Assembly (NCBI GenBank): GCA_019057865.1
Contig: JAHLWP010000037.1
Location: 1-42,029, forward strand
DNA: 42,029 nucleotides
Reading direction: 5' to 3'
Origin: Promethearchaeota archaeon
GTDB taxonomy: Archaea > Asgardarchaeota > Lokiarchaeia > Sigyniarchaeales > SOKP01
Shown: positions 1-42,029 of the stretch, piece after piece
Layout of the letters: the number at the start of each line of letters is the position of its first letter
Position numbering within the stretch: position 1 is the stretch's first letter
Position numbers and translations under genes: made by a program
The notes under the pieces: model-generated
Told to the model about the DNA's origin: nothing
The model's input: the letters and a program-made list of their open reading frames with translations, nothing else
The model's database searches: none

Positions 1-150
1 ATTAAAATCACAATACTTTTATATTAACAATATAACCATTTTACTTTTAAAATTTGGTTCATAAAATTTTTTAAATATTTTTAACTAAATTTAATTGTTA
101 TAATCTTTCTTTTTAATAAATTAATAAAAATTAAAAAGCTTGCCCTCATT

Positions 151-224
151 GGGAGAGTGGCTTAGCCTGGTATAGCGCACGGCTGATAACCGTGAGGTCG
201 GGGGTTCGAAGCCCCCCTTTCCCA
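151..224 (+). tRNA. tRNA-Ile (anticodon GAT), intronless, CCA not encoded
   Basis: Acceptor GGGAGAG/CTTTCCC plus discriminator A; anticodon arm CACGG-CTGATAA-CCGTG; T arm GGGGG-TTCGAAG-CCCCC. Confidence 0.97.
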
Positions 225-299
225 TTGTTGATCTTATAGAATAATTCAAATTACTTACCATCACTTTTTTAATCAACAATCTCTATTAATAAATTATAT

Positions 300-893
300 A
301 TGAAAACAATAGTTATCTCTGGAACGCCAGGTTGTGGAAAAACTTCTGTTTCGAAGAAAATAACTGAAAGATTAAATGCTGAAGTAATTTCATTAAATAA
401 ATTAGCTATCTCGAAAAATTTTTCATCCGGGTATGATAATAATAGAGAGACCTATATTGTTGATACAAATGGATTTTTACCTATTTTAAAGAATGAAATT
501 GAAATAATTCAGAAAAATAATCCCGATTTTTTAATTATAGAGGGTCATTTTTCTGATATTGTTCCTGAAAGTTATATTAATTATGCTTTTATATTAAGGT
601 GTGACCCTGATGAATTGTACAAAAGATTGGAAAAAAAAGGGTATAAGTTAAAAAAAATACGAGAAAATATACAAGCAGAGATTTTAGGAAATTGTGTTAA
701 TTATTTTATTCAAAAGGGAATCAAATTGCCTTTATTTGAAATAGATACAACTAATAAGAACATTGAAACCATATCAAAAATTATAATTGATATTGTAGTC
801 GAAAATGAAAATGCTGAAAACTATAAGGTCGGTAATATTGATTGGTTAGAAAAATTATTTAAAGAGAATCGTCTAAATGAATTTTTCGATTGA
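300..893 (+). CDS. Adenylate kinase, AK6/Fap7-type
   Basis: P-loop GTPGCGKTS, hhhEGH motif, LRCDP..L.KRL..KGY...KI.EN..AEI pattern of AK6/Fap7. Confidence 0.9.
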   Translation: MKTIVISGTPGCGKTSVSKKITERLNAEVISLNKLAISKNFSSGYDNNRETYIVDTNGFLPILKNEIEIIQKNNPDFLIIEGHFSDIVPESYINYAFILRCDPDELYKRLEKKGYKLKKIRENIQAEILGNCVNYFIQKGIKLPLFEIDTTNKNIETISKIIIDIVVENENAENYKVGNIDWLEKLFKENRLNEFFD

Positions 894-922
894 AATTTTC
901 AAAATTATGAGGTGAATACTGA

Positions 923-2572
923 ATAAAATATGAAATAAAAGATGTGGATGCCCTTGGGAGGATAGGGAAATTAAAATTAACGGAAAAAGAAATGGTTACA
1001 CCTAATTTATTCCCTGTAATTCATCCTATTAAAAATCTAATTTCCCCCTCTGACTTAATTAAAATGGGGGCTCAAGGTATCTTTACAAACGCTTATATAA
1101 TTTATCAGAATAAGGAGATAAGACAAAAAATATTAACAGAGGGAATTCATCAGTACTTAAATTATAGTGGTATAGTTGCTACTGATAGTGGTGCCTTCCA
1201 ACAATACATGTATAATGAAGATAAATTAGATATTAGTGCTGATGAAATCGAAAAATTTCAAGAAAAGTTAGAAACAAATTTTGCTGTTATTTTAGATATC
1301 CCAGTTCAATTATCAGATAACTATGAAGTAGCAAAAAAGAAAGTCTTAACAACTGTAGAACGCGCAAAAGAAAACATCAAACGCAGAAGAAATGAAAATT
1401 GTCATTGGTTTGGACCCATCCATGGTGCTAGATATTTAGATTTAATAGAATTAAGTACTAAAGAAATGTCAAAATTAAATTTTGATATATATGCCATAGG
1501 AGGTTTAGTAAAGACTTTCCTAGATTATAGATTTGACATCGCAATACAAAATTTATTAACTGTTAAAGAAAATCTCATTTCTAATAAACCTGTACATATG
1601 TTTGGACTTGGGTTACCACAATTCTTTTCATTAGCAGTGGCATGTGGATGTGATTTAATGGATTCTGCTGCTTATATCTTATATGCAAAAAAAAATCGAT
1701 ATTTCACTTTATCAACAGGTACAAAGAATCTAGAGGAATTATATGAGTTTCCATGCCATTGTCCTATTTGTAGTGAGTATACTCCTCAAGAAATAAAGTC
1801 TTTTGATGAAGAATTGAAAACTGAATTACTAGCAAAACATAATTTATTTCTTTCTTTTTCTGAATTAAGAACAATTAGACAAGCTATAAGAGAGGGTAAT
1901 CTATGGGAGCTAGTTGAACTTAGAATAAGAAACCACCCTAATCTCGTTAATGCTGTCAAATTAATAAAAGATCATAGATCTATATTTGAAATACATGAAA
2001 AGATTTACAAAAGCCATGGTAGATTATATACTTCAAATGAAGCTCTGAATAGGCCATTAATTTATCGATATGAGAAAAAACTTTTAGCAAATTATCGTAT
2101 TCCCAAAGATGTAAAATATCTAATAATTTTGCCTGAGTTAGATACTAAAACCAATAGTTCAGCAACAACTCAGAAATGGTTGGAAAGAATTGACAATAAT
2201 AAGATTATACCAAGAGATTTAGTACATGTTGTATTTAGTTCTGAGATTTATGGGTTAATTCCTCATGAATTAGTTGATACTTTTCCCATGGGTCAATATG
2301 AATCAATTACATCATCAGGAATAAATGATATGATTCACTCTAATTCATTACATAAGGTAGAACAATTCTTTGATAAAAATTATAAATATTATAATAAATG
2401 TGCTGTGTTAATCCCGGAAAATTATATAAATCAATTCAATGAATTAGTTAATTTTCCTAAGGATAATATAATTTATTCATTAATCCCGATTTTAAAATCC
2501 AAATTTAGAGAAAACTTTTCGGTATTTAAAGAGTTAGAAGATCTTTTAGTGTTTTTCACTAATGGTAATTAA
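923..2572 (+). CDS. tgtA: Archaeosine tRNA-guanine(15) transglycosylase (arcTGT); probable ATA start at 923 (track start 944); no recognisable PUA domain
   Basis: GRIGKL, TPNLFPV, TDSGAFQ, HMFGLG, DLMDSAAY, Zn site CHCPIC...H, GNLWELVE.R...HP; SD GAGGTGA at 909-915. Confidence 0.93.
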   Translation: MKYEIKDVDALGRIGKLKLTEKEMVTPNLFPVIHPIKNLISPSDLIKMGAQGIFTNAYIIYQNKEIRQKILTEGIHQYLNYSGIVATDSGAFQQYMYNEDKLDISADEIEKFQEKLETNFAVILDIPVQLSDNYEVAKKKVLTTVERAKENIKRRRNENCHWFGPIHGARYLDLIELSTKEMSKLNFDIYAIGGLVKTFLDYRFDIAIQNLLTVKENLISNKPVHMFGLGLPQFFSLAVACGCDLMDSAAYILYAKKNRYFTLSTGTKNLEELYEFPCHCPICSEYTPQEIKSFDEELKTELLAKHNLFLSFSELRTIRQAIREGNLWELVELRIRNHPNLVNAVKLIKDHRSIFEIHEKIYKSHGRLYTSNEALNRPLIYRYEKKLLANYRIPKDVKYLIILPELDTKTNSSATTQKWLERIDNNKIIPRDLVHVVFSSEIYGLIPHELVDTFPMGQYESITSSGINDMIHSNSLHKVEQFFDKNYKYYNKCAVLIPENYINQFNELVNFPKDNIIYSLIPILKSKFRENFSVFKELEDLLVFFTNGN

Positions 2573-2574
2573 AA

Positions 2575-3009
2575 ATGACTGTTTTAGATAAGATTTATGC
2601 CTATGGCCATGAGAATATTCTGTGTTCTCATAAAACAACAATAGAAATTACTAAAGATAAAGATCTCACTAAAAAGGGAACTTGTATCGTTGGCATTAAA
2701 GCTTCGAAAGCTTGCATTGATTTGGGCGCTAAACTAAAAGAAACTATAATAAATGAAAATGAAATTAAAGTTACCTTAAAAGTGGAGAATTTAAAAGATT
2801 CTTTCTATGGTTTTGGTCATAAGAATTTGAGATTGTTAGATAAAAAAGATATGGTTTTTCGTAAAAGTAATTATATTTGCGACAGAACGGTTTTAATTAA
2901 TTGTACAAAATCCTCAAATGATTTAAAGCAGGAATTAATTGAAGCTTTAAAGCATCCTGGGAAAAAAATTTCAATAATATTCGAAATAAATGATTTTAAT
3001 GGTAACTAA
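2575..3009 (+). CDS. DUF371 family protein
   Basis: AYGHENI..HKTTIEITKD..LT.KGTCIVG and DMVFRKSNYICDRT motifs. Confidence 0.88.
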   Translation: MTVLDKIYAYGHENILCSHKTTIEITKDKDLTKKGTCIVGIKASKACIDLGAKLKETIINENEIKVTLKVENLKDSFYGFGHKNLRLLDKKDMVFRKSNYICDRTVLINCTKSSNDLKQELIEALKHPGKKISIIFEINDFNGN

Positions 3010-4159
3010 TTTGCCAAAAGAAATAGAATATCTAAAAGTAAAAAAAGCAGAAGGGCAAAAAACTCTTAATTTAATAAAAATAAATTCTAAAAAATATTCT
3101 GTAATCAACCAGAAATATAAAATTCTCTATGATGATGAATTTATCTTTTTTCCGTTAGAGGAAAATAATGAATTAATAGAAAAAGTAATAGCCTCTATTG
3201 AAAATAAGATTGAGATCGAAATTATTACTAAACTTAGTATAATAAATGAAAATTATAAATTTAATTCTCTCCAGGATGCTTTAAAAGGCAAAATTCCAGA
3301 TGATTATCAAGAATTAATTCCAAAATCCTACGATCTTATTGGAAATATTGCTATAATTGAATTTGATAAATTTGAACATATAGAAAAGAGCGAATTAAGT
3401 AATTATAAGAAAGAAATTGCTAAAGCAATAACTCTTGTTAATAAAAAGATTATGATTGTATACGAAAAGAAAAGTGAAATTATGGGAACGTATAGATTAA
3501 GAGATCTTGCTTTGCTCTATGGTGAAAACAAATCAGAAACCGTTTATAAAGAAAATAATTGTACCTTCAAACTTGATGTTAAAAAAACCTATTTTACTCC
3601 ACGATTAGTCTCTGAACGCAGACGAGTTGCCTTTAGTGAGATAAAGCAAAATGAGCTTATTGTTGATATGTTCGCTGGCGTAGGCCCTTTTTCAATCCAA
3701 ATAGCGAAAAATCATGATGTAAGAATTTACGCTTTTGATGTTAATCCGGATGCTTATAGTTACCTTAAAGAGAATGTTAAATCAAATATGCTTAAGGGAG
3801 AGGTTATACCATATAATTTAAATGTTAAAGATCTTCTTAAACCCTCAGATACATTGGATAAATCATTACAAGGTAAGGCAGATAGGATTATCATGAATTT
3901 ACCTGAAAAATCAATCGAATTTATTGATATAGCATGCTTTTTAATGAAAAAATCAGGAGGGTTTTTGCATTTTTATCAGTTTTCAGAAAAACCAAATCCG
4001 ATAAAGAGAACCATTGAGCTATTAAATAAAAAACTGAATGATTTCAACTGGCTTATTGAAAAAATAATCACCTCTAAAATTGTAAAATCATATTCCCCAA
4101 AAGCAGAACTAGTTGGGTTAGATTTATGTATCAGAAGTGTTAATTTCTTAAGAAAATAA
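2990..4159 (+). CDS. trm5: tRNA (guanine37-N1)-methyltransferase Trm5 (Trm5b/c-like)
   Basis: SYDLIGNIAII, YFTPRL..ER.R, SAM motif DMFAGVGPF, DVNPDA, RIIMNLP. Confidence 0.9.
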   Translation: MILMVTNLPKEIEYLKVKKAEGQKTLNLIKINSKKYSVINQKYKILYDDEFIFFPLEENNELIEKVIASIENKIEIEIITKLSIINENYKFNSLQDALKGKIPDDYQELIPKSYDLIGNIAIIEFDKFEHIEKSELSNYKKEIAKAITLVNKKIMIVYEKKSEIMGTYRLRDLALLYGENKSETVYKENNCTFKLDVKKTYFTPRLVSERRRVAFSEIKQNELIVDMFAGVGPFSIQIAKNHDVRIYAFDVNPDAYSYLKENVKSNMLKGEVIPYNLNVKDLLKPSDTLDKSLQGKADRIIMNLPEKSIEFIDIACFLMKKSGGFLHFYQFSEKPNPIKRTIELLNKKLNDFNWLIEKIITSKIVKSYSPKAELVGLDLCIRSVNFLRK

Positions 4160-4343
4160 TAAAAAATCTAAATATAAATGCCCTAGGTGTCGTGGCGAGA
4201 GCATTATTGACTATGGTGAAATAATTGAATGTGTTAAATGCCAATTGGAGTTTTATAAAAGCTCCTTTGAAACGGTAAAGAAAAAAAATATATTAGGAAT
4301 TTCAGAATTAAATGACTTTGTACGAATCTTAATGGAAAATTAG
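4152..4343 (+). pseudogene. Small zinc-ribbon ORF without an in-frame start codon (…KYKCPRCRGESIIDYGEIIECVKCQLEF…)
   Basis: Open frame from TAA at 4149 to TAG at 4341-4343 with two CxxC pairs spaced like a Zn ribbon; no ATG/GTG/TTG upstream of the first Cys. Confidence 0.55.
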
Positions 4344-4394
4344 ATAGTCGATTAAAATTTCTTCCTATTCATTTATTTTTAGAATTAGATTAAA

Positions 4395-4499
4395 CGGACC
4401 TAGCAGGATTCGAACCTGCGACTTTCGGATTAGAAGTCCGACGCCCTATCCATACTAGGCAAGCTAGGCTGGCTAGCTGGCTGGCTAGGCTATAGGTCC
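4395..4499 (-). tRNA. tRNA-Arg (anticodon TCT) with a 30-nt insertion in the D-arm
   Basis: Minus strand: GGACCTA TA GCCTAG [30 nt] TATGGATAGGGC G TCGGA-CTTCTAA-TCCGA AAGTC GCAGG-TTCGAAT-CCTGC TAGGTCC G; 105 nt in total, 75 nt without the insert. Confidence 0.9.
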
Positions 4500-4754
4500 T
4501 TGCTTTATAAAATAAAGATTTTATATTTTATAAAATATCCTTTATGATGTTTAAAGTTTATTATGACTTGTTGTTGCTCTTCTCTTATTAAGAAATTAAA
4601 AAATAATTTTATGTTTCTGAAAATAGACTCATTAATTGCTTGATGAATTAATAAATTGTTAATAGATTTTATTTAATAAAATACAACATTAAATTATATT
4701 TAAGACATATATTGAATATATAAACGTGATTTGGTAATATAAAAGAGAGTATCA

Positions 4755-5480
4755 ATGGAGCTTAAACAAAAACATTTTGTACATCAAAACATACCCTATT
4801 CTTTCAATTGGAATAAGATTCACCATAAACAAAAATTCTATCAAATAATTGCTAATCGAGAAGAATTAAATAGACTTAAAGCACATTTTAAAAGAGTGGC
4901 TGAAGGAAAAATTCCGAATAGGTTATTTAATTCTCGAGATCTTCCAAGGGTTTCTCAATTTAAGATTAGAGGTATAAAGCCAGCTTTTATTAGAAGTTTT
5001 AGTAAAAGTTTAATTCGTTCAGGGAAAGTAAAGCGGTTAGATTCCAATTCAAAACTAGCATTTTATGCCCAGAGAGTATTTAGAAGTTATAAAGAAAGTG
5101 GATTTGGAGGAGATCCTGGACATGAACCCATTTTAAAAAACATTTTAATTAAAGATAAGGACTCTGTAGCTACAGAAGTTCCAATTTGGAAGAAGGAAGA
5201 AAACAAAACCATTACAGGGCATATTGATTTGATTCAAATTGAAAATAATGTTGTTAAAGTAATTGATTACAAACCAGAAGGAAGATTTTTACTCTCTTTA
5301 CCCCAAGTGGCAATGTACGGTATTTTATTTAAGTCAAGATTAAATATTGAGACGATAAAATGTGTTTCTTTCAATAAAGAAGAAGTTTGGGAATATGATC
5401 CAAAAATTTTATTGTCTGAAGTTAAAGAATATTTAATTTCTCATTATATTAATGAAAGACCATGGGAAGATTTCATATAA
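4755..5480 (+). CDS. PD-(D/E)xK nuclease superfamily protein
   Basis: EVPIW...GHIDLI...VIDYKP...QVAMY, a RecB-type catalytic motif; no Fe-S cysteines. Confidence 0.8.
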   Translation: MELKQKHFVHQNIPYSFNWNKIHHKQKFYQIIANREELNRLKAHFKRVAEGKIPNRLFNSRDLPRVSQFKIRGIKPAFIRSFSKSLIRSGKVKRLDSNSKLAFYAQRVFRSYKESGFGGDPGHEPILKNILIKDKDSVATEVPIWKKEENKTITGHIDLIQIENNVVKVIDYKPEGRFLLSLPQVAMYGILFKSRLNIETIKCVSFNKEEVWEYDPKILLSEVKEYLISHYINERPWEDFI

Positions 5481-5491
5481 AGGGCATCTAT

Positions 5492-5767
5492 CTAGAGCTT
5501 CTTTCCTTTTGGTTTTGAGGGTTCAGGTTCTTCCCTAGGTTTCACATACCCTTTAAACATGAAATAACATAAAATTAAGGCTATTAATTCTGTAGCAACA
5601 CCAAGAAAAGAAATAATTGTGCCATTATATCCCAGATATCTTAATACTAATGCAAAACCTAAACCTGAAAATGCTAAAATAAATAAAATAAATCCTTTTA
5701 TGATTTCTAGGAAGGAATCTTTAATATATCCAAGTTCTTTCTTAATCCAAGTAAAAAGTGAAGCCAT
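5492..5767 (-). CDS. Small two-TM membrane protein
   Basis: Two hydrophobic segments and a basic tail; ATG start. Confidence 0.7.
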   Translation of the reverse strand: MASLFTWIKKELGYIKDSFLEIIKGFILFILAFSGLGFALVLRYLGYNGTIISFLGVATELIALILCYFMFKGYVKPREEPEPSKPKGKKL

Positions 5768-5923
5768 AAGATGATTCTACTTCTATATAATTTTAAATAA
5801 ATTAAATAAATATCATTTTAATATCTTTGTTATTTTCTAAAGATTTATCTAAATATCTCAAATCAGAAATGATTATGATTAAACTATACTTATCGATATT
5901 AACCTAAAGTTTTTGAGATAGTC

Positions 5924-8116
5924 TTAGCTCCTTTGTTTACTTTTAAATTTAGAATATAATGCCTTATCTAACAATTTGCCTATTCTTTGGGCAATTTGTT
6001 TACCAATTTCATATCTTTCACCATCAAGTAAATTTCTCATTGATTCTGGGGTAGGATTATCCCCTAATCTTCTAAACAAAACTTTTTGTGTTATTTCATT
6101 TACCATATCTCTAATTTTTCCATAATCAGGTAAATTAATATTGGGATTAAAGCTATTGATTTTCTCTATCGCAAATTGAAAAAATTGACAAAATAACTCG
6201 ATTGGATCACCTTTTAATTCACTATGAAGTTTAATATTATCAGTAGCTATTTTTGTATCTTTTTCTTGCCAATACAACTGATTTGGATTGATACCTGGAC
6301 TATTTATTCTCATAAGTGAACTTGTAATTCGGCGTTCAATCCAATTTAATGTACTAACTTCCTGTTTTTCACGTATTTCCTTCTTTTTTTCTTCTTTTTC
6401 TTTTTCTTTAGATTCTATAATTTGTTCTACTTTCGATTTACGTTGTTCTTCAAAGTCTTCAAACCTTTTAATTATATCATATCCTATACAGTAAGAAATT
6501 GGTGAGATTAGATCTGATTTTAACTTTAATGACGATATCCCGGTATATACGTGACTATTCTTCTCTTTTAATTCTAAAATTCCCTCTTTTAAAGGAATAC
6601 CCATCAATCGTGCCAATATAAAACCATTAACTAAAAATGGTTGATTATCCGCATTAAATACTATAACTAACTCTTCTTGTCTCTTATTTAATTTTTCTAT
6701 TATTAATTCCTCTAATTTAACCTTAACCCAATCTTCAGAATCAGTAGTTCCGAATATTTTTCTTAAAGCTAAAAGAAATAAGGTTTTATCATTTGAAATT
6801 TTAAGATATAACTCAATAATTCGACTAAGTTGTCTTAGTATTTTTGATAACATATAAAAAAATATGTCTTTCACTAATTTGTCCATGATATCTTCAAAAT
6901 CTAACACAAATAAGATATGAGCATAGTTTTTTAATCCTAATTCTTTTAAAAAGACCTTCTCAATAACTTGCTTTTTTCTTAGATCATTTGGATCTATAAG
7001 ATCATGTTTTGTTATATTATATCTGACCATATTTCTCCTTACTTCTTCAGTAACTGACTCGTCTATATCCATGAGGTATAAGATATTGTAGACTCCATAT
7101 CTATTTAACATATAGATTAAATCATTGAAACTACATTCATTTAGGCTCTGTAGAAAATAAATGAAATCATTTGGATTAATTTTCAGTTGTTTAAATAACT
7201 CAGATTTTAAGAAGCTCAAAATTTTTTGTTCAAATTGGTCATAATTAATTTTTTCTTTTAGTGCATTTTCTATTCTCTTTAACAGTTCTTTTTTAAGGTT
7301 GTTTGTTTCTTTAAAGATTTTTAGTCCGGGAATGGAAATTGGGAAACGATCAAAGTTATAATCAAAGATTCTTCGTTTTATCATTCTAACTGGCATTGCC
7401 TGTACCTGCAATTCTTTATATGATTTGAATTCGAAGTCTTTTCGGATTTTGTCAATCATTCGACCTAAGGTTGCTAATTCGATAAACTTATCTTCTTTCT
7501 CTTCTCGTTCTAATTTTTTTTCAATTTCTAGTGATAAATCTTTAAAAGCAGAACTTTCTTCTAGGATTTGTAATTTAGTTTCGTCAGTTAATCCTATCAA
7601 ATCGCCGATTAAATCATAAAAATAAAAAGGTGGGTAATTTAATATAATTTCTAATAATTCTTGTTCAACTTTTTCTTCAATTTCATTCAGTATTTGCTTC
7701 TTTTGAAATTCTGGAAGTGTAGATTCTCTTTCTTCAATTAGATATGATATAAATCTATTCTCTAAATCAAATATCTTATTAAGAACCCCAATTTCTAAAA
7801 TGAATGAATCTTTTAATAATGTATCAACTTCTTCTATTAAAATCTCTTTTTCAATGTGCTCTAAATTTTTAGTTGACTCAAAGGAAAATTTATCTTGCTC
7901 TAAGGTTTCTTTAACTCTAATACCTAAGCTGTGATAAATATGAATTACAGCTGTAGCAATTAAGAGGTCTTTGAAAGTGGTTTTTTGACTTGTTAATTCA
8001 AATATTTTTTGCTTATCAGCATCTCTCTTAAAATGGGAAATAATTAAATCTACAGTTTGAAAAAATCTAAACGTACTTTCAACTGCGGTTGTCTTTCTTT
8101 TTATCCCACTAATCAT
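5924..8116 (-). CDS. Large alpha-helical hypothetical protein; probable start ATG 8116
   Basis: Long ORF; ATG at 8116 overlaps the upstream stop as ATGA (translational coupling). Confidence 0.8.
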   Translation of the reverse strand: MISGIKRKTTAVESTFRFFQTVDLIISHFKRDADKQKIFELTSQKTTFKDLLIATAVIHIYHSLGIRVKETLEQDKFSFESTKNLEHIEKEILIEEVDTLLKDSFILEIGVLNKIFDLENRFISYLIEERESTLPEFQKKQILNEIEEKVEQELLEIILNYPPFYFYDLIGDLIGLTDETKLQILEESSAFKDLSLEIEKKLEREEKEDKFIELATLGRMIDKIRKDFEFKSYKELQVQAMPVRMIKRRIFDYNFDRFPISIPGLKIFKETNNLKKELLKRIENALKEKINYDQFEQKILSFLKSELFKQLKINPNDFIYFLQSLNECSFNDLIYMLNRYGVYNILYLMDIDESVTEEVRRNMVRYNITKHDLIDPNDLRKKQVIEKVFLKELGLKNYAHILFVLDFEDIMDKLVKDIFFYMLSKILRQLSRIIELYLKISNDKTLFLLALRKIFGTTDSEDWVKVKLEELIIEKLNKRQEELVIVFNADNQPFLVNGFILARLMGIPLKEGILELKEKNSHVYTGISSLKLKSDLISPISYCIGYDIIKRFEDFEEQRKSKVEQIIESKEKEKEEKKKEIREKQEVSTLNWIERRITSSLMRINSPGINPNQLYWQEKDTKIATDNIKLHSELKGDPIELFCQFFQFAIEKINSFNPNINLPDYGKIRDMVNEITQKVLFRRLGDNPTPESMRNLLDGERYEIGKQIAQRIGKLLDKALYSKFKSKQRS

Positions 8117-10419
8117 AGTTCCTTTAACCACTCTCTATAAACTTCTTTAAAATTATCTGCTAATTCAAATCTAGAATTAGTATGCCAAAACTTAAAGCTT
8201 AATACATGAAAAAGATCTCCCCCAAACAATTCTTTCTCTTCGCTTGTTAAATTGTGTTTTAAAATTAGAGTTAATGGTCTAGGGATCAATTTTGAAAAAT
8301 ATTTTAACTCCAACTCTTTAATATAATCATAAAAGTGGTCCTCACCATTTAGATTAAAAAAGTTGATAGGAACTTGCTCTTCAAATTGAGGGCTCAGTAT
8401 CTTTATTTCTTGTTTAATTTTATTATTAACATACTTCGGAAATTCAGTATTAATATTCATGCTTAAATTATATTGCTTATAAAATTCAATTAATAAATTC
8501 TTTTCCTCAATATTTGATATCCGAGCTATATACGTATCTAAAAATTTTAAAAAATTCTCAAGCTTTTGCTCATTTGATTCTCTATCTTCAAAATAGCTAA
8601 TAAAATCATTGTATATCTCATCTAAAGTCCATTCTTTTCTTTCTTCTAATTTAAAGAATTTTTTGGTGTAATCATTTAACCATTCTAAAATATAAGATTT
8701 CCAGGTTAAATTAATTCCTCCTAAACGTTTTTCTAAAAACCGATGAAATCTAGTAGCAAATGTAACTGGATCGGCTATCTCTTGATCAGGTTCCTCTTTT
8801 ATATACCTATTGATTGTTGTGTATCTAAGGATATAGCTTAATAGATAAGATAATTCACTCGAAAAAATCTTAAATTTCTCTATATGCTCTCTTATAATAT
8901 TAATATCTTTATCCATTTGTATTTCCGCAAAAGATACTAAATCTCCCATATCTAGTTTTATGTTATTGAAAAATGATTCAATATTTGTACTAATTAATCT
9001 CCTAAATTCTTTTATTATGATTTCTTCATTAAATTTAAGAACCCCCGATAAAACCATTGGATTAACTTCAATTTGGTTAAAAATATGATCTTTAAACTTT
9101 TCTATTAATTTCTGACCAAGAATTTTCGCTGGTTTTTGTTCGTTTTCAAATTTTTGCTTTAAACTTTTTGTTAATTCAATAATTAAGGATCTTAACCTCC
9201 TACGTGAAAGATATTTTGGAAGCGATGTTTTAACCAAATTAAGACTATTTTTAATAATTTCTGAAAAATAATTAAAAATAGAGCTTAAATCTATTGCTCT
9301 TAAGTTTGCTTGAGTAATTGTTGATTGATTAATTGATTTAATCGCTAAATTACAGATATCTTTAAAATCTTCATTTTCAAATTTAGCTTTATTTACAATG
9401 AATTGCTTATATTTTTTTAATAATTCAGGTAAATCTCCAATTTCTCCAGTTGTAAGAAAAGAGTTAGAATATTCAATAAATTTATTCAGGTATCTTTCTA
9501 AATCAATCAAAAATCTATTAATAAGGGAATTTAACGATTTTGCTGTGCAAGGATCTTTTAAGTTATGTGTTTTTTGCTTAATATAGTTAATAATAAACGA
9601 GATAACTCTATCTTGAGATTCGTCAATTGTACCAGTATTTGCTAAATTAATTAAATTTGCTCCTAACTTTAATGTTTTATCCACAATAAAATTAGCACTA
9701 GGTTCTGATATAGAATATTTAATATGTTCTATGGATTGTTGCCCCTCAAAAGGGCTTTTCAATCTCTCGAAAGTTGAATTGAAAAAGTTAATCTCATATG
9801 GTCGCTTGTGTAATAATATATCTACATCTGATTTGACTCTTGCATAAGTATTTAACATTTCTTTTTCTGTTGGAAGCGAAGCACTTAAACCAATTAACTT
9901 TTTATTCCATTTATCTTCAATTAATTCTCCAAAGAGTTTTTTGCTAAATCTAGTAGCAAATCTTTTATATACCTGTTGTTTATCGTCACTTTTTAATTCA
10001 GGGCGATCTGTAAATTCTTCTACTTCAAAAAATAATCTACTTATATTGTTTATAGCTTCACGGGATTTATGGGCATCCAAATATCCTGTTTCCGGTTTTA
10101 ATGCAAGCAATAAACTTTCACAGTCTTTATATTTACCGGGTATGAAAATCATTGATTTTGGGAAAATATTTATTCGAGCACTTTTTTCATCGAGATTATA
10201 CAACTCAAATTCGATACTAAAGACTTCTGAACCAGTATAATCTCTTAAAATTGCATTATACATTCTTAAGAATTTTATTACTTCCTGCGAAAGTTCATTC
10301 ACTCTTTCTCTAGTTAATTTTGCAGGACCAATTACATCTCCAACAATAATATCATTTGGAGAAGAATATCCAAATATTAGTGAAAATTGATAATTAATTG
10401 ATTCTCGTGTAGTAATCAT
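8113..10419 (-). CDS. Large alpha-helical hypothetical protein
   Basis: 768-aa ORF, first gene of a coupled pair; no motif recognised. Confidence 0.8.
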   Translation of the reverse strand: MITTRESINYQFSLIFGYSSPNDIIVGDVIGPAKLTRERVNELSQEVIKFLRMYNAILRDYTGSEVFSIEFELYNLDEKSARINIFPKSMIFIPGKYKDCESLLLALKPETGYLDAHKSREAINNISRLFFEVEEFTDRPELKSDDKQQVYKRFATRFSKKLFGELIEDKWNKKLIGLSASLPTEKEMLNTYARVKSDVDILLHKRPYEINFFNSTFERLKSPFEGQQSIEHIKYSISEPSANFIVDKTLKLGANLINLANTGTIDESQDRVISFIINYIKQKTHNLKDPCTAKSLNSLINRFLIDLERYLNKFIEYSNSFLTTGEIGDLPELLKKYKQFIVNKAKFENEDFKDICNLAIKSINQSTITQANLRAIDLSSIFNYFSEIIKNSLNLVKTSLPKYLSRRRLRSLIIELTKSLKQKFENEQKPAKILGQKLIEKFKDHIFNQIEVNPMVLSGVLKFNEEIIIKEFRRLISTNIESFFNNIKLDMGDLVSFAEIQMDKDINIIREHIEKFKIFSSELSYLLSYILRYTTINRYIKEEPDQEIADPVTFATRFHRFLEKRLGGINLTWKSYILEWLNDYTKKFFKLEERKEWTLDEIYNDFISYFEDRESNEQKLENFLKFLDTYIARISNIEEKNLLIEFYKQYNLSMNINTEFPKYVNNKIKQEIKILSPQFEEQVPINFFNLNGEDHFYDYIKELELKYFSKLIPRPLTLILKHNLTSEEKELFGGDLFHVLSFKFWHTNSRFELADNFKEVYREWLKEL

Positions 10420-10622
10420 AACCCAATTAAATTGAAAATCTTATATCTTTAATTATTAAATTATAACTATTCTAATTCTTGCTGAAATTGCTAAAAAATT
10501 TAGGAATTATTTTTAATATTTTTAAGTTTATATAATATTAAAATTTACTTTTGAATAGTAAATAAATTAATTTTATAAAAATTTATATTTAAAAGTCTAA
10601 TAAAGTAGTTAGATGGAAAAAT

Positions 10623-11288
10623 TTGTCAGAGATCCTTCTTAATCAACTCATAGAGAAATTGGACGAGGTACTCTTAGGAAGAAGAGATATTATATCTGAG
10701 ATTGAAAAATTAAAGGATGCAATAGAAAAGATTCAGAGTGAGAAAAAAGACAATACAGGAATTCAAATCACGAATACTGTAAATGAAATAAAAGTTTTTA
10801 TGTCGAAGTCCACCAATGTTTTATCTGAACTTAATAATAATATGAGAAATTTACAAAATTTAATAAATTCCCTCAATAATGTCTTTAATATAATTTTAAA
10901 TACAAAACAGATCCCCGAATCGTTTACAACTAGTTCAACAAAACCTCAAAAAAAAATAACTTCAACTAGATATGAAAACAATTTATCTGCTCCTATAAGA
11001 TCTCCAAGTGAATCAATAATAACAAGCGCTCCTGAAAAATCAATAGATATTATGGGAGATTCAGACTTTAATTTAATTATTTCTATAGCTAAATCAAATA
11101 ATCCGGCAGTTGAAATTGCGATAATGCTTGAAAAAATAAGAGCAAAATTAGAAAATGAAAATCCCTTAAACCCTATCTTATTTGAATTAAGCATGGAATC
11201 AAGGCGACTAAAATCATTAGGAAATACACCACTTGATGCATATAATTTACAAATTCTAATAGAGAAATTACAAAAATGGATTGGATAG
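10623..11288 (+). CDS. Hypothetical protein: N-terminal coiled coil, S/T/P-rich linker, helical C-terminal domain
   Basis: 221-aa ORF with TTG start and heptad pattern. Confidence 0.7.
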   Translation: MSEILLNQLIEKLDEVLLGRRDIISEIEKLKDAIEKIQSEKKDNTGIQITNTVNEIKVFMSKSTNVLSELNNNMRNLQNLINSLNNVFNIILNTKQIPESFTTSSTKPQKKITSTRYENNLSAPIRSPSESIITSAPEKSIDIMGDSDFNLIISIAKSNNPAVEIAIMLEKIRAKLENENPLNPILFELSMESRRLKSLGNTPLDAYNLQILIEKLQKWIG

Positions 11289-11408
11289 CAATTGAAAATT
11301 ATAGAATTTTATTTGAGTTAAAGAAAATAAATAAATAAATAGATTTTAATTAATTTAATATAAGTATAATCTAAAATTTTATATAAATTATCTAAAAGGT
11401 GTAGGCTT

Positions 11409-11813
11409 ATACAATTTGGATCTGATTTAGGTATTAACCATGAAGATATAGAAAAAATAAGTCCGCAAATCACATTTATAACATCTAATGCAGATATAGA
11501 AGCAATTGCACTTGTAAGCGTAGAAGGTTATCAAATAGCTTTCTCTGCTTTGCCCCAGTACCACGTAGATGGTGATCAATTTTGTGGACTTGCTAGTGCT
11601 TTATTAATGACTGGAAGATCAACAATTCAAACATTATTTCAAGAAGATATAACTGAAATAATTGTAAGGGCTGAGAATGGATATATAGTTGTTACTAATG
11701 CAGGACGCTTAGTAATTGTATGTGCGGGGACAATTATTGATACTCTAATGAAAACGGTGAAAGTTATGCGAATAGCAGCAAAGAATCTCTATAAAATTTT
11801 CGAAGGGCGCTAA
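11409..11813 (+). CDS. Roadblock/LC7 (MglB-like) protein; probable ATA start at 11409 (track start 11550)
   Basis: The frame upstream of 11550 encodes DIEAIALVSVEGYQIAFS (roadblock beta1-beta2); also EIIVRAENGYIVV; AGGTG at 11397-11401. Confidence 0.82.
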   Translation: MQFGSDLGINHEDIEKISPQITFITSNADIEAIALVSVEGYQIAFSALPQYHVDGDQFCGLASALLMTGRSTIQTLFQEDITEIIVRAENGYIVVTNAGRLVIVCAGTIIDTLMKTVKVMRIAAKNLYKIFEGR

Positions 11814-11962
11814 ATTATAAATTTCTCTTATTTTTAATCTTCATATTTCTGTGTATTTAGTTGGGCATGAAAGTATTTTATTGTCTTAATTTTATAGAAA
11901 GTACTTTTTAGATCAATTAACTTTTTATTTAATAATAAATAATTAAATCAATAATTTTTACT

Positions 11963-12034
11963 ATGATAATATGGTTTAATTTTATGGCAACTGGAAATTA
12001 TTATTTTTGGCAGTGGCCTTGGTCTTGGTTGTAA
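11963..12034 (+). CDS. Putative Trp-rich leader peptide MIIWFNFMATGNYYFWQWPWSWL (alternative start 11984)
   Basis: Five TGG codons, four of them alternating just before the stop, 154 nt upstream of trpB2. Confidence 0.75.
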   Translation: MIIWFNFMATGNYYFWQWPWSWL

Positions 12035-12096
12035 GACCCATTGTATTGCCTTAAACCATACCTTACTTTCTCTCTTTTCTTAATTTTCGTTTTTCT
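11970..12096 (+). promoter_or_regulatory. Candidate attenuator: nested leader hairpin plus pyrimidine tract
   Basis: TATGGTTTAA(11970-79)/TTAAACCATA(12051-60); GGCAA(11986-90)/TTGCC(12046-50); CAGTG(12011-15)/CATTG(12039-43); GGTCTT(12021-26)/AAGACC(12033-38); C/T tract 12061-12096. Confidence 0.65.
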
Positions 12097-12188
12097 AAAT
12101 TATCGAATACTCTATTTAAATGTGCATTAATTATTTTGATTTCCAATTTAGTAATGAGACACAAAAAATAAGTTGATAAAAAAAGGTA

Positions 12189-13598
12189 ATGAAAATGGTA
12201 AATTATAATAATTCAAGAATTCTATTACAACCCAATGAAATACCGAAGGAATGGGTAAATATCTTACCAGATTTACCCTCTCCTATGACGCCCTTAGTAA
12301 ATCCTATGGATGGGAAACCTGCTCCACCAGAACTAGCATTGGCGATATTTCCAAAAGAATGTGTCATGCAAGAAGTATCTCAAGAACCAATAATTCCCAT
12401 CCCTAAGGATCTAAGGGAAATTTTCGCAAGAACCTATAGACCAAGTCCTCTTCATCGAGCATTAGGATTAGAAAAAGAATTGGGAATAAAAGGTGATGAT
12501 ATTAAGATTTTTTATAAAAATGAATCTGGCTCACCTACAGGGTCCCATAAGCCGAATACAGCGATAACTCAAGCATATTATGCTAAAAAAGATGGAATTG
12601 AAGAATTGGTCACAGAAACAGGAGCAGGGCAATGGGGTTCAGGACTTTCTTATGGATGTAATTTATTTGGTATTAAATGTACAGTATATATGGTAAGAGT
12701 GAGTTTTTTACAAAAACCGGGGAGAAAGATATTGATGAAGTCCTTTAATGCTGAAGTTCATGCAAGTCCTTCGAGACATACCGAATCAGGCAAAAATTTC
12801 TTAGAAAAAGATCCAGAACATCCAGGTAGTTTAGGAATAGCTATATCTGAAGCATTGGAACATAGTTTAAGAAGTAATACAATTAGATATTCTCTTGGAA
12901 GTGTTGTAAATTTTGTTCTTTTACATCAGACAATTGTAGGACAAGAAACAAAAATTCAGTTAGCAAAAGTAGGTATTAATAAACCGGACATAATAATTGG
13001 TTGTATGGGAGGTGGTTCTAACTTTGCTGGATTAATGATTCCTTTTGCAAGAGATAAATTACATGGAGTTCTACCAGACGTAGAAATTATTGGAGTTGAG
13101 CCGCGAGCTTGTCCTAGTGTTTGTAAAGGTGAATATCGCTGGGATTTTGGAGATACTTCTATGAAAGGACCTATTGTAAAAATGCACACGTTAGGTCATT
13201 CGTTTGTTCCAAGCCCGATCCATGCAGGAGGATTAAGATATCATGGGATGGCACCTATAATTTCAATTTTGTATAATAATAAAGTTATATCCGCATCTAT
13301 GCATCATCAATCCGAAGTAATTAAATCCGGTCTTTTATTTTCAAATACTGAAGGAATACTTCCTGCCCCAGAAACTGCACATGCCGTAAAAGAAGCAATA
13401 GATCAAGCTTTAAAAGCCAAAGAAAATAATGAAAAGAAAACAATCGTCTTTAACTTTAGTGGTCATGGCTTTTTTGATTTATTAGCTTATAAATTGTATA
13501 TGACTGGTGATTTGGAAGATTATGAATTACCGACTGAAGAAATCCAAAAAGCATTATCATCAGGAGAAATGCCAAAAATTGATGAATCTCAATTTTAA
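12189..13598 (+). CDS. trpB: Tryptophan synthase beta chain, TrpB2 type (stand-alone)
   Basis: IPKEW.NILPDLP N-terminus, PLP lysine GSHKPNTA, TETGAGQWG, GGGSNFAG, IHAGGLRYHG, PAPETAHA, FNFSGHG. Confidence 0.95.
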   Translation: MKMVNYNNSRILLQPNEIPKEWVNILPDLPSPMTPLVNPMDGKPAPPELALAIFPKECVMQEVSQEPIIPIPKDLREIFARTYRPSPLHRALGLEKELGIKGDDIKIFYKNESGSPTGSHKPNTAITQAYYAKKDGIEELVTETGAGQWGSGLSYGCNLFGIKCTVYMVRVSFLQKPGRKILMKSFNAEVHASPSRHTESGKNFLEKDPEHPGSLGIAISEALEHSLRSNTIRYSLGSVVNFVLLHQTIVGQETKIQLAKVGINKPDIIIGCMGGGSNFAGLMIPFARDKLHGVLPDVEIIGVEPRACPSVCKGEYRWDFGDTSMKGPIVKMHTLGHSFVPSPIHAGGLRYHGMAPIISILYNNKVISASMHHQSEVIKSGLLFSNTEGILPAPETAHAVKEAIDQALKAKENNEKKTIVFNFSGHGFFDLLAYKLYMTGDLEDYELPTEEIQKALSSGEMPKIDESQF

Positions 13599-13708
13599 AT
13601 AATAATTTTTAATAAATTTTTTTCCTAAATAATCTAATTTTACTTTTAAAGAAAATCTTAAAAATGAAAGAATCCTTAAAATATTCAAATTTAAGAGATT
13701 GGTAATTT

Positions 13709-14716
13709 TTGAATGTCCTTTCAATAATAATTTTAAGTTTTTTCTATTTATACAGCCTAATTCTATTATACATAGCCTTTTTAGCAAAAAGCAAGGGAGA
13801 ACGAGGAGCATTTATTAATAATTTAGTAAATGCGTTAGTTTTGATAGTATCAATTACAATTAATTTAGGGATTATCTCTTTTTTAAATATCCCCCGCAAT
13901 GAATTTATTATATTTCCCTTTAATTTTTTGATGATAGCTTTTATTGTTATATTCTATCTAATATTTTCTATTTTTATTTTACGTGAGAAAAAAAAAGTTA
14001 TAGAGTGGAAAGAAATAGATGAAAAACCTACATCAAAACATTCTAAACAATTACCTTTAAAGTATGATATTTACAGAAAGTTAACCCATTTAGTTGTTCT
14101 AGGAATAATTTTTTCTTATTTTACACTTGACTTTTATATTAATCGAGATATAATGTTTTTTACTCAAAATTTAGTTGTTTTCTTGGTAGGAATCTCACTG
14201 ATAGGTTTATTGACTGCTGAAATTATAAGAATATTGAATCCAGAAATTTACCCTCTTAAACAGGTTAATCAAATATTACGAGAAAAGGAGTTGCATATGA
14301 GATTTGGACCTCATATTTCTATGAGTATTGGGTGCTTTTCAATAATTCTTTTATATGGGTTAATTCAACCAATAGGCCCAGTAGTGATCTGTACCGCTAT
14401 GACAATGGCAATTTTTGGAGATATAGCATCAAATTTAATTGGTAGAATAAAAGGAAAAACTATAATTCGCAATACAGATAAAACATATGAAGGATTATTT
14501 GCGGGGATGATAATATCATTTATTTCGGGTGTTATTATATTAATTTTATTGAGAAATTTTTATGATCCAAGCATTCTAGGGTTTTTTTTAATTCCAATAT
14601 TAGGAGCATTGATTATTGGGGGAATAGATTACTTAGATTTAGAAATTGATGATAATTTAACCTTTAATTTTATTTTATCAACAATTTTATTTTTTATTTC
14701 ATTTTTTGTTTTATAA
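13709..14716 (+). CDS. CTP-dependent polyprenol/diacylglycerol kinase family (SEC59/DGK1/VTE5-like) membrane protein
   Basis: RKLTHL, GD.AS.LIGR..G, KTYEG..AG and DDNL motifs; multiple TM segments. Confidence 0.8.
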   Translation: MNVLSIIILSFFYLYSLILLYIAFLAKSKGERGAFINNLVNALVLIVSITINLGIISFLNIPRNEFIIFPFNFLMIAFIVIFYLIFSIFILREKKKVIEWKEIDEKPTSKHSKQLPLKYDIYRKLTHLVVLGIIFSYFTLDFYINRDIMFFTQNLVVFLVGISLIGLLTAEIIRILNPEIYPLKQVNQILREKELHMRFGPHISMSIGCFSIILLYGLIQPIGPVVICTAMTMAIFGDIASNLIGRIKGKTIIRNTDKTYEGLFAGMIISFISGVIILILLRNFYDPSILGFFLIPILGALIIGGIDYLDLEIDDNLTFNFILSTILFFISFFVL

Positions 14717-14774
14717 GAGAAGTTTAAGTTAGTAAGAATTTACCATAAGTTTTTCAATAAGAATATTTTAACTA

Positions 14775-15284
14775 ATGAAAATGTTAGAAGAAAAATTAAA
14801 AATTGACAAAATCTCTAAAGGAACGGTAATTGATCATATTGATGCTGGTTATGCTCTAACCATACTTAATCTTACGGGATTAGATGAATCTAAGAATTTA
14901 ATGACAATAGGTGTTAATGTTTCTTCTAAAAAATACCAAACAAAAGATATTATTAAAATTGAGAATGTTTTTCTCAATGAAACTCAAATGCAACAAATTT
15001 CAATTCTCTCACCAAATGCAACAATTTCATTAATCGAAAATTATGAAGTAATTGAGAAGAAAAAAGTTAAAATCCCAAAAACAATTAAAAAATTGATTTT
15101 GTGTGTTAATCAAACATGTATTTCCAATTCAGGTGAGCCAATATCAACCGAGTTCACGGTTCTTGAAGAAAAGCCACTAAAAATTCAATGTGTATATTGT
15201 GAACGAATCTATAAATTAGAAGAAATAGTCTTTACTTCTAAGGAAAAAAAAGGAAAAAAAGTAAAGCAAAGGATTCAATTGTAA
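14775..15284 (+). CDS. pyrI: Aspartate carbamoyltransferase regulatory chain
   Basis: GTVIDHI.AG, KDIIKIE, P.ATIS.I.NYEV.EK, Zn ligands CVNQTC...CVYC. Confidence 0.95.
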   Translation: MKMLEEKLKIDKISKGTVIDHIDAGYALTILNLTGLDESKNLMTIGVNVSSKKYQTKDIIKIENVFLNETQMQQISILSPNATISLIENYEVIEKKKVKIPKTIKKLILCVNQTCISNSGEPISTEFTVLEEKPLKIQCVYCERIYKLEEIVFTSKEKKGKKVKQRIQL

Positions 15285-15301
15285 TAAATCCTTAAATCCA
15301 C

Positions 15302-15742
15302 CTATAAAAATAATTCAAGGATTGATGAAAAATCAGGAATAAACTTAAGTGTTGTATGAATAACTACTCCAACTATCATAAATAAAAAGAAAAATATGCC
15401 TATTCCTGGCATTAAAATATTTTTCCAAGCCCATTCCTCCTTATCATATTCATATTTTAATATAATAAAGCTAACAATAAAAGGAAATAAAAGCCACCAA
15501 AATAGCATCCAAAAAAATAAAAACCATCCTATTAATCCAAATAATAGTCTTCCTATTAATGCACTTAAAGCACCTGTTGCTGCTCGTATCCAATATAATT
15601 TTGTTTCTTTTTCAAGTCGTAGATCAAAAGGTTTTGTAGTTGTTTTCTTTGGAATAACTTCTTGTTTCTGTAATTCTTTCTTCTTCTCTTTTATTAATTT
15701 CTTCCTTTTCTTTCTAATATCGACTTTTTTTTGTCTAGCCAT
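15302..15742 (-). CDS. EMC6-like three-TM membrane protein; probable start 15742 (MARQKK)
   Basis: LYWIRAATGALSALIGRLLFGLIGW resembles EMC6 TM1-TM2; C-terminal TM GIGIFFFLFMIVGVVIHT. Confidence 0.65.
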   Translation of the reverse strand: MARQKKVDIRKKRKKLIKEKKKELQKQEVIPKKTTTKPFDLRLEKETKLYWIRAATGALSALIGRLLFGLIGWFLFFWMLFWWLLFPFIVSFIILKYEYDKEEWAWKNILMPGIGIFFFLFMIVGVVIHTTLKFIPDFSSILELFL

Positions 15743-15797
15743 GTCATTAATATAAATAATTATTATTATAAAAATCATTATATATAATAATAAACAA

Positions 15798-17882
15798 ATG
15801 TACAGACAGAAAATGATTAGAACCGTAAAGAAATTTTCCAATTTTGATGTATATGCTATTGTTAAAGAATTAGATTTGATTTTATCAAATGGTTCGATTT
15901 CTAATGTCTATGAAGTTGAAGATTTATTGGTATTAAAAATTAATACTCAACAAGGTAGAAAAAATTTAATCGTTAAAGAAGATTCTCGGATTAATTTAAC
16001 TGAATATGATTATCCAGTTCCTAAATATCCAAGTCAATATATTATGTCTTTAAGAAAATTCTTAAAAAATAAACGAATTTTAAGAGTTTCTCAATACAAC
16101 TTTGATAGGATAGTTATTATTAAGTTAAGCAATAGTGAAGCAGAACCTTGGAAGTTTATTATTGAACTCTTTAATAAAGGTAATTTTTTGGTGGTAAATG
16201 AGAATAATATTATTAAAATTGCTAAAAAATACAAAAGATTTAAGGATCGTAATGTTTTAGCTAACAAAGAATATGTTTTCCCAAAATCACGAGGGCTTGA
16301 TTTTTTAAATATAAATAAAGACACTTTTAAAGAATTGTTGAAATTAGATACAGATGTGGAATTAGTAAGATATTTAGCAAGAAATATAAACATTGCAGGT
16401 TTTTATAGTGAAGAAATATGTTATAGAGCAGAAATAGATAAAAATTTAGTTGGTGCGGATTTATCTGAGGATGATGTAGAAAAATTATATAACTCTTTTA
16501 AAAAATTAAGAAATGATTTACTCTTTGGGAAGATCGATAGTAAAATTATATATGATAATAATGGTAATGAGATTTCTGTTCTTCCTTTCGAATTAAAATT
16601 GTTTAAAGATTATGAACAAAAAAAATTTGAATCTTTTAATAAAGCCGTAGATGAATTTTTCTCAAAATTAGATTCAGAAAGAATAATCATTCCTTATAAT
16701 CAAAAAATTTTAGAACAAATCAAATCACATAAAAAAATCTTAAAGAATCAACAAGAATATCTAGAAGAACTTAAAATTAAAAAGAAAAAATATTATACGT
16801 ACGGAGATTACATTTATTCCAATTTTAGTGTGTTAGACAAGTTATTTGTTGTAATCCTAAATGCAAGAAAAAAAGGATACGATTGGGAAGAAATTAATAA
16901 TGAGCTACAAAAAGCTAAAATGAAGAGTTTAGAAGATGTCTATATTTTCGAGAAGTTAATACCCTCAACTAAGCAAATGCTCATTAAGATTAATAATGAT
17001 GAAGTTTATTTAGATTTAAAAAAAAGTATTGGTGAAAATGCTAATTTAATTTACTCTAAAGGAAAAAAAGCAGATAAAAAGATAAAAGGTACTATAGTAG
17101 CTATTGAAAAAACTAAAGCAAGTATTGAAAACTTAAAACTTGAGAAAGAATCTATGGAAGCTGAAGTTGATTTCTTAATAAAAAAACCAAAAAAAAAATG
17201 GTATGAAAAATTCAGATGGTTCTTCTCATCAGATGGATTTCTAGTAATTGGAGGAAGAGATGCCTCATCCAATGAAATTCTATTTAAGAAATATATGGAT
17301 TCAAAGGATCTAATATTTCATACAAATTTTCCTGGATCTCCATTAACTGTTATTAAAAATCCTGAAAATAAGGAAATTCCTGAAATAACTATTAATGAAA
17401 CAGCTAACTTTGTAGCAAGCTATTCACGTGCATGGAAGGAAAATTGGGGTATGGTTGATGTTTTCTATGTGAACGCCTCACAAGTTTCAAAAAGCCCACC
17501 TTCAGGTGAATTTTTACCAAAAGGTTCTTTTATCATTTCAGGTAAAAAGAAATTTATTAAGAATGCAAAAACAGAGCTAGCAATTGGATTAAATATTATA
17601 GAAATCAGCCCTAATTTAGAAGATAAGGGTGGAATTCTTTATCCTAAATTGATCTGCGGGCCTTTATCAGCAATTCAAATACAAACAAATTATTTTGCAT
17701 TAATAATACCATCAAAATCAGATGGTTTAACAAAAGGAAAATTAGCTCAAAAAATAAAATTCTACTTTATTAACCATGTTGATAACAAATTAAAAAAATG
17801 GATAAAATTATTGAAAGTTGATGAAATATTACTTTGTTTACCAAGTGGGCTATCAACAATTAAATCAAGGTCTTCATTTTGA
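15798..17882 (+). CDS. rqcH: Ribosome quality control protein Rqc2/NEMF/RqcH (NFACT family)
   Basis: LRKFL, QYNFDRIV, IELF.KGN, WYEKFRWF.SSDGFLVIGGRDA..NE, QVSKSPPSGEFLPKGSF.I.G. Confidence 0.93.
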   Translation: MYRQKMIRTVKKFSNFDVYAIVKELDLILSNGSISNVYEVEDLLVLKINTQQGRKNLIVKEDSRINLTEYDYPVPKYPSQYIMSLRKFLKNKRILRVSQYNFDRIVIIKLSNSEAEPWKFIIELFNKGNFLVVNENNIIKIAKKYKRFKDRNVLANKEYVFPKSRGLDFLNINKDTFKELLKLDTDVELVRYLARNINIAGFYSEEICYRAEIDKNLVGADLSEDDVEKLYNSFKKLRNDLLFGKIDSKIIYDNNGNEISVLPFELKLFKDYEQKKFESFNKAVDEFFSKLDSERIIIPYNQKILEQIKSHKKILKNQQEYLEELKIKKKKYYTYGDYIYSNFSVLDKLFVVILNARKKGYDWEEINNELQKAKMKSLEDVYIFEKLIPSTKQMLIKINNDEVYLDLKKSIGENANLIYSKGKKADKKIKGTIVAIEKTKASIENLKLEKESMEAEVDFLIKKPKKKWYEKFRWFFSSDGFLVIGGRDASSNEILFKKYMDSKDLIFHTNFPGSPLTVIKNPENKEIPEITINETANFVASYSRAWKENWGMVDVFYVNASQVSKSPPSGEFLPKGSFIISGKKKFIKNAKTELAIGLNIIEISPNLEDKGGILYPKLICGPLSAIQIQTNYFALIIPSKSDGLTKGKLAQKIKFYFINHVDNKLKKWIKLLKVDEILLCLPSGLSTIKSRSSF

Positions 17883-18617
17883 TTTAATCCACTGTTTTAT
17901 TTTAGAAATGTTTTTATAATTATCAAATAAAATACCATCAATCCCTATATTAATCAAGGATTTAATGAGTTTTATTGGATTTTCACTTACAATAAAATCC
18001 CAGGATAATGATAAAATTTCATTCTTATGACAGGTTTCAATAAACTCAGATGAAACCAGGCTTGATCTTAAACTAATTATATCTGGCTTGAAAATTAACT
18101 TTTTTTGTGCGCCTTGCTTTAAGAAATCATCTAACTTGAACTCTTGTGCTTTAGTAATATTATAACATAATCTACATTTGGGTAATTTAGCTTTCATTAG
18201 TTTTAAGACATGCATATCTCGCCCACTGATAATAGGTTCTTCTATTAAATCATTTTCTTTAATTAATTTTGTTATTTCATCATGTAAATGTTCTTCCTTT
18301 AATTCAATCATGAATTTTATTCTTCTATTTAACAGTTTTAAAACTTCAGACAATAATGGAATTGGTTCTTGACATTTTTTTGTTTTTATTGTCTTAAGTT
18401 CATCGTAGTTATGGTTATCTAATCGTCCTGCTCCATAAGTCATTCTATCTAACGTGGAATCATGCATAATAATTAATTGCCCATCTTTTGTTTTCCGCAC
18501 ATCCAATTCAATATAATTTGCTCCATATTCTATTGCTTTCTCAAAGGCATTTATTGTATTTTCATCAAAATCGGTTCTTGTTCCTCTATGTCCAATATAT
18601 AAGAATTCAGATTTCAT
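17874..18617 (-). CDS. Glycerophosphodiester phosphodiesterase
   Basis: GHRG, ENT..AF, ELDV..TKDG...MHD..LDR, IELK motifs. Confidence 0.92.
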   Translation of the reverse strand: MKSEFLYIGHRGTRTDFDENTINAFEKAIEYGANYIELDVRKTKDGQLIIMHDSTLDRMTYGAGRLDNHNYDELKTIKTKKCQEPIPLLSEVLKLLNRRIKFMIELKEEHLHDEITKLIKENDLIEEPIISGRDMHVLKLMKAKLPKCRLCYNITKAQEFKLDDFLKQGAQKKLIFKPDIISLRSSLVSSEFIETCHKNEILSLSWDFIVSENPIKLIKSLINIGIDGILFDNYKNISKIKQWIKSK

Positions 18618-18641
18618 TATTTTAAGAATATCTTAATTCTT

Positions 18642-19058
18642 TTAAATCTCTTGGATTAAATACAAATAGATTAAGATAATTATAATTCCTAAAACAGTAA
18701 ATATAAAAACCCAGAGATTTAAAATAGATTGGCCCAAAGATAAAACTATGAGAAATAAAAATTCTCTCCAACTAATAGGTTTCCCAACTATTTCTTTATA
18801 ATTTCCAATACTAACCATCATAAAGAAGAAAAATAATAAAATAACACTAGTTTTAATCAATACATCTACTATGTCCAATAATACATTTTTATCCATAAAA
18901 ACAGTAAGGATCTCTATATTAAAGAAAATTGATATAGTTAAAAATATACCTCCTAAAATAACAGAAATAATCACGGATCTATAAGCAAATTTCTCGTTAA
19001 AAGCTTTTTTGGCTTTAGAATTTGCCTTTTTATTTGAGAGTTTAGAAATTTTTGACAT
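18642..19058 (-). CDS. Hypothetical multi-pass membrane protein
   Basis: Three to four hydrophobic helices. Confidence 0.7.
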   Translation of the reverse strand: MSKISKLSNKKANSKAKKAFNEKFAYRSVIISVILGGIFLTISIFFNIEILTVFMDKNVLLDIVDVLIKTSVILLFFFFMMVSIGNYKEIVGKPISWREFLFLIVLSLGQSILNLWVFIFTVLGIIIILIYLYLIQEI

Positions 19059-19059
19059 T

Positions 19060-19860
19060 TTATTGACGATACCTTTCCATAATTTCCTTTAGTTTTATAA
19101 TTCTATAAATATAAAATCCATATAAAATTACAGCAAGACTGAAAATAACTATAGCAGAAATAAAAATTGTTAGTTTTAAAAGAGGTATTTCAATTCTGGG
19201 AGGATTCTTTATATTAATTAAAAAAATACTGCTTTTCATAATTCCTTGAGGATAACTGAGAGTAAGTCCATATGTTATATTAAAAGCGAAAAGCTCACCA
19301 TACTCCAAATAAACATCTTCATCAATACTTCCTTGAGGATTATTTATTGGAATAGAAAATTCATAAGTAGAAGTTTCACCTTCCAATTTTGCAGCTCCAT
19401 TGCCATTTGATGCAGAATCAGGAATAAAAACACTATGATTTATAAAATAATCAAAATAGTCGAATTCATTTTCAGTTATATTAGAAAATTGAATAATTTT
19501 TGCATCTATAAAATCTTTTATATCTTCAGAAGAACTATTTGAAATTAAAATCCCTACAAATTCACTCGTTCTATTTATCACTTCAGATTCTAATTCAATT
19601 TGAACTGCAATATATAGTTTTGAACTGCTTTGCATTACCCATAAATTAATTGGTAAATCAGTTAAGTTCGTCTGAATTTTATATGATTCATCCCATTCGT
19701 TGGCAAATGAATCAATCTCCCCATCAATAGTAGGAGCTTTGCCAAAGTTAGGATCAATTTCTTCCAAAGCACCATGACAAGGTATTGTGAAAAGTACTGA
19801 AATGAAAAATATATTAATAATAAATATAAATAATAAAATTTTAAGAATTAGTTTCCTCAA
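19060..19860 (-). CDS. Secreted, membrane-anchored protein with a CBM9/DOMON-like beta domain
   Basis: N-terminal signal/TM, APTIDGEID...EW, LYIAV and YEFSIP motifs, C-terminal TM with basic tail. Confidence 0.65.
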   Translation of the reverse strand: MRKLILKILLFIFIINIFFISVLFTIPCHGALEEIDPNFGKAPTIDGEIDSFANEWDESYKIQTNLTDLPINLWVMQSSSKLYIAVQIELESEVINRTSEFVGILISNSSSEDIKDFIDAKIIQFSNITENEFDYFDYFINHSVFIPDSASNGNGAAKLEGETSTYEFSIPINNPQGSIDEDVYLEYGELFAFNITYGLTLSYPQGIMKSSIFLINIKNPPRIEIPLLKLTIFISAIVIFSLAVILYGFYIYRIIKLKEIMERYRQ

Positions 19861-20030
19861 GATATTATTGCCACGTAATTATAATTTAATTCATCATCCT
19901 TTTAATTAAATATTAAAATTGAAAATTTAATTTAATATTTTTTCTTTATTTTCTTCAAAAAAAAAATATTGAGTCAAAAGAATATCTTTTGCTAGATTAA
20001 ATTTTTTTTTAAAAAATCGAGAAAATTAGT

Positions 20031-20480
20031 TTAAATTAGATGATTTGGAAGTAGGATTATACATTTAAACTTCTTTAAGTAGGTCACAATATAGTTTATT
20101 AAACGTTTTATTTCACGTCTAGCTTCTGATGCAACATTACTATTATAATTAGCAAATGACTTTGGTCCAATGGCTACTAAAATCCCAGATAAATCTTTTT
20201 CTCTTTTTATAAAGAGCCAAAATGGTCTTTTTTTTTCATTTTCTTTAACCATAAGAAGCATCCATGGATTATAAGTCCAATCGTCATTATTGGGACCCAG
20301 TACTTTCTCAATTGCTCTTCCAGTAAAATAATTTCTAGTTATTTTAATTGTTTTAGCTAGAGCATTAAAATAGCTTCTTTTTATTTTTAAATACCCACCA
20401 AAATAGGTTTTGGCATCAAATAATTTGACATCTCTATTTGTCCCATCAGAAAATTTTAATAAAACTTTCCATAGATTCAT
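20031..20480 (-). CDS. Hypothetical protein
   Basis: 149-aa ORF, 2 bp from the upstream gene in the rnp3-rnp2 run. Confidence 0.7.
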   Translation of the reverse strand: MNLWKVLLKFSDGTNRDVKLFDAKTYFGGYLKIKRSYFNALAKTIKITRNYFTGRAIEKVLGPNNDDWTYNPWMLLMVKENEKKRPFWLFIKREKDLSGILVAIGPKSFANYNSNVASEARREIKRLINYIVTYLKKFKCIILLPNHLI

Positions 20481-20482
20481 AA

Positions 20483-20923
20483 TTAAGTTTTATTGGTTGG
20501 TTTTAAGCTAATTTCTTGTAACTTTATTTCTTTAAATATATTTTTAATTTTATCTAAAGCTGTTTTTAAATCTTCACTTTTATTTTCAGAAAAATTTGTG
20601 TTTAAATAACACTCATATAATAGTTTTCCTTCTTTTAATAAAAAGCCGGATGTATGAATAATTTGGAAATTTTTAAGAATTTTTGTAAGTTCTTCAAAAA
20701 TCTTATTACGTACATTTAAACCACTTAAATTTAATTTAATAATTTTCTCCTTATTTATAGGATAGATTGTTAATTTCATAGAATTTTCAAATTTTGATTG
20801 AATTACTAATAGAAAGGGGAAATTATCACTATTTTTAATATCTACTAATGGTATATTAATAGAAACTTCTAGTTTCTCTTTAATTTGCTTAATATAGGCA
20901 GTTGTTAAATTTTTCTCATTCAT
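20483..20923 (-). CDS. Hypothetical protein, possible C-terminal ACT-like fold
   Basis: 146-aa ORF with an alternating beta-alpha pattern (IIHTSG...YECYL). Confidence 0.65.
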   Translation of the reverse strand: MNEKNLTTAYIKQIKEKLEVSINIPLVDIKNSDNFPFLLVIQSKFENSMKLTIYPINKEKIIKLNLSGLNVRNKIFEELTKILKNFQIIHTSGFLLKEGKLLYECYLNTNFSENKSEDLKTALDKIKNIFKEIKLQEISLKPTNKT

Positions 20924-20947
20924 AATCTTAATTTTACTAAAATATCC

Positions 20948-21295
20948 CTAAGTTCTTTTATTTTTGTTCATTATTAAATTTTTTATTCTAATTATTGATT
21001 TTATTGTTCCGGAGGTTTTTAAAGGAGATAATATTACCCTCTTTCCATTAATTTGTTGTACAAGGCTTAAAGCTGAAATTATTATATATTTAGTTTGATG
21101 AGAACATCTAATTATCCCATATTCTTTTTCGAAATTAAGGTTAATTATCCATAATCCAATTTTATTAGCAATCTTCATACCAAAATACCTCCAAATTGAT
21201 TGCCAAATTGAATTTATGACCTCTTTTTGTCCAAATCTTATATCTGGCTCTTTTATTATTTTGAATAAAATATATCTTTGTCTTTCTCTCTTCAC
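20948..21295 (-). CDS. rnp2: RNase P protein component Pop5/Rpp14
   Basis: RERQRYILF, GIIRCSH, TSGTIKS motifs; 1-nt overlap with the rnp3 stop. Confidence 0.92.
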   Translation of the reverse strand: MKRERQRYILFKIIKEPDIRFGQKEVINSIWQSIWRYFGMKIANKIGLWIINLNFEKEYGIIRCSHQTKYIIISALSLVQQINGKRVILSPLKTSGTIKSIIRIKNLIMNKNKRT

Positions 21296-22023
21296 TAGTT
21301 CAATTCTCCTCCTTTAATTAATCTAATCCCCGATTCAATACTATTATTATTTTTTCTATTTTGGATTTTTTCTATTAGTAATTTTGGATTATCCATAAAA
21401 CTCTTTTTAGCACTATTCAAAGGAATATCTAAGAGTGAATGACAAATGCTTAGAAGAGATCTAGGATGTCTCAAATCAAATAATTCATCAAAATTTCCAC
21501 TTATAATAATATTTGCTTTCGATTTATAAGCTAATTGTATAAATTTATATAAAAATCTGAAATTTTTTGATTGAAGAGCCTTATTTCTCACCATAATCGG
21601 AGCTAAAGAAAATTCTATGAAAGAATTATTTTGTTTGGTTAATGAAATTACTCCTTGACTGAGCGTTTTCAGTATATTTTCATCAGAAAAAGATACAATA
21701 TCAACTCTAGAATCTCTTGCAGCATTAATTTGAATTTCTTTATCTTTAGATTCAACAGAAAGAATATAAGGAAAGTTATTATAGTTCTTTATAGCATTTT
21801 TGAAATCATTTACACTATTAGGGGTTAAGTTATATCGAAAGTAAATATTTAATTTCGTTTGATGAATTATTTTTTCTCTTAATTCAAATGATATCTGTTT
21901 GAAAGTATTTACAGGCTCTAAAATTAGATTTCTAATGCCTAATTTCTTACAAAATTCCAATTTCTTTTCTATTTCATCAAAATCTTTAATATTTACTTTT
22001 AATCTAGATTCGAAATAAGGCAA
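21295..22023 (-). CDS. rnp3: RNase P protein component Rpp30
   Basis: AARDSRVDIV, IEFSLAPI, IIISG......LRHPR motifs; adjacent to pop5. Confidence 0.88.
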   Translation of the reverse strand: MPYFESRLKVNIKDFDEIEKKLEFCKKLGIRNLILEPVNTFKQISFELREKIIHQTKLNIYFRYNLTPNSVNDFKNAIKNYNNFPYILSVESKDKEIQINAARDSRVDIVSFSDENILKTLSQGVISLTKQNNSFIEFSLAPIMVRNKALQSKNFRFLYKFIQLAYKSKANIIISGNFDELFDLRHPRSLLSICHSLLDIPLNSAKKSFMDNPKLLIEKIQNRKNNNSIESGIRLIKGGELN

Positions 22024-22150
22024 AAAAATAAAAAACCTCTAAAATCCATTAAGAAATTTATCAATTACTTTAAGATTTCTAATCATAAATATAATAAAAA
22101 ATTTTTATTATAATTAAACATTAAAAATGTTATCTTTTTTAAAATTTTAA

Positions 22151-23449
22151 GTGTTTCTTTTGGTTAAAAAAAGGAATCTCTCAGAAATCAAAAAAAAAAT
22201 TAAAGATGGAACAGCAATTGTTATAACTGTTCAAGAGTTAATAGATCAAATAAGCGAAGGAGAAAAAGTACAATTTGAAGATGTAGATGTTATAACAACA
22301 GCTACTAAAGGTCTTATGAGTGGAATTATGGGTGTTTTTTCTTTCAGACTGTCACCACCAAAAACTTTAAGAAAATTTACTGAAGTTTCCATTAATGGAA
22401 TTCTAACTTATCCGGGCCCTTGTCCAAATGAGTATTTAGGAATCGTTGATTTAATTGTATATGGAACAGCACAAAGCAAAACACAGAAAAATTATTGCGG
22501 AGGTTCTCTTTTTAGAGAATTGGTTGAGGGAAAAAAATTTGAAATCGTCGCAAGTAGTAGTGAAGGAGAAGAGATTAAAAAAGAAATGACATTGGAGGAT
22601 ATGCAATTTGCTAAATTAATGGGAACAAGACAAGCTATAAAAAATTATAATGCAATGATTAATTGTGAAACATACAAAGTTGATACTATTTTTTCTTGCC
22701 AACCATTTGAACCAGATAAAACTCAAATTACATTTTCTGGATGTGGTGCTCTAAATCCTTTCCAAAATGACCCTAATTTTGAGTCATTTGGTGTTGGGTC
22801 TCCAATTTTAGTAAATGGAAGCATTGGATATTTAATGGGTCCAGGAACTCGAAATTATATCGAAAAACCAAACATGATGACTATAGCCCCAATGCTAGGG
22901 ATGCGCCCAGAATACATGGGAGCTTTTAAAACTTCTTATGGATTAGAACCAATTTGCAGTATAGCAGCTCCTATTCCGATATTAAATGAAAAAATATTCA
23001 ATTATGTCGTGAAATCAGATAAAGATGTACAATTAACAATATTAAGTCTTGTAGGTAGAGAAAAAGTTGGTGAAATCACTTATGGAGATGTTTGGGATAA
23101 TAATTTTCTTATGAAATTCGATTCTAATGCATGCAAGAAATGTGATAAATGTAAAATCTTAGATATTTGTCCAACAAATGCATTCATAATAGAAAATGGA
23201 ATTATTTCTGCTATAGATAGAACACGATGCTTTAATTGTGGAACGTGTGTACAATTATGTCCAGATGCTTTTAAACTAGACTTAAAGACCATTGAGTTTG
23301 AGAGAAAAGAAATTCCCATCGTTTTAAGACAATCTGATAGACATGGAGCAATTAAACTTGCAGAACAATTAAAAGCAATGATTCTTAAAGGAAACTTTCC
23401 ATTAAAAAACCCGACAGGTGAATTAGATTTCGCTGAAAGTGTAAAATAA
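22151..23449 (+). CDS. DUF39 (homocysteine biosynthesis-like) plus 4Fe-4S ferredoxin protein, methanogenesis marker 16-like
   Basis: DVDVITTATKGLMSG, GPCPNE.LG..DLIVYGT, FSGCG.LNP.QNDP, CKKCDKC...CP and CFNCGTCVQLCP. Confidence 0.82.
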   Translation: MFLLVKKRNLSEIKKKIKDGTAIVITVQELIDQISEGEKVQFEDVDVITTATKGLMSGIMGVFSFRLSPPKTLRKFTEVSINGILTYPGPCPNEYLGIVDLIVYGTAQSKTQKNYCGGSLFRELVEGKKFEIVASSSEGEEIKKEMTLEDMQFAKLMGTRQAIKNYNAMINCETYKVDTIFSCQPFEPDKTQITFSGCGALNPFQNDPNFESFGVGSPILVNGSIGYLMGPGTRNYIEKPNMMTIAPMLGMRPEYMGAFKTSYGLEPICSIAAPIPILNEKIFNYVVKSDKDVQLTILSLVGREKVGEITYGDVWDNNFLMKFDSNACKKCDKCKILDICPTNAFIIENGIISAIDRTRCFNCGTCVQLCPDAFKLDLKTIEFERKEIPIVLRQSDRHGAIKLAEQLKAMILKGNFPLKNPTGELDFAESVK

Positions 23450-23475
23450 AATATAAATAAATTTGAGATCGAAAT

Positions 23476-23919
23476 ATGTCAGTTTTAAAAGTTGAAAAAT
23501 TTGATCAAATTGGAATTGTTGTAAAAAATATCGAATCTGCAGCAGGTATACTTGGAAGTCTTTTAGATTTAAAATCTAAAATAAATATAGTTGAACAAAC
23601 ATCAGAAGTAGTTTATAAAGGAAAAAAAGTATCTTATAAAATGAGAAAAATAATACAAAACTTCAGTGGTAAGCAATTTGAAATTGTTGAATTAGTAGAA
23701 TCTACGGGGGATCATTTGTATTTAGAGTTTCTTAGAGAGGGCAACGTAGGTTTACATCATTTAGGAGTATATACTAAAAAAGCTGATGAGTTAATTGATC
23801 ATTTTAAAAAGAAATATAATATAGAGGTAATCCAGTCAGGAACAGTTGGGAAGTTAAGATTTGATTACTTAAATACTAAAAAGGAGCTTGGATTTTATTT
23901 AGAGTTAATTTCTTTTTAA
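23476..23919 (+). CDS. VOC/glyoxalase family protein (methylmalonyl-CoA epimerase-like)
   Basis: QIGIVVKNIE, EIVE, GLHHLG, ELI metal-binding pattern. Confidence 0.85.
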   Translation: MSVLKVEKFDQIGIVVKNIESAAGILGSLLDLKSKINIVEQTSEVVYKGKKVSYKMRKIIQNFSGKQFEIVELVESTGDHLYLEFLREGNVGLHHLGVYTKKADELIDHFKKKYNIEVIQSGTVGKLRFDYLNTKKELGFYLELISF

Positions 23920-23984
23920 TTAGAAACAAAGGTAAAAATCCTTCTTTTAAAAAAATTTAATTTTCATTTTTAATACTACTTTAT

Positions 23985-25721
23985 ATGTCAAAACAAGTTA
24001 AAGATGGCGGGGATTTACTTGTTACTTGCCTTTTAAATGAAGGTATTACAAAAATGTTTGGTCTTGTTGGTGGAGAATTACTACGAATTTATGATGCTGT
24101 TGAGAGATGGGCTCGTGAAGAAGGAATTGATACGGTCATGGTTCGACATGAACAAGCAGGAGGACATATGGCTGATGCTTGGGCAAGAGCAACGGGAGAG
24201 GTTGGAGTGTGTCTTGGTACCGCAGGACCCGGTGTTTCACATCTTATACCTGCGGTTGCAGCAGCAAATGCAGATTCAATCCCAATGTTAGTTATTGGTG
24301 CTCAGATCGCGCGAATGTTTGATGATACAGGAATTTTACAAGGGGGATTAGATCAGATGAGTTTAATGAAACCAATTACAAAATTGCAAATATCTGTTGA
24401 AGAACCTTACGAAATACCATTTGCAGTACAACGTAGTATGAAGGCGGCTATGTCAGGAAGAAGGGGACCAGTTTTTCTTGAACTAAGAGAAACTGCTTTA
24501 GTTAGGGAAGCTAAAGAGGAAAATTTCAAGAAGATTTTAAAACCAGAAAAATATCGACCTTTAAATAGATCTCTTGGCAATCCTGAATTAATAAATAAAG
24601 CCTTAGAATTTCTAACAACTGCTAAAAAGCCAATCATAATTGCTGGAGGTGGAGTTATTGCTTCTGAAGCCTCAGCGGATTTAATAAAATTATCAGAAAC
24701 TTATAATATACCTGCTTTAACAACTGTTATGGGAATTGGTGCAATTAGTTGTAATCAAAAAACATATGCAGGATCGTATCCTTTATCAAATACATTTCGT
24801 AGAGCAGCTTCAGAAGCAGACTTTGTATTATCAATTGGATGTAAGTGGGACTATACTACATTTTATGGAACAGCTCCTCTATGGAATCAAGACCAAAAAA
24901 TTATTCAGGTAGATATTGACATAAAAGAAATTGGAAAAAATAGACCCATTGATGTAGGTATTATAGGGGATGCTAAAGCTGTTATAATTCAATTACTTAA
25001 TGGCATGGAAGAAAAGCTTCCTAAAGAAAAGGTAACCAAATGGACTGAATGGAATGAATATTTACAAACAGCTCGAGAAAATGATAAAAATATAATTCAG
25101 AGTCTTTTAAAATCTAATAAAATCCCAATGAAACCAGAAAGGTTCATTGTTGAAGTATTGGAATTCATTCCACCAGAAACACAGTTAGTAATTAATGGTG
25201 GAGACATCGCTATTTTTACATATGGTCTTATATCAAATTTTCAAAGATATCCAAGGAGTACATTTACTTCAATTGGGATGGGACATTTGGGGGTAGACAT
25301 ATGTTATGCTATTGCTTCAAAACTAGCTAAACCAAATAAACCTGTTGTATGTATTACAGGGGATGGAAGCTTTTTGTTCAACGTTCAGGAATTGGAGACT
25401 GCTGTGAGATTGAATTTACCAATTATAATAATAATTGGGAATAATTGCGCTTGGGGAATGCTCAAAACCAATCAAAAAAATAATTTAAATAAGCGATATT
25501 GTGATGTTGATTTTCCACCCATTAATTATGCCGAGATTGCTAAGAGCTTTGGTTGTTATGGAGAAAAAATAGAAAAGCCAGAAGATATAAAACCAGCACT
25601 AAAAAGAGCAATGGATTCAAAAAACCCAGCAGTAATCGACGTTAGCATTGCCTTTGAGTCACCTCCAGCAGGAAAATTTTTAGGTTTATATAAAAAGAAT
25701 AAGGGCTTATTTGGAAAGTAA
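23985..25721 (+). CDS. Thiamine-diphosphate-dependent enzyme (acetolactate synthase-like / 2-hydroxyacyl-CoA lyase family)
   Basis: RHEQAGGHMADAWAR, GPGV, GPVFLE, TPP motif GDGSF...NN. Confidence 0.9.
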   Translation: MSKQVKDGGDLLVTCLLNEGITKMFGLVGGELLRIYDAVERWAREEGIDTVMVRHEQAGGHMADAWARATGEVGVCLGTAGPGVSHLIPAVAAANADSIPMLVIGAQIARMFDDTGILQGGLDQMSLMKPITKLQISVEEPYEIPFAVQRSMKAAMSGRRGPVFLELRETALVREAKEENFKKILKPEKYRPLNRSLGNPELINKALEFLTTAKKPIIIAGGGVIASEASADLIKLSETYNIPALTTVMGIGAISCNQKTYAGSYPLSNTFRRAASEADFVLSIGCKWDYTTFYGTAPLWNQDQKIIQVDIDIKEIGKNRPIDVGIIGDAKAVIIQLLNGMEEKLPKEKVTKWTEWNEYLQTARENDKNIIQSLLKSNKIPMKPERFIVEVLEFIPPETQLVINGGDIAIFTYGLISNFQRYPRSTFTSIGMGHLGVDICYAIASKLAKPNKPVVCITGDGSFLFNVQELETAVRLNLPIIIIIGNNCAWGMLKTNQKNNLNKRYCDVDFPPINYAEIAKSFGCYGEKIEKPEDIKPALKRAMDSKNPAVIDVSIAFESPPAGKFLGLYKKNKGLFGK

Positions 25722-25756
25722 AATCCAATTTTAATGATTTGAAAGAGAGAATAAAA

Positions 25757-26554
25757 ATGACAGAAGAAAAATTTTTAGAAGAAAAAGTTGCCCTAGTTAC
25801 TGGGGCGGGTAGTGGATTTGGCCGGGAAATGGCAATAGCATTTGCAAATAAAGGTGCCAATTTAGTATTAAATGATATAAACCTTGAAAGTATTGAAGAA
25901 ACACAAGAAATCATCTCAAAAACCTATAACGTGGAAATTTTACTAGCTAAAACAGATATCTCTGATTTTAATCAAGTTAAAGAAATGAGAAAAAAAGTTT
26001 TTGAAAAGTTTGATAATTTGTTTATATTAGTTAATAATGCAGGCGTTAGAGAGGGTACATTTTCACTTGTTACAAAAGAAGAAGTTTATAATAAAGTCAT
26101 GGATGTAAATGTTAAAGGTGCTTGGAATGTTACAAAAGCATTTTATAGAAAAATGAGTAAGCAAGATTTCAAACCTATAGCAGGAAAAATTATTAATATA
26201 GCCTCGTGTGCAGGTACAGAATGCGGCGTCAATCCATATATTGGGATATATAGTGTAAGTAAGGCAGCTCTAATTACCTTCACAAAGCTTTGGGCTCTTG
26301 AACTTGGGTCAAGTAATATTGCAGTGAATGCAATTTGTCCAGGTTTATTTTTAACACCTATGTACAAGAATAATCCTGAATTTATACGAGAATTTATGAG
26401 AAGAAGAAATGTTAAACTTCCAATAGACAGGATCGGAGAATCAAAACAAGTTGCTGATGTCGCTTTATTTTTAGCTTCACCTGCTTCAGATTATATAACT
26501 GGCCATAATATCATTTTAGATGGTGGGATGACTATTTCGGTAAATTCATTGTAG
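25757..26554 (+). CDS. Short-chain dehydrogenase/reductase (FabG-like); probable ATG start 25757
   Basis: TGAGSGFG, NNAG, YxxxK (YSVSK), NAICPG, YITG....DGG. Confidence 0.92.
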   Translation: MTEEKFLEEKVALVTGAGSGFGREMAIAFANKGANLVLNDINLESIEETQEIISKTYNVEILLAKTDISDFNQVKEMRKKVFEKFDNLFILVNNAGVREGTFSLVTKEEVYNKVMDVNVKGAWNVTKAFYRKMSKQDFKPIAGKIINIASCAGTECGVNPYIGIYSVSKAALITFTKLWALELGSSNIAVNAICPGLFLTPMYKNNPEFIREFMRRRNVKLPIDRIGESKQVADVALFLASPASDYITGHNIILDGGMTISVNSL

Positions 26555-26608
26555 AAGATAAGTATAAAAGAAAATTTTATTTCAATTTCTCAAAACCATA
26601 TAATCTGG

Positions 26609-27193
26609 TTATTTTCCACGACCTTTATTTGCTCTAATGCTTGGTCGCGTTTTTTCAGATCCCCATCCTTTTTTATGTAACCCTCTAGCTCTTTTTCCTG
26701 AAGAAGTTAAACCACGTGTTACTCTTTTTTTATGAGCAGAAGTACAAATCCAATTTATTTTTGGATCTGATTTGATTACTGGATGGTGGGGATCTACTAA
26801 AATCACTTCATAATACCAGTGTCCTCCATCAGTGTAAACTTTGTAACTATTTAAAACTTCCATATTCGGGTATTTACGTTGTACACGTTCTTCAGCAATC
26901 CATTGCAAATTTTTACCAGTAGTATATTTTGAAACACCCATCGCTCTCGGTTTTCTTCCTCGCTTTGGACGTGTTTTATGCATTCCTCCTTTTCGTATTC
27001 TGGCTCGAACAACCACATATCCTTGTTTTGCTTTATAACCTAAAGTTCTTGCGCGATGAATTTTAGTAGGCTTTTCGACTCTTTGAATTGATTTGCCCTT
27101 TCGATATTCAATTCCACGATTCCAGTATAGTGTTTTATATCCTTTTTCATGTTCCTCAAAAGTCTCTTTTACATAGTTGTATCCAGACTTCAA
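26609..27193 (-). CDS. rpl15e: 50S ribosomal protein L15e
   Basis: ARTLGYKAKQGYVVVRARIRKGG, IAEER, LNSY, YYEVILVDP.HP.I..D, RGLTSSG. Confidence 0.98.
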   Translation of the reverse strand: MKSGYNYVKETFEEHEKGYKTLYWNRGIEYRKGKSIQRVEKPTKIHRARTLGYKAKQGYVVVRARIRKGGMHKTRPKRGRKPRAMGVSKYTTGKNLQWIAEERVQRKYPNMEVLNSYKVYTDGGHWYYEVILVDPHHPVIKSDPKINWICTSAHKKRVTRGLTSSGKRARGLHKKGWGSEKTRPSIRANKGRGK

Positions 27194-27389
27194 CGTTCAA
27201 ACTACTCTTGGTATATTTTAACTTTTAAAATTTATAAAAATTAATTAACTTTATCATTTCTATAATTTTTTAAAATTTACTCTATCAGTGATTAGCCTTT
27301 TTATTTAATCCTGCTAAAAAAAATTTAATACTTTAAATAAATTATTTTATACATATATGTTCGAAGATTTATATATAAGTGGAAGCTAA

Positions 27390-27902
27390 TTGTCAGATAA
27401 AGAAATAAAAAAAAACAAACCATTTAAAAAAGCAAGAATAAAAGATAAAAATGGATTAAAAATTTCATATGATAAAATTGAATTAGATGAATATCTTCCA
27501 CATTTAATGTCAGAAGTCTCTGAAAGTAAAAAGTTGCTAAAAATTGATTCAGTAAACTTCAAGATTGAACAAGAATTTGAAGAAATAGTCCAAAATTCAA
27601 ATAACTATTATCCAGAAGAATTATATATACCAAAAGCCATTGATTTTATAAGAAGATGTACTAATGATGATGAGGCTATTAAGATCTTAGATTATCTATT
27701 AAGAAGAAAAGAACTATCTAAAGAAGAACATAAATTATTTAAAAGCCAAATATTAAGAAAAGAGGGGTTAAAAAAGTTAATCGAGGAGCATGGAGGCTTC
27801 AAAGAATCTGGGTATTATGAAAGAAAATTTAGAAATTTTACCCAACAGAGAAATAGTGAAAAAGAAAGAAATACAGAGAGAAGAAAAATTAAAAAAAAAT
27901 AA
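27390..27902 (+). CDS. DUF2095 family protein
   Basis: PHL..E, P.AIDFIRRC....EA..I.DYL....E and G.K..GYY motifs. Confidence 0.75.
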   Translation: MSDKEIKKNKPFKKARIKDKNGLKISYDKIELDEYLPHLMSEVSESKKLLKIDSVNFKIEQEFEEIVQNSNNYYPEELYIPKAIDFIRRCTNDDEAIKILDYLLRRKELSKEEHKLFKSQILRKEGLKKLIEEHGGFKESGYYERKFRNFTQQRNSEKERNTERRKIKKK

Positions 27903-27947
27903 ATTAGGTTTAGAACTATTAGAATTATAACATTAATATCATATTAT

Positions 27948-28029
27948 GAGAAGAAAAATGATGATCTCATGACAAATAGAACTATTGCTCATAGTGATGA
28001 TTCTTGTCGCCCCAATCTGATTTTTTCTC
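27948..28029 (+). ncRNA. Box C/D guide sRNA; predicted target is the 23S rRNA P-loop G2251 equivalent
   Basis: C box ATGATGA 27958-64, C' GTGATGA 27994-28000, D box CTGA 28017-20, terminal stem 27948-56/28021-29 in K-turn register; guide TGTCGCCCCA complementary to UGGGGCGGCA. Confidence 0.85.
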
Positions 28030-28061
28030 TATTTTTTTGTGAATTCTTTTAATTAAATCAT

Positions 28062-28316
28062 TTAAAAATCCTTCTCTATCTCTCTCCTGAACTTAACTCC
28101 TTTTTCCGTCAAAAAATGTTCTCCTTTAATCTTCTTAATCAATTTTAAATCACGTAAAACTGGTATTCTCCCTTTAATACATGATATTGGCAAACCAGAA
28201 AACAATTTAATTATTTCATAATTCTTCGCTCCTTTATCAATGGCGAGTAATATCTCAATCCCCATATATCCTAAGAGATATTTCAGGTCATCATATGATT
28301 TTATTTCATTAGACAT
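28062..28316 (-). CDS. Small winged-helix protein
   Basis: HTH followed by L.LIK.....FLTEKG wing pattern. Confidence 0.7.
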   Translation of the reverse strand: MSNEIKSYDDLKYLLGYMGIEILLAIDKGAKNYEIIKLFSGLPISCIKGRIPVLRDLKLIKKIKGEHFLTEKGVKFRREIEKDF

Positions 28317-28337
28317 TCTGCATCCTGAATTGAAAGA

Positions 28338-29474
28338 TTATTTAGAATTATCTTTTTTGGATTCTTTTGGTAATAATTTTCTCATCCATTCTGGAAAGGC
28401 AGTAGTTATACGTAGATTTGTTTTTAAAACAACATACAGTTCATTATTATAATTTAACTCTTCGATGACATCATATTTCTTTAAATATTCTATGTTTTCC
28501 ATTAGAGAATCTAAAGTTTTTTTAGACAATAATTTGGGTAATTTATCTCTTGAAATTAAACTATTGCGCAATTCAGAAAGAACATTATACTTTTTAGGAT
28601 CTGCCATTATTTGAAATAATATATAGGAATCTTTTTTTAGTTCTTCTTCTCTCTTTTTTTCATATTCACTAAAATATTCCTGAACTTTTGGAAGTAGCAA
28701 ATCTATTAACTCTGGTTTGTCATCGATATATTCTATTACGCTATCAGGTGGAATTCTCTCAGCATTTACTTCTTTTAATAAAAGTACATACTTTTCTACT
28801 AAACCAATTTGATTTATAATAATAATTTGCTTCTCAACCAATGTATTGATTATTTCTTCGAATTCTTTATCAGGAAAATTTTCAATAAACGATTCTCTTA
28901 GTTCTTCCAGTTCTACAGGACCTTTTGAGAGTTTTTCTAAGGTTTTAAATATATGCTGATTATTTATTAGAATTGCAATTTTCTGTTCTTCAGTTTTTTC
29001 TCGTGTTTCCTCCATTATTCTCCAATAGAAGTTCTTTACCCATGCTTTTATTAAAGAATTATTTTTCGTTATCTTTTCAACATCTTCTTCATGATAGTCT
29101 TTCTCATTTATATAAAAACCTGTAAAAATCTCCTCATTTGATTGTAAACTTTCTGAAAATTCTGTACACAAATTTGCTATAATTTCTTCAATCGAAGGCG
29201 CAATTTGTTGATCAAGTATTATTGAAAACATTAACATTTCCTTATTACCACGAGCCCAATCAGAATGAATTTCAAAATAATAATTCAATGATTTTAAATT
29301 TTCAAAAGAGTGTGTAAAAAAGCCTTCATTATATTGCTGGTCCATAATATTAGCTATTTTAACTTCTAATTCCTTCTCTAACGTATCTTTGGGATATGAA
29401 TAGAATATTAAGGGCCCAATTTTCCTATGGAAATAAGAAAGCGTGACGGTTGTTTTCAAATAATGAATCTCCAC
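28338..29474 (-). CDS. Hypothetical protein with N-terminal uDENN/longin-like domain and possible winged-helix repeats
   Basis: TLSYFHRKIGPLIFYSYP start resembles the uDENN/longin 'F...GP' strand; ARGNKEMLM motif. Confidence 0.6.
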   Translation of the reverse strand: MEIHYLKTTVTLSYFHRKIGPLIFYSYPKDTLEKELEVKIANIMDQQYNEGFFTHSFENLKSLNYYFEIHSDWARGNKEMLMFSIILDQQIAPSIEEIIANLCTEFSESLQSNEEIFTGFYINEKDYHEEDVEKITKNNSLIKAWVKNFYWRIMEETREKTEEQKIAILINNQHIFKTLEKLSKGPVELEELRESFIENFPDKEFEEIINTLVEKQIIIINQIGLVEKYVLLLKEVNAERIPPDSVIEYIDDKPELIDLLLPKVQEYFSEYEKKREEELKKDSYILFQIMADPKKYNVLSELRNSLISRDKLPKLLSKKTLDSLMENIEYLKKYDVIEELNYNNELYVVLKTNLRITTAFPEWMRKLLPKESKKDNSK

Positions 29475-29674
29475 GGATGTTTTTTCTTTTTACAAACAAT
29501 ACAGTTATTTTTAGGTGTAATAACTCAAAATAAAGTAAATATTAAAGATTATATATTCTTAAAGATAAATAAATTTATCTTATTTAAACATCTATTAACA
29601 ATAGTTTAGTAATAAATAGAATCAATTTATTATATTGATTTTCTAAAACATAAAGGAAATTTCTACTTAATATT

Positions 29675-30418
29675 ATGATCAATAATAAAATTAAATTAGT
29701 TGGATTTGACTTAGATGATTGCCTTTTTGATTCAACTGCCCTTTCTGAAAGAGCTAGAATAAAAGGAATTGATGCAATGATTGAATTAGGTCTAGAAATT
29801 GATAGAACGGAGGCTATTAAAAAAATCCAAGATATTGTAAAAGAATATGGATCTAATTTTTCTAAACATTACAATTACTTTATTCGACGATTAAATGAAT
29901 TTGAAAATTATAAAATATCCAGTAATGATAAATATAAATATATTGCTGCTGCTGTAATAGCTTATCATCAAGAAAAAATTGAGTCCATAAAATTATATGA
30001 CGATGTAAAACATTGCTTGGAAAAATTAAGAAGTATGGGAATCAAAACCGCTATAATAAGTGACGGCATCCCTATTAAACAATACGAGAAAATATTAAGA
30101 CTTAAGATTGATAAATTAATAGACTTAGTAGTAATTTCAGATGAAATCGGAATTAAGAAACCAAATCCAAAATTATTTGATTACTGCTTAAAGAAATTTG
30201 GTGTTAAAGGTTCAGAAACTATTTATATAGGAGATCGAATAGATAAAGATATTGTTCCGGCTCGTTTAAATGGTATTTATACTATTTATATTCATCGGGG
30301 AGGTAAATATGATACATATGAAAAAGGGAACGAAATTTCTAATAAATTAATACCTAATTATGAAATATCAAATTTGAATGAAATTTTTGATTTAATAATT
30401 GAAATAAATAATAAATGA
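29675..30418 (+). CDS. HAD-superfamily hydrolase, subfamily IA
   Basis: FDLDDCL, ISDG, KKPNP, YIGDR..KDI. Confidence 0.92.
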   Translation: MINNKIKLVGFDLDDCLFDSTALSERARIKGIDAMIELGLEIDRTEAIKKIQDIVKEYGSNFSKHYNYFIRRLNEFENYKISSNDKYKYIAAAVIAYHQEKIESIKLYDDVKHCLEKLRSMGIKTAIISDGIPIKQYEKILRLKIDKLIDLVVISDEIGIKKPNPKLFDYCLKKFGVKGSETIYIGDRIDKDIVPARLNGIYTIYIHRGGKYDTYEKGNEISNKLIPNYEISNLNEIFDLIIEINNK

Positions 30419-30438
30419 AAAATTAAACGAAAAATATA

Positions 30439-31257
30439 ATGAAAGTTGCTTGTGTTCAACCCAAAATATTTCAAAGTAGAAATAACTGTTATTTTGAAGT
30501 AGAAGAATTAATAAAAAGTTTGTTAGAAGAAACTAATAATTGTGACATTATATGTTTACCTGAAAGATGGGTGCCTGCTTATGCAAATTCTACTAAAAAT
30601 TTCCAAAAAGAAAGAGGAGATGATTATTCCTTTATTAAAAATTTGGCTAAGGAACATCATATAAACATTATATCAGGAGGAATATGGGAAAAACGTGATA
30701 ATTTAAAAAAACCACATATTACTAGCTATTTTTTTAATGAAAGTGGTGAAGAAGTAGGTCGACAAGATAAAATTCATCTCTATTCTTATGAACGTGGACA
30801 ATTTGAATCAGGAAAGGTTTTAAAATTATTTAAAATAAAAAATTTGTATTATTTTGCAATCCTTATTTGCTTTGATATGGCTTTTTTTGAAACTCCTAGA
30901 TTAGCTGCTGAAAATGGTGCTGATTTTTTACTTTCTCCTACTCAAATAAGGCAAGAAGGAATGGATAATTGGGATACTTATTTGAAAGCACGTTCTCTTG
31001 AAAATAGAATCCCGATTGCAGCTTGTAATACTTTTGGAACTTTTTTCAGAAGGAAATTTTTAGGAAAAAGCAAAATAATTTCTTTTGTTGAAGGAAATAT
31101 ATCACCATCAAAACTTAAAATTGTTGAAGGACCTTCTAATTCGAATGGATATATTTTTGATGATATTGATTTAGATTTTCCAAAAAAATTAAGGAAAATT
31201 CGATTTAAGGAAAAAATTGAAAAAAATAAAATTAAAGTGAAAAATGTAAATAGCTGA
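30439..31257 (+). CDS. Carbon-nitrogen hydrolase (nitrilase superfamily)
   Basis: Catalytic triad in LPE, KIHL, ICFD; ARSLEN. Confidence 0.9.
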   Translation: MKVACVQPKIFQSRNNCYFEVEELIKSLLEETNNCDIICLPERWVPAYANSTKNFQKERGDDYSFIKNLAKEHHINIISGGIWEKRDNLKKPHITSYFFNESGEEVGRQDKIHLYSYERGQFESGKVLKLFKIKNLYYFAILICFDMAFFETPRLAAENGADFLLSPTQIRQEGMDNWDTYLKARSLENRIPIAACNTFGTFFRRKFLGKSKIISFVEGNISPSKLKIVEGPSNSNGYIFDDIDLDFPKKLRKIRFKEKIEKNKIKVKNVNS

Positions 31258-31352
31258 GTTGCTTATTTTATATACAATTCTAAAAATAATTAATATGCGT
31301 TCTTATATAACATTGTTCTGATGTTTTAACTAAATATGAGAGTTGTTTTTTT

Positions 31353-32294
31353 TTGGAAATGAAGATTCTGTTGTGTGGTCTTGAAGAAGCAGGAAAAACC
31401 TCTATTTTATTAGTTTTAGATAGGAAGTTTAGTTTATTAACATCGGTTGCACCTACTATCAAAGCTAAAAGAACCTCACATACTAATAAACTGTTAGGTA
31501 TCTCAATTACGCGTTGGGATTTAGGTGGACACCAAATTTATAGAAAGATATATTTAGACAATAAAAGTAAATATTTTACTGAAATGCAATCAATTTTTTA
31601 CGTAATTGATATACAAAACCAAGATAAATTTGATCAGGCACTAATTTATCTTAAAGATATTATAAATATTGTTATAGATAATCATCCCGAAAACTTTCAA
31701 TTATTAATCCTATTGCATAAATATGACCCTGACATTAAAAACAAAAAAGAAATGAAAGATAATATACAATTTTTAGAGAGTAACATAAAATCTATAATTA
31801 AAAATCTAAAATATTCTTTTTATAGAACTTCCATTTATGATGATTCTAGCTTATTAAAAGCATTTTCAGACGGAGTATTCTCAGCAACTGAGAAATCAAA
31901 ATTATTACAATCTTTGTTAAGAGATTATATGAGTAAAACATATACTAGTTCTACTCTTCTTTTGGATCAAAACTGTTTTATTATCGCAAGTAGAGCTACC
32001 GACGAAACTTATCAAGAAATTTGTGAAGCCATTGCTCCCAGATTAACAAATGCACTGGAAAAATTAGAAGAATGGGATATTGATACGAAAGATATAACAA
32101 CAAATATCGAATTTCCTCAAAATACTTTGGAGCAATCTAGAGAAGGTATAATTTTTTTAAGAAAACTAGAAATAAATAATGATAGATTATATCTTATTGT
32201 TCTTTGTTTAAATAAAAGAATTCAAAACAGATCCTATGAGTATTTACCAATCTTAGCTGCAAATCTAAAGAATTTATTAGAAAGTTTTGAATAA
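31353..32294 (+). CDS. Small GTPase (Arf/Rag-like) fused to a C-terminal roadblock/longin-like domain
   Basis: G1 GLEEAGKTS, G2 PTI, G3 WDLGG, G4 HKYD, G5 TSI; about 130-aa C-terminal alpha/beta domain. Confidence 0.85.
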   Translation: MEMKILLCGLEEAGKTSILLVLDRKFSLLTSVAPTIKAKRTSHTNKLLGISITRWDLGGHQIYRKIYLDNKSKYFTEMQSIFYVIDIQNQDKFDQALIYLKDIINIVIDNHPENFQLLILLHKYDPDIKNKKEMKDNIQFLESNIKSIIKNLKYSFYRTSIYDDSSLLKAFSDGVFSATEKSKLLQSLLRDYMSKTYTSSTLLLDQNCFIIASRATDETYQEICEAIAPRLTNALEKLEEWDIDTKDITTNIEFPQNTLEQSREGIIFLRKLEINNDRLYLIVLCLNKRIQNRSYEYLPILAANLKNLLESFE

Positions 32295-32431
32295 AACCAA
32301 CTTGTTTCATAACAGCTCTCTTATTCTCTCTCAACAAATTTTTTAATTTTACTTTTAATCACCACCCTCTGTGGGTGGGGTTTAAATAAATAATCATAGA
32401 TATTAAGTTAAAATTCAATTTAATAACAAAA

Positions 32432-33622
32432 ATGATTGTTGACTCAAACAATATTAATGAATATGTTGGACCAAAAGCAATTTTTGATCCAAATTATGTA
32501 CCCCCTCAATTATTATATAGAGAAAAAGAAGAAAAATCATTATATTCCATTTTAAATGATTCAATTTCAGATAAATTTTATCTTAATATATTGTATCAGG
32601 GAGTTCAAGGAATCGGTAAAAAAGTTATCGTTAATAAAGTCTTGAAAGATCTATTAATTAAAAATAAGGAATTAACAAATATTCATAAAATCTGTATTGA
32701 CTGTAAAGAAAAAACTCTTGAGGATTTAATATTTTCAATATTAACCGAATTAAATCATTTTTTAAATTTTAACTTCAATTTTAAATCAATTTTAACTTCA
32801 AAGGTTTCTCATTTATGGAATATGATTAAATTAGTATGTAAAAAAATAAATTGTAATCTTTTCTTTTTATTTTATAATATTGAATGTTTGCAGCCAGAAA
32901 TCTATAAGAAATTTCTGCATTTTGGAAAAGAAACAAATATAACATTGATTTCTACAGTAAATAAAATTTTAAAACCTTCTACTTTAGATTTATTAAGTGA
33001 ATTTGATCTAAAAAAAAGATTAGAATTTTTTAGCTATAATGAATTATACTCTATTCTTAAGCAACGAGTATCCCTGACATTTACTCATGAAATAGATAAG
33101 GAATTAATTAGATATATAACAGATCTAATTTGTGAACATTATGTACCTGTACCAGGAAAAGGCATTGAAATACTTAGAGATATATATCCGTTATTAATAG
33201 ATAAGAAAGATTTCAAAAATTTTGAACTAATAGATATATGCCAAAATGAATTCGATTCCATTCAAATTACTGATGAATTTAGCATTCTAAATTATGTTTC
33301 TGAAGAAGATCTTTTAACAATAATATTTTTTGACAATTTATCAAACTATTTCTTGAAAAAGTTGAAATATTATATCTCTTTGAATGAATTAAAGGAATTA
33401 TATGATATTTCCTGTGAATCTTTAGAATATAAAAAAAGTTTGAATGAGTTCAACGATTTAATTAAAAGATTGCTAAGTTTTGGGATTTTAAGTGGTTCAA
33501 AAAGAAATCAAATCAAAAAAAAACCGTATTTATTGAATAATTCTTCAAATTACGATTCTTTCTTCATGGCACTAAACCCCAAACACCTAAAAGCTATAGT
33601 AGATGCGATATTTAATAATTAA
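32432..33622 (+). CDS. Cdc6/Orc1-like AAA+ protein with degenerate ATPase motifs
   Basis: FDPNYVPPQLLYRE.E N-terminus, Walker A-like GVQGIGKK, Y...EL..IL.QR motif, C-terminal wHTH-like region; Walker B DE absent. Confidence 0.8.
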   Translation: MIVDSNNINEYVGPKAIFDPNYVPPQLLYREKEEKSLYSILNDSISDKFYLNILYQGVQGIGKKVIVNKVLKDLLIKNKELTNIHKICIDCKEKTLEDLIFSILTELNHFLNFNFNFKSILTSKVSHLWNMIKLVCKKINCNLFFLFYNIECLQPEIYKKFLHFGKETNITLISTVNKILKPSTLDLLSEFDLKKRLEFFSYNELYSILKQRVSLTFTHEIDKELIRYITDLICEHYVPVPGKGIEILRDIYPLLIDKKDFKNFELIDICQNEFDSIQITDEFSILNYVSEEDLLTIIFFDNLSNYFLKKLKYYISLNELKELYDISCESLEYKKSLNEFNDLIKRLLSFGILSGSKRNQIKKKPYLLNNSSNYDSFFMALNPKHLKAIVDAIFNN

Positions 33623-33813
33623 AATTAACTTATTCTTCTAAAAAAAAATAATACCTTTGTATACTTGACTTTTTCGAAAAAATCTTTAATAAATAACTAG
33701 TAAGATAAATTGAAAGTATCAATCAGATTTTTTTTTATTATAATGTCTATTATATATATAAAGATGGAATTACTCTATCTTTTTAATAATAAACGAAGAA
33801 TTGGAGATCTAAT

Positions 33814-36800
33814 TTGACATATATTAAAAAAATCTCTATGACTGGTTTCAAATCATTTGGAGAACGAACAGTAACAATCAAATTTTCAAGTGGTTTCACA
33901 TGTATTGTTGGACCAAATGGTGCGGGGAAATCTAATATTATAGATGCATTATGTTTTGCTTTAGGCAGACTAAGTAAGAAGACTATGAGAGCAAAAAGTT
34001 TAGAAGACCTTATTTTTGCTGGTGCTAAAGGAAAAAATCCCTCAACAAGAGCTTCTGTGACAATGTATTTTGATAATTCAGAAAATGTTTTTCCCGGGAG
34101 TACCGATACATTCGAAATAACACGGACTATTAAAAAAGGGGGTGGTGGAGGGTATAAAATGAATGGTAAAAAATCTACTCGTCAACAGATTCTCAATGCT
34201 TTAGCAGCAGCTAATGTAGATCCAGATGGTAGTAACCAATTCGTTCTTCAAGGTAAAATTGTTGAATTAACTCATATGAATGCAGTAGAGAGAAGATTAT
34301 TCATTGAAGAATTAATTGGGCTTCAGAAATATGACGAAATGAAAGATTCCACCTTAAAAGAGTTAGAAAAAGCAGAAAGAGATTTAGGACAGTTTGAAGC
34401 AATTTTTAAAGAAGTTTCTGCTCAGCTTAAAAAAGTTGAAAAAGAAAAAAATGATGCATTAGCTTGGAATGAATTAGATCAACAAATTAATTTCTTAAAT
34501 TCAAAATTAATTGCTTTAAAAATTTCAAAATTACGAGAAGAAGAAGATGAATTAGAAAAAAAGGTTGAAGAATCTTCAAAAATTATTGAAGAACTGAAAG
34601 AAAAGATCTCTCGACAAGAAGATATCCTGAAACAAGAATCATTAGTTATGGAGAACATTCAGAAAACGATTACTGATAGAGAAAAGGAAAGAGAAGAAAT
34701 AAATGAAAACATAACAAATTTAAAGACACAATTATCTTCAAGTCAAACTACTTTAGATTTAGCTAGAAAATCAATAGATAAATTGACGCAAGAAATAAAA
34801 AATTTAGAGAATTTACTAATGGTACTTGAGGAAGGACAAACTTATGATTCTTTAATACAAGATGTATCTAGTCAAATTTCTGAGTGTGAAAATCACCTCG
34901 AAGCAGCTAAAAAGGAAATTGAAAGAAGACAACAAAATCAATCTGAGTTTGATATAAAAATTAAAAATAATGAGGATGAAAAATCACAATTTAAAGCGGA
35001 AATTTCAAAAATACAACAAGATATCTCATCAAATAATACCCAGATAAAGCTTCTTAGAGAAAGTATAAAAAAGAATGAAGATAAGAAAATTAAATTAGAA
35101 ACTGAATTGAATAAATTGAAACGAGAAGCTGAAAGTATAGATGAAGCTATTGATGAGGTAAAAAAAACTGAAAAACAAATTAGAAAGAGAATTGAAGATT
35201 TAAAAACTAAAATTAATGAAGAAAATCAAAAACAAAAAGAGTTAGAAACTAACATTAATGCTATTCAAGAAGAAAAAAATCAACTAAATTCAAAATCGGT
35301 TCTTCTACAATCTACATTATCATCATTGAATACTGAAATTAGTATGAATAGAAATACAATCCAAGATTTAAATGATAAAAAAGCATCTTTTGAGAATAAA
35401 ATTAGAGATTTAAGTAAAGGTAAAGACACAGAAGAAGTTGTAAAAGGTTTATTGAAAGAAAATGAAAATATTAACAAACAATTGAGTGAATTAAAAACAG
35501 GTTTAAAAAAAGAAAACTCAGTATTTAGGAGTAATGAACAAAATCTAGAACTATTAAAGATGAAACAATATTCATTTGATTCAGAAATTCATGATAATAA
35601 TGCAAAAATAGATAATATTAATACAGAATTAAAAATTTTTAAAAAAGAATTAACTAAATTAGAGCGTGAAAAGGGTAATTCAGAAGTGCAAATTAATTCT
35701 CTAAATAGCAATCTATCAAAAATAGAAAAAGATACAGAAAATTTTAATTTTAAAAGTCAGAACATTCAAAGACGTTTAGAAGAACTTACAAAGGAAAGAG
35801 ATAGTATATTAGAAAAAATTGAATCTTCTGAAGTAGAATATGAGAAAAATACCCGAGATATAACTGGAATTCTTCAAATTTTAAATATGCTCACTCAAAA
35901 TATTAACATTTCTGTTGAATCTATTAAAAGTAACATCCAATTATCAAATGCAGAAGCAATTGAGACCTCTGCTGAAGATTTCAAAAAGTTTATTCTAGAT
36001 ATTGTAGATATCATGAAAACTGTTGAGGGGATTAGTATGGATACTGAACAATCCTCTGAAATGTCAGGCATGTTAAATTCTATCCTCCGAACTTTAAAAT
36101 TATTTACTGATAATGCAGATTCATCAATTGATCAATTAATTAATAGAGTTAAAGAATCTGCTGATGTAGAAGTACAAGAATCAACCTCAACCTTTGATAG
36201 CTTTGTACAGGATTTAATGGAAATTCTTGAAAATGTCTATCTTTCATTAAGAAAATTAACAATGTCAAAAAGTCAAGATTTATATAAGCAACTAGAAGAT
36301 ATCTCTGAAAATATTAAATCACAAGGTGATGATCTTAATAGTGCGGAGAAAAAATTGTCAGAATTAAGTCTTCTAAAAAAACATAATTCAGAAACCTTGT
36401 CAACATTAACAAGAAGACTTGAAGAAATTAATGGAAGAAATAAGGAATTAAATGAAAAAATTAAAAATTCTGAATTAGAAATTGAAGAAAGAAAGAAATT
36501 AGTCAATGAGAAGCAAAAAGAAACAGAAAAATTAGAAATTGAGATAAATAAATTAAAAGAACTAAAAGATACTTACTGGGAAAATATTTCGAAGATTCAA
36601 GATGATATTGATAAAAAACAAAAGGAATTAGAAGATTTAAGAGAAAATCTACAAGAATTGCACGGAATCCAAAATTTATTTGAAAATATTACAGAAATTG
36701 ACAATGACATAGGAAAGTTAAATAATATTATTGAGGAAAAGAAAAATTCAATTATCAATACAGAAGAAAGCATAAATCAAATTCATACAGAACAAGATAC

Positions 36801-38259
36801 CTTACAAAACAAAATTGAAACATTAATTTTAGAAAAAGAAAAATTTTGGGAAAAAACAGAAAGTTTAAGGAAACAAATAGACAAGGAAAATGAGTCATTA
36901 GAAGATACAATGGATCGTCTAAGAGCACTTGAAAATGTGATGAGAATTATTAATTCAATTGAAGATATTAAGAAAGAGAATATAGATGCTAACAATAAAA
37001 TTGAACTTTGTCTTAACAATATTGAAAATTTCAATTCTCAAGTAGATGAAATTCAAAAAACTGTTGATCAAAAACAACAGACTATAGATTCCTTGAGAAA
37101 TGAAAAAACTAAAGAAGTAGAATTACAAAAAGCAGCTCAAAAAGAATTAAATAAATTAAATAAGGATTTACAGAAATATCAACGCCAAATTAATGAGCTA
37201 AACAAAAATAAGGAAAGAGAACAAAAAATTTCAGAATTAAATCAAGATATTAAAGATACTGAAAAACAAATAGAATCAATTTTAGAAGAGTTAGAAAAAT
37301 TTAAAGAACAACTTAATAGTGAAAATGGAAAAAAGGATATAAAACAAAAAGAAATCGATGAATTCAATTATCAAAAGGACGAATCATGGAGAAAGCAAAA
37401 GCAATATCAAAAAATCTTAAATGATTTAAAATCAGATCTTTCTATGGAAAATGCTAAAATAAATAATTATGAATCTAAAAAAATAATTTGTACTGATCAA
37501 ATAGAGACTTTATTCCAGAGATCTAAAGAATATGGTTCACTCCCTCCTGTTACTGAGGATTTAACAGAAGCTGAATTACAATCAGATATTGGGGACGTAA
37601 CAACGAAGAAAAAAGCTCTTGAACCAGTCAACTTAAAAGCCATTCAACAATATGATGCCGTAAAAGAGAGATTCGATGAGATAGATATGCGAAGACAGAC
37701 TATTCAACGTGAACGCAAGGCGATCTTAGACGCAATAGATAAAATAGAACTTGAGAAGACAAGAACATTCATGAAAGCTTACCATGAAATAAATAGAGAG
37801 TTCAGTAGAATTTTCCAGAAGCTTAGTCCCGGTGGTTCGGCTAAAATGATCCTAGATCGCCCTGATAAACCCTTTGAAGGAGGGATTAGCATCGAAGCTC
37901 GACCTCGTGGGAAGAAAATTTCAAGTCTGGAAATTCTTAGTGGTGGAGAAAAAACTCTCGTGGCACTCTCATTTATCTTTGCCGTTCAAGAATTCATGCC
38001 AAGTCCGTTTTATATTCTCGACGAGATTGATGCTCAACTCGACGGTCCAAATGTTCACAGAGTTTCCATGTTGCTCAAGGAGATCTCTGATCAAGCACAA
38101 TTCTTGGTTATAAGCCACAGAGAGGAGAATATTGTAAATGCGGACAGGATATATGGCGTATCCATGCAGCAGTCCGGAATAACGGATATCTTTAGTGTCG
38201 ATTTAGAAGAAGAGGCAAAACGACTGTTAGAACTTCCCGACGTTCCTTCTCAAATATAA
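33814..38259 (+). CDS. smc: SMC-family ATPase with Smc-type heads, long coiled coils and a non-canonical apex
   Basis: GFKSF, GPNGAGKSNIIDA, Q-loop VLQG, PVNLKAI, LSGGEK, FYILDEIDAQLD, QFLVISHR. Confidence 0.9.
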   Translation: MTYIKKISMTGFKSFGERTVTIKFSSGFTCIVGPNGAGKSNIIDALCFALGRLSKKTMRAKSLEDLIFAGAKGKNPSTRASVTMYFDNSENVFPGSTDTFEITRTIKKGGGGGYKMNGKKSTRQQILNALAAANVDPDGSNQFVLQGKIVELTHMNAVERRLFIEELIGLQKYDEMKDSTLKELEKAERDLGQFEAIFKEVSAQLKKVEKEKNDALAWNELDQQINFLNSKLIALKISKLREEEDELEKKVEESSKIIEELKEKISRQEDILKQESLVMENIQKTITDREKEREEINENITNLKTQLSSSQTTLDLARKSIDKLTQEIKNLENLLMVLEEGQTYDSLIQDVSSQISECENHLEAAKKEIERRQQNQSEFDIKIKNNEDEKSQFKAEISKIQQDISSNNTQIKLLRESIKKNEDKKIKLETELNKLKREAESIDEAIDEVKKTEKQIRKRIEDLKTKINEENQKQKELETNINAIQEEKNQLNSKSVLLQSTLSSLNTEISMNRNTIQDLNDKKASFENKIRDLSKGKDTEEVVKGLLKENENINKQLSELKTGLKKENSVFRSNEQNLELLKMKQYSFDSEIHDNNAKIDNINTELKIFKKELTKLEREKGNSEVQINSLNSNLSKIEKDTENFNFKSQNIQRRLEELTKERDSILEKIESSEVEYEKNTRDITGILQILNMLTQNINISVESIKSNIQLSNAEAIETSAEDFKKFILDIVDIMKTVEGISMDTEQSSEMSGMLNSILRTLKLFTDNADSSIDQLINRVKESADVEVQESTSTFDSFVQDLMEILENVYLSLRKLTMSKSQDLYKQLEDISENIKSQGDDLNSAEKKLSELSLLKKHNSETLSTLTRRLEEINGRNKELNEKIKNSELEIEERKKLVNEKQKETEKLEIEINKLKELKDTYWENISKIQDDIDKKQKELEDLRENLQELHGIQNLFENITEIDNDIGKLNNIIEEKKNSIINTEESINQIHTEQDTLQNKIETLILEKEKFWEKTESLRKQIDKENESLEDTMDRLRALENVMRIINSIEDIKKENIDANNKIELCLNNIENFNSQVDEIQKTVDQKQQTIDSLRNEKTKEVELQKAAQKELNKLNKDLQKYQRQINELNKNKEREQKISELNQDIKDTEKQIESILEELEKFKEQLNSENGKKDIKQKEIDEFNYQKDESWRKQKQYQKILNDLKSDLSMENAKINNYESKKIICTDQIETLFQRSKEYGSLPPVTEDLTEAELQSDIGDVTTKKKALEPVNLKAIQQYDAVKERFDEIDMRRQTIQRERKAILDAIDKIELEKTRTFMKAYHEINREFSRIFQKLSPGGSAKMILDRPDKPFEGGISIEARPRGKKISSLEILSGGEKTLVALSFIFAVQEFMPSPFYILDEIDAQLDGPNVHRVSMLLKEISDQAQFLVISHREENIVNADRIYGVSMQQSGITDIFSVDLEEEAKRLLELPDVPSQI

Positions 38260-38281
38260 AAATAACCAAAGAATATCCATT

Positions 38282-41200
38282 TTATTTATTTTTTCTGCAT
38301 TTACTGCAAGGCTCAACTTTTTGGTTTACTAATCTTTTAAAGTACTTGGGAGTCATTGTAAATTCATGCTGATTTTGACATTGCATATATACTTTTTTAG
38401 TATTATTTTCATAGTCTGAGAAGAGGGTGTATTTCAAGGATTTTACCATTTCATAAAACTCGAGTTTAGCGGTCTTTTGTCTAGTTCTATTAGGATGGTT
38501 TTTATCTGCACAGATTTTACACCAACTTCCTTGGTACACGACTGCTGGAGTAGTATTCCATTCATGATTGTTTTCGCATTTAATTTTTATAGGTTTAAAT
38601 CGTCCTTTATATGGAGTTAATAGATATCCACCTTTATCACTAACGATCTGTTGAAATTTTTCTGCAAATAACTCCATTTGACATTTTGGACAAATCTCTG
38701 TGATTTCTTCATAAGTTCTTTTTAACCAGTAAGGAGTTCGCTTAAATTTATGTCCTTTTTGGCAAATATAACGTAATGGAGTTTTGGCATTAACATACTC
38801 ATTGAGTAAATCGCAATTAAACTTTTTTCCTATTTTTCGAAACTCTTCTGTTGTTCCTTTTGTATTCCCTGCACACTCTGAACACCAATTGTCTTTATAG
38901 ATGGAGTCAGGAGTCGTGGTCCACTGGTGTCCCTTTTCACACATAAGAGTTACTTCTTTTTTAGCTGAAAAATAGGGTGTGAGTAAAGTTCCGCCTTTTT
39001 TTTCGACACATGCTCGAAATTTTTTAGCATATTTATTTTCATATATAGTAAATTCCTTATAATCATATTTAGGGATATTTTCAAGAGCCTTTCCAGTTTT
39101 TCTTTCGTATTCTTGTATTATATAATCTTGTATTTCATCGTAAGGCACGATTTTATCATCGAGGATTTGAATGAGAATTACATTATTCTCCCAACATAAT
39201 TTTAATTTGAGAGCATCTTCATTTTTAATATTTTGTAAATCCTCATTCGTCATATTAAAGGTTTTTTTACGATGTTGAATTCCTTGATATTCAAACGCTA
39301 AACCCAATTCTTTGTTATATCCATCAAGTTCCATTTGGTTCCCCTTTTCATTTACAAGCCATGGAGGATAACTTTTCGGGAAGGGCCTTTTGAAGATTCT
39401 TTTGAAGAATTGTCTACAAATTGTCTCGCTAACGTATATATGGCAATCTGGGCACCAAGTATTGGAATAAACAACACTATTGTATGTAGTATCAAAGTGA
39501 TGTCCTTCAGCGCACTCAAGGTGTATTTTTGATTTAGCATTTTTAATATTTTTCGTATGACATTTTCCCCCTTTTTTTTCTGCGATTTCTTCAATGGTCT
39601 TTATAGTTACATATTTTTGTGTTCGAATATATTTTTGATATTTTTCTTTTGGGAACATCCTTTTCAGCTGATTCCGCGCAGAAGTATCGCTTATTAGAAG
39701 CCATTCCTGTATGTCATACGCATTAAATTTTCCCTTATTTTTCAAAATAAGATTCCTAATAGCTCTGGTTAAGAGGTCATTGTCCCTAATTTTCATTATT
39801 AAAGTGATATAAGTTGAAAGTATTTCTACTTGGTTTTTAATAGTGTTGGAACTATTATTTTGAGAAACATTTTCTAACAATTTTCTCTTTTTTTTCATAA
39901 AATTAATAAAGGTTTTAGTAGGACGAAGGCTCTTTATCCAGCAACCAAATTTATTAAATTCATTAATAAGGTCTTTTATTAACTCGATTTTATGTGTGTA
40001 TTGTAAAAATTCTTCAAATAATTCAGATGTAAATTTTTTGCTTTTATATAATTCCTTATAACTTTTGAATTTTTTTTTTAAAACTTCATATTTATTAGAA
40101 AGATGTCTGAGAAATTTATATTTTATTTCACTAACAAGCGCGGGATTCCACCAATGACGATCTTGAAAGTATGCTTTAAATCCGCTTATATTCAAATATA
40201 AATGTAAGTGAATTGGGTCTATATTTCGTAGTTTATTTATGATTGAGTTAAACTCATCTCTTACTTTTTTAGTTAATTCTCCTTTTTCATATTTTTTATA
40301 TAATTCTTCTAAATCTTCATAATTTCTAAAATTTTGAATGATCTCTTTCAAAATTACTTTAAGTTCAGAGCTGAGATCTTCTTCTATAGATCCTTCTATC
40401 CAATGCTTAAGTGTCCTTTGCCATTCCTCCTCTCTTTCTTTCTCTTCTTTTTCTTCTAATTCCTTAGTTTTTAATTCTTGTTGTTCTAACCATTGGCTAA
40501 ACCCTTTTGTCTCTCTTCCTGCATATATAGATCTTTTACTAGTTTCTTGGCGATATAATTGCTGAAGCTTTTTATATTCTTCTTCTTCAGCTTCTTTACT
40601 CTCTAGCTTGTTTTTTTTCTCAATGGATTCGTTGATTCTTTCTTGATATGGCTCTACATCATCCATTTCGATATCATTTAATTCTGTGTTGATCTCTTCT
40701 TCTGCTTCTTTTTTTTCCACTTCTTGATAGATGTTTCTATTTTCATTGTTACTATAAACAGAGATTTGTTTAATTTGTTCTGATTCTTTTAAATCTGAGT
40801 TTATTTCATCAATTTCAGCTTGTTTGATTCTAAGTTCTTCAGTCATATCTTTTTCTTGTTCGTTTTGCTGTTTTTCTTCTATTTCACTTAAGAAGAAATC
40901 CTTCGCAATCTCTTCCACCTGCTCGTCTATTTCTTCTTGAGGTTTTCCTTGTTGGTGTAATTTTTCTTCAGTATTTAAAAAATATTCTATTGCATCTACC
41001 CTATCAATCTCTTCTCTTACATCATCGTCATCCTCTTCATCTTCATGGTCAATTAATTTTAATTTTTCTTTTTCTTGTTGTTCATAGAGCTTTTCAACAT
41101 TTTTTAAGAGTTTATAAGTTTCTTCTGCCTCATGCATTAAATTACTGATTTCTTCAGAATTCTTCCCTTCTTGTTCATACTGTTCATATTTTTCCCAAAG

Positions 41201-42029
41201 ATAATCAAACTCTTCTGGCTCTATCTCTGCTTCTTCTGATGTATCATTGACATCTTCCCCTTGTGCATCACCAGAAAGTATTTCCTCAATATGCTCTTCC
41301 TTCTGATCTTCTGTAATTTCTTTTTCTTGTTCCTCTAATTCTTGGGCCTCTTCCTTTTCTTCTTTATTACTATTTCTTTCTTTAATTTCCCTATAAGCTT
41401 GCTCAGCATTAAAGGCGGTATTATCATTTTCCTCTTCAGAATAGCCTAACTTCTCATCATATTCTTTCAGCATGCGTCCTAATTCTTCCATATCCCTAAC
41501 AAATTTTATCTCTTCGGTATCAATAATAGGATCTTGGTTATTTTCGTATTCTTCTGGATCTATTTCTATTGCTTCTTCCTCATTCTCTAGGTACTCCTCT
41601 TCCTCCTCAGTATATTCCTCACTTTCAGCTTGAAGTTCTTCCTGATTTTCTCCTTCTATTTCAGGATTTTCATGCATTAATACAATACTTTGAGAGCCGA
41701 TATTTTCATATTCTTCTTCCGCCTCATTAAATTGTTCATCAAACTCCTTATCAAGCTCCTCATCTGTTAATTCTTCCATTTCATGAAATCCACTATTAAA
41801 ATCCTCATCAGTCTCATCTGTTAATTCTTCCATTTCATGAAATCCTCCATTAAAATCCTCATCAGTCTCATCTGTTAATTCTTCCATTTCATGAAATCCA
41901 CTATTAAAATCCTCATCAGTCTCATCTGTTAATTCTTCCATTTCATGAAATCCTCCATTAAAATCCTCATCAGTCTCATCTGTTAATTCTTCCATTTCAT
42001 GAAATCCACTATTAAAATCCTCATCAGTC
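38282..42029 (-). CDS. Large protein (5' end beyond the window): acidic repeat region, HTH-like segment, five CxxxH...CxxC zinc-ribbon repeats and a Vsr/DUF559-like endonuclease domain
   Basis: CAEGH..WCPDC, CEKGH..WCSEC, CQKGH..CPKC, CENNH..WCKIC, CQNQH..CSKC; ELDGY...LAFEYQGIQH...D..K...C. Confidence 0.78.
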   Translation of the reverse strand, partial: TDEDFNSGFHEMEELTDETDEDFNGGFHEMEELTDETDEDFNSGFHEMEELTDETDEDFNGGFHEMEELTDETDEDFNSGFHEMEELTDEELDKEFDEQFNEAEEEYENIGSQSIVLMHENPEIEGENQEELQAESEEYTEEEEEYLENEEEAIEIDPEEYENNQDPIIDTEEIKFVRDMEELGRMLKEYDEKLGYSEEENDNTAFNAEQAYREIKERNSNKEEKEEAQELEEQEKEITEDQKEEHIEEILSGDAQGEDVNDTSEEAEIEPEEFDYLWEKYEQYEQEGKNSEEISNLMHEAEETYKLLKNVEKLYEQQEKEKLKLIDHEDEEDDDDVREEIDRVDAIEYFLNTEEKLHQQGKPQEEIDEQVEEIAKDFFLSEIEEKQQNEQEKDMTEELRIKQAEIDEINSDLKESEQIKQISVYSNNENRNIYQEVEKKEAEEEINTELNDIEMDDVEPYQERINESIEKKNKLESKEAEEEEYKKLQQLYRQETSKRSIYAGRETKGFSQWLEQQELKTKELEEKEEKEREEEWQRTLKHWIEGSIEEDLSSELKVILKEIIQNFRNYEDLEELYKKYEKGELTKKVRDEFNSIINKLRNIDPIHLHLYLNISGFKAYFQDRHWWNPALVSEIKYKFLRHLSNKYEVLKKKFKSYKELYKSKKFTSELFEEFLQYTHKIELIKDLINEFNKFGCWIKSLRPTKTFINFMKKKRKLLENVSQNNSSNTIKNQVEILSTYITLIMKIRDNDLLTRAIRNLILKNKGKFNAYDIQEWLLISDTSARNQLKRMFPKEKYQKYIRTQKYVTIKTIEEIAEKKGGKCHTKNIKNAKSKIHLECAEGHHFDTTYNSVVYSNTWCPDCHIYVSETICRQFFKRIFKRPFPKSYPPWLVNEKGNQMELDGYNKELGLAFEYQGIQHRKKTFNMTNEDLQNIKNEDALKLKLCWENNVILIQILDDKIVPYDEIQDYIIQEYERKTGKALENIPKYDYKEFTIYENKYAKKFRACVEKKGGTLLTPYFSAKKEVTLMCEKGHQWTTTPDSIYKDNWCSECAGNTKGTTEEFRKIGKKFNCDLLNEYVNAKTPLRYICQKGHKFKRTPYWLKRTYEEITEICPKCQMELFAEKFQQIVSDKGGYLLTPYKGRFKPIKIKCENNHEWNTTPAVVYQGSWCKICADKNHPNRTRQKTAKLEFYEMVKSLKYTLFSDYENNTKKVYMQCQNQHEFTMTPKYFKRLVNQKVEPCSKCRKNK
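41759..42029. repeat. 54-bp tandem repeat, about five copies in an alternating ABABA pattern, running off the window end
   Basis: CATCTG unit starts at 41761, 41815, 41869, 41923 and 41977; encodes MEELTDETDEDFN(S/G)GFHE on the minus strand. Confidence 0.97.

Follow-up and report, generated by a model that had tools for sequence, protein, structure and literature searches.

Leader-peptide attenuation is a textbook bacterial mechanism that needs coupled transcription and translation together with hairpin-dependent termination. A full-text literature search found no description of a leader-peptide attenuator in archaea. The locus analyzed here raises the question of whether an archaeon uses such a device: in a 42,029-nucleotide stretch of DNA from a Promethearchaeota (Asgard) archaeon (the window), a short open reading frame (ORF) crowded with Trp codons lies upstream of trpB2. 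Based on sequence comparisons, we put the probability at roughly 0.7 that the leader of the trpB2 mRNA is a cis-acting, ribosome-mediated Trp sensor that controls trpB2. The features of the locus are as follows.

11922..11932 (+), TATA-like putative promoter element of the leader transcript; the only conserved block 5′ of the upstream ORF (uORF) in a 17-genome alignment
11963..12034 (+), leader ORF, long form (23 codons, 5 Trp), from translation of the window
11984..12034 (+), core leader ORF (16 codons, 4 Trp among the last 8)
11986..12018 (+), alternative hairpin H0; codons 2 to 4 paired with the first Trp-Gln-Trp-Pro codons
12008..12028 (+), Trp codon block W-Q-W-P-W-S-W, the proposed ribosome stall site
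12009..12050 (+), hairpin H1, enclosing the stop codon; inner stem 12021-12027/12032-12038, outer stem 12009-12015/12044-12050
12066..12095 (+), pyrimidine/T-rich tract (T5 at 12089-12093), a candidate archaeal oligo-T terminator
12077..12107 (+), AU-rich hairpin H2 (12077-12086/12097-12107), followed by a U-rich tail
12118..12165 (+), conserved element H3 (hairpin 12125-12156 plus conserved flanks), with covariation
12185..12189 (+), Shine-Dalgarno-like GGTAA of trpB2; GGT kept 6 to 8 nt 5′ of the conserved ATG
12195..13598 (+), trpB2 (stand-alone tryptophan synthase beta type 2; ORF listed from 12189), NCBIfam NF009057, E = 7e-190

The Trp-codon cluster and its gene

An earlier note on this DNA had described the ORF at 11963..12034 on the forward strand as having 23 codons, five of them TGG. 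Our translation was identical, with the C-terminal end W-Q-W-P-W-S-W-L-stop. The upstream ATG and the extra Trp codon of this long form are common only to the closest relatives (L040, L041, and L140). The core ORF starts with the ATG at 11984 and has the same end. In a test for amino acid enrichment, 4 of the last 8 of these 16 codons (5 of 23 in the long form) encode Trp, compared with 1.03% of codons in the long ORFs of the genome, and the gene 3′ of the ORF is trpB2. The chance probability of at least 4 Trp in 8 codons is ~7e-7. Only 11 of the 48,630 short ATG ORFs in the whole 4.26-Mb genome have at least five Trp codons; 34 have at least three among their last 10 codons, and only 2 of these do not overlap a long ORF. 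A second Trp-rich intergenic candidate, on contig C3, was rejected because it overlaps the end of a real gene in a different frame, and the leader ORF is the sole intergenic Trp-rich mini-ORF in the genome. Mini-ORFs rich in Cys, Thr, or Met in the same genome were likewise rejected as leader peptides, the genes 3′ of them being noncognate (encoding a molybdopterin oxidoreductase, an AlaX-like protein, and an unknown protein). Because of its Trp density and its rarity among the short ORFs of the genome, together with its conservation at more than 60 loci, we consider a chance origin of the ORF in an AT-rich spacer to be ruled out, with a negligible residual probability.

The ORF at 12189..13598 encodes a TrpB2-type tryptophan synthase beta (TIGR01415, E = 2e-174, in addition to the NF009057 match). 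The distance of 154 nt between the leader ORF and trpB2 that the earlier note gave is correct for the listed start at 12189; the distance is 160 nt from the ATG at 12195, which an alignment of relatives identifies as the real start. Family searches of this 99.7%-complete genome did not find trpA, trpE, or trpC, and there was no TrpD match and no second TrpB match in the genome. TrpB2 is the only Trp pathway enzyme found in this organism.

The TATA-like box has the form T5-A-T3-A in the genus and would act as a promoter. From the box, the distance is 30 nt to the ATG at 11963 and 51 nt to the conserved one at 11984. The AT-rich element pointed out in the earlier note is conserved in the genus; the leaderless transcript proposed along with it is plausible only for the long form of the small clade, because the conserved start is ~50 nt from the box. 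No Shine-Dalgarno-like motif was found 5′ of the leader ORF in the window or in the genus alignments, so translation of the ORF is an assumption.

Conservation of the leader among Asgard archaea

The test set beforehand for the proposal was whether relatives carry a conserved leader ORF that is rich in Trp codons and associated with Trp biosynthesis, and such an ORF was seen. It preceded trpB2 at 17 of the 17 same-genus loci first examined. A 15-nt core motif occurred a single time in each of 38 of the 54 genus genomes and gave 0 control hits; the related genomes in these conservation counts are not independent samples. The motif was missing exactly in those genus genomes that lack trpB2. The ATG, reading frame, and Trp codons are retained by ~40 species of the genus, while the other codons vary and codons 5 to 8 are hypervariable. 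The Y-Y-F codons, which had been suggested to add wider sensing of aromatic amino acids, lie in this hypervariable part of the peptide, and hence we see no sign of such sensing. Synonymous variation affects the Pro codon (CCT, CCC, CCG, or CCA), the Gln codon (CAG or CAA), and the stop codon (TAA, TAG, or TGA). TGG triplets in 59 unique leaders were in frame 226 times versus 46 times out of frame (32 and 14). The Trp codons are adjacent or 1, 3, or 5 codons apart, always in frame, and the last of them is 1 to 3 codons before the stop in 56 of the 59. Some of the nucleotide conservation of the TGG block could be structural, given that the block is base-paired and that TGG is the only codon for Trp.

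Sister genera and families have a Trp-rich leader ORF 5′ of full trpDCFBAEG operons; for example, the same kind of ORF precedes trpD-C-F-B-A-E-G in genome G069. At the order level, 19 of 28 loci 5′ of trpD had an ORF with at least three Trp codons, and 5 more had one with two. Other families of the order have uORFs ending in W-x-W 5′ of trpB2, and other Asgard families have Trp clusters and a stop hairpin 5′ of trpD. Between genera, the peptide sequence is not kept; the only features that persist are Trp-richness and the stop hairpin. An 85- to 90-amino-acid ORF that lies between the leader and trpD in some genera matched no Pfam family. An exact-motif scan of 185,579 prokaryotic species returned 29 matches, all in Promethearchaeota/Asgard metagenome-assembled genomes. 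As to the link with cognate genes, the leader was found only before trpB2 and trpDCFBAEG and was absent where trpB2 is absent.

Structure of the leader RNA and possible outputs

The 5′ arm of the G+C-rich hairpin H1 consists of the last Trp codons, with the stop codon in the loop or the 3′ arm. In the window, H1 has a minimum free energy (MFE) of −18.2 kcal/mol (z = −3.25 versus dinucleotide shuffles). Of 62 unique leaders, 56 have a helix across the stop codon, so the putative regulatory codons lie within a helix. The stems differ in sequence between lineages, with complementarity kept by covariation; 95% of the cells at paired positions were paired, compared with 22 to 49% in slid controls. 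The conserved GG after the stop codon seems to lengthen H1 by pairing with the Pro-codon CC. The alternative hairpin H0 competes with the outer stem of H1. It is predicted in most members of the genus, is weaker in the window itself, and shows one compensatory change (ACT to ATT with CAG to CAA).

A downstream module consists of further hairpins, H2, H3, and H4. Compensatory changes in H2 were seen by eye in the alignment of relatives (e.g., in L004, L009, L013, and L015); in the window H2 is weak, with a local MFE of only −0.9 kcal/mol. For H3, 86.9% of the cells were paired, compared with 27 to 51% in slid controls, and nine pairs change on both sides, a score reached by 0 of 500 shuffles. 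A candidate extension of H3 by an outer helix from the conserved flanks has four pairs, one of which is mostly unpaired. A covariance model of H3 (R1) matched the site in the window with E = 5e-11 and was found in 100 of 135 genomes of the family, once per trp unit. All 20 matches tested outside the training set were just 5′ of trpB2, and a Trp-containing uORF was located 5′ of H3 in 19 of these 20 independent matches (17 by a two-Trp scan and 2 by eye). The spacing between the uORF and H3 was 63 to 87 nt. Since H3 is paired with covariation, its region is probably transcribed from upstream. A transcription start near 12113, which the earlier note had offered as an alternative, is unlikely, as it would fall inside this paired, covarying element.

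We found no conserved, mutually exclusive pair of structures of the terminator/antiterminator kind, and equilibrium folding with a masked ribosome left H2, H3, and H4 unchanged; the MFE structures downstream of H1 were likewise unaltered. A stall-dependent change in H2 was rejected, its mean pair probability being 0.69 whether the leader was free, carried a ribosome on its Trp codons, or carried one at the stop. Pairing of the conserved C-A-N-N-G-G region after the stop with the 3′ arm of H3 as an antiterminator was rejected as a general model; its duplex energies did not improve on those of shuffles (mean z = −0.27), and the variable middle bases do not covary. When the post-stop segment was matched against the remaining leader for its best duplex, no conserved partner was found. 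Pairing of the post-stop segment with the ribosome-binding region of trpB2 (−15 kcal/mol in the window and in L040) was rejected as clade specific and of the wrong sign. Runs of T5 to T8 follow the stop codon by 25 to 60 nt in most, not all, leaders, although such runs are expected in DNA of 29% G+C. A simple terminator scan flagged H1 with its T-rich tail in the window, a flag that the AT-rich background makes weak.

The following account of leader translation, ribosome stalling, control direction, and output is inferred from these comparisons. Transcription would start ~25 nt after the TATA-like box, giving a transcript that carries the 16-codon ORF (23 codons in this clade) with four Trp in its last eight codons. 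When charged tRNA-Trp is plentiful, the ribosome would reach the stop codon and leave, H1 would refold, and trpB2 expression would stay low. When charged tRNA-Trp is scarce, the ribosome would stall on the Trp block, keeping H1 open and covering the mRNA 5′ end; expression of trpB2 would then rise. We rank three possible outputs. In the first, H1 and the downstream U-rich tracts (oligo-U or FttA/aCPSF1 dependent) would terminate transcription early unless the stalled ribosome prevents H1 from forming; control of read-through into trpB2, as the earlier note had it, is a hypothesis. In the second, the stalled ribosome would shield the mRNA from 5′-to-3′ decay. In the third, the H2-H3-H4 module would govern translation of trpB2. 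Tentatively, and at somewhat less than even odds, Asgard attenuation may be built unlike the bacterial three-hairpin switch: a stalled ribosome would open the stop-codon hairpin, which alone would gate termination (oligo-U or FttA/aCPSF1) or 5′-to-3′ decay, with H2-H3-H4 as a second layer of control. Because TrpB2 is the only Trp pathway enzyme found here, such a device would tune indole salvage to the need for Trp.

Alternative explanations and known systems

The leader could instead be an untranslated structured RNA, either the site of a Trp-activated, TRAP-like RNA-binding protein or a riboswitch that senses a ligand or tRNA, with the ORF incidental. Pairing of the Trp block in both H0 and H1, and of the Pro CC with the post-stop GG, would give a structural reason for conservation; the ATG is not preceded by a Shine-Dalgarno-like motif, and the H2-H3-H4 module is an additional conserved structure with no assigned role. 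However, a protein site needs neither an in-frame ATG 7 to 14 codons upstream, with stop-free sequence in AT-rich DNA, nor an in-frame stop 1 to 3 codons after the last UGG, and it would not require UGGs in one frame at variable spacing or the synonymous Pro, Gln, and stop changes. No Rfam family matches, and TRAP sites have ~11 GAG/UAG repeats, compared with 2 to 6 UGG in these leaders. We therefore consider this explanation quite improbable. Slightly less probable again is that the ORF is translated and does not sense Trp supply, being a constitutive uORF that affects trpB2 translation or mRNA stability, a TnaC-like arrest peptide responding to free Trp in the exit tunnel, or a trans-acting Trp-rich micropeptide. 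Conservation of W-Q-W-P-W at the peptide level in the genus would fit this, as would the Pro near the C terminus, as in TnaC, and bacterial leader peptides with functions in trans exist, such as that described for peTrpL (PMC7298713). Nevertheless, the peptide sequence is lost across genera, where just Trp-richness and the stop hairpin remain; induction by free Trp has the wrong sign for biosynthetic genes; and the exclusive tie to trpB2 and trp operons fits sensing through cognate codons.

We give still less credence to a DNA-binding repressor, like TrpY of methanogens, acting at a second promoter just 5′ of trpB2, with H3 as a palindromic operator and the uORF on a separate short transcript. 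H3 is indeed an inverted repeat that follows an AT-rich, TATA-like stretch (12113-12120), and its strand test (19 G-U versus 11 A-C cells) does not settle the strand. Yet one H3 pair occurs as A-U, G-C, U-A, G-U, and U-G, and two inner pairs change together in another lineage; paired changes of this sort are typical of RNA helices, not of an operator read by a protein. In trpD-type leaders the AT-rich stretch 5′ of H3 is not a constant TATA box, a start 25 nt past it would land inside H3, and the uORF and H3 co-occur at their fixed spacing of 63 to 87 nt.

A ribosome-mediated Trp sensor would resemble the enterobacterial trpL leader (RF00513) in having a short ORF 5′ of Trp genes, Trp codons clustered just before the stop, these codons and the stop within a hairpin (compare the 1:2 pause hairpin), and one element per trp transcription unit. 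In contrast to trpL, its host is archaeal, and there is no sequence or covariance-model similarity: RF00513 had no match at the gathering score in the window and none at E values up to 10 in 11900-12210, and Rfam searches at gathering and permissive thresholds gave nothing relevant. The Asgard leaders have 3 to 6 Trp codons rather than 2 and carry the extra conserved hairpins H2 to H4; directly before the gene they lack a G+C-rich terminator with a U-run, and no antiterminator alternative could be demonstrated. Because termination by archaeal RNA polymerase occurs at oligo-T or depends on FttA/aCPSF1, the output step must differ from that of trpL.

Runs of cognate codons in small uORFs are known from comparative genomics of actinobacterial trp leaders (PMC1262725), as are leaderless poly-Cys uORFs in mycobacteria (bioRxiv 10.1101/834739). 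The Asgard leader resembles these, whose output is not always a classical terminator; they belong to another domain of life, and their sequences and structures are unrelated. In the ermC and ermA leaders of Gram-positive bacteria, stalling of a ribosome opens a hairpin of which leader codons are part and can shield the transcript from 5′-to-3′ decay, which would be a possible output here that needs no terminator; however, their signal is a drug in the exit tunnel rather than a lack of charged tRNA, and that mechanism is not known from archaea. The TRAP-binding trp leader of Bacillus likewise has phased triplet repeats in its RNA, but these are ~9 to 11 GAG/UAG repeats that are not read as codons, as opposed to 2 to 6 UGG codons that share the frame of a conserved start and stop on either side. 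TrpY of Methanothermobacter also provides Trp-dependent control of archaeal trp genes, but as a protein repressor at promoter DNA without a leader ORF. Finally, the GCN4 uORFs and the fungal arginine attenuator peptide tie uORF translation to amino acid status and control a biosynthetic gene; unlike the Asgard leader, they use scanning and reinitiation or peptide-mediated arrest, and homology is not implied. What makes the likeness interesting is that eukaryotes have no closer known relatives than Asgard archaea.

If Asgard attenuation is built unlike the bacterial switch, as tentatively set out above, it would be a first amino acid-sensing leader peptide system in the archaeal domain, and in the lineage closest to eukaryotes. 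Confirmation of the leader as a Trp sensor would indicate that archaeal ribosomes are functionally coupled to RNA polymerase or the decay machinery for gene control and would document uORF-based amino acid sensing in the closest prokaryotic relatives of eukaryotes. It would also provide a compact system of ~230 nt for work on archaeal termination and coupling, with natural variants in more than 100 genomes. Most species of the genus have lost the trp operon and retain TrpB2 alone. This loss, together with a retained and putatively tightly regulated TrpB2, points to salvage of indole from partners or sediment as their route to Trp.

The leader ORF, its gene and its conservation

The Trp-rich leader ORF lies in the 375 nt that separate a Roadblock/LC7-domain gene from a 469-codon ORF, and we confirmed the 23 codons, five TGG codons and Trp-rich ending described for it in an earlier note on this sequence. 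The 469-codon ORF encodes a TrpB2-type tryptophan synthase beta protein (NF009057, E=7e-190; TIGR01415, E=2e-174). Its start at 12189, placed by the ORF caller, is not conserved; relatives all begin at the ATG equivalent to 12195 (M-V-D/N-Y...). The features of the region, including the predicted leader RNA hairpins H0 to H4, are as follows.

11922-11932, + strand: TATA-like box, conserved
11963-12034, + strand: leader ORF, long form, 23 codons, five TGG, ending W-Q-W-P-W-S-W-L-stop
Leader codons 2-4 with the first Trp-Gln-Trp-Pro codons, + strand: H0, predicted pairing; both partners change together in one lineage
12021-12027/12032-12038 (inner stem) and 12009-12015/12044-12050 (outer stem), + strand: H1, from folding
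3′ of the T-rich tracts, + strand: H2, AU-rich hairpin with a U-rich tail on its 3′ side; visual inspection of the alignment showed compensatory changes
12125-12156, + strand: H3 with conserved flanks, from covariation
3′ of H3 in most relatives, missing in the window: H4, a further hairpin
12195, + strand: trpB2 start, preceded by a GGT Shine-Dalgarno-like motif, both conserved among relatives

The assembly, of which the window is contig C80, spans 4.26 Mb with 99.7% completeness; G+C content is 24-35% in the window and 29% genome-wide. Searches of the whole assembly gave no match for trpA (PF00290), a trpE-type chorismate-binding enzyme (PF00425) or trpC (PF00218), each of which had matches in 14 of 14 control genomes, and none for TrpD or a second TrpB. 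TrpB2 is the sole Trp-pathway enzyme found in the assembly, which implies that this archaeon makes Trp from scavenged indole. The host is an Asgard archaeon, as the earlier note had it: the names of MAGs matched in a motif scan (below) and a gelsolin-domain gene adjoining a related operon both support this. The end of the window, where GC and AT skew are strong, is occupied by two very large ORFs, 33814-38259 (+; 1481 aa) and 38282-41995 (-; 1237 aa).

A chance origin of the leader ORF is excluded. Trp accounts for 1.03% of long-ORF codons, giving a P of ~7e-7 for at least four Trp per eight codons, and only 11 of 48,630 short ATG ORFs in the six frames of the genome have five or more. Thirty-four short ORFs have at least three Trp within the last ten codons, and 32 of them lie inside long ORFs in other frames. 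The two that remain are the leader ORF, which immediately precedes the sole Trp gene, and one that we rejected, which occupies another frame at the C-terminal end of a real gene. Mini-ORFs of this genome rich in another amino acid (Cys, Thr or Met) do not adjoin cognate genes.

We detected TrpB2, at 76-88% identity, in 16 of the 24 congeneric genomes sampled, and all 16 have a Trp-rich mini-ORF ending ~155-160 nt before trpB2. Of 54 genus genomes, 38 contain the 15-nt Trp-block core, as a single copy in all but one, which has two, and a reversed control pattern gave 0 matches; the core is missing from 8 of 8 sampled genus genomes that lack trpB2. The peptide has either 16 codons (M-A-T-V, four variable residues, W-Q-W-P-W-x-W-Q-stop) or 18, with an additional W-C or W-R. 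Its conserved start is the second ATG of the window ORF, at 11984; the upstream ATG at 11963 and an extra Trp codon are common only to the closest relatives (L040, L041 and L140). Hence, the leaderless transcript envisaged in the earlier note fits the long form of this small clade only, the conserved start being ~50 nt away from the TATA-like box. Wider aromatic sensing had been suggested there for the Y-Y-F codons, but these fall within a hypervariable segment and show no conserved signal.

Leader codons 5 to 8 vary freely among relatives, the Pro codon is CCT, CCC, CCG or CCA, the Gln codon is CAG or CAA, the stop codon is TAA, TAG or TGA, and length differences 5′ of the Trp block are multiples of three. 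Among 59 unique leaders, 226 TGG are in frame versus 32 and 14 in the other frames, and in 56 the distance from the last Trp to the stop is one to three codons. These properties indicate conservation as a coding frame, beyond nucleotide conservation; codon-level tests at key positions are limited by Trp's single codon, and the genomes are related MAGs and hence non-independent samples. The trp operon is under loss in the genus: trpD is present in only 6 of 52 sampled genomes, and the TrpB1 match of one member, G018, has three in-frame stops. TrpB2 and the leader are kept in most genus genomes, and both are lost in some.

RNA structures between the leader ORF and trpB2

The 5′ arm of H1 consists of the last Trp codons, with the stop codon in the loop or the 3′ arm (-18.2 kcal/mol in the window; z = -3.25). 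A helix across the stop codon is found in 56 of 62 unique leaders; its stems keep complementarity while their sequences differ between lineages, and in 23 same-register sequences 95% of cells pair, versus 22-49% in slid controls. The C-terminal residues of the leader (Arg, Ala, His, Gln) look as if they are dictated by the G+C-rich H1 stem, and we attribute the conservation of M-A-T-V to its predicted pairing in H0. A conserved C-A-N-N-G-G follows H1; its GG and the Pro-codon CC apparently pair with each other. Most leaders, though not all, have T-rich tracts 25-60 nt past the stop.

For H3, 86.9% of cells pair, versus 27-51% in slid controls. Nine pairs changed on both sides, 0 of 500 shuffles reached the score of H3, and one pair is seen as A-U, G-C, U-A, G-U and U-G. 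A covariance model of H3 alone matched in 100 of 135 family genomes, once per genome and twice in five; the three of these five that were checked (G018, G024 and G069) each have trpB2 plus a trp operon. The model had no match in genus genomes without trpB2. We tested 20 matches from genera outside the model's training set. All 20 sit 35-40 nt upstream of a trpB2 homologue, and 19 have a Trp-containing uORF upstream of H3 (17 by scan, two by eye), ending 63-87 nt before H3 in the 17 scan-flagged loci. On this evidence, H3 is trp-specific and physically linked to the uORF.

Decayed leaders occur at three loci (L143, L145 and L149): two have just two Trp codons and a longer tail, and one keeps H3 and trpB2 without a recognisable uORF. 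These natural variants are potential controls. A 6-codon mini-ORF lies between H4 and trpB2 in L003, L005, L009, L011 and L018, with its stop 1 nt before the trpB2 start, and in the alignment it includes the Shine-Dalgarno-like GGT. It is missing from the window and several relatives, and in L004 its ATG is in frame with trpB2.

Proposed ribosome control and alternative readings

We simulated a ribosome by masking 28 nt, as its footprint, over either the Trp codons or the stop, using equilibrium folding, which is blind to co-transcriptional kinetics. Masking abolished predicted H0 and H1, whereas H2, H3 and H4 did not change under either footprint (H2 mean pair probability, 0.69 in every ribosome state). 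Pairing of the post-stop segment with H3 was no better than in shuffled controls and was rejected; no conserved long-range partner emerged in the leader. Since masking altered H0 and H1 only, H1 is, in this model, the only structure demonstrably under ribosome control. In bacterial attenuators, by contrast, ribosome position redirects folding; no such downstream change appeared in the masked folding here.

We propose that a ribosome stalled at the Trp block would keep H1 open and also occupy the 5′ end of the mRNA, and that the two together would raise trpB2 expression. In archaea, transcription terminates at oligo-T and through FttA/aCPSF1, and stalling might prevent H1-assisted termination or pausing at the downstream U-rich tracts. 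Alternatively, it might shield the mRNA from 5′-to-3′ exonucleases, as stalled ribosomes do in the erm leaders of Gram-positive bacteria, or act via the H2-H4 module. From evidence that is wholly comparative and computational, we infer uORF translation and ribosome stalling as well as the direction of regulation and the output step.

An untranslated RNA that binds a protein or ligand would account for the base-paired UGG block but would leave unexplained the conserved ATG, a frame kept open in AT-rich DNA, an in-frame stop immediately past the last UGG, single-frame UGGs at variable spacing, and synonymous codon changes. A function specific to the peptide, as an arrest peptide or micropeptide, is unlikely because Trp-richness alone persists between genera. 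We also consider it unlikely that H3 is a DNA operator at a second promoter: its covariation is that of an RNA helix, the AT-rich stretch 5′ of it does not form a constant TATA box, and transcription starting 25 nt past that stretch would begin within H3.

The proposed Trp sensor follows the regulatory logic of bacterial leader-peptide attenuators; what is new is the domain of life, the RNA family and, probably, the output mechanism. Rfam gave no match for the window at curated or permissive thresholds, and a literature search, with most subscription journals outside its reach, found bacterial leader peptides only and no archaeal or Asgard report.

Leaders of trp operons and other lineages

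One genus member, G069, has two leader copies, the second preceding a complete trpD-C-F-B-A-E-G operon, which gives the leader an independent second setting. Across the order, trpD is present in 33 of 151 genomes. Among the 28 trpD loci with enough upstream sequence, 19 have a uORF whose final 12 codons include three to six Trp, and in 5 more the number is two. Their peptide sequences diverge widely (endings include W-F-C-C-W-R-W-H-A, W-H-W-F-W-R-A, W-I-W-A-W-R-W-H-A and F-W-F-W-W-A-W-R-L). In other families of the order, trpB2 is preceded by uORFs with W-(A/P/S)-W one to three codons from the end. We also sampled 20 trpD loci from elsewhere in the phylum: in three families, Trp clusters with a stop hairpin lie upstream of trpD, and in the higher-G+C families the criteria used detected none. 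An exact scan for a 27-nt motif in one genome per species (185,579 prokaryotic species) gave 29 matches. The 25 with a phylum name are all Promethearchaeota/Promethearchaeia or other Asgard, and the other 4 are labelled only "uncultured archaeon."

Several sister genera have an extra first cistron between leader and trpD (L062:1222-1494 and L066:1245-1502; also L057, L067, L068 and L078). This ORF is conserved, spans 85-90 aa, matches no Pfam family and could encode a Trp-pathway regulator or accessory protein. Two loci of other Asgard families, L089 and L090, show a differently built trp leader, possibly with two uORFs, in the region ~100-260 nt upstream of trpD: a conserved mini-ORF of 9-11 codons (M-G-Y-R-V-W-I...) and, after it, an overlapping second frame that is Trp-rich and has a hairpin at its stop. 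In family f2, L022 and L025 have a homologous uORF of ~29 codons, ending T-W-P-W-H, ~275 nt upstream of trpB2; one of the two sits in a complete single-contig genome.

Follow-up and report, generated by a model that had tools for sequence, protein, structure and literature searches.

The stretch of DNA analysed here (the window) comprises 42,029 nt of contig JAHLWP010000037.1 in assembly GCA_019057865.1, from a Promethearchaeota archaeon (Lokiarchaeia; Sigyniarchaeales; SOKP01). The region under study, positions 11970-12096, sits between a roadblock-family gene (11550-11813) and trpB2, whose product scores 631 bits against the TrpB-like enzyme family NCBIfam NF009057 (cut-off 366). An ORF finder places the trpB2 start at 12189, but its relatives align on the second ATG, at 12195, and judging from this alignment the latter is probably the true start codon; a GGTAA motif lies 5 nt upstream of it. 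The host genome, 99.7% complete, yielded no trpA, trpC or true trpD, leaving TrpB2 as the sole route to tryptophan, with indole presumably as its substrate. Among sampled genomes of the order, trpD is present in just 19 of 81, and most of these archaea appear to be tryptophan auxotrophs that salvage indole via TrpB2. The host genome also encodes an orthologue of FttA/aCPSF1 (TIGR03675, 883 bits against a cut-off of 580). A TATA-like box precedes the conserved start codon of the leader by ~60 nt, and the usual archaeal TATA-to-start spacing predicts a transcript start near 11953, so that the outer stem described below would be contained within the transcript. The features of the locus are as follows:

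11922..11931, + strand: TATA-like promoter box, the sole conserved block upstream of the leader in a 17-species alignment
11970..11979, + strand: outer stem, 5' arm (10 of 10 pairs, probability 0.92, co-varying arms in relatives)
11984..12034, + strand: predicted leader ORF, 16 codons (four of them UGG) and a stop (start and stop positions conserved)
11986..12018, + strand: hairpin P0 (11986-11993 with 12011-12018), the predicted fold in most relatives
12021..12038, + strand: stop-codon hairpin P1, identical to the apical stem (-8.2 kcal/mol, probability 0.94)
12039..12050, + strand: spacer from P1 to the outer 3' arm, holding the 3' halves of the middle stems; the 8-nt box of relatives has diverged here
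12051..12060, + strand: outer stem, 3' arm (pairing, ensemble probability and covariation)
12061..12096, + strand: pyrimidine (U/C) tract with T runs of 4, 4 and 5, a candidate terminator or FttA-binding stretch (T-rich stretch conserved in 70 relatives)
12124..12162, + strand: conserved element P3 of the trpB2 5' untranslated region (near-invariant columns, predicted consensus helix)
12185..13598, + strand: Shine-Dalgarno-like GGTAA (12185-12189), then trpB2 (NCBIfam NF009057 and start-region alignment)

Leader-peptide attenuators require a short translated upstream ORF rich in codons for the regulating amino acid, and such an ORF is found here, with UGG at four of its 16 codons and translation predicted. 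The tryptophan codons of the conserved frame are located at 12008, 12014, 12020 and 12026, and the stop codon at 12032-12034. An earlier interpretation of this DNA, made from the letters alone and referred to here as the sequence-only reading, had proposed the leader ORF, and comparison with relatives bears it out, as the frame of the tryptophan codons and the positions of start and stop are all conserved. Among 70 non-identical sequences, 55 have the start codon (ATG, sometimes GTG) exactly 8 codons ahead of the first tryptophan of the block, and the stop follows the last tryptophan by 1-3 codons. Because the spacing from start to tryptophan block is fixed in relatives, the ORF probably begins at 11984 and has 16 codons, rather than beginning at the in-frame ATG at 11963, which would give 23 codons and is not conserved. 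In three relatives (L010, L053 and L061) a 1-base deletion after the tryptophan block has shifted the frame and lengthened the ORF to 22-24 codons, with the tryptophan codons and the hairpin retained. No convincing second W-x-W-x-W leader was identified in the host genome, the other small frames with this pattern not being leaders of the conserved type.

In the window, the outer stem pairs 11970-11979 with 12051-12060 by 10 of 10 Watson-Crick pairs, its 5' arm lying 5-14 nt upstream of the conserved start codon. Within it, 11986-11990 pairs with 12046-12050 as middle stem 1, and 12011-12015 pairs with 12039-12043 as middle stem 2, where one of the pairs is G-U; the apical stem joins 12021-12026 to 12033-12038, and RNAfold extends it by a seventh pair, 12027/12032. 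The middle region may also pair as 12009-12015 with 12044-12050, which is the choice of the RNAfold minimum-energy fold. All four stems and the alternative pairing had been claimed by the sequence-only reading and are present at verified coordinates, as is the claimed arrangement of tryptophan codons in the 5' arm and stop codon beside the apical loop: the last two tryptophan codons occupy the 5' arm and loop of P1, and the stop codon occupies the 3' arm on the 3' side of the loop. Ensemble pairing probabilities are 0.92 for the outer stem and 0.94 for the apical stem; in the middle region they are 0.52 for the alternative pairing, 0.37 and 0.31 for the two nested middle stems and 0.07 for P0. 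Hairpin P0, which pairs the start-codon region with the first two tryptophan codons of the block, is mutually exclusive with both middle stems, and in the window a fold containing it is no more than ~2 kcal/mol above the minimum. The sequence folds at -26.3 kcal/mol, compared to -20.3 +/- 3.1 kcal/mol for shuffled sequences (z = -1.92; 8 of 200 shuffles as good), and in the AT-rich window perfect 10-bp inverted repeats with a loop of 3-100 nt number 62, where chance predicts ~25. The single sequence therefore does not establish the structure, and the 10-bp outer stem was rejected as evidence by itself, such repeats being common in the window.

The predicted stems were instead assessed by comparison with about 100 related loci from Promethearchaeota (Asgard) metagenome-assembled genomes from sediments. 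In an alignment-free test, the 5' and 3' halves of each species were paired and their energies compared to those of 2000 random re-matchings of halves between species. Cognate halves of P1 gave a mean of -8.15 kcal/mol, against -6.20 +/- 0.23 kcal/mol for the random matches, and those of the outer stem -6.89 kcal/mol, against -4.70 +/- 0.25 kcal/mol, with none of the 2000 re-matchings as good in either case. P1 is found in nearly all of 67 relatives, in ~30 different stem sequences. The outer stem is strong in ~23 of the 67 species (about a third), and no outer stem was detectable in the largest clade of relatives; the proposal that it encloses the ORF is supported in many lineages. Where it does form, the outer stem would join the sequence just before the start codon to ~20 nt past the stop, such that the ORF is the inside of a folded domain. 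A column-by-column pair count over 70 sequences found two-sided changes at all nine counted pairs of the outer stem and a whole-structure covariation score of 0.162, above all shuffles and all slid versions. Figures of this kind are inflated by kinship, and more weight belongs to the variety of the stem sequences and to the recurrence of the architecture in the trpD leaders and in the distant family described below.

Middle stems 1 and 2 fared differently in the same count of 70 sequences, with 52% and 63% of cells paired, respectively, and almost no two-sided changes. They are already broken in the closest relative (L031, 95% identical), because that locus carries the consensus form of the 8-nt box, and they were rejected as conserved elements on the grounds that they are lineage-specific with few two-sided changes. 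In most relatives the predicted fold is P0, formed from differing 5' sequences. Comparison thus places the conserved predicted partner of the first two tryptophan codons in the start-codon region and not in the spacer after the stop, and the single long hairpin of four nested stems envisaged previously gives way to an outer stem, an apical stem and a separate P0. Covariation, which had been named beforehand as a check on the structure, upholds the outer and apical stems and not the middle ones; the outer and apical stems are the only proposed helices that comparison with relatives establishes, at the level of predicted pairing.

An 8-nt box with a consensus close to CATTGGAT occurs 9-16 nt after the leader stop in loci L002-L110, L114 and L134-L136, between P1 and the outer 3' arm. 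Its sequence is conserved even in the distant family and has diverged in the window. No co-varying pairing partner was found for it; pairing with the loop of P3 was rejected for lack of covariation, the cognate value being -3.96 and the random value -4.14.

The leader is widespread among close relatives. A small ORF is located 120-300 nt upstream of trpB2 in all 17 of the same-genus loci first examined and in most of 80 further loci, and the same tryptophan-rich ORF is also found in loci from three other families of the order. These upstream mini-ORFs end in Trp-x-Trp plus 1-3 residues, and stop-codon hairpins are predicted in most of the examined loci from other families of the order. In a distant family of the phylum, all four genomes examined have the tryptophan-rich ORF end, the stop-codon hairpin, the box and a T run, with a leader peptide that ends Trp-Pro-stop. 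The core leader architecture was not found in one representative each of ~15 other families. Seventeen relatives carry trpD with enough sequence upstream of it to be assessed, and in 14 of them the gene is likewise preceded by a tryptophan-rich mini-ORF; several of these trpD leaders (among L154, L156, L159, L160, L164 and others) match the trpB2 leaders in outer stem, stop-codon hairpin and U run. The mini-ORF accompanies both genes, and in every case it lies upstream of the gene and shares its strand. Six loci (L044, L048, L068-L070 and L078) have short trpB2 upstream regions with neither leader nor P3, this control having been lost repeatedly.

The tract at 12061-12096, noted by the sequence-only reading as a 36-nt pyrimidine stretch directly following the structure, contains 32 pyrimidines in 36 nt (89%), a level reached by 3.6e-4 of the intergenic 36-nt windows of the genome. 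Over the 60 nt after the folded domain in 70 relatives, mean base fractions are T 0.50, A 0.31, C 0.14 and G 0.05, and a T run of at least 5 is present in 56 of the 70 (80%). The corresponding background upstream of genes in the host genome is a T fraction of 0.38, G of 0.12 and a T run of at least 5 in 40%; downstream of long ORFs the T fraction is 0.41, with such a run in 51%. On this comparison, a U-rich, G-poor stretch of the sense strand is a conserved part of the predicted element. The first T run of at least 4 begins 0-30 nt past the outer stem depending on the species (14 nt in the window), a variable spacing unlike that of bacterial terminators, in which the U run tightly follows the hairpin. 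In archaea, termination occurs at U tracts of 4-7 U, and a hairpin is not strictly required (PMC8716108); FttA binds U-rich single-stranded RNA, with the terminator spanning the last 36 nt of the transcript (PMC11616081). Runs of such length, on the sense strand and in U-rich surroundings, are present in the stretch described here, a candidate terminator.

The position of the tract bears on how a ribosome could influence it. Between the last base of the stop codon (12034) and the first of the tract (12061), a distance of 27 nt, lie the 3' arms of the hairpins. A ribosome at the stop or at the tryptophan codons covers roughly 15 nt, and since this is less than the 27-nt gap, the ribosome is unlikely to mask or expose the tract directly. 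The tnaC-like logic suggested by the sequence-only reading, with ribosome position deciding whether the tract is exposed, is not supported at this distance.

Downstream of the U-rich stretch and before the trpB2 ribosome-binding site lies P3, which occupies the same place in L002-L110 and is retained in orthologues that have no leader ORF (L036, L037 and L097). Because it survives without the leader, some of the control may be exerted at other sites. Most relatives have a small co-varying hairpin after P3; this second hairpin is missing from the window and from its nearest relatives. For the hairpin predicted downstream of the leader, the probability was 0.65 with the leader free, 0.65 with it blocked at the tryptophan codons and 0.71 with it blocked at the stop, and a classical antiterminator switch was rejected because this hairpin is unaffected by the simulated ribosome position. 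No conserved, mutually exclusive antiterminator/terminator pair was found, and candidate long-range pairings show no covariation, in agreement with the earlier expectation that this would not be a 1:2/3:4 switch of the E. coli type.

Taken at the level of sequence comparison, these observations point to control of trpB2 by a ribosome-sensed tryptophan leader, of which the region forms the RNA-structure half, a reading to which we give a probability of roughly 0.55. The elements that appear from their conservation to be selected are the 16-codon ORF, P1, the outer stem that encloses the ORF, and the U-rich, G-poor and predicted single-stranded stretch. With tryptophan plentiful, the first ribosome would pass the UGG codons and depart at the stop, the domain would close behind it, and a polymerase in the U-rich stretch with no ribosome following would terminate, either intrinsically at the T runs, or through the action of FttA/aCPSF1 on the U-rich RNA, or both. 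With charged tRNA-Trp scarce, the ribosome would stall at the UGG codons in the 5' arms of the hairpins and hold the domain open, and more polymerases would read through into trpB2. As no second, mutually exclusive helix was found, the stalled ribosome itself would be the anti-terminator. The polymerase would be uncoupled from the ribosome whether the latter stalls or leaves, and the model thus depends wholly on RNA folding making a difference; no need for terminator hairpins, nor any response to them, is known for archaeal polymerase. The full proposal, namely true ribosome-mediated transcription attenuation in Asgard archaea, in which a ribosome stalled within an ORF-enclosing domain decides whether a Pol II-like polymerase terminates at a U-rich stretch, possibly by means of the CPSF73 homologue FttA, is accordingly held tentatively, at a little under even odds.

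Several other explanations share part of the evidence. The one that survives best, itself unlikely, retains a translated, tryptophan-sensing leader and moves its output to mRNA processing or stability, or to trpB2 translation via P3 and the next hairpin. P3 and the hairpin following it are the most conserved part of the untranslated region and include G-U pairs that are sensible on the RNA strand only, and a duplex of -11.1 kcal/mol is available in the window between the first part of the tract and the trpB2 ribosome-binding site. Against this, covariation was seen in none of three cross-species pairing tests, and the persistence of P3 in the absence of the leader suggests that it acts independently. 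Sequestration of the ribosome-binding site by the outer 3' arm or by the tract, a duplex that exists in the window, was rejected on the same lack of covariation: across species, cognate and random values were -5.70 and -5.91 for the 3' arm and -8.11 and -8.54 for the tract.

The composition of the leader codons bears on two further, improbable explanations. In the first, the product of the mini-ORF is an arrest peptide for sensing free tryptophan within the ribosome in the manner of TnaC, with the ribosome stalling at the stop or at a proline and not at hungry tryptophan codons. The peptide core is conserved, the proline position uses all four proline codons, which suggests selection on the amino acid, and the peptide of the distant family has the Trp-Pro-stop ending; the residues between the tryptophan positions, however, vary among relatives, and a ribosome at the stop would not reach as far as the tract. 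TnaC-type logic also induces at high tryptophan, which is ill-suited to the sole tryptophan-making enzyme or to trpD operons that carry the same leader. In the second explanation, somewhat less probable again, the UGGC repeats bind a tryptophan-activated RNA-binding protein analogous to TRAP, and the ORF is secondary. The tryptophan block (12008-12031) is indeed a UGGC repeat with a 6-nt period. Of 281 UGG codons in the leader ORFs of 70 relatives, 242 (86%) are followed by C, a base that makes up 13% of codon first bases genome-wide; arginine codons within the block are CGN in 82 of 82 cases, while those preceding it are AGR in 16 of 18, AGR accounting for 68% genome-wide in a host that prefers AGA. 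The C after UGG and the CGN codons imply a constraint at the nucleotide level in the tryptophan block, beyond that of the peptide alone. Pairing of each GGC of the block with GCC in P0 or P1 accounts for the C without any protein, and no TRAP homologue (PF02081) was found in the 99.7%-complete genome in a search that matched the Bacillus subtilis control. The conserved start and stop positions and the in-frame length changes of the ORF likewise argue against a protein-binding repeat.

Least probable of those retained is that the mini-ORF, hairpin and T runs constitute a separate small gene with its own terminator, with the trpB2 promoter lying further downstream. AT-rich, TATA-like strings do occur between leader and gene, for example in the distant family, but no conserved TATA box is present just upstream of P3, and the mini-ORF tracks two different tryptophan genes, always upstream on the same strand. 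T-box-like tRNA sensing, considered on account of UGG and CCA strings, was dropped in view of the conserved start and stop of the frame.

Returning to the ribosome-sensed leader, it can be compared to several known systems. Leader-peptide attenuation is a textbook bacterial mechanism that relies on the coupling of transcription and translation. Like trpL of E. coli and Salmonella (RF00513), the archaeal leader is an upstream ORF with clustered tryptophan codons in helix arms, placed before genes of tryptophan biosynthesis and followed by a U-rich stretch, and the structure occludes the start region of the leader itself. Unlike trpL, it belongs to an archaeal host with a Pol II-like polymerase, no 2:3 antiterminator or 3:4 terminator was found, a single domain encloses the ORF, and the stem is often separated by several nucleotides from a U-rich stretch that is itself long. 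A cmscan of positions 11500-12500 against Rfam, with E values up to 10, returned no match to RF00513 and two unrelated weak hits. In E. coli pyrBI, a single terminator hairpin is blocked by the translating ribosome, and UTP is sensed via polymerase pausing. The logic proposed here is similar in that a ribosome prevents one hairpin and an antiterminator helix is unneeded, and different in that the archaeal element would sense charged tRNA-Trp through ribosome stalling and not UTP.

The E. coli tna operon shares with the present proposal a leader peptide and factor-dependent termination on unstructured, G-poor RNA, FttA being the archaeal functional analogue of Rho (PMC11616081). The two differ in that the stalled ribosome of tna masks a factor entry site adjoining the stop, whereas the archaeal tract is 27 nt away, and in that tna is induced by tryptophan, whereas a biosynthetic gene should be induced by tryptophan starvation. 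The runs of 4-7 U, and a 36-nt U/C-rich stretch equal to the FttA contact length, resemble archaeal U-tract/FttA terminators (PMC8716108, PMC11616081). The known terminators of this type are found at the 3' ends of genes, whereas this one would lie in a 5' leader after a conserved folded domain, and no report of their conditional use was found. Nor was any report of leader-peptide attenuation in archaea found in the literature searched, and a 2021 review of archaeal transcription-translation coupling does not mention it.

The tryptophan leader before this archaeal trpB2 looks, from its sequence and that of its relatives, like a ribosome-sensed attenuator, and if this is true it would be the first amino-acid attenuator in Archaea. 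A conserved, co-varying tryptophan leader across Asgard lineages would offer a mutable test system for the response of archaeal polymerase to nascent RNA structure, and the same leader could be used to test conditional termination by FttA and how closely ribosomes trail polymerase in the sister group of eukaryotes. For the organisms themselves, the leader would mark many as tryptophan auxotrophs that rely on, and regulate, the salvage of indole.

Follow-up and report, generated by a model that had tools for sequence, protein, structure and literature searches.

The window analyzed here is a complete contig of 42,029 nucleotides from the genome of a lokiarchaeon (Promethearchaeota archaeon; 4.26 Mb, 27% GC, 99.67% complete). 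On its plus strand, positions 33814-38259, stop codon included, form an smc ORF with a TTG start whose listed translation is 1481 aa long. Nucleotides 35869-36237, at the midpoint of this gene, correspond exactly to aa 686-808. The product has the ATPase heads of an Smc protein but no hinge, and is referred to below as hingeless Smc.

ATPase heads, arms, and the missing hinge

The two ends of the protein carry the halves of an ATPase head. The N-terminal half (aa 1-170, 33814-34323, +) contains the Walker A motif GPNGAGKS (aa 33-40) and the Q-loop residue Q146, and the C-terminal half (aa ~1261-1481, 37594-38256, +) contains the signature LSGGEK (aa 1375-1380), the Walker B/D-loop DEID (aa 1403-1406), and the H-loop residue H1435. 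All of these motifs can be read in the translation and are invariant in an alignment of 16 members of the hingeless Smc family. The Pfam model PF02463 (SMC_N) matches both ends of the protein with 133 bits. The NCBIfam model TIGR02168 gives 606 bits and so passes its cut-off of 567, and the archaeal-type TIGR02169 gives 634 bits and falls short of its cut-off of 729. The best solved relatives are the Pyrococcus Smc heads (5XEI, 414 bits; 5XNS, 368 bits; 4I99, 332 bits), whose chains match the C-terminal head half at aa 1254-1472; B. subtilis Smc and eukaryotic SMC2, SMC1, and SMC3 follow. The canonical Smc-type heads claimed in the original prediction are therefore present. Rad50, ASRP, RecN, and arcadin-4 were considered as identities and rejected because their scores are far under the cut-offs (at most 112 bits for the Rad50 models, with cut-offs of 700-1087, and 156 bits for ASRP, NF045487, with a cut-off of 300) and the zinc hook is missing.

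The hinge is regarded as a defining part of an SMC protein, with important functions in dimerization, DNA binding, and ring opening. Searches with the SMC_hinge model (PF06470) gave no match at E≤1 in the full protein or in aa 560-940, and this domain is absent from the precomputed Pfam lists of all 120 homologs listed. When the whole genome was searched, the sole match was in another gene, located on contig C57. In BLASTP comparisons with hinge-bearing Asgard Smc proteins, the alignments cover only the first ~330-450 aa and the part from aa ~940-1130 onward, so that ~490 central aa stand where canonical Smc has ~275 (aa ~415-690), hinge included. The only cysteines are those at aa 30, 47, 358, 1066, and 1226. 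As none lies between aa 359 and 1065, and so none near the apex, hingeless Smc has no CxxC zinc hook. Proline is absent between aa 240 and 1240. The absence of both hinge and hook, first noticed by eye in the translation, is thus borne out by the profile searches and the cysteine positions.

The arm consists of an N-terminal strand (aa ~171-685, 34324-35868, +) and a C-terminal strand (aa ~809-1260, 36238-37593, +). Each strand measures ~540-575 aa, with near-equal lengths on either side of the predicted apical turn, and the arms are, as had been proposed, longer than those of typical Smc. Arm strands are about 560 aa in hingeless Smc and about 330 aa in canonical Smc, and the whole proteins are 1481 aa and about 1170-1200 aa, respectively. 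An antiparallel coiled coil is predicted by AlphaFold2 for aa 610-890; for the remainder it is suggested by composition and by alignment to canonical arms. Internal repeats of ~97 aa occupy aa ~260-625 of the N-terminal strand and repeats of ~90 aa occupy aa ~890-1080 of the C-terminal strand. In window-versus-window hhalign comparisons, the N-terminal strand matches itself at offsets of 97-98 and 195 aa (E down to 3e-14), and the C-terminal strand at offsets of ~90 aa (E down to 6e-12). Judging from these repeats, the extra arm length seems to stem from modular duplication. These arm repeats, of a different kind from the apex repeat described below, reach hhalign scores comparable to it.

The duplicated apex and its predicted structure

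The apex contains two repeats, repeat 1 (aa 686-737, 35869-36024, +) and repeat 2 (aa 757-808, 36082-36237, +), separated by a linker (aa 738-756, 36025-36081, +). The two 52-aa segments align without gaps at 13/52 identities, as originally counted by hand, and several tests indicate that they are truly homologous. The ungapped BLOSUM62 score of the pair is 71, compared with -28.6 ± 15.9 for 20,000 shuffles (z = 6.3). None of the 20,000 shuffles reached this score and only one reached 13 identities. Sub-profiles of the two apex halves built from the family match each other over 60 gapless columns with 98.2% probability (hhalign, E = 3e-14). An HMM of the repeat unit matches the two sites at 87 and 89 bits and found no further match in the protein or in a six-frame translation of the 4.26-Mb genome, which argues that the likeness of the repeats is not a generic coiled-coil resemblance.

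AlphaFold2 was run on a fragment comprising aa 610-890 with a 60-sequence alignment, yielding five models with a mean pLDDT of 86. The predicted structure is a helix from aa 611 to 743, a four-residue turn at aa 744-747, and a second helix from aa 748 to 889. The only non-helical residues between the helices are fragment positions 135-138, and the block of lowest pLDDT (63) is at this turn. An alpha/beta fold was looked for at the apex and is not found, since the modeled region is all helix. The predicted turn falls at the exact midpoint of the repeat centers, so that repeat 1 would form the ascending and repeat 2 the descending helix of the hairpin tip, as antiparallel strands related by a pseudo-dyad. 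The apex is thus predicted to be a plain all-helical hairpin tip, and neither an alpha/beta hinge nor a separate globular domain. The internally duplicated helical apex of the original prediction stands as regards the duplication and the helical character, but not as regards a separate domain.

The hairpin model might be wrong, and the repeats and their flanking helices might instead fold into a compact intramolecular cap, dimerizing or not. Lower pLDDT values at the apex (75-83) and at the turn, together with a hydrophobic content that is high for a two-helix coil, would fit such a cap. All five models, however, gave continuous helices with high confidence, and helix breakers are lacking: the long proline-free stretch covers the whole region, and glycines in the apex module or next to it are confined to aa 685, 739, and 752. 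The placement of the turn exactly midway between the repeats also speaks for the hairpin. A compact cap is accordingly judged quite improbable.

The composition of the repeats differs from that of the arms. Large hydrophobic residues make up 39% of repeat 1 and 37% of repeat 2, and charged residues 22% and 26%, compared with ~25% and ~40%, respectively, in the arms. In addition, hydrophobic stripes at the ends of the repeats exceed the width of an a/d pattern. Such hydrophobic-rich, charge-poor repeats with wide stripes may reflect the packing of more than two helices. The simplest reading of this packing would be a dimeric four-helix bundle made from two hairpins. A structure prediction for the homodimer of aa 660-835 had a score of 0.01, a value that counts neither for nor against pairing.

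Comparison of the apex model with the PDB by Foldseek, one of the checks proposed with the original prediction, returned nothing at E≤1e-3; the top rows are generic helical hairpins, namely chemoreceptors and pieces of SMC and MukB arms. A sequence-profile search of the apex against the PDB found designed helical bundles only, at E≥0.03.

Distribution, paralogs, and partner genes

Hingeless Smc is widespread in one order of Lokiarchaeia. The apex region is present in 38 of 41 close relatives, with identities of ~70% inside the genus and 26-38% across the order. Complete homologous frames are ~1300-1510 aa long, mostly ~1480-1500 aa. An apex profile detected the region in 37/40 and 3/3 genomes in two families of the order and in 1/10 genomes of a third; the 24 further families of the phylum that were sampled gave no match. 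The ATPase heads are about 70-88% conserved in the family. Across the order, the mean pairwise identity of the apex (0.45-0.47) is only modestly above that of the arms (0.26-0.39). The combination of Smc-type heads, no hinge or hook, long arms, and a duplicated apex, conserved through the order, supports a distinct SMC subfamily, as the original prediction had envisaged.

Among 1.84 billion representative proteins the apex profile had 42 matches, all of Loki type. Those that are not fragments are of two kinds, Smc proteins of ~1470-1500 aa and proteins of 920-1180 aa with the module at aa ~65-210. The latter have no ATPase head and no Pfam domain, contain two strong and two weak copies of the repeat, with the two-repeat module at the ~70-aa spacing that it has in Smc, and were seen only in the lokiarchaeal family f2. 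In the ~920-aa protein of Promethearchaeum syntrophicum, the structure predicted for aa 45-480 is a helix-turn-helix at the repeat pair. Foldseek of this model gave low-TM matches only and is mute on bundle formation. The recurrence of the module in headless proteins, as a predicted helix-turn-helix, suggests that it behaves as a self-contained unit.

Most Asgard lineages possess an Smc of ~1200 aa with a strong hinge (about 102-136 bits), according to a hinge search of 201 genomes of the phylum. Within the order, three genera (g13, g16, and g18) and family f2, which includes P. syntrophicum MK-D1, have both hinge-bearing and hingeless Smc, together with a divergent third Smc whose hinge is weak. 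Hingeless Smc is therefore a paralog that coexists with hinge-bearing Smc in some genera. The genus of the window and four more genera of its family have only the hingeless and weak-hinge types. A second canonical smc, sought in the source genome as the original prediction suggested, was not found in this 99.67% complete assembly; what the genome does contain is the weak-hinge divergent Smc (C57:5832-9326, 1164 aa, hinge 29-33 bits). An assignment of this protein to the SMC5/6-related type was considered and not confirmed; phmmer against the PDB does not favor Smc5/6.

A tree of head domains was calculated from 31 sequences under LG+C20, with the divergent weak-hinge clade represented by sequences other than that of the source genome. 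The hingeless Smc proteins and the lokiarchaeal hinge-bearing Smc proteins each form a clade with 100/100 support, and both clades are placed within the unresolved radiation of canonical Asgard Smc. The divergent weak-hinge clade is split from the hingeless clade with 100/100 support. Forcing the two lokiarchaeal clades together costs 1.0 log-likelihood unit; with a p-AU of 0.25, a Loki-specific duplication that gave rise to hinge-bearing and hingeless Smc is not rejected.

Profile searches found neither scpA nor scpB in the window, in agreement with the original reading of the sequence. The check for kleisins elsewhere gave a different picture. In the three relatives whose downstream sequence was read (G183, G030, and G104), the gene directly 3' of hingeless smc encodes 214-340 aa and is followed by scpB (115-119 bits). 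Pfam recognition of ScpA stays below its cut-off. The ScpA matches of this first downstream gene are weak in G183 and G104 and absent in G030; the G183 product also has a weak match to the C-terminal Rad21/Rec8 domain. In five further genomes, scpB (112-121 bits) lies on the same strand ~3-4 kb beyond the apex, and in another one it is ~8 kb away. Hinge-bearing Smc is adjoined by its own, lower-scoring ScpB paralog (57-75 bits).

In the source genome, another contig (C58) carries an scpB scoring 116 bits and an scpA with a weak match of 17-20 bits. Directly upstream of this scpA is an orphan smc 3' end of 73 codons, with 81% protein and ~80% DNA identity to aa 1409-1481 of the smc gene in the window. 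In a sister species, ~13 kb separate smc from the orphan smc end and scpAB. In this genus, then, the smc 3' end has taken up an insertion that split the operon and supplied the replacement gene end, which explains why scpAB is missing from the window. A 396-aa gene upstream of smc was examined as a candidate kleisin and turned out to be a weak Orc1/Cdc6-like protein; homologs of it were not found beside smc in more distant relatives, within flanks of ~700 bp.

Should the gene be a decaying or mis-assembled smc with a functionless, low-complexity coiled-coil middle, the absence of a hinge would be accounted for, and nothing more. Dozens of genomes, however, have a complete gene, complete chromosomes among them, and in most of these the reading frame is unbroken and 1470-1501 aa long; the ATPase motifs are invariant, and the operon with scpAB is conserved. 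Decay or misassembly can hardly be credited. The heads and the operon strongly support the identification of the protein as the Smc subunit of a condensin-type Smc-ScpAB complex of Lokiarchaeia, with an intact, archaeal-type head.

Proposed pairing of the arm tips

The explanation that best accounts for these observations as a whole, with a probability of roughly 0.6, is an Smc of the Smc-ScpAB type whose molecules are joined at the tip by paired hairpins. In this Smc, ~490 aa of coiled coil, ending in the conserved hairpin, take the place of the canonical central region, hinge included. The kleisin (ScpA-like) and kite (ScpB) partners would be those encoded downstream in the relatives and on the other contig here. 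Two Smc molecules would join as their hairpins pack into an antiparallel four-helix bundle, and the joined tips would again close the Smc-kleisin complex into a ring or rod, its arms about 80 nm long, which may act on DNA by the usual ATP cycle. In the genus of the window, the hingeless complex would be the only condensin-type complex, the hinge-bearing paralog being absent.

The tip might, on the other hand, not join Smc molecules at all. The complex would then be held together only by the ATP-engaged heads and the kleisin, and the tip would serve as a dock for DNA or protein or as a contact in arm folding. The only modest conservation of the apex is compatible with this alternative, and the related module in the headless long proteins of one family hints at heterotypic contacts. 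These proteins cannot be a general partner, however, because they were found only in family f2 and none is encoded in the source genome. With 37-39% of its residues large and hydrophobic, the hairpin, if exposed, would moreover need something to cover it, and to our knowledge all well-studied SMC and Rad50 proteins dimerize at the apex. A tip that does not join molecules is considered unlikely, and homodimerization of the tip by a four-helix bundle is favored as the probable arrangement. Hingeless Smc probably has to bring its two arms together by a hitherto undescribed means. It is a more tentative proposal, given somewhat less than an even chance, that the hairpin is a new SMC dimerization device, a pseudo-D2 bundle that fully stands in for the hinge, and that such an Smc-ScpAB carries all condensin-type chromosome organization where the hinge-bearing paralog has been lost.

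Hingeless Smc shares head sequence and motifs with Pyrococcus Smc (5XEI/4I99), B. subtilis Smc (3ZGX/5XG3), and the TIGR02168 and TIGR02169 families; it also has in common with canonical Smc the long antiparallel intramolecular coiled coil and, in its relatives, the smc-scpA-scpB operon. What sets it apart as a variant of Smc-ScpAB is a duplicated helical hairpin in the position of the hinge, borne on arms apparently extended by modular duplication. An engineered precedent exists: a B. subtilis Smc whose hinge was exchanged for the zinc hook of Pyrococcus Rad50 has been described as a functional chimera (Burmann et al. 2017, PMC5344682; arm-length periodicity is also treated there), which indicates that swapping the hinge for another dimerizer is feasible. 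Like this chimera, hingeless Smc has Smc heads and arms and, at the apex, a small element that is not a hinge, but the chimera pairs by CxxC and zinc, whereas hingeless Smc is natural and has no cysteine near the apex. Rad50/SbcC and ASRP/ClsN/Sph also combine heads of the SMC superfamily with a coiled-coil hairpin that lacks a globular hinge. Rad50/SbcC and ASRP differ in carrying a zinc hook, a motif reported for most members of the archaeal ASRP family (PMC9389158), and Rad50/SbcC is paired with Mre11, whereas hingeless Smc is paired, as read from its genes, with ScpAB.

A cluster of SMC proteins reported to be 'hinge-less' and without CxxC has been assigned to marine Actinobacteria from metagenomes (PMC12153180); it belongs to another lineage than the Loki-type proteins, the only ones matched by the apex profile. 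The archaeal 'SMC5/6-related' Smc (Yoshinaga & Inagaki 2021) is also distinct, as hingeless Smc falls outside the divergent clade in the head tree (100/100). Two or three SMC complexes have been described in Asgard archaea with the hinge not remarked on (bioRxiv 10.1101/2024.01.07.573240; PMC8665677), and a literature search turned up no account of a lokiarchaeal Smc that lacks the hinge.

The best, though non-significant, Foldseek matches of the apex model are to the cytoplasmic signaling domain of chemoreceptors (MCP; e.g. PDB 2CH7; E = 2.7e-3, TM 0.36). This domain is a long helical hairpin with many small and polar residues and has no sequence relationship to the apex. It may be taken as an analogy for the possible dimerization of the tip, not as a relative. 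In the MCP dimer, such hairpins pair into a four-helix bundle.

Asgard archaea are the closest known relatives of eukaryotes. A whole order of them appears to keep an Smc-ScpAB complex with a hinge-free Smc and arms roughly 1.6 times the usual length, and many of its genera, including that of the window, appear to be without any hinge-bearing condensin-type Smc. The view of how SMC proteins evolved before eukaryotes thereby gains a third SMC complex. If the hairpin is a dimerization device and the hingeless complex alone organizes chromosomes where the hinge-bearing paralog has been lost, the hinge fold would be dispensable in nature, and this in an organism closely related to the ancestor of eukaryotes. 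Because the order includes the cultured P. syntrophicum MK-D1, whose hingeless Smc is QEE14997.1 (DSAG12_00820, 1493 aa), biochemical and structural tests of the need for a hinge are possible. Ca. Harpocratesius repetitus also carries a hingeless Smc.

Repeats in the arms and at the apex

Both arm strands of the hingeless Smc contain tandem internal repeats. In the N-strand these are approximately 97 aa long and occupy residues ~260-625 (window 34590-35690), and in the C-strand they are approximately 90 aa long and occupy residues ~890-1080 (window 36480-37050); hhalign E values for the repeats are as low as 3e-14. These repeats suggest that the long arms arose through modular duplication.

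The two-repeat apex module of this Smc is also found in proteins that lack ATPase heads. An uncharacterised family of helical proteins of 920-1180 aa, present in Lokiarchaeales of family f2 (which includes P. syntrophicum), carries the module at residues ~65-210 and two weaker copies at residues ~340-455. Their genes were read at three loci (L056:497-3622, L057:878-3955 and L058:981-3746). A gene for a ~470-aa protein without Pfam hits lies nearby in all three, directly upstream in two of them, and a JAB/MPN-like gene is located upstream in two of the three. This Loki-type Smc apex is also encoded, with 75% identity, on DATKTW010000114.1. Although that contig bears the name of an actinobacterium, 'Candidatus Nanopelagicaceae bacterium', it is probably Lokiarchaeal and mis-binned.

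An apparently split smc-scpA-scpB operon

On another contig (C58) of the same genome, the 3' end of smc recurs directly upstream of scpA as an orphan fragment of 73 codons (C58:43105-43335, minus strand; L034:5106-5336). Its product is 81% identical to Smc residues 1409-1481, and the matching smc 3' end lies within window 37980-38290. In the sister species (G012), smc and the orphan fragment are approximately 13 kb apart. It looks as though an element integrated into the 3' end of smc, supplied a replacement gene end and split the smc-scpA-scpB operon.

Two neighbouring genes are candidate parts of this presumed element. The first, convergent with smc, encodes a 1237-aa protein (window 38282-41995, minus strand), terminates 22 bp past smc and is probably cargo. 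The N-terminal half of its product is very acidic with near-identical 18-aa repeats, within or just past which the contig ends, and the C-terminal half has repeated matches to a treble-clef zinc finger (DUF4379). The second, adjoining the orphan fragment, encodes a 665-aa Rad50/ASRP/DndD-like ATPase (AAA_23, AAA_15; C58:43882-45879, minus strand; L034:5883-7880) that may belong to the same presumed element or else to a defence island.

Upstream genes and a second Smc

A further contig (C57:5832-9326, minus strand; L035) encodes a divergent second Smc, which is 1164 aa long and has a hinge that scores weakly, at 29-33 bits. It may be of the 'SMC5/6-related' archaeal type, although Smc5/6 does not stand out among its PDB matches. 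The flanking ORFs of 424, 216 and 175 aa, which have no significant Pfam match, may encode a kleisin and a kite dedicated to this Smc.

Immediately upstream of the hingeless smc lies a gene (window 32432-33622, plus strand) for a weakly Orc1/Cdc6-like protein (TIGR02928, 41 bits, far under the cut-off) with no Pfam match, and no homologue of it was seen in the short upstream smc flanks of more distant relatives. A small GTPase of the Gtr1/RagA family (98 bits) is encoded at window 31353-32294 (plus strand); it is one of the eukaryote-like signature proteins that are typically found in Asgard genomes.
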